IMG/VR virus record: IMGVR_UViG_2547132274_000013
Length of the DNA stretch: 5,740 nt
Strand: one strand, 5' to 3'
From: a virus
Taxonomy: Duplodnaviria; Heunggongvirae; Uroviricota; Caudoviricetes
Shown: one piece after another, positions 1 through 5,740 of the stretch
How the letters are laid out: every line of letters starts with the position of its first letter
How positions within the stretch are numbered: position 1 is the first letter of the stretch
Translations under genes and position numbers: made by a program
Notes under the pieces: generated by a model
Database searches by the model: none
What the model saw: only the letters and a program-made list of their open reading frames with translations
What the model was told of the DNA's origin: nothing

Positions 1-75
1 ACTGACGCACTGAACAGGGCAAAACAACAGACAGGCCAGCACGATGATCCGTACGGGGACGGGATACCGTTTTAA
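1..75 (+). CDS. 3' end of an upstream CDS (product unknown; 5' part lies outside the window)
   Basis: Frame 1 is open from position 1 to a TAA at 73-75 (...TDALNRAKQQTGQHDDPYGDGIPF*), while the other two + frames hit stops within 12 nt. It is co-directional with and 15 nt upstream of the next gene. Only 24 codons are visible, so this is weak. Confidence 0.3.
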   Translation, partial: TDALNRAKQQTGQHDDPYGDGIPF

Positions 76-90
76 GCAGTGAGGTACAGC

Positions 91-372
91 ATGATTAAAG
101 ACAGCAAAGCGGAAGAACTGGAGGCTAAAGGGCTGTACCGGAGAGCGGCGGCACGTTGGGCTGATGTTATGTGGCTGGTGAGCACTGACAAGGAGCGCGA
201 ACAGGTGGCAAAGCGTCGCGCGGAATGTATCCGTAAGGCAGCGCGCCAACCAGTCATACCGGATAATTTCGGAATACTGAAAGAGGCCATAAACCGCACA
301 CATACCGGGATGGGCTTACAGAAACCTGGCGGTGAGATGTTCAGGAACTACCCGAAAAAAAGGGATAATTGA
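91..372 (+). CDS. PerC-like small transcriptional regulator (93 aa)
   Basis: ATG at 91 is preceded by GAGG at 81-84 (6-nt spacer); stop TGA at 370-372. The N-terminus MIKDSKAEELEAKGLYRRAAARWADVMW matches my recollection of the PerC/Pch family signature (LE-x-KGL-x-RRAA-x-RW). The ORF track starts at GTG 79, but ATG 91 fits the RBS better. Family assignment is from memory, not a search. Confidence 0.55.
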   Translation: MIKDSKAEELEAKGLYRRAAARWADVMWLVSTDKEREQVAKRRAECIRKAARQPVIPDNFGILKEAINRTHTGMGLQKPGGEMFRNYPKKRDN

Positions 373-417
373 TAACGGTTGTTAACTGTTTCTGGTATCG
401 TGGCAGCAGGAGGAAAC

Positions 418-666
418 ATGCCAGTGACATTTGAAGAAGTCCAGCAACATAAAAAGCTTCATGATTTTGATGATCTGGAAACCACGACAGTAAAAAAATA
501 TCGCCGGCTGCTTTCTTCCGATGCGTTATTTTTTGTGGATCATCATGATTTTCTGCGTAGCTCACTGACCGGGGAAATTTTCGCAACCAACCGTGAGCAG
601 GTGGAAGCGATGATCGAATATCTGTGGAAAATAAGGCGCAGAATGCGTGATCCCGTGAAACGGTAG
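418..666 (+). CDS. hypothetical protein (82 aa), co-transcribed with the PerC-like gene
   Basis: Strong RBS AGGAGG at 408-413 with ATG at 418; stop TAG at 664-666 lies 4 nt before the terminator hairpin. The ORF track extends to 379, but there is no RBS there. I do not recognise a family. Confidence 0.55.
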   Translation: MPVTFEEVQQHKKLHDFDDLETTTVKKYRRLLSSDALFFVDHHDFLRSSLTGEIFATNREQVEAMIEYLWKIRRRMRDPVKR

Positions 667-669
667 AAT

Positions 670-704
670 AATAATGGCCTGGTATTTTCCAGGCCATTAT
701 TTTT
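670..704. terminator. Bidirectional intrinsic terminator between convergent genes
   Basis: Perfect 13-bp inverted repeat AATAATGGCCTGG (670-682) / CCAGGCCATTATT (689-701) with a 6-nt loop TATTTT, flanked by T-rich sequence on the + strand and A/T-rich sequence on the other. It sits exactly between the stop of 418..666 (+) and the stop of 703..1176 (-). Confidence 0.75.
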
Positions 705-1176
705 AGAAGTCGATCTCTGTATCGCGATTAAATTCATCGCTAAGGTAAAGTGCTTCGCTTGGGCATTTTCCGTTTTCCAGTAATGTTTCCCAGAAATCTT
801 TATCGAAACACCCCTCAAGATACAGATAGCGACAGATGTGAAGTAAATCACTTCGTGTCCATCCGTGCATGCTGCTACTTGTTACACCATATTCACTTTC
901 TAGTTTATAGAATGTGAGCGCCTCCCGGTCGTGCCAGGCTTTGCACAGACGATCGTATATCTTTTTAGCTTTGTTTTTAGATGTGCCGAAAAACTCTTCG
1001 TAAATTTCATGTGGGCGAGTAGGAATACTTCCGTCGCCATCCTGCAAGAAAGGATAAACATCTGCCTCCCAGGCATACACGTAAGAATCGCTGAACTCAT
1101 CATAGTGTTTACCAAGGTGGAGAATCTGCAATCGTTGCTGAATGAACATTGCTTTTTTCAGTTCATTTTCTGACAT
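703..1176 (-). CDS. hypothetical protein (157 aa), divergently oriented cargo gene of unknown function
   Basis: Minus-strand ORF with ATG (complement of 1174-1176) preceded by AGGAGG (complement of 1185-1190, 8-nt spacer); stop is the complement of 703-705. GC content looks lower (roughly low 40s % by eye) than the flanking capsid operon (about 50%). The protein is acidic (about 29 D/E versus 18 K/R) and aromatic-rich. No HTH or known catalytic motif recognised. Confidence 0.7.
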   Translation of the reverse strand: MSENELKKAMFIQQRLQILHLGKHYDEFSDSYVYAWEADVYPFLQDGDGSIPTRPHEIYEEFFGTSKNKAKKIYDRLCKAWHDREALTFYKLESEYGVTSSSMHGWTRSDLLHICRYLYLEGCFDKDFWETLLENGKCPSEALYLSDEFNRDTEIDF

Positions 1177-1210
1177 AGTTCGTTCCTCCTGATTGACGAG
1201 CAGAAAATGT

Positions 1211-1321
1211 ACGGAACAGCTTATTTATTTTTTCAGGTTTTGTAAATTATTTGTTCGTGGTTGTTCCAGGTTGTTCGGTGATTCTGGCTGATGTTTACAT
1301 ACTGATTTTTATGTATATGTT
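1211..1321. promoter_or_regulatory. Divergent control region: three phased 10-bp direct repeats flanked by outward-facing -35-like hexamers
   Basis: TTGTTCGTGG / TTGTTCCAGG / TTGTTCGGTG at 1251-1260, 1261-1270, 1271-1280, with exact 10-bp periodicity. Leftward: -35-like TTTACA (complement of 1241-1246), 17-bp spacer, -10-like TAAGCT (complement of 1218-1223), reading toward the minus-strand gene. Rightward: TTTACA at 1294-1299 and a weak -10 candidate TATGTT at 1316-1321, reading toward the capsid gene. The hexamers are weak; the repeats are unambiguous. Confidence 0.4.
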
Positions 1322-1470
1322 GGCGTGTGGCACTCAGACGTGAGCCGCCACAATGCCGCCTGACCCCCTGCGCGATGCCGGGTTGATCTGCGAGATGCCG
1401 AGAGTGTCGGGCGGCGCTCCCTCCGTGTTGGTTTCACGTCTTTACGTTTAACTGATACGAGAAACCCTTC

Positions 1471-2616
1471 ATGAAGAAATTAATCGAACTCCGCCAGCAA
1501 AAAACCGCCCTGAAAAACCAGATGCGATCCCTGCTGGAAAAAGCCGACAGTGAAAACCGCAGTCTGACCGATGACGAGGGCAAACAGTTTGATGAACTGC
1601 GTGCAAAAGCCGATTCCCTCGACACAGAAATCTCCCGTCTTGAAGCTGTTGCGGATGAAGAACGTAACCAGCCTGGTGTTTCCGTCGAAGAGAAAATCAC
1701 CAAAGATGAACTGCGCTCTTACATTCTGACCGGGGAAACCCGCAACCTGTCCGGCAGTGTCCCGGCTGATGGTGGTTATACGGTTATCCCGGAACTGAAC
1801 AGAGAAATTATGCGTCAGCTTTCTGATGAATCGGTGATGCGTAAAATCTGTACCGTTAAAACCATTCACAGCAATGAATTTAAGCAACTGGTTTCTGCCG
1901 GGGGCGCGGTCGTTGAACACGGTGAAGAAGGCACTACACGTAACCAGACGGCAACACCAAAACTGAATGAAGTCAGTATCCGCCTGTATCCGATCTACGC
2001 TTACCCGAAAACCACTCAGGAAATTATCGATTTTTCCGAAGTCGATATTATGGGCTGGTTATCCTCTGAAATTGGCGACACTTTCGTTGATACCGAAGAA
2101 ACGGATCTGGTTTCCGGTGACGGCGAGAAAAAAGCTAAAGGTTTCCTGGCTTTCCCGCGCACTGCAGATAATGACAAAACCCGTCCTTTCGGTACGCTCC
2201 AGACGAAAAAAGTGACTGGCAGCCTCAGCGCCGACATGCTGATTGACCTGAAATTTACGCTACGCAATAAGTACCGCAAAAAAGCTGTATGGGTGATGAA
2301 CTCAAATACAGCCGCCTCCGCACAAAAACTGAAAAATGCCACTGGTGATTACATCTGGCGCGATCGTTTACAGGCTGGTGATCCTGATTCTCTGCTGGGG
2401 CTTCCGGTTGAATATCTGGAATTTATGCCGGACGGTGTGATTGCAGTAGGTGACTTTAAGCGCGGTTATTTCATCGTTGACCATGAAACCGGTACGCGTA
2501 CCCGTCCGGATTTCAGCGAACCCGGATTCATTAACATCTATACCCAGAAATATCTGGGCGGTGGTGTGGTGGATTCGAACGCCATCAAGATTCTGGAAAT
2601 TCAGGCTGGCAAGTAA
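1471..2616 (+). CDS. Phage major capsid protein, HK97 family, with N-terminal delta (scaffold-like) domain
   Basis: 381-aa ORF. The N-terminal roughly 70-100 aa are a charged, coiled-coil-like segment (MKKLIELRQQKTALKNQMRSLLEKADSENRSLTDDEGKQFDELRAKADSLDTEISRLEAV) typical of the HK97 delta domain, followed by a body typical of HK97-fold capsid proteins. A prohead protease gene lies immediately downstream. Stop TAA at 2614-2616. Confidence 0.88.
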   Translation: MKKLIELRQQKTALKNQMRSLLEKADSENRSLTDDEGKQFDELRAKADSLDTEISRLEAVADEERNQPGVSVEEKITKDELRSYILTGETRNLSGSVPADGGYTVIPELNREIMRQLSDESVMRKICTVKTIHSNEFKQLVSAGGAVVEHGEEGTTRNQTATPKLNEVSIRLYPIYAYPKTTQEIIDFSEVDIMGWLSSEIGDTFVDTEETDLVSGDGEKKAKGFLAFPRTADNDKTRPFGTLQTKKVTGSLSADMLIDLKFTLRNKYRKKAVWVMNSNTAASAQKLKNATGDYIWRDRLQAGDPDSLLGLPVEYLEFMPDGVIAVGDFKRGYFIVDHETGTRTRPDFSEPGFINIYTQKYLGGGVVDSNAIKILEIQAGK

Positions 2617-2624
2617 TGAGCAAA

Positions 2625-2645
2625 GGGGGCTTCGGCCTCCTTTTT
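2625..2645 (+). terminator. Intrinsic terminator/attenuator after the capsid gene
   Basis: GGGGGC (2625-2630), TTCG tetraloop (2631-2634), GCCTCC (2635-2640; one G-U pair in RNA), then TTTTT (2641-2645). It starts 9 nt after the capsid stop and precedes the protease RBS. Confidence 0.55.
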
Positions 2646-2665
2646 CAGCTTTATGGAGTACACCG

Positions 2666-3226
2666 ATGAAAAATACCGATTTTGAAATCCGTACATCTGA
2701 ACTGACCGCCAGCGATAAAAAACTGGTGGGTTATGCCGTTCGCTGGAACAGCCTTTCAGAAATTATCTGGGACGAATTCCGCGAACAGTTCACGCCGGGG
2801 GCTTTTGCTGACTATCTGGCGGCGGGTAATGATGTGCGCTGCCTGTATGAGCATGACTATACCCGACTGCTGGGGCGCACCAAATCCGGAACACTGGTAC
2901 TGACTGAGGACAACACCGGGCTACGTTTTGAACTGACACCGCCTGATACCCAGCTTGGAAAAGATGTGCTTACGCTGGTGGAGCGAGGCGACATTACAGG
3001 AATGAGCTTTGGCTTTCGCGCATTATGCGAAGAATGGAATATCGCGCAAAAACCGTATCTGCGCACTGTTACCGCCGCAGAACTCCGTGAAATCACGATA
3101 ACGTCAATGCCTGCTTATCCCGAATCCGGCGTGGAGATTGCCCACCGTTCGTTGTTTGCACAGCACCCTGAATTACGCCCGGCAGGAAATAATCGTCATC
3201 GCTGGGCTGAACTGGCGGGGTTGTGA
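2666..3226 (+). CDS. Prohead (maturation) protease, HK97 family (S78/U35-type)
   Basis: ATG at 2666 preceded by GGAG at 2655-2658. Motifs typical of HK97 prohead proteases: YEHDYTRLLGRT with a candidate catalytic His, and GDITGMSFGF with a candidate catalytic Ser. Stop TGA at 3224-3226. The ORF track's upstream extension to 2450 overlaps the capsid gene and is not the real start. Confidence 0.85.
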   Translation: MKNTDFEIRTSELTASDKKLVGYAVRWNSLSEIIWDEFREQFTPGAFADYLAAGNDVRCLYEHDYTRLLGRTKSGTLVLTEDNTGLRFELTPPDTQLGKDVLTLVERGDITGMSFGFRALCEEWNIAQKPYLRTVTAAELREITITSMPAYPESGVEIAHRSLFAQHPELRPAGNNRHRWAELAGL

Positions 3227-3227
3227 T

Positions 3228-4442
3228 ATGTGGTGGCCTTTTAGTCGTAAAAAAAGCGATCTGCGTAACCTGTCCATTGATGATTTTCTGGCGCTGTCCG
3301 GCGTACCGAATACCGGATCCGGAGAATATGTTTCTGCCGGGACGGCTGAATCATTGCCTGCTGTGATGAACGCGGTTTCTGTCATCGCTGAGGCGGTGGC
3401 CACGATGCCGTGTTATCTGTATCTGGTACGTAATGACAAGGGCAGGGAGGCGCGGGAATGGCTGGACAGTCATCCGGTAGATATTCTGCTGAATGAGCAG
3501 CCTAATTCGTGCCAGACACCTTACCAGTTTAAACGCACAATGATGCGTCACTGTCTGCTGAACGGTAACGCCTATGCGGTTATTGAGTGGGGGCAGGACG
3601 GGCAGCCAAAATCACTTCATCCTTATGCGCCGGGGTGTGTTGTACCGGAACGCACAGGCGCACACAAATACCGCTATACCATCACCGAACCCTGTACAGG
3701 AACGGTGCGCACGTATTTACAGGAAGAAGTTCTGCATCTCCGCTATGCCTCGGATGATGGCTTTCTGGGGCGCTCCCCCGTCACTATTTGCCGTGAGGCG
3801 CTGGGGCTTGGCCTTGCTCAACAGCGTCACGGAGCCAGCATTATGAAAGATGGCATGATGGCGGCAGGGATTATCACGTCAGGCGAATGGCTGGACGGTG
3901 TGAAAGGTAAACAGGCATTAGACGCCCTGGAACGCTACAAGGGGGCGAAAAATGCCGGAAAAACGCCAATCCTTGAAGGGGGCATGGATTACAAGCAACT
4001 GGGAATGAGTAACCAGGATGCGGAATGGCTGGCCTCCCGTCGCTTCTCCATTGAAGACATCGCCCGGATGTTCAACGTGTCGCCTATTTTTCTGCAGGAA
4101 TACAGCAACAGCACCTACAGCAATTTCAGTGAGGCAAGCCGCGCGTTTCTGACCATGACAATGCGCCCGTGGCTGGCGAACTTCGAACAGCAAATCAAGG
4201 CCGCTTTGCTGGTGGCTTCTCCCGTACCTGGTACCCGTTATCTGGTTGAGTTTGATTCAGCCGATTTATTACGCGCCACCCCTACCGAACGTTACGCCAC
4301 GTATGAGAAAGGGATTAAGAACGGGATCATGAATCCGAACGAAGCCCGCGAACGTGAGGGGATGCCGCCGCGTGAAGGTGGCGACGAATTCAGCCAGGCA
4401 TGGAAGCAGACGGTGGAAATTAAAGGTGAAAAAGATGAGTGA
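3228..4442 (+). CDS. Phage portal protein, HK97 family
   Basis: ATG at 3228, 1 nt after the protease stop (TGATATG). The 404-aa product has portal-like segments (CLLNGNAYAVIEWG; RRFSIEDIARMFNVSPIFLQEYSNSTYSNFSEASRAFLTMTMRPWLANFEQQ). Stop TGA at 4440-4442. The ORF-track start at 3138 overlaps the protease; 3228 is preferred. Confidence 0.85.
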   Translation: MWWPFSRKKSDLRNLSIDDFLALSGVPNTGSGEYVSAGTAESLPAVMNAVSVIAEAVATMPCYLYLVRNDKGREAREWLDSHPVDILLNEQPNSCQTPYQFKRTMMRHCLLNGNAYAVIEWGQDGQPKSLHPYAPGCVVPERTGAHKYRYTITEPCTGTVRTYLQEEVLHLRYASDDGFLGRSPVTICREALGLGLAQQRHGASIMKDGMMAAGIITSGEWLDGVKGKQALDALERYKGAKNAGKTPILEGGMDYKQLGMSNQDAEWLASRRFSIEDIARMFNVSPIFLQEYSNSTYSNFSEASRAFLTMTMRPWLANFEQQIKAALLVASPVPGTRYLVEFDSADLLRATPTERYATYEKGIKNGIMNPNEAREREGMPPREGGDEFSQAWKQTVEIKGEKDE

Positions 4443-4734
4443 AGAAAAAATTACACCTGATGAAGTCAGGGCACATCTTCGCCTTGATGACTTTTCCGGA
4501 GAAGGCGAACTTCTGAAAATGTATACCGATGCGGCGCTGGAAGCCTGCCAGAAGCACATCGGGAAACGTTTTGAAGACGGTCTGGAATTTACCCCGGCAA
4601 TGCGTGTTGGTTGCCTGATGTACATCGCTTTTCTGTATGAGAACAGGGAAGCGGTTTCACCTGTGGAGCAGTCGGAACTGCCTATGGCTATTTCTGCGCT
4701 CTGGTCAGTTTATCGTGATGTGGGGGTGTATTGA
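4435..4734 (+). CDS. Head-tail connector/adaptor protein, gp6-like (Phage_connect_1-type)
   Basis: ATG at 4435 preceded by AGGTGA at 4423-4428; overlaps the portal stop by 8 nt (ATGAGTGA). The 99-aa product MSEEKITPDEVRAHLRLDDFSGEGELL...FLYENREAVSP matches the gp6-like connector pattern (conserved HLR-x-DD near the N-terminus and YENRE). Confidence 0.8.
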   Translation: MSEEKITPDEVRAHLRLDDFSGEGELLKMYTDAALEACQKHIGKRFEDGLEFTPAMRVGCLMYIAFLYENREAVSPVEQSELPMAISALWSVYRDVGVY

Positions 4735-5174
4735 TGCCGTGGCAACCATTAAGGCGTTGTACTGAACCGGGCTGTAATAAGCGTGTGAAGTCCGGCAAGT
4801 GTGAAGAGCACAGGCGGGCTGCATGGCGTGCAGAGGATGCCAGACGGGGACACCGCCGCGCGCGTGGGTATTCCCGACAGTGGGACAAATACCGCGCCCT
4901 GTATCTGAGCAAAAACCCGTTATGCGTGCGTTGTCTGGCTAAAGGTATTTATACGCCAGCTCTTGTGGTGGATCACATCATTCCCATCAATGGCGGCGGT
5001 GATGTTCTCTTCTGGCCTGAGTGGAATCACCAGGCATTGTGCCAGACGTGCCACAACCGTAAGACGACACGGGAAGATCCAGCCACGAAAGCGAACCGTA
5101 AGGCGGGCATGTATCGCGAGCAGGAAGAACGGGCGGCACATCGTAACGACTGGATGTATGGCGATGATGACTGA
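4734..5174 (+). CDS. HNH endonuclease (terminase-associated, phage packaging type)
   Basis: ATG at 4734 overlaps the connector stop (TGATG). The 146-aa product has Cys-rich zinc-binding and HNH motifs (CTEPGCNKRV...KCEEH; VVDHIIPINGGGD; NHQALCQTCHNRKT). It sits immediately upstream of the small terminase, as in HNH-dependent cos-packaging phages. Confidence 0.85.
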   Translation: MPWQPLRRCTEPGCNKRVKSGKCEEHRRAAWRAEDARRGHRRARGYSRQWDKYRALYLSKNPLCVRCLAKGIYTPALVVDHIIPINGGGDVLFWPEWNHQALCQTCHNRKTTREDPATKANRKAGMYREQEERAAHRNDWMYGDDD

Positions 5175-5462
5175 ACAGGAGCAAAACAGGCTGATACGTG
5201 GACTGATAAGGCAGCGTGACACATGGAAGGCACAGGAGACAGGGCACAAAGCCAACAGGACAGGGCGCACAGAACGCACCACAGCGAAGCGATTAACCGA
5301 CCGTGACCGCGAGGTCATGGAATGTTTTCGCAATCGCTGGTGAGGCCGTCAGAGGGGGTGGGGGAGGTTTTCAGGACGAAACCGTCCCTGCCGGACACCG
5401 ACCGCCTCCTCAAATTTTTGTGCACGGGAATTTTTTTGAAAATAATTGGGCGAAAAAAGAAC
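5175..5462. other. Candidate cos/packaging-recognition region between HNH and terS
   Basis: 288-bp non-coding gap in an otherwise overlapping operon. It contains a G-rich tract GGGGGTGGGGGAGG (about 5354-5367), a dyad GGACG-AAAC-CGTCC (5374-5387), a GTGCAC palindrome (5420-5425) and an A/T tract AATTTTTTTGAAAATAATT (5429-5447) just upstream of terS. The position between HNH and terS matches where cos lies in HK97-like phages. Function is inferred, not shown. Confidence 0.3.
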
Positions 5463-5740
5463 ATGGCAAGACCACCAAAAGCCCCCGCTTACCTGGATGA
5501 AATCGCGGTCAGGCAGTGGAAGGAAAAATCGCGCCAGCTTTCCGGACGGGAAGACCTTACCCCCGCCGACTGGAGCAATCTGGAGCTGTATTGCGTTAAC
5601 TACTCCATATACCGCAAAGCCGTCGAAGACCTTGCCACGCGCGGGTTCAGCATTGTTAACAGTCAGGGCAGCGAGAGCAGAAACCCCGCCCTGAGCGCAA
5701 AGGCTGACGCAGAAAATGTAATGAACACATCCCCCCCATT
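5463..5740 (+). CDS. Terminase small subunit, P27 family (3' end beyond window)
   Basis: ATG at 5463; the frame stays open to the window end (no stop, so it is absent from the ORF track). My translation is MARPPKAPAYLDEIAVRQWKEKSRQLSGREDLTPADWSNLELYCVNYSIYRKAVEDLATRGFSIVNSQGSESRNPALSAKADAENVMNTSPP, which fits the P27-family TerS pattern (LELYC-x-Y; NPAL) and the HNH-adjacent position. Confidence 0.8.
   Translation, partial: MARPPKAPAYLDEIAVRQWKEKSRQLSGREDLTPADWSNLELYCVNYSIYRKAVEDLATRGFSIVNSQGSESRNPALSAKADAENVMNTSPP

Follow-up and report, generated by a model that had tools for sequence, protein, structure and literature searches.

Defence hotspots in satellites are among the subjects of Rousset 2022 and Fillol-Salom 2022, and the immune hotspots of PICIs have been found to adjoin pri (He et al. 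2024, PMC11364771). TaiEcA, encoded by orf63 of phi80, is a single-gene immune protein which acts by tail assembly inhibition, and Tai is carried by PICIs, P4-like satellites and prophages; mutations by which phages escape it affect tail proteins. In phi80, the tai gene is found just before the packaging module, in the opposite orientation, and its expression does not depend on the late operon; the protein was recognised by neither PADLOC nor DefenseFinder before it was tested (PMC11364771).

Capsid-forming PICIs (cf-PICIs) are delimited by the possession of integrase, regulation and replication modules together with an HK97-type packaging module of their own (capsid, protease, portal, connector, HNH, TerS and TerL), by a size of approximately 10-18 kb, and by the absence of tail and lysis genes (He et al. 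2025). The regions before and after their packaging module are variable and 'expected to encode immune systems' (He et al. 2025, 10.1101/2025.02.11.637232). The stretch of DNA analysed here, referred to as the window, comprises 5,740 nucleotides from a virus (IMGVR_UViG_2547132274_000013), and carries directly before such a packaging operon a minus-strand gene that is here called X. The hotspot as such is already known from the literature; X as its occupant is new.

The window as part of a cf-PICI

The window was identified as part of an E. coli cf-PICI from its Pfam domains and from a whole island found in E. coli KFu019. Its plus strand encodes PerC (91-372), an HK97-type major capsid protein (Phage_capsid, 1471-2616), a prohead protease S78 (Peptidase_S78, 2666-3226), a portal protein (Phage_portal, 3228-4442), a gp6-like connector (4435-4734), an HNH endonuclease (4734-5174) and a P27-type small terminase (Terminase_4, from 5463 onwards), all assigned with Pfam. 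An 82-aa backbone gene on the same strand (418..666), matching phrog_1957 in PHROG at 4.7e-36, is convergent with X and marks the left edge of the cargo slot described below, which it adjoins in all close relatives. A scan of the window against Rfam gave no match.

In KFu019, a stretch 98.8% identical to the window lies inside an island of approximately 15 kb. This island begins with an integrase, HTH regulators, BRO-N, Icd-like and DUF4222 genes, a DUF927 primase, SSB and PerC, after which come the 82-aa gene, X, and then the genes from the capsid gene through TerL. Between integrase and TerL, no tail or lysis genes were found. By the definition given above, the island carrying X is a cf-PICI.

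Reading frame, selection and composition of X

X (703..1176, minus strand) starts with ATG and encodes 157 aa. As an earlier note on this DNA had stated, it is the only credible minus-strand gene in the window, since the remaining minus-strand ORFs fall within plus-strand genes supported by Pfam. The AGGAGG ribosome-binding site attributed to it was likewise found in the sequence, at 1190..1185 on the minus strand and 8 nt 5' of the ATG, and the homologues of X have a purine-rich ribosome-binding site at the matching position of the alignment. The product is identical, or nearly so, to WP_001293446.1, annotated as 'hypothetical protein', and DNA that is 99.8% identical occurs in 9 complete E. 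coli genomes, where the annotation is also hypothetical protein. X is a real gene, more than a chance ORF, because its length is constant (approximately 157 aa), homologues with 49-63% identity exist in other genera, and the median dN/dS is 0.068 (range 0.03-0.24, 14 pairs). The gene is thus under strong purifying selection.

The GC content of X is 0.422 and its GC3 is 0.424, whereas the capsid, protease, portal and HNH genes reach GC contents of 0.486, 0.522, 0.537 and 0.562, respectively. That X is lower in GC than the structural genes, as the earlier note had judged, was hence borne out (42.2% against 48.6-56.2%); the conserved 82-aa neighbour gene is likewise low in GC, at 0.442. The description of the protein as acidic and aromatic-rich also held, with a pI of 4.93, 29 D+E against 18 K+R residues, a net charge of about -11, and 15.9% F+W+Y.

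Expression signals around X

The 82-aa gene and X have a hairpin terminator in common at 670..701, placed between their convergent stop codons at 666 and 703, respectively. Its stem of 13 bp is perfect and encloses a loop of 6 nt, the dG being -21.1 kcal/mol and the z-scores -5.4 on the plus strand and -7.1 on the minus strand, and the hairpin was missed by a simple terminator scan. The structure had been called a perfect bidirectional terminator; the perfect stem and the bidirectional shape were confirmed, but its quality is asymmetric, because the U-run is good on the plus strand (UUUUU) and weaker on the minus strand (AUUAUUC). Islands bearing X or an unrelated 168-aa cargo gene (alt168, see below) have a GGCCTGG hairpin with A/T runs at both sides, while in empty-slot islands the hairpin is GGCCCGG and is flanked by a T-run at the plus side only.

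A candidate leftward promoter for X, P_X, was located on the minus strand at 1218..1246, with a -35 element TTTACA (1246..1241), a 17-nt spacer and a -10 element TAAGCT (1223..1218); it scores under the threshold of a consensus promoter scan. In 13 of 16 divergent islands, GAACAAATAATTTACAAAAC followed 17 nt downstream by a -10-like TAnnnT is present upstream of X. The -35 element of P_X is backbone DNA, also found in relatives with an empty slot and in those bearing alt168, so that the cf-PICIs seem to possess a leftward promoter of their own, with the cargo being exchanged behind it. The view that X has its own upstream control region is therefore correct for approximately 60 bp of cassette-specific DNA (1177-1237), but not for the -35 element, which belongs to the shared backbone.

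Back-to-back with P_X, the consensus scan gave a candidate promoter of the capsid operon on the plus strand (TTTACA-16-TATGTT, 1294..1321), which falls within the part of the leader that is best conserved when distant islands are compared. Between the two divergent promoters are three GAACAA repeats on the minus strand (1251..1276) with an exact phasing of 10 bp, starting at 1251, 1261 and 1271; these are the only occurrences of GAACAA on either strand of the 5,740-bp window. The repeats are part of the backbone and not of the cargo, and they are kept in empty-slot relatives.

An exchangeable slot before the packaging operon

X is a single-gene cargo cassette in an exchangeable slot which separates the replication and regulation genes from the packaging operon. 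When the window was aligned with two islands having an empty slot (L002 and L004) and one with other cargo (L003), homology was near-perfect up to the terminator and resumed at GTTTTGTAAATT (1237). Between these boundaries, L002 and L004 contain nothing, and L003 contains an unrelated 168-aa minus-strand gene. The cassette delimited in this way spans 707..1236, approximately 530 bp made up of the gene and about 60 bp upstream of it, with a boundary that is ambiguous by virtue of repeated TTTTT(C)AG. It is flanked by an imperfect AT-rich direct repeat, the left copy of which reads ATTATTTTTAG (696..706) and the right copy, seen in the sequence and in the alignment, ATTTATTTTTTCAG (1223..1236), and the empty site retains a single copy, TTTTTTCAG. 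As the repeat is of low complexity, its position at the flanks could be coincidental.

The slot was surveyed in 51 cf-PICI loci, fetched via the capsid gene. It was empty in approximately 29 of these, held X in 4 and the 168-aa family (alt168) in approximately 12, and in three of the latter a 258-aa gene joins it in a two-gene operon. A 414-aa DUF3775 gene was found in one locus and a 506-aa gene in two more distant islands (L089 and L090), and 258+169 aa genes are also listed among the occupants. The earlier proposal of accessory cargo at a variable satellite hotspot is hence well founded: homologous islands do carry different genes at the position of X, and X is not a component of all related elements with the composition of its neighbours, the slot being often empty. 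None of the alternative occupants, alt168 included, has a known function. As a candidate relative of X, alt168 was ruled out, the sequences being unrelated. A second variable slot lies between SSB and the 82-aa gene and contains either nothing, PerC or ProQ.

A count over 5,426 complete genomes of E. coli gave 135 with the 82-aa backbone gene, 51 with alt168 and 9 with X. The slot is empty in the O157:H7-type cf-PICI lineage that has been studied experimentally, which is without X. In strain TUM1886, X carries a clean in-frame deletion of 423 bp (711-1133 of the window), and the scar retains the promoter, the ribosome-binding site, the first 43 nt of X and the terminator. The slot can hence outlast its cargo.

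These comparisons also bear on the suggestion that X regulates the adjacent capsid promoter, as a divergent transcription factor or anti-repressor of the packaging genes. The identity of the promoter and leader (1238-1470) remains at 90-97% where the slot is empty or filled with different cargo, and the O157:H7-type islands do without X altogether. Conversely, X occurs in plasmids, in chromosomal islets and in islands that have no capsid operon. The acidic pI is moreover unfavourable for DNA binding, and those relatives which carry a DNA-binding head have it as an addition to the X domain. Because the leader is conserved without X and X occurs without the capsid operon, regulation of the capsid promoter is very improbable as the function of X.

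Age and mobility of the cassette

The low GC content of X had been taken as a sign of separate acquisition. This does not hold, because the GC content of X is 5-17 points below that of the capsid gene in all 24 of the 24 islands compared (median -10), and the AT-richness of X is consequently a persistent trait of the family. Of 37 IMG/VR loci with a relative of X, 31 have it at the matching position, and so do the cf-PICIs of Edwardsiella, Serratia and Salmonella; in these cf-PICI loci it is always divergent from the capsid gene and approximately 260-290 bp upstream of it. In loci with a capsid identity of 66-77%, the identity of X to the window copy is 49-61%. Judged from its composition and its position across genera, X is not a recent import.

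The cassette nevertheless does move, as indicated by a copy from Raoultella. This copy is located in an island that has no capsid operon and adjoins a PDC-S31 candidate defence gene, and it differs from two cf-PICI copies by a dN of only 0.03-0.05, with approximately 140 bp of upstream backbone in common.

An undescribed family of acidic, all-alpha proteins

A profile search of 1.84 billion representatives assigned 348 clusters to the X family at E <= 1e-3, of which 234 were at E <= 1e-10. The members are mostly 145-160 aa long, uniformly acidic (median pI 5.0) and aromatic-rich, and in the source annotations all are 'hypothetical'. The AF2 model of X (pLDDT 90) consists of nine helices and is all-alpha. 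The X family is thus a previously undescribed family of at least 348 clusters, acidic and all-alpha.

Comparison of X with Pfam, NCBIfam, PHROG and PADLOC yielded nothing usable, and in a Pfam scan of 99 diverse family members matches were confined to N-terminal heads, with none over the X domain itself. The known and candidate defence models of PADLOC-DB v2.0.0 gave no match at E <= 1, and a search of the PDB, including solved anti-defence, antitoxin, immunity, Acr and Aca proteins, gave none either. Nor was similarity seen to known toxin folds, or Pfam or PDB homology to DNA mimics of the ArdA/Ocr type; the protein is moderately acidic. That X matches no known defence model speaks against the immunity or interference reading favoured below, as does the small, acidic character of a protein with no recognisable enzymatic or membrane domain, a profile no less typical of inhibitors, antitoxins and immunity proteins than of defence effectors. 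A literature search with two protein accessions found nothing, and no description of the family, of the built-in leftward promoter or of their distribution was found in the literature searched.

Within the 99 members, a set of polar residues is strongly conserved: R15 (R or K) in all, H56 in 81%, E93 in 94%, R108 in 92%, R116 in 90%, Y117 in 99% and E141 in 90%. Several aromatic residues are conserved as well. These polar residues might be those of an enzyme or of a site for a ligand, and not of a protein binder.

It had further been pointed out that the window protein has three R-x(4-5)-H strings, reminiscent of HEPN motifs. All three are indeed present in this one protein, which would be in keeping with an RNase effector of the HEPN type using one of them. 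The reading fails on conservation, since the His of the three pairs is found in just 9% (position 20), less than 6% (position 82) and 14% (position 113) of the 99 members, and R15 and R108 are conserved though their paired His residues are rare. As X also matched neither the HEPN profile nor the HEPN four-helix fold, an RNase of this kind was rejected, and its probability is practically negligible.

DNA-binding heads, neighbours and distribution

An N-terminal DNA-binding head precedes the X domain in 28 of 176 family representatives (approximately 16%). The heads are mostly RHH (ERxELRLD...PSRSEAIRRL), and others are of the Phd/YefM, AbrB/MazE or wHTH (HTH_43) type; one member has a weak match to Aca2/YdiL, and the head types are exchanged between lineages. 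RHH, Phd/YefM and AbrB/MazE heads are modules used by type II antitoxins. The fusion to Phd/YefM, RHH and MazE modules is a signature of antitoxins or of self-regulated anti-defence, and not one of known defence effectors, which counts against an immunity function. The X of the window has no DNA-binding head, and neither a split RHH head nor a small partner ORF was found around it.

On plasmids, the fused forms of X are solitary and stand beside ParA or Rep3, and on the chromosome a solitary fused form lies between yacG and an acyltransferase gene. A further one is beside a Tn7-like element with a Shedu gene, and a single MazE-X fusion, the only such case, has a gene after it in which a weak MazF-like region was seen. 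The context of the HTH_43-X fusion (P0024) is a contig of 948 bp, and no viral relatives were found. Outside cf-PICIs, unfused X is also solitary, and occurs in islands bearing an integrase or ParA, an ICE-like element, a Mu-like prophage and small islets. No partner gene is conserved next to X across at least 19 contexts.

Known or candidate defence genes were found within approximately 4.8 kb of X in at least 5 of 19 loci outside cf-PICIs, a rate that stands without a matched background. The defence neighbours of the X homologues, matched by PADLOC models, comprise a short pAgo with its REase partner, SduA (Shedu), a type IV REase, PDC-S31 and PDC-S04. In 50,697 phage genomes, no member of the X family was found with four diverse queries, and tblastn of X against all phages, phi80 included, gave no match; the single prophage context of the family is the Mu-like element.

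In a second explanation, X would serve counter-defence: as a stoichiometric inhibitor, it would protect the satellite and other X-bearing elements on entry into, or induction in, a new host. It might do so as an antitoxin-like orphan, as an immunity protein or as a 'sponge' for small ligands, directed against a host defence protein, a TA-type abortive-infection toxin or an immune signalling molecule, and the DNA-binding heads of its relatives would give Aca-like autorepression. Such a neutraliser is compatible with the acidic and aromatic-rich nature of the whole family, with the small size of X and its lack of a catalytic motif of any known family, and with its solitary occurrence on elements that move from host to host (satellites, plasmids, ICE-like islands and the Mu-like prophage). 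The antitoxin-type fusions (RHH, Phd/YefM and AbrB/MazE), the Aca2-like match, and the one MazE-X fusion with a weak MazF-like gene after it also point in this direction. However, most known anti-defence families are phage-borne, and a gene of that kind is made less likely by the absence of X from the 50,697 phage genomes searched with four diverse queries. There is furthermore no adjacent toxin in the window or in 4 of 5 fused-form contexts, some copies of X reside in plain chromosomal islets by defence genes, and X has no sequence match to solved anti-defence, antitoxin or immunity proteins. On balance, a counter-defence role is somewhat unlikely.

Small genes adjacent to X were seen in a few loci. 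In L127, a 68-aa ORF overlaps the start of X, and in L129-131 a SymE/AbrB-fold gene comes after X. This order, similar to that of antitoxin and toxin, would fit a growth-inhibiting X acting as a TA-type toxin or abortive effector, with the heads, fused or next door, as its antitoxins. In a cf-PICI, such an X would be silent until induced with the capsid operon, and would then shut down the host or the helper phage. The conserved polar set is suggestive of an active site, and the divergence of X from the capsid operon, with the phased GAACAA repeats common to both promoters, could provide for joint induction. Against this, a candidate antitoxin is lacking in approximately 84% of the family and in every cf-PICI copy, where the cassette consists of the gene and 60 bp. 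The small flanking ORFs of X did not match the RHH head profile, and those in L127, L063 and L064 had no Pfam match. As an acidic pI is also atypical of TA toxins and X has no similarity to known toxin folds, a toxin appears quite unlikely.

A possible role for X

The reading that we favour, to which we assign a probability of roughly 40%, is by analogy with the logic of Tai: X may be a stand-alone immunity or interference factor that consists of a single protein and needs no partner. It is favoured because of the location of the gene in a hotspot, the defence genes neighbouring its homologues and the absence of the family from phages. The satellite would express X from a promoter separate from that of the packaging operon and independently of this operon, and the protein would act alone, with no need of a partner gene. 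It would probably bind a macromolecule that a competing phage or element supplies as the target; alternatively, it might act through a conserved site formed by R15, H56, E93, R108, R116, Y117 and E141. In those relatives with a DNA-binding head, the head would simply autoregulate the gene.

A more far-reaching version, which we regard as unlikely, is that X founds a new fold family that constitutes a self-contained immune or counter-immune module. The conserved polar set, together with several aromatics, would then form a pocket which binds or processes a small ligand or a nucleic-acid end. Headed members would be ligand-responsive autoregulators, the head-less forms on satellites, plasmids and islands would be sensors or sponges, and the cf-PICIs would offer a dedicated, possibly AlpA-responsive, bidirectional site for cargo expression.

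The cf-PICIs are recently recognised, widespread, cross-species satellites, and the cargo of the slot decides what they contribute to their hosts. The pre-packaging slot, formerly only 'expected' to hold immune systems, is now a real site of exchange with a candidate backbone-encoded promoter and a terminator, and two recurrent occupants of an uncharacterised kind have been defined for it, X and the 168-aa family. The X family, which has no annotation or structural relative, links satellites, plasmids, defence islets and antitoxin-type regulators. With its 474 bp, X is a compact single-gene candidate for defence or counter-defence, and should it prove active, the arms-race repertoire of phages and bacteria would gain a new protein family.

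Comparison with known systems

Anti-CRISPR genes fused to, or paired with, an Aca repressor are an example of self-regulated anti-defence. The X family is similar to the Acr-Aca arrangement in that a solitary effector gene has sometimes gained a small repressor-type head, with one weak match to Aca2/YdiL. In contrast to the Acr and Aca families, it is not phage-borne, and X has no homology to the solved Acr and Aca proteins.

With type II antitoxins, the acidic X family shares the N-terminal RHH, Phd/YefM and AbrB-MazE modules found in approximately 16% of its members, and these heads are swapped between lineages as in VapB-type antitoxins. Unlike in antitoxins, where a short disordered tail follows, the C-terminal part is a folded domain of 150 aa in the AF2 model, and most of the fused forms are solitary. 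The X of the window has neither a DNA-binding head nor an adjacent toxin.

X agrees with the immune regions of cf-PICIs in being placed directly before the packaging operon and in varying among near-identical islands. The papers on these regions give an expectation only.

In hhalign, the family profile of X reached a probability of 0.2% with TaiEcA, and for AtiEcA the value was 0.1%; homology to Tai or Ati was therefore rejected. X and Tai also differ in that Tai is carried mostly by phages, while X was found in none of the 50,697 phage genomes, and in that fusions to DNA-binding heads, not reported for Tai, are present in the X family. The likeness of X to Tai is one of setting and arrangement: each is a single small gene with no known domain in a satellite or prophage hotspot, and each, in the case of Tai in phi80, precedes a packaging module that is encoded on the other strand.

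Cargo slot upstream of the capsid operon

The hairpin terminator bordering the 157-aa cargo gene X (window 670–701) occurs in two versions when compared with L002 and L004, two related loci in which the slot is empty. The GGCCTGG version, which carries A/T runs at both flanks and is bidirectional for that reason, is the one found in cargo-bearing islands, irrespective of whether they hold X or the unrelated 168-aa gene alt168, while the GGCCCGG version, with a T-run at the plus side only, belongs to the empty islands. The terminator version tracks the presence of cargo.

The commonest gene in the slot of X is alt168 (WP_001053661.1; L003:3705–4211, minus strand), which was found in 51 complete E. 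coli genomes, gave no match in Pfam or PADLOC, and is a further cargo of the hotspot besides X. Some islands (L086, L103 and L105) carry it in a two-gene operon together with a gene encoding a 252–258-aa unknown protein. E. coli UMNF18 (NZ_AGTD01000001.1) harbours two cf-PICIs with the backbone of the window in a single strain, near 1.12 Mb and 2.54 Mb, with X on one and alt168 on the other.

At the E. coli TUM1886 locus (L137:2930–3200), X has suffered a clean, in-frame internal deletion of 423 bp, corresponding to window 711–1133, which spares the promoter, the RBS, the first 14 codons and the terminator. This locus is the cargo slot caught as a decay intermediate. Islands that are otherwise near-identical also differ in a second variable slot, between the SSB gene and the conserved 82-aa gene (window 76–417 and related loci), which is either empty or encodes a PerC-family activator or an RNA-binding protein of the ProQ/FinO family.

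Candidate regulatory and packaging regions

The divergent promoters of X and the capsid operon flank three GAACAA hexamers on the minus strand (at 1251, 1261 and 1271; span 1251–1276), phased at exactly 10 bp. The hexamer occurs nowhere else in the 5,740-bp window, and the trio is also kept in empty-slot islands. It resembles an array of binding sites for a regulator of the island, perhaps AlpA or PerC.

Among islands of the E. coli group, the capsid-operon promoter and leader (1238–1470) are 90–97% identical, even when capsid protein identity is as low as 69%. The GC-rich 5' leader itself (1322–1470) contains a 13-nt direct repeat, CTGCG(C/A)GATGCCG, at 1368 and 1388 as well as nested inverted repeats, has an MFE of -57 kcal/mol (z -2.2), and returned zero matches in Rfam; it may act as a regulatory RNA or serve as a binding region for a protein. 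Just upstream of terS, a G/C-rich intergenic stretch (5341–5462; GGGGGTGGGGGAGG ... CCGCCTCCTC) may contain the island's cos or packaging site.

X outside the capsid-encoding islands

The Raoultella planticola island (L005:6707–7843) is satellite-like and without a capsid operon, encoding an integrase, AlpA, AntA and a primase, followed by tail-fibre-like genes (Gp53-like_C, Caudo_TAP). Here, X lies directly 3' of a DUF2971 gene with a match (E = 7e-29) to PDC-S31, one of PADLOC's candidate defence families.

Follow-up and report, generated by a model that had tools for sequence, protein, structure and literature searches.

How a capsid-forming PICI (cf-PICI) turns on its capsid and packaging operon is undescribed in the literature that we searched, and the 5,740-bp stretch of DNA analysed here (the window) raises this question directly: a set of phased direct repeats lies just upstream of such an operon. 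The window was 98.1–98.2% identical over 5,715 nt to whole islands (type of L002, L315 and L316), and these 98%-identical islands encode an integrase, two AlpA-family proteins, a primase and a large terminase but no tail or lysis genes. Based on Pfam matches within the window, the annotated 98%-identical relatives and the Sakai Sp7 island (EcCIEDL933 type), we found a single operon running from capsid to TerS in a 10–15 kb island that also has int, alpA and a primase and is devoid of tail and lysis genes. We identify the window, on sequence grounds, as a cf-PICI, for which the same layout has been described (10.1101/2022.09.08.507074). Its features are listed in Table 1.

Table 1. Genes, control elements and predicted structures in the window, with coordinates counted from its first nucleotide.
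Feature	Position	Strand	Basis or remark
PerC-family protein	91–372		
82-aa ORF	418–666		
Terminator-like hairpin, TGGCCTGG..CCAGGCCA + T-run	675–704	+	Ends upstream PerC/small-ORF transcription unit; read from sequence
157-aa cargo gene	703–1176	−	Between upstream terminator and block
Array unit 0, TTGTAAATTAT	1240–1250	+	Best-conserved part of block
Three 10-bp units, TTGTTCGTGG, TTGTTCCAGG, TTGTTCGGTG	1251–1280	+	Proposed head-to-tail AlpA sites (candidate)
Spacer, last hexamer to −35	1277–1293	+	17 nt; length conserved, sequence not
−35 of capsid-operon promoter, TTTACA	1294–1299	+	Promoter scan; conserved position
−10, TATGTT	1316–1321	+	Promoter scan
Structured 5′ leader, capsid operon	1327–1470	+	Invariant 25-nt 5′ hairpin, 1327–1351
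Major capsid protein gene, HK97 type, first in operon	1471–2616	+	Pfam
Protease	2666–3226		Pfam
Portal	3228–4442		Pfam
Connector	4435–4734		Pfam
HNH	4734–5174		Pfam
TerS, P27-type small terminase	5463 onward		Pfam

A preliminary description of this DNA had recorded three 10-bp direct repeats, flanked by two outward-facing TTTACA hexamers, and had read them as a protein-binding array between divergent promoters. The repeats are exact, and both hexamers are present, one as TTTACA to the right of the repeats and the other as its reverse complement at 1241–1246. On both strands of the window, TTGTTC occurred only three times, at 1251, 1261 and 1271 and thus at 10-bp spacing, and the phased pattern, with up to 2 mismatches allowed, had a single match in the window and no match in 200 dinucleotide-preserving shuffles. 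Although the three repeats are real, the array extends further than they do, since a fourth, upstream unit also belongs to it: TTGTAA at 1240 starts 11 bp before the first TTGTTC, giving four units at steps of 11, 10 and 10 bp. With at least three head-to-tail direct repeats one helical turn apart, the array has the form of an RDF-type operator.

Conservation was strongest in the added unit. Among 22 distinct blocks, positions 2–6 and 8 of unit 0 were invariant and its remaining positions were 86–95% conserved, and TTGTAAATTA was better conserved than any other element. Hexamer columns of the same blocks carried 1.15 bits of information vs 0.47 bits for spacer columns, and the middle unit was the least conserved of the three repeats, being exact in 7 of the 22 blocks compared to 13 and 10 for the outer units.

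The wider distribution of the block indicated which genes it accompanies. Using megablast, positions 1100–1500 of the window matched 484 complete E. coli genomes, many of them only at 1228–1276, and the block alone as query was found in 491 of 5,426 E. coli genomes, with all matches being intergenic. It was located upstream of capsid genes, diverged islands included, whatever the content further upstream. In O157:H7 Sakai, it lies in the prophage-like element Sp7, with a small ORF that follows pchE on one side and the capsid gene (encoding a 75% identical protein) on the other, and there is no divergent gene. In most related islands the block comes directly after a terminator or another cargo gene, and in islands without cargo (L001, L003–L005, L247 and others) the hairpin corresponding to that at 675–704 abuts it. 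Most block-bearing islands lack the 157-aa gene, and in others its place is taken by a different leftward gene, of 168 aa. Since a terminator or differing cargo precedes the block in most islands, the block belongs to the rightward capsid promoter; likewise, because the array, its spacing and the promoter are conserved whatever lies upstream, the array serves the capsid operon and not a divergent pair. The proposal that it controls divergent promoters therefore survives for the rightward operon only, the divergent pair not being a conserved context. By its placement in the sequence, the 157-aa gene is a cargo insertion, lying between the terminator and the block and outside the conserved control region, and its product, like the other cargo proteins, had no match in Pfam, PHROGs, PADLOC or NCBIfam.

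The leftward hexamer at 1241–1246 did not hold up as a conserved promoter element, as it is part of conserved unit 0 and is kept in islands without a leftward gene; a leftward promoter built on it has no conserved −10 partner across islands. In the window itself, TTTACA-17-TAAGCT is readable as a promoter for the 157-aa gene, but we rejected a conserved leftward promoter, given that this −10 is unconserved and that most islands have no leftward gene.

The rightward hexamer, by contrast with its leftward counterpart, proved to be the conserved −35 of the capsid operon. Capsid homologues at 68–99% identity led to 37 distinct upstream regions, in which the order of elements was kept, i.e. TTGTAAATTAT, three 10-bp units, a 17-nt spacer, TTTAC(A/T), 16 nt and TA(T/A)NTT. 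The spacer measured 17 nt in all type-A lineages, even where its sequences were unrelated (L268, L269, L271, L279, L285 and L286), and 19 nt in Sakai-type islands. The position of TTTAC(A/T) was kept in most diverged islands (L265, L267 and L273 diverge), and TA(T/A)NTT was kept at the −10 position in nearly all aligned sequences, the next 5 nt being variable. A sigma-70 consensus scan independently picked TTTACA-16-TATGTT with a score of 9/12, which is weak. In all 37 regions, the five variable nucleotides after the −10 were followed by an invariant 25-nt sequence, GTGGCACTCAGACGTGAGCCGCCAC, at the start of the leader, and because invariance begins 6 nt after the −10, transcription probably starts near 1327–1329. 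With +1 at ~1328, the TTGTTC hexamers would be centred at about −75, −65 and −55 and the TTGTAA unit at about −86. Imperfect but conserved −35 and −10 elements downstream of the sites are what is expected of an activator-dependent sigma-70 promoter, and the reading of the repeats as a helically phased protein-binding array adjoining the capsid-operon promoter is supported at the level of sequence.

Downstream of this promoter, the RNA from 1327 to 1480 was predicted to form three hairpins, with a fold energy of −56.1 kcal/mol (z = −2.87). Among 10 diverged leaders, the middle hairpin showed compensatory changes and the outer hairpins were unchanged; an invariant hairpin at ~1430–1466 ends 4–5 nt before the ATG. 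The capsid-operon leader suggests a second layer of control. No Rfam family was matched anywhere in the window. Sakai-type leaders have another sequence with a similar 5′ hairpin, and in them a hairpin followed by eight T's abuts the capsid ATG.

Related islands were scanned for further arrays, defined as three hexamers at 10-bp steps with at least 14/18 matches to TTGTTC. The scan returned 8–10 matches per 11–15 kb island (Sakai Sp7, LS45 and EcCICFT073) vs ~0.3–0.4 per shuffled island, and it peaked sharply at the 10-bp step, with 0–3 matches at other steps from 7 to 13. The preliminary description had also proposed a search for more TTGTTC-N4 arrays in the flanking genome, which gave a negative answer: 73.6 kb of E. 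coli chromosome and prophage DNA flanking the islands yielded 1 match, and none at or above 15/18. Three copies of TTGTTC-N4 were also tried as a search pattern against all bacterial genomes and IMG/VR and abandoned, as its 18 bases are too loose and chance matches in unrelated taxa were among the matches listed. A few cf-PICI contigs were among the IMG/VR matches listed for this pattern.

The extra arrays in related PICIs occupied two kinds of site. Some were in both att arms, ~13 nt from a pair of 12-mers, and repeat units beside integrase arm sites were found in this way in Sakai Sp7, LS45, EcCICFT073, L339, L350 and L357; others lay just past the int stop codon, facing alpA. The att sites themselves are outside the window. 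On the minus strand, the int-alpA gap of Sakai Sp7 reads TTGTTC GTGG TTGTTC CACA TTGTTG CTCA TTGCTG CACG TTGTAT, and the int-alpA intergenic region of EcCICFT073 contains six 10-bp-phased TTGTTC-like units. The arrays upstream of alpA have the opposite orientation, and the alpA-proximal array of CFT073 is ~190 bp from the only promoter-like match found. The array scan detected no TTGTTC-type array before the late genes of EcCICFT073 itself. In the window's own island type, a strong array was present at the capsid promoter only, together with a weak remnant upstream of int. Arm and capsid arrays co-drifted within lineages and had lineage-specific spacer letters in common, as in Sakai (TTGTTCCACGTTGTTTCA in the arm and TTGTTCCACGTTGTTCAC at the capsid promoter) and L350 (TTGTTCATTGCCGTTCATAG and TCGTTCATTGCTGTTTGAAT, respectively).

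The arm arrays bear on the idea that the integrase binds the array through its arm-binding domain, in which case the TTGTTC units would be sites of the arm type that a promoter has taken over. Arrays occur in both att arms, all of the integrases have an Arm-DNA-bind_3 domain, and lambda P′1–P′3 are themselves three tandem arm-type sites. However, each arm already has its pair of 12-mers, and these vary with integrase type (GGTGTAGTTAAT, TGTGTGGTCAGT, TGTGTATTGCAC and TGTGCAGTCAGT), whereas the TTGTTC unit is constant across integrase types; moreover, L002-type arms are without strong TTGTTC arrays even though the capsid array is perfect. Since the 12-mers depend on integrase type and equivalent pairs in the P4 record are annotated as attP arm repeats, we take them to be the integrase arm-type sites, and therefore the constant TTGTTC unit must serve another protein. 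We regard integrase binding as very improbable.

It is hardly credible that the block has no binding function at all, as a 'linker' kept by recombination or as repeats that arose by chance or slippage. It does sit at a mosaic junction at which upstream modules and cargo are exchanged, but where diverged islands have scrambled flanks and spacers, the hexamer cores, their 10-bp phasing and the 17-nt gap before the −35 are all retained; the unit is also found again at other functional sites, and shuffling never reproduced the array.

Proteins encoded within the window (the PerC-like, 82-aa and 157-aa proteins) are also poor candidates as binders, and we consider it highly doubtful that any one of them reads the array, since none explains the arrays in the att arms. 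The case for PerC is that its family comprises DNA-binding anti-silencers that prefer AT-rich DNA (PMC4764244) and that perC is just upstream of the block in many islands. The PerC gene did not co-occur with the site as it should for a PerC/Pch-dependent promoter: many islands with perfect arrays lacked PerC within 3 kb upstream, and in LS45 it was lacking from the entire island. Because perfect arrays occur without PerC, an obligatory role for this protein, which the preliminary description had named as a possible binder, is ruled out. The published ChIP study of Pch gives no motif and mentions neither Sp7 nor PchE. Similarly, the array was kept in L003–L005, which do not have the 82-aa ORF, and the 157-aa gene, also named earlier as a possible binder, is present in a minority of islands and is replaced elsewhere by another gene.

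On balance, we favour the interpretation that the TTGTTC array consists of binding sites for the Xis/Vis-like protein AlpA and couples induction to capsid expression, which from the sequence alone is the reading best matched by co-location and covariation. In the literature searched, no binding site has been described for AlpA, which is known as the master switch of Gram-negative PICIs. A PF05930 AlpA was encoded in all array-bearing islands for which the regulatory region was covered (alpA lies outside the window), and PHROGs labels the family 'excisionase and transcriptional regulator'. As expected of a cognate excisionase gene, PF05930 AlpA was present with the array and absent where the array was absent: capsid promoters without the array (L334/L340 and L329) were accompanied by an HTH_17 regulator and no PF05930 AlpA, a covariation seen in two or three lineages, which may come from other host genera. 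In addition, the most degenerate array (L331) was paired with the most diverged AlpA. The AlpA of CFT073 is 92% identical to that of Sakai and 47% identical to P4 Vis. The window's island type has two AlpA paralogs that are 48–60% identical to CFT073 and Sakai AlpA, so a specificity common to all of these proteins is assumed here, and a division of labour between the two paralogs is possible.

Published work on AlpA and on RDFs is relevant to this interpretation. In EcCICFT073, AlpA on its own is enough to activate PalpA and to set off excision and replication, and Pint, which abuts an arm array, was reported to be unaffected by AlpA (PMC6092414); the main text of that study does not give the exact DNA carried by the PalpA reporter. 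Induction of cf-PICIs requires alpA (10.1101/2022.09.08.507074). RDFs bind tandem repeats one turn apart, cooperatively and head to tail; among the lambda Xis sites, the middle one has the fewest specific contacts, and Apl, Cox and Vis also regulate transcription (PMC7498355, PMC2603039).

The AlpA interpretation would work as follows. Four phased units, from about −86 to −52 of a weak sigma-70 promoter starting at ~1327–1329, would constitute the operator of a promoter that drives the capsid-protease-portal-connector-HNH-terminase operon of the cf-PICI. When a helper phage switches on alpA, the island AlpA (PF05930, a Xis/P4 Vis-like winged-helix protein) would occupy the array, loading cooperatively and head to tail on the one-turn direct repeats. 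Bound AlpA may then bend the DNA and/or contact RNA polymerase and thereby activate the capsid operon; activation, as opposed to repression, is what the position of the sites would predict. In related islands, AlpA would read this decamer in the att arms for excision and upstream of alpA for autoactivation. The earlier suggestion that the array is an induction switch for capsid production is plausible in this form, in that it would tie capsid expression to induction.

A host DNA-binding protein could also read the array, making the capsid promoter answer to host physiology. The block is near-identical across islands that differ in integrase, AlpA alleles, replicase and accessory genes, which is as expected for a constant host factor. 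The host candidates are a TorR-like response regulator of the OmpR/PhoB family, acting on tandem TGTTC decamers, and Fis or IHF, acting on TTGTAAATTAT; presumed resemblances to Fis, IHF, ArcA and PhoP sites were given no weight. The torC tor boxes of E. coli have the TGTTC core in common with the array, and a pair of them stands in tandem at 10 bp. Furthermore, some capsid formation has been reported in the absence of helper induction, which fits a host factor and indicates that the capsid promoter is not strictly dependent on induced AlpA. Nevertheless, the arrays are confined to islands, the 73.6 kb of surrounding DNA being without a match of 15/18 or better; they are found in att arms beside integrase arm sites, as is typical of an element-encoded RDF; arm and capsid arrays co-drift within island lineages; they are missing where an HTH_17 protein replaces AlpA; and they lack the ATAT half of the tor box. 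Membership in the TorR regulon was rejected, as the decamer CTGTTCATAT was not matched beyond its TGTTC core and positions 7–10 are G/C-rich vs ATAT in torC. Overall, we judge a host binder unlikely.

A helper phage might instead supply the binder, either an excisionase-type RDF or a late activator, and switch on the satellite's capsid genes directly. There is precedent in P4, where three tandem decamers (CACTTAAAGT, CATTTAAAGC and CACTTAAAGC) upstream of vis/PLL are, we assume, P2 Cox sites at which P2 Cox acts on the late promoter PLL. Excisionase crosstalk between PICIs and helpers has also been reported (PMC11773190). Against a helper protein, the block had no counterpart in 50,697 phage records, the only matches being chance AT-rich ones in Prevotella megaphages, so the block was not copied from a helper site. 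The presence of the TTGTTC unit in the islands' att arms and ahead of alpA points to a protein that the island encodes, covariation is with the type of island regulator, and AlpA alone excises EcCICFT073 without a helper (PMC6092414). The earlier suggestion of a helper-phage late activator is acceptable to the extent that a helper protein may bind, but its site is not common to helper late promoters in those 50,697 records. We think direct control by a helper protein quite unlikely.

Several established classes of site were considered and rejected. In lambda CII-type promoters, TTGC-N6-TTGC straddles the −35 region ~13 nt before the −10; here, 17 nt separate the last repeat from the −35, and no −10 is conserved at the distance typical of CII promoters. 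Replication-origin iterons were rejected since the block is constant across DUF927, primase-family and RepA-helicase replicases; the array scan found no array in the gap after pri. A loading site for an antiterminator of the Q or Pseudomonas aeruginosa (Pae) AlpA type would lie between the −35 and −10 and be accompanied by a −10-like pause element, whereas the array is upstream of the −35.

The candidate 'AlpA box' is present in ~9% of complete E. coli genomes. If the AlpA interpretation is correct, such a box would predict an AlpA regulon consisting of the att arms, alpA and the capsid operon, and would help to explain basal vs induced output of tail-less capsids. The array also gives a sequence marker with which to annotate islands and to engineer PICI-based delivery vehicles. 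More tentatively, and with considerable doubt, a TTGTTC-N4 'code' read by AlpA-family proteins might coordinate excision at the att arms, autoactivation of alpA and capsid transcription; in cf-PICIs, it might form a two-key switch with the attenuator-like leader, and it may act bidirectionally, inducing back-to-back cargo (157 aa here and 168 aa elsewhere) together with the capsid genes.

Compared to known systems, the array falls into a recognised class, that of RDF-type direct-repeat operators at late promoters, and what would be new is a candidate AlpA box of Gram-negative PICIs. With P. aeruginosa AlpA and the phage Q antiterminators, the PICI system has only the name and a terminator-like leader downstream in common. 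The P. aeruginosa protein recognises a single GGGACG element located between the −35 and −10 and is loaded onto RNA polymerase during a pause, and its HTH contact residues at 128–142 imply a much larger protein than the 62–92 aa AlpA of PICIs; given the difference in size and mechanism, we rejected it as a model for PICI AlpA. The TorR boxes of torCAD are likewise decamers with a TGTTC core upstream of a promoter, the first two in tandem at 10 bp, but they follow another consensus, boxes 3 and 4 are about two turns apart, and the PICI arrays are island-specific.

PalpA of EcCICFT073 is activated by AlpA, which also drives excision, and there are six phased TTGTTC-like units in the int-alpA region, although this array is inverted and further from the likely promoter. 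P4 Vis and the AlpA of CP4-57 (PF05930) belong to the same family as PICI AlpA, and Vis shares 45–47% identity with the AlpA proteins of Sakai and CFT073. Vis is an attP-binding protein that also regulates int and has a role at late promoters. P4 attP has paired 12-mer arm repeats like the PICI arms, but only a weak TTGTT-type run (13/18) beside them.

Phage 186 Apl and lambda Xis (X1-X1.5-X2) also use direct repeats at 10–11 bp, with cooperative head-to-tail binding and bending. Apl acts both on att and on promoters, as proposed here for AlpA, and the middle Xis site is the least specific, comparable to the degenerate middle unit of the array. The Apl and Xis families are only distantly related to PF05930, and Apl and Cox mostly repress promoters that they overlap, whereas the array here, being upstream of the −35, is placed as activator sites would be. 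The P2 Cox boxes at P4 PLL differ in their unit (TTAAAG type vs TTGTTC here) and in having a helper-encoded binder where we favour an island-encoded one, and the genes controlled here make up a full capsid and packaging operon. Nonetheless, both systems place at least three tandem decamers, one turn apart, beside a satellite promoter, and in both the binder would be a small protein of the excisionase type with a further role at att.

The leader of the capsid operon, between its promoter and the capsid ATG, is a conserved structured element for which no Rfam family was matched. It opens at the 5' end with an invariant 25-nt hairpin, followed by a middle hairpin in which compensatory changes were seen, and closes with a second invariant hairpin that ends 4–5 nt 5' of the ATG and covers a weak ribosome-binding region. 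In addition, AGACGTGA (window 1336-1343) is complementary to TCACGTCT (1434-1441), so that an alternative pairing is possible within the leader. The middle hairpin also contains a direct repeat, CTGCGCGATGCCG and CTGCGAGATGCCG (window 1368-1380 and 1388-1400), 20 nt apart.

Compared to the window leader, the leader of Sakai-type islands differed in sequence but was analogous in layout. Its 5' hairpin was formed by GTGGTGCC..GGGGCCAC, and CCAGGACGC was able to pair with GCGTCCTGG, which also makes a hairpin (GTCCTGG..CCAGGAC) followed by T8 right against the capsid ATG. This hairpin and its T8 tract look like an attenuator or terminator.

Coordinates of the features compared in the window and in related islands (L-numbers).
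Feature	Location	Strand
Capsid-operon leader, conserved structured element	window 1327-1470	
Sakai-type leader	L001 (Sakai Sp7), about 4105-4266	
157-aa gene	window 703-1176	(-)
168-aa gene	L006 2941-3447	(-)
att arms with TTGTTY array and 12-mers	L309 (LS45 island) 3100 and 18241	
att arms with TTGTTY array and 12-mers	L311 3381-3450 and 18619-18675	
att arms with TTGTTY array and 12-mers	L372 8841-8910 and 20060-20125	
Split terL halves either side of island	L002 (island type of the window) 1-909 and 15873-16616	
Split terL halves either side of island	L310 1577-2605 and 18110-18853	
HTH_17-type cf-PICI regions	L334 794-985 and 5490-5570	

Back to back with the array, one slot was occupied in different islands by two unrelated leftward genes, encoding proteins of 157 aa and 168 aa. 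Pfam, PADLOC and NCBIfam gave no match to either protein, and PHROGs gave none to the 157-aa protein. The slot looks like a cargo hotspot, and expression of its cargo genes might be coupled to the array; on the minus strand, TTTACA-17-TAAGCT can be read for the 157-aa gene of the window. The PerC-family gene (window 91-372) behaves as optional, accessory cargo and not as a core capsid-operon regulator, because it was missing from many islands, including the whole of the complete LS45 island.

In a minority of cf-PICIs (L334, L340 and L329), AlpA, the candidate array-binding protein, was replaced by an HTH_17 regulator together with an ORF6N/ANT antirepressor-like gene. The capsid promoter of these islands carried the palindromes CTATG..CATAG and GTTACCTTGGTAAC and no TTGTTC repeats, and CATAG/CTATG motifs were found upstream of the HTH_17 gene as well. 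In the LS45 island, alpA (L309 5477-5700) is annotated as frameshifted and the arrays are still there, with a degenerate middle unit (TCTTTC) in the capsid array; this island may be in decay.

Between the small ORF that follows HNH and terS, window 5344-5462 is G-rich (GGGGGTGGGGGAGG) and then A/T-rich. In HNH-dependent cos phages, the cos site usually lies at the equivalent position.

The island type of the window is inserted in a resident HK97-like prophage, where it splits the large-terminase gene terL, so integration inactivates a packaging gene of that prophage. Upstream of int in this island type (L002 988-1026) we observed TTGTTCGTCG-N20-TTCTGGCTG, with a spacing nearly equal to that of TTGTTCGTGG-N21-TTCTGGCTG at the capsid promoter (window 1251-1290); the site upstream of int may be what remains of a shared site or of a duplication. 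The att core of the LS45 island was AGAAATACCCGTAT. PICI att arms had a fixed layout, in which a TTGTTY array is followed after ~13 nt by two adjacent 12-mers that vary with integrase type, and this layout parallels the arm repeats annotated in P4 attP.

Follow-up and report, generated by a model that had tools for sequence, protein, structure and literature searches.

The stretch of DNA analysed here (5,740 nucleotides, hereafter the window) very probably belongs to a capsid-forming phage-inducible chromosomal island (cf-PICI) of E. coli, of which it makes up the right-hand half. The replication and regulation region comes to its end here (ssb, perC), a variable cargo gene follows, and then comes most of the operon for head morphogenesis and packaging. 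The element belongs to the already known cf-PICI family and is not a new kind of element; the family was described in 2022-2023 as islands that make their own small capsid and take the tail from a helper phage, and its gene order and capsid structure have been published as well. Judged from its genes, the window's island is a variant that has only one of the two genes which join head to tail in the studied cf-PICIs. Its function is proposed here from homology and synteny, the mechanism having been shown in the prototype, EcCIEDL933 of E. coli O157:H7 EDL933 (Alqurainy et al., bioRxiv 10.1101/2022.09.08.507074). The int, alpA, primase and terL genes and the att sites were read from relatives 98-99% identical to the window and not from its own flanks.

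Genes and packaging module of the window

The following features were recognised in the window; identities are to the EcCIEDL933 counterpart.

1-75, +: 3′ end of ssb, last 24 codons (...DGIPF), from the translation; annotated as single-stranded DNA-binding protein in the islands of KFu019 (L001) and TUM9757 (L002)
91-372, +: PerC-family regulator (Pfam PerC, PF06069, 3e-35); 60% identical to the same-position gene
418-666, +: conserved 82-aa gene (PHROG 1957, 4.7e-36); 40% identical to the same-position 74-aa gene
703-1176, -: divergent 157-aa accessory ('cargo') gene; the region it occupies, before the packaging module, is variable
1239-1277, +: upstream box TTTGTAAATTATTTGT and three TGTTC(G/C) repeats (1252, 1262, 1272) with 10-bp phasing
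1294-1321, +: promoter-like TTTACA-16-TATGTT of the packaging operon, from a consensus scan only
1327-1470, +: structured 5′ leader (P1 1327-1351, P2 1355-1415, P3 about 1430-1466)
1471-2616, +: major capsid protein, HK97 fold, 381 aa (Phage_capsid 3e-60, TIGR01554 2.5e-88)
2666-3226, +: prohead serine protease, S78, HK97 type, 186 aa (Peptidase_S78 3.2e-45); 63% identical
3228-4442, +: portal, 404 aa (Phage_portal 8.3e-93, TIGR01537 1.3e-74); 80% identical
4435-4734, +: gp6-like head-tail connector/adaptor (Ad1), 99 aa (TIGR01560 2.7e-19, PHROG 40 1.7e-27); 57% identical
4734-5174, +: HNH endonuclease, terminase partner, 146 aa (HNH 9e-10); 84% identical
5158-5343, +: 61-aa gene, 'gene 1792' homolog (PHROG 3173, 3.6e-29); 80% identical
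5344-5462, no strand: non-coding block, candidate cos region, from conservation across islands
5463-5740, +: small terminase (terS), P27/Terminase_4 family, first 92 of 118 codons, the gene being cut by the window end (Terminase_4 5.8e-16, PHROG 83 2.9e-27); 87% identical

Each of the six genes named in the initial annotation (capsid, S78 protease, portal, gp6-like connector, HNH endonuclease and small terminase) was backed by profile searches, and the 61-aa ORF at 5158-5343 had been overlooked. All six are + strand genes that overlap by short stretches, which suits the single operon that had been described, and no tail, tape-measure or lysis gene was present among the window's ORFs. The PerC-like regulator upstream of the operon was likewise borne out. 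A ProQ-domain gene was seen to replace perC in otherwise identical islands.

The capsid protein carries an N-terminal delta/scaffolding domain of ~93 aa and matched the EcCIEDL933 T=4 capsid in PDB 9GYI, a 47.5-nm shell (He et al., bioRxiv 10.1101/2025.02.11.637232), with E=2e-186 and 75% identity (tblastn). In the alignment, SGSVPAD of the cleavage-site region falls opposite STGVPAD of the EcCIEDL933 protein; the 'connector loop' was present. The true start of the protease was placed at 2666. With Pfam Phage_connect_1 the connector scored only 5.5e-4, just below the cut-off of that model; PHROG 40 is described as 'head-tail adaptor Ad1'. In EcCIEDL933, mutation of 'gene 1792' severely reduced transfer (bioRxiv 10.1101/2022.09.08.507074).

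The non-coding spacer at 5344-5462, which separates the 61-aa gene from terS, was conserved among the window's island, EcCIEDL933 and Klebsiella and Enterobacter islands (GGGGTGGGGGAGGTTTTCAGGAC ... CTCAAATTTTT ... GCACGG.ATTTTTTTGAAAATAA), and this candidate region is probably cos; the HK97 cos site lies between the HNH gene and terS. The complete terS gene, followed by terL, was found in L001 and L002. The last ~25 bases of the window (5716-5740) matched no relative, a divergence that is probably contig-end noise.

The order capsid-protease-portal is, as had been pointed out, reversed relative to the HK97-type order with the strand unchanged, and the canonical order can be read in the prophage adjacent to the island of L001. 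The gene order of the window is the one published as conserved in proteobacterial cf-PICIs, 'capsid-protease-portal-head connectors ... hnh-terS-terL' (bioRxiv 10.1101/2022.09.08.507074).

Full-length islands and rival readings

Complete E. coli genomes hold ~15-kb islands to which the window was 98.0-98.8% identical over its full length, and in 50 such genomes at least 80% of the window was covered; the island is common in sequenced E. coli. The order of the full islands is integrase-alpA-primase-ssb-perC-capsid...terS-terL, flanked by att repeats and core genes. An integrase, an AlpA-type regulator and a primase/replicase were present in all full-length relatives (the replication gene being a primase or DUF927), and terL, 93% identical to that of EcCIEDL933, directly followed terS in every 98-100% identical relative. 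The 98% identical island of TUM9757 (L002) reads integrase, AlpA-type HTH, Icd-like, DUF4222, primase, ssb, PerC, capsid...terS, terL and one small gene; it lies between cspD/yljB and clpS, bounded by 69-nt imperfect direct repeats 14,866 bp apart. The satellite reading of the initial annotation thus found its upstream integrase, alpA and primase, its downstream terL, its att repeats and its lack of tails in the 98-99% identical islands.

In L001, L009 and L012 the same island sits in the terL gene of a prophage and is co-oriented with it. In L001, the prophage terL is interrupted, its N-terminal part stopping at 7503 and its C-terminal part starting again at 23432, and the prophage brings its own complete terS, terL, portal, protease, capsid and connector genes, a second set beside that of the island, in the canonical order (HNH-terS-terL-portal-protease-capsid-connector-head closure-tail). 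The prophage around an embedded island supplies neighbouring tail genes, which are not the island's own. The terL::int junction was found in 36 of 5426 complete E. coli genomes, and in L002 and others the island lies outside any prophage late gene. This arrangement is as described for helper-embedded PICIs (HE-PICIs), which are integrated in a prophage late gene in co-orientation and include the site A:Terminase_1:245 (Tommasini, Mageeney and Williams 2023, PMC10111431); the term 'capsid-forming' is absent from the main text of that paper.

The caveat of the initial annotation was a rearranged full prophage. If this were HK97-like and complete, its tail and lysis genes would lie just beyond the window, and tail, tape-measure and lysis genes do occur within 3-15 kb of the island in L001. 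However, these belong to the separate prophage whose terL the island splits, and in L002, L006-L008, L010, L011 and L013 core chromosomal genes were reached within 1-2 kb after the island, with no tail or holin genes inside it. The caveat is excluded for the close relatives, whose islands have no tail genes of their own, and for the window we regard a rearranged prophage as very unlikely. A complete HK97-like temperate phage was also considered and rejected, as the gene order is shuffled and no tail or lysis genes lie inside the att boundaries of the relatives. The small size and the want of tail and lysis genes would also suit a decaying, immobile remnant, a head-module fragment left after deletion of these genes, and cryptic remnants are frequent in E. 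coli. Against such decay, the ORFs are all intact and tightly packed, satellite-type int, alpA and primase genes are always attached, and the prototype is mobile in experiments. Moreover, the exact capsid protein was found with the same module, never with a tail or holin gene inside the island, at five or more integration sites with different integrases, which indicates recent mobility, and about 20 genera share the order of the 9-10-gene module, with protein identities of 60-90%, which indicates long-term selection; in species-representative genomes, the related loci with these genes visible all share the gene order. We consider a remnant extremely improbable.

After 9GYI, the next structure matches included the gene transfer agent (GTA) of Rhodobacter capsulatus (capsid 1.3e-45, portal 4.8e-23), which together with the small capsids could suggest a domesticated particle producer that packages host DNA instead of itself. 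But GTAs encode their own tails and the window's element has none, and the element, found at many sites, has its own integrase, att sites, replication genes and cos-type terS/terL/HNH. It was reported that EcCIEDL933 capsids package exclusively island DNA (bioRxiv 10.1101/2022.09.08.507074), and a GTA-like producer appears to us hardly credible.

If the window's element is a cf-PICI, a helper phage would turn on alpA, and the ~15-kb island would excise and replicate. The operon would supply a capsid protein with its own N-terminal scaffolding domain, the S78 protease that removes this domain and the portal, and these would form a small T=4 shell into which ~15 kb fits and a phage genome does not. 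The island's TerS, TerL and HNH proteins would cut the island DNA at its own cos, probably in the 5344-5462 spacer, and package it from there, and the gp6-like connector would cap the portal. A tail from the helper or another phage would then be attached, either by the connector alone or with a closure protein taken from the helper as well, and lysis would be borrowed too. In EcCIEDL933, each packaging gene, the helper tail genes and alpA were all required for transfer (bioRxiv 10.1101/2022.09.08.507074); helper-dependent induction, island-made small capsids and helper-tail dependence have been shown only for EcCIEDL933, KpCIDSM30104 and EcCIGN02175. With their own DNA-filled heads and borrowed tails, cf-PICIs carry DNA between strains and even genera. 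Spotting a cf-PICI from raw sequence helps annotation, because public records label such genes merely as generic phage proteins.

Missing head-closure gene and structured leader of the operon

Neither the window nor the full-length islands of L001 and L002 gave a Phage_HCP head-closure homolog (E<=1e-3), and the connector start overlaps the portal stop (4435 vs 4442), leaving no space for such a gene. In EcCIEDL933, by contrast, portal and connector are separated by a 112-aa Phage_HCP gene (PF05521, 7e-23), and all three experimentally studied cf-PICIs carry one. Of 141 related loci, about 28% likewise lacked the gene, and these fall in at least six Ad1 clades. The SatelliteFinder cfPICI model has 11 core components and accepts 10 of 11 as 'Type B' cfPICI, a class with 459 of the 969 SatelliteFinder elements; Phage_HCP is equated here with the second head-tail component of the model (adaptor/connector), a mapping that is ours and is not given in the papers. 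Since one core component (head-tail adaptor/head-closure) is absent, the published borrowing of tails only may not transfer unchanged. In the satellites without the gene, either the gp6-like protein alone would close and dock the heads, or the helper would supply a completion protein in addition to tails. The head-closure-less lineage does not appear in the cited cf-PICI papers. If true, either docking route would call for a change to the 'steals only tails' rule, and the range of fitting tails could be altered. In KpCIDSM30104 and EcCIGN02175 the adaptor and connector genes set tail specificity (bioRxiv 10.1101/2025.02.11.637232), and a widespread sub-type without one tail-specificity gene bears on host range as well as on the only-tails claim.

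The region upstream of the capsid gene was also conserved. The box TTTGTAAATTATTTGT is conserved across genera, the TGTTC(G/C) repeats gave 2 matches against 0.10 expected by chance, and the same triple TGTTC repeat is present upstream of the EcCIEDL933 capsid gene; box and repeats together form a putative activator site. TTTACA-16-TATGTT, which falls within a block conserved across cf-PICI loci, is the predicted packaging-operon promoter. The leader that follows was folded by MFE and aligned over 31 sequences from more than 15 genera, and RNAalifold on this alignment returned P1 and P2. In the alignment, 96.6% of cells were paired and compensatory changes were seen in 13 of 20 pairs; none of 500 shuffles equalled this pairing, and slid controls gave 29-45%. 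P3 overlaps the likely ribosome-binding site, and an alternative helix joins 1336-1343 with 1434-1441. No Rfam match was obtained for the leader at E<=1. The leader of EcCIEDL933 has a different sequence and ends in a terminator-like hairpin and U8, whereas that of the window is without a U-tract.

With a conserved promoter region and a structured leader to itself, the operon is probably gated separately from the upstream genes. The leader may act as a conditional switch, its hairpin lying over the ribosome-binding site in the window and being terminator-like in EcCIEDL933, with a long-range alternative pairing in either case, and it could be a target for AlpA-type antitermination or another helper-triggered factor. 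The combined proposal, that the ~140-nt covarying leader is a conditional switch and that the missing closure gene leaves docking to the gp6-like protein alone or to a closure protein also taken from the helper, is a tentative one that we rate below even chances. A covarying leader ahead of the capsid operon is absent from the cited cf-PICI papers, which leave the timing of satellite head production unaddressed, and the structured leader offers a concrete handle on this timing.

Comparison with known systems

Classical Gram-negative PICIs such as EcCICFT073 have the same left half (int, alpA and primase modules) as the full-length relatives and share attB sites with them, but have no capsid, portal or terL of their own, Rpp redirecting the helper terminase instead; portal, connector and adaptor are forbidden components in the SatelliteFinder PICI model. 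HK97 shares the families of the window (an HK97-fold capsid with delta domain, S78 protease, portal, gp6 connector, and HNH, Terminase_4 and TerL for cos packaging), whereas its order is shuffled in the window, with capsid-protease-portal in place of portal-protease-capsid and HNH-terS-terL last. HK97 gp7, gp9, gp10 and tail genes have no counterparts in the window's island, and the HK97 capsid is T=7 and crosslinked, the prototype cf-PICI capsid T=4 and without crosslink. Similarity to real phages was low.

The closest published layout is that of EcCIEDL933: ssb, perC, capsid, protease, portal, gp6-like connector, HNH, a 60-aa gene, terS, terL and a last gene of ~94 aa, with the packaging-module proteins ranging from 57% (connector) to 93% (TerL) identity. 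Its published size is 15.4-15.5 kb, against 14.9 kb between the att repeats of L002; its attB, roxA/phoQ in EDL933, is a different one, and the window has the additional divergent 157-aa cargo gene before the capsid gene. KpCIDSM30104 and EcCIGN02175, which release tail-less capsids that acquire tails of other species (bioRxiv 10.1101/2025.02.11.637232), belong to the same family and have the same gene order, although both carry adaptor and connector genes and the window's island one of the two. In the island of K. pneumoniae ATCC 13883 (L017), portal (87%) and protease (85%) are the closest to those of the window, and the leader has the same type-A motif; the capsid is only 68% identical to that of the window. 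We take L017 to be KpCIDSM30104 itself, ATCC 13883 and DSM 30104 being one type strain.

The packaging operon and its islands

The window was mapped from its ORF listing and by profile searches, with the features listed below. The initial annotation had described one operon running from the capsid gene to the small terminase gene, and this observation was correct, since the profile searches and the ORF map support tightly packed capsid-to-terS genes, with overlapping stops and starts. Its gene assignments were borne out, whereas gene starts needed refining and a 61-aa gene had to be added. At its 3' end, the window's last ~25 bases (5716-5740) matched no close relative, and the terS frame runs on in relatives; this divergence is probably contig-end or assembly noise.

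Table. Features of the window (coordinates, strand, identity of the feature, supporting match) and protein identity to EcCIEDL933, the prototype capsid-forming phage-inducible chromosomal island (cf-PICI).
1-75, +, ssb, last 24 codons (translation)
91-372, +, PerC-family regulator (3e-35); 60%
418-666, +, conserved 82-aa gene (PHROG 1957); 40%
703-1176, -, divergent 157-aa gene (without family match)
1177-1470, no strand, 294-nt spacer
1471-2616, +, capsid (Phage_capsid 3e-60; TIGR01554 2.5e-88); 75%
2666-3226, +, S78 prohead protease (3e-45); 63%
3228-4442, +, portal (8e-93); 80%
4435-4734, +, gp6-like connector/adaptor (TIGR01560 2.7e-19; PHROG 40 'Ad1' 1.7e-27; slightly below the Pfam cut-off); 57%
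4734-5174, +, HNH (9e-10); 84%
5158-5343, +, 61-aa gene, '1792' (PHROG 3173); 80%
5344-5462, no strand, 119-nt spacer
5463-5740, +, Terminase_4 small terminase (terS), first 92 codons (5.8e-16); 87%
Beyond the window, terL, sequence taken from the window's relatives; 93%

Partial matches to the window were obtained in 927 complete E. coli genomes, and matches covering 80% or more of it in 50; the best were 98.0-98.8% identical. The flanks were then checked on near-identical copies. In the TUM9757 genome the island reads, in order, integrase, AlpA-type HTH, Icd-like, DUF4222, primase, ssb, PerC, the window's genes, terS, terL and one small gene. It sits between yljB/cspD and clpS, is flanked by a 69-nt imperfect direct repeat whose copies lie 14,866 bp apart, and contains no tail or lysis gene.

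In the assembly collection, 38 blocks contain the exact capsid protein of the window, and the same packaging module was present at all eight of the places listed. The sites of these copies differ (near rcnB/thiM, cueO/hpt, the ilvG leader and others), as do their integrase and replication modules, and upstream of the packaging module lies either perC or a proQ-domain gene. Because an identical structural module occurs at many sites, the copies argue for a recently mobile, modular element and not a decaying prophage. At five loci with this capsid protein (L006-L008, L010 and L011), perC (window 91-372) is swapped for a 176-aa ProQ/FinO-domain (RNA-binding) gene around 8958-9488, the capsid module and leader being otherwise identical.

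EcCIEDL933 is a 15.4-kb island with capsid, protease, portal, head-tail connectors, HNH, TerS and TerL but without tails; it is induced via alpA by helper phages HK106 and HK446, and its heads of ~46 x 42 nm package only its own DNA and require helper tail genes (Alqurainy et al.). By reading the EDL933 chromosome directly we placed it at 30329-44760 of locus L005, between roxA and phoQ; phage record OR845787, considered as a route to it, was rejected as a different cf-PICI type. The identities in the table fall in the 50-90% range given for family members, and the gene order that had initially seemed odd is the one common to proteobacterial cf-PICIs, namely capsid-protease-portal-head connectors followed by hnh-terS-terL (Alqurainy et al.). 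The window capsid also matched PDB entry 9GYI (E=2e-186), the 3.2-Å structure of the T=4, 47.5-nm EcCIEDL933 capsid, and comparison with it revealed the maturation-cleavage region and the 'connector loop', the chief difference of that capsid from T=7 HK97 (He et al.). On account of this match and these two features, the capsid product of the window is likely a small T=4 head.

Scanning one genome per species recovered 80 related loci from about 20 genera, with the same gene order in every locus whose genes were visible. The caveat that the operon might come from a rearranged complete prophage is excluded for the close relatives, as their islands hold no tail genes. The cf-PICI interpretation was supported by the full islands with integrase, AlpA-type HTH, primase and terL, by the published order and by the identity to EcCIEDL933; the window is a cf-PICI packaging operon. 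The family of its island has already been described, along with the gene order and the capsid structure, and near-identical copies are frequent among sequenced E. coli; the novelty of the island is low, and the features meriting specialist follow-up are a missing head-closure gene and a conserved leader. Four records deposited as phages (LR881103.1, PQ569648.1, OR850982.1 and OR544139.1) hold a capsid-protease-portal block of the cf-PICI type, with 64-75% identity to the window. Two, of 16.5 and 15.3 kb, come close to the size of a satellite and for that reason are probably satellites filed as phages.

A structured leader before the capsid gene

The 294-nt spacer before the capsid gene, which lay outside the stretch initially annotated, contains, within 1239-1470, a box, repeats, a promoter-like site and a leader of ~140 nt. 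Conservation of the box TTTGTAAATTATTTGT extends across genera, and it is followed at 1252-1276 by three TGTTC(G/C) repeats in a 10-bp phase (2 matches against 0.10 expected), which are common to the window and EcCIEDL933. Promoter and terminator scans gave an overall site count no higher than chance, and the single promoter-like site at 1294-1321 was kept solely for its position in the conserved block. TGTTCG-type repeats ~10 bp apart were also seen beside attL and attR of the TUM9757 island (L002 8594-8662, 23460-23528), one att-adjacent stretch being 89% identical over 28 nt to the pre-capsid repeats (window 1250-1277); this resemblance might mean that the same island protein binds both sets, or it might be due to chance.

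From an alignment of 31 distinct leader sequences, drawn from more than 15 genera, RNAalifold predicted two hairpins. P1 is the near-invariant GTGGCACTCAGACGTGAGCCGCCAC (1327-1351), and in P2 (1355-1415) the sequence varies freely while pairing is kept. Across the alignment 96.6% of cells were paired, with compensatory changes in 13 of 20 pairs; these values were reached in none of 500 shuffles, and slid controls were 29-45% paired. The invariant GGTTTCACGTCT (1430-1441) can pair with ACGAGAAACC downstream of it to form P3, which in the predicted fold covers the likely ribosome-binding site immediately 5' of the capsid ATG. Alternatively, TCACGTCT of GGTTTCACGTCT can pair with AGACGTGA within P1 (98.8% paired, with one compensatory and two G-U pairs); in Yersinia and Leclercia leaders three positions co-vary, preserving both the P1 stem and this long-range helix. 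The EcCIEDL933 leader differs in sequence but follows the same plan: its P1 CCAGGACGC is complementary to GCGTCCTGG, which forms the 5' arm of a hairpin. U8 and the ATG come next, and for this reason the hairpin looks like a terminator.

The P1 motif was found in at least 120 IMG/VR stretches, and in 78 of the 80 examined a capsid gene begins 128-144 nt 3' of it, the other two being cut by a contig end; many Xenorhabdus loci lack the structured leader. That the leader is common to real phages was rejected: only three records of the annotated phage collection contain it, each with a cf-PICI-type capsid-protease-portal block. An Rfam scan of the entire window (E<=1) gave no match, and the leader therefore corresponds to no described RNA family. 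A feature acting at the DNA level, such as protein sites or cos, fits poorly with P2, whose pairing outlasts sequence change, and G-U pairs are far commoner than A-C mismatches on the + strand; for the conserved 8-mers such a role is still conceivable. We read the leader as an uncharacterised cis-regulatory element. P. aeruginosa AlpA has been published as an antiterminator loading at a promoter element, and by analogy we speculate that the island AlpA or a helper factor may act at the leader.

The missing head-closure gene

In EcCIEDL933 the portal and connector genes are separated by a Phage_HCP head-closure gene of 112 aa (PF05521 7e-23; L005 41103-41441), whereas in the window the end of the portal gene overlaps the beginning of the connector gene (4435-4442), and no HCP homolog was found anywhere in the full islands of KFu019 and TUM9757. 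Likewise, KpCIDSM30104 and EcCIGN02175 carry both an 'adaptor' and a 'connector', whose swap alters which phage tails fit (He et al.), while the window has only the connector/adaptor at 4435-4734. A short portal-to-HNH interval was present in about 10 of ~66 complete loci of the species-representative set and in 20 of 61 IMG/VR contigs; when pooled, 40 of 141 related loci showed it, and in the connector tree these fall into at least six separate clades. The gene-less state is thus not rare. SatelliteFinder assigns elements with 10 of its 11 core cfPICI components to 'Type B', its commonest class, and such elements are therefore already catalogued. In the cf-PICI literature searched, no functional treatment of the missing gene was found.

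Two explanations are possible: the gp6-like ring may be enough to close the head and dock the tail, or the island may borrow a closure protein from the helper. The KFu019 prophage around the island encodes an HCP 52% identical to that of EcCIEDL933. However, borrowing from this particular prophage is unsupported, since its connector and that of the island share no detectable similarity.

Candidate cos region, cargo gene and embedded copies

The 119-nt spacer at 5344-5462 is conserved between divergent cf-PICIs, with a G-rich GGGGTGGGGGAGG and then CTCAAATTTTT and ATTTTTTTGAAAATAA just 5' of terS. HK97 cos is located at the same position, and given this and its conservation we mark the spacer as a probable cos region. 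The divergent 157-aa gene (703-1176, -) belongs to an orphan family of 20 clusters, from Enterobacterales wherever the organism is named, and matched nothing in Pfam, PHROGs, PADLOC or NCBIfam; its predicted fold is confident (pLDDT 90), with weak winged-helix-like matches only. It lies in the region where cf-PICI immunity genes are expected (He et al.).

In KFu019 (L001 6475-7503 and 23432-24175) and at two further loci with the exact capsid protein (L009 and L012), the island lies inside terL of an HK97-like prophage, co-oriented with the prophage late genes. Of 5426 complete E. coli genomes, 36 contain the terL::int junction. Late-gene insertion, including the terminase site, has been published as helper-embedded PICI; the KFu019-type embedding matches this arrangement, except that here the island is capsid-forming.

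Follow-up and report, generated by a model that had tools for sequence, protein, structure and literature searches.

The window analyzed here, a stretch of 5,740 nt, carries on the + strand genes for a PerC-family protein, the major capsid protein, the prohead protease, the portal protein, a head-tail connector and an HNH endonuclease, followed by the start of terS. Judged from its sequence, the window is the packaging module of an Escherichia coli capsid-forming PICI (cf-PICI). The organisation of cf-PICIs has been described by Alqurainy et al. (bioRxiv 10.1101/2022.09.08.507074), and these islands use their own HNH, TerS and TerL for packaging their own DNA (bioRxiv 10.1101/2022.09.08.507074). 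We found that the segment from HNH to terS (4700-5740, 1,041 bases) is matched in 515 of 5,426 complete E. coli genomes at 82-99% identity, the closest match being a RefSeq E. coli island in KFu019 (98.9%) and the O157:H7 copies showing ~84-85%. The KFu019 locus contains a complete, near-identical element with integrase, primase, capsid module, HNH, terS (present at full length in L001) and terL. The element is an island of ~15 kb that combines PICI-type integrase, regulation and primase with capsid, protease, portal, connector, HNH, terS and terL; neither the content of the window nor the whole element, as read in the KFu019 locus, includes tail or lysis genes, as the cf-PICI class demands. 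EcCIEDL933 (NZ_CP008957.1, 1,680,329-1,694,760), which is ~85% identical to the window, has the same gene order, and both EcCIEDL933 and KpCIDSM30104 share with the window element the succession capsid, protease, portal, connector, HNH, small ORF, terS and terL. A difference is that EcCIEDL933 and RM6927 possess a head-closure gene between portal and connector, which is absent in the window lineage. In the window, the portal gene directly overlaps the connector gene at 4435-4442 (compare L002 2404-2742 and L284 11103-11441). A short gap 3' of the capsid gene (2617-2665), read by eye, contains a G+C-rich hairpin and then a T-run (AAAGGGGGCTTCGGCCTCCTTTTT), which together look like an intrinsic terminator or attenuator placed between capsid and protease.

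The interval between HNH and terS had been described in a first-pass annotation as a 288-bp non-coding gap and a candidate cos site. Its boundaries, the HNH stop at 5174 and the terS start at 5463, were confirmed. The left 169 bp, however, belong to a conserved gene for a small basic protein, and the description as non-coding holds only for the remainder. The ORF is regarded as a real gene, since it is annotated in RefSeq (WP_001251185.1), its product matches phrog_3173 (E = 3.6e-29, 57/57 profile positions), conserved variants are widespread and dN/dS values are low. The 83 distinct variants of the protein, from Escherichia, Klebsiella, Enterobacter, Erwinia, Rahnella and Xenorhabdus, keep a constant frame, a similar length and a common C-terminus (RDRE[LV]xECFRNR), and pairwise dN/dS values of 0.12-0.43 in moderately diverged pairs indicate purifying selection. 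The start conserved among these relatives (M-T-E) corresponds to 5167, which gives a protein of 58 aa. The true non-coding gap is therefore 5344-5462, or 119 bp. The small Arg-rich ORF had been put forward as an alternative to cos; the ORF exists, and it is not an alternative, as ORF and cos are both present. The features of the region are listed in Table 1.

Table 1. Features of the window from the HNH gene to terS, including the predicted parts of the cos site.
Feature	Position	Strand	Remark
HNH endonuclease gene (upstream context)	4734..5174	+	Pfam HNH, E = 8.8e-10
Small conserved basic protein gene	5158..5343	+	61 aa from ATG 5158
Predicted cos, left conserved block: G-run GAGGGGGTGGGGGAGG, then TTTTCAGGACGAAAC	5352..5383	+	Conserved in motif- and protein-retrieved sets
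Variable spacer with dyad GTCC-CTGCC-GGAC, then AC closing the left arm	5384..5398	+	Lowest conservation within the gap
Predicted 10-nt cohesive end CGACCGCCTC	5399..5408	+	The 10 nt missing from the linear contig
Right conserved block, cosB-like, CTCAAATTTTTGTGCACGGGAATTTTTTTGAAAATAA	5409..5445	+	Conserved across genera
Variable leader before the terS ATG	5446..5462	+	Low conservation; terS ribosome-binding site expected there, none identified
terS, P27-family small terminase (5' part only in the window)	5463..5740	+	Pfam Terminase_4, E = 5.8e-16

He et al. (bioRxiv 10.1101/2025.02.11.637232) assign the capsid protein of EcCIEDL933 to gene 1786. Counted on from this gene, the EDL933 locus reads 1787 protease, 1788 portal, 1789 head closure, 1790 connector, 1791 HNH, 1792 small ORF and 1793 terS. 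This consecutive numbering suggests that the small gene of the window is probably the orthologue of EcCIEDL933 gene 1792, mutation of which, according to the published phenotype, severely reduces transfer. By this orthology, the small protein would be a putative accessory transfer factor. Searches of Pfam, NCBIfam and PDB with the protein gave no match, and its AlphaFold model shows two helices and a basic low-confidence linker (pLDDT 77, pTM 0.36).

The position of packaging termini was assessed with relatives that are 72-98% identical to the window element in the gap region. A Nextera XT library made from lysate particles of K. pneumoniae DSM 30104 gave the record of vB_KppS-Ant (GenBank LR881103, 16,548 bp), which its paper presents as a filamentous ssDNA prophage (PMC8006926). 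We found that its gene content is that of a cf-PICI, and LR881103.1 is the packaged cf-PICI of K. pneumoniae DSM 30104 (KpCIDSM30104). The entry (L006 1-16548) is titled 'Escherichia phage vB_KppS-Ant', and its gene 2036-4333 carries the annotation of a tape measure protein. The last bases of the record are ...GGTTTTCAGGAC, equivalent to window 5377, and its first base lies 22 nt upstream of the terS ATG. Compared with the chromosome of K. pneumoniae ATCC 13883, which we take to be the same type strain as DSM 30104, the record is 100% identical on both sides, and exactly 69 nt, which include the predicted overhang, are absent between its ends. With a tagmentation (Nextera XT) library, the loss of tens of bases at the ends of linear molecules is expected. 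Packaged KpCIDSM30104 DNA has been reported to form concatemers via cohesive ends (He et al., bioRxiv 10.1101/2025.02.11.637232); the available portions of the texts on EcCIEDL933 and KpCIDSM30104 (Alqurainy et al. 2022, He et al. 2025) give no location for cos.

The ends were placed to the base with a metagenome contig, IMGVR_UViG_3300022664_000095 (L197 + L107), of 15,518 nt, which is of unit length and collinear with vB_KppS-Ant. This contig begins with CTCAAATTTTTACGC and finishes with ...CGCAAGGCAC; its first base (at CTCAAATTTTT) is placed at window 5409 by BLAST, and its last base (...GGCAC) corresponds to window 5398. An integrated relative (L077) reads through the junction as GGCAC-CACCCGCCCC-CTCAAATTTTT, and therefore exactly 10 nt, equivalent to window 5399-5408, are absent from the linear contig. 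The contig has fixed ends and is without a terminal repeat, as opposed to the permuted, terminally redundant molecules of pac (headful) packaging. In two relatives, the contig (15,518 nt) and vB_KppS-Ant (16,548 nt), the DNA is of unit length and both fixed termini lie in the gap, and the linear-deposited relatives start just before terS and finish just after HNH and the small ORF. Partial support was found in a draft-genome contig ending 1 nt into the 10-nt overhang (L078) and in L127, in which homology stops within the overhang. The placement of the nicks to the base depends on one contig that is informative at both ends, with partial support from two or three others, and the G-runs and C-runs of the gap are possible sites of technical assembly breaks. 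The end of L030 at +12 was rejected as a terminus, being a storage boundary within a longer contig that is continued by L131. The end of PQ569648.1 ('Klebsiella phage P12620-1', 106.5 kb; L008 = 88000-106503) near the site was left unused because the assembly looks chimeric; this record ends with a 15.9-kb cf-PICI (junctions near L008 2640 and 18504), which borders on unrelated DNA at the opening codons of terS and is truncated within the small ORF. No additional termini came from a search for the other end of the L127 contig, from a search for more linear contigs or from a metagenome scan.

The nicks inferred from these ends lie at 5408^5409 on the top strand and at 5398^5399 on the bottom strand. 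The cohesive ends of HK97 are 3'-protruding. The linear contig lacks the 10 nt instead of carrying them twice, and from this, together with the 3' ends of HK97, the ends of the island are most likely 3'-protruding as well. The decamer itself varies among islands, being CGACCGCCTC in the window element, CGAACGCCTC in EDL933 and CACCCGCCCC in Klebsiella, and the spacer likewise differs by a few bases.

Conservation of the gap was assessed in two ways. The first sets of homologues were fetched by motifs of the gap, and the columns of these motifs are conserved by construction. Because of this bias, 80 loci were also retrieved via alignment of the TerS protein, from Klebsiella, Aeromonas, Citrobacter, Serratia, Xenorhabdus, Photorhabdus, Proteus, Providencia, Erwinia, Yersinia and Pasteurellaceae. 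The same architecture was found upstream of terS in 72 of the 80. From the left, it comprises a G-run, then TTTTCAGGAC or TATCAAAAATGAC with AAA behind it, ~15 nt of variable spacer, GG(A/C)AC and a C-rich decamer; next comes CT(C/T)(A/C)AATTTTT-RYGCACGG-nn-TTTTTTT-GAAAATAA, with ~20 variable bases before the terS ATG. In lineages without the small ORF (Pasteurellaceae and many Xenorhabdus), the layout is kept and directly follows HNH. Alignment of the gap with homologous elements, which had been proposed as a check, thus revealed conserved blocks around the nick region, namely the G-run and the A/T-tract block.

Several of the sequence features cited in the first-pass annotation as parts of cos were re-examined against these relatives. 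The G-rich tract at 5352-5367 is present and conserved, and so are the A/T tracts of the A/T-rich segment at 5412-5462. The GTGCAC palindrome (5420-5425) is present in the window, but relatives have ACGCAC or ATGCAC at this position, and we rejected it as a conserved element because it is lineage-specific. Similarly, the short dyad (5384-5396) exists as described, but it lies in the most variable part of the site; stems of at least 4 bp occurred in 37% of the relatives' spacers as compared with 17% of shuffled spacers, a weak enrichment, and the dyad was not retained as a conserved feature. The suggested IHF-like site was not recovered, as the IHF consensus WATCAANNNNTTR had no match anywhere in the window with up to one mismatch.

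We compared the gap with the cos site of HK97, the GenBank record of which starts and ends at the cos cut, giving the junction ...GGGCAGGGGGGGGGATCAAATCTTCAAAACCTTTGCCCCAAATGAC CGCCGCCAAA | GTTTGAATTTAACGCTAACCCGATTTTTTTAG...ATG with terS at +50. A gapless position matrix was built from 70 unique sites retrieved by the TerS protein, covering -62 to +52 around the +1 derived from the contig. When this matrix was slid over 3.3 kb of HK97 on both strands, the best of 6,438 positions was the HK97 junction, with an offset of 0. With partial matrices, the left half ranked the junction first and the right half seventh, and the overhang alone was uninformative. Since the cf-PICI and HK97 anchors were derived independently, the match of the matrix supports a common layout as well as the cut position. 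HK97 and the cf-PICI consensus are identical at 56 of 114 positions. Two other comparisons were negative: the Smith-Waterman score of the gap against the HK97 junction was no better than those of dinucleotide shuffles, and an nhmmer profile of 71 protein-retrieved gaps found no match in HK97. On the window, the matrix gave a single strong site, with a score of 95.8 at 5409, and the other window matches listed were the same site shifted by 1-2 bases, all scoring below zero. One site was found in the KFu019 locus (L001), and one in a 50-kb stretch of EDL933, where it lies inside EcCIEDL933; the HK97-like prophage hosting the KFu019 island gave no match.

The cos of HK97, like the gap of the window element, lies between the HNH gene and terS. 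In both, a G-run precedes the cut by ~45-50 bp, and the 10-nt cohesive end, which in the window element is a prediction, is C-rich; both further have an AAATTT-type sequence at +1 to +11 and a G/A step followed by a run of seven T at ~+22 to +30, the run itself being located at +23 to +29 in the window element and at +24 to +30 in HK97. The terS ATG is at +55 in the window element and at ~+50 in HK97. The two differ in the sequence of the overhang (CGACCGCCTC versus CGCCGCCAAA) and in the distance from HNH to the cut, which is 319 bp in HK97 and 224 bp in the window element (5175-5398), 169 of them belonging to the small gene. The proteins are related to different degrees: TerL is homologous to HK97 gp2 (27% identity, E = 2e-48) and HNH to gp74 (36% identity, E = 6e-17), whereas TerS has no sequence similarity to gp1 detectable by BLASTP (E = 4). 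By Pfam, TerS of the window element falls into the P27/Terminase_4 family, and HK97 gp1 has no family match. HK97 TerS binds cos at +15 to +29, a stretch with an A-tract, and the overhang is 10 nt (bioRxiv 10.1101/2023.07.17.549218). The sequence counterpart of this stretch in the islands is CACGGGAATTTTTTT, also at +15 to +29 and conserved across genera, and 5409-5445 is the presumed TerS recognition site. As TerS is without sequence similarity to gp1, the position of the HK97 binding site has been transferred by analogy. The layout of HK97 cos appears to be kept in register across Enterobacterales, Aeromonas and Pasteurellaceae despite a different TerS sequence family.

A second point of reference is the lambda-type cos (cosQ-cosN-cosB), used by classical E. 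coli PICIs that employ Rpp. As in the window, a cleavage site and a TerS recognition region lie by the terminase genes. The lambda-type site, however, has a 12-nt 5' overhang, in contrast to the 10-nt gap in the linear contig of the relative of the window element, and an IHF site between cosN and the TerS-binding repeats, which has no counterpart by consensus in the window. The window system further includes an HNH protein, and its terminase is HK97-like rather than lambda-like. Recognition in this system is by the island's own terminase, whereas in Rpp-using PICIs the TerS of the helper is redirected.

From these comparisons, we consider it very probable that the cf-PICI has its cos site at 5344-5462 and that this site is constructed as in HK97; this reading draws on sequence comparison and on the termini of relatives of the window element. 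The idea of a cos between HNH and terS as in HK97, which was central to the first-pass annotation, is borne out by the ends of relatives that map there and by the exact HK97 register. It is what the HK97 paradigm predicts and is unsurprising in kind. The annotation was partly supported, in that its main idea was right and its coordinates and several of the features it cited need correcting.

Three other explanations of the gap were weighed. One is that it serves as a regulatory leader for terS-terL (a promoter, a terminator or attenuator, or translational control), with cos located elsewhere in the island. A scan of 5344-5462 for promoters and terminators on the + strand returned no site, the DNA fold of the gap was no better than those of shuffles (z = -1.05) and the gap had no match in Rfam; a structured RNA, a promoter and a terminator were rejected on these grounds. 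The gap does lie directly upstream of terS, it has A/T-rich parts as well as a G-rich and a C-rich tract that could pair, and conservation by itself cannot tell regulation from packaging. However, linear-deposited relatives have their termini exactly in this gap, the site is in register with HK97 cos, and the element contains no second matrix site, so that we regard a purely regulatory leader as highly improbable. It has to be weighed also whether the whole 288 bp is coding or translated, the small ORF being the sole functional element and the other 119 bp a spacer. This is hardly credible, even though the small ORF is real and conserved and its probable orthologue in EcCIEDL933 affects transfer. 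The coding-type conservation across the interval that would be expected was found in its left part, the small gene, whereas the 119-bp gap is conserved in blocks with indels and shows no codon pattern; its architecture is kept right after HNH in the Pasteurellaceae and many Xenorhabdus that have no small ORF, and it is to this 119-bp gap that the ends of the related linear records map.

The remaining explanation concerns the ends themselves, which might be technical artefacts of a drop in coverage or of assembly breaks at G/C homopolymers, the island using headful (pac) packaging or a cos elsewhere in the gap. Both ends of the 15,518-nt contig flank exactly 10 nt, which is the overhang length reported for HK97, and the start of this contig is in register with the experimentally defined HK97 junction (rank 1 of 6438); the contig is moreover of unit length and collinear with vB_KppS-Ant. 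It is true that G-runs and C-runs are difficult for short-read chemistry, that independent ends are few, and that vB_KppS-Ant loses 69 nt, far above the length of the overhang. A loss of tens of bases is, however, expected with a library of its type, and the cohesive ends reported for KpCIDSM30104 by He et al. also speak against an artefact. We therefore consider this explanation very unlikely.

With the gap read as an HK97-like cos, the following course of packaging can be proposed. After induction and replication, the TerS of the satellite would recognise the A/T-tract block at 5409-5445. The TerL of the satellite, presumably helped by its own HNH, would then nick the two strands at the predicted positions, 10 bp apart. 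Packaging would probably proceed rightwards, with terS entering first, into the small capsids of the satellite until the next cos is reached. The resulting molecules would be of unit length and carry cohesive ends of 10 nt (top strand, CGACCGCCTC) that most likely protrude 3'. Separately, the gene at 5158-5343 would provide a small basic protein that presumably aids transfer in trans. [quoted passage not shown] The base-level prediction (nicks, 10-nt end, TerS block and G-run) offers a target for mutagenesis, for cos-plasmid reporters and for delivery vectors, and may also help to recognise cf-PICIs and their packaged ends in viromes.

A further and rather unlikely idea combines two proposals, that the small basic protein acts on cos as a specific accessory factor, binding or bending its left arm, and that the hypervariable spacer beside the nick (5384-5398) is a lineage-specific discriminator. 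If it were true, co-resident cf-PICIs and HK97-like prophages with a common cos architecture would avoid cross-packaging, and a new layer of specificity would be added to HK97-type packaging.

The sites of integration were also noted. The closest RefSeq copy, in KFu019, sits within a prophage terL gene and not beside phoQ, a difference from the characterised cf-PICIs. In KFu019 (L001 1-19028 + L285 1-6500; NZ_CP091700.1, ~2,796,000-2,821,500), the cf-PICI lies inside terL of a resident HK97-like prophage: prophage HNH, terS (P27 family) and the 5' portion of terL come first; the island follows, beginning with its integrase and finishing with a terL of its own; to its right lie the 3' portion of the prophage terL and, after it, portal, protease and capsid. 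The right-hand junction in Evo1 (L004 6272-7015) is the same as in KFu019. Many IMG/VR cf-PICI contigs (L051, L054, L056, L063, L080, L102, L113 and others) terminate with ...CGTTGTTCGAACAT, which is the reverse complement of the start of fis; this sequence suggests an attachment site next to fis that is common to Klebsiella- and Enterobacter-type islands.

Some copies of the site show rearrangements or multiplication. Xenorhabdus (L211-L283) has many copies of terS and cos, with at least five loci in X. innexi and at least six in X. kozodoii, and in X. hominickii (L250, ~2850-2900) the G-run is expanded to five tandem GGGGTA units. In Shigella flexneri CP182556.1 (L261, ~2960-3000), a deletion of ~85 nt between two CCCCGCC repeats has removed the right cos block, with the nick region to its left and the initial codons of terS to its right, and from its sequence this copy looks inactivated.
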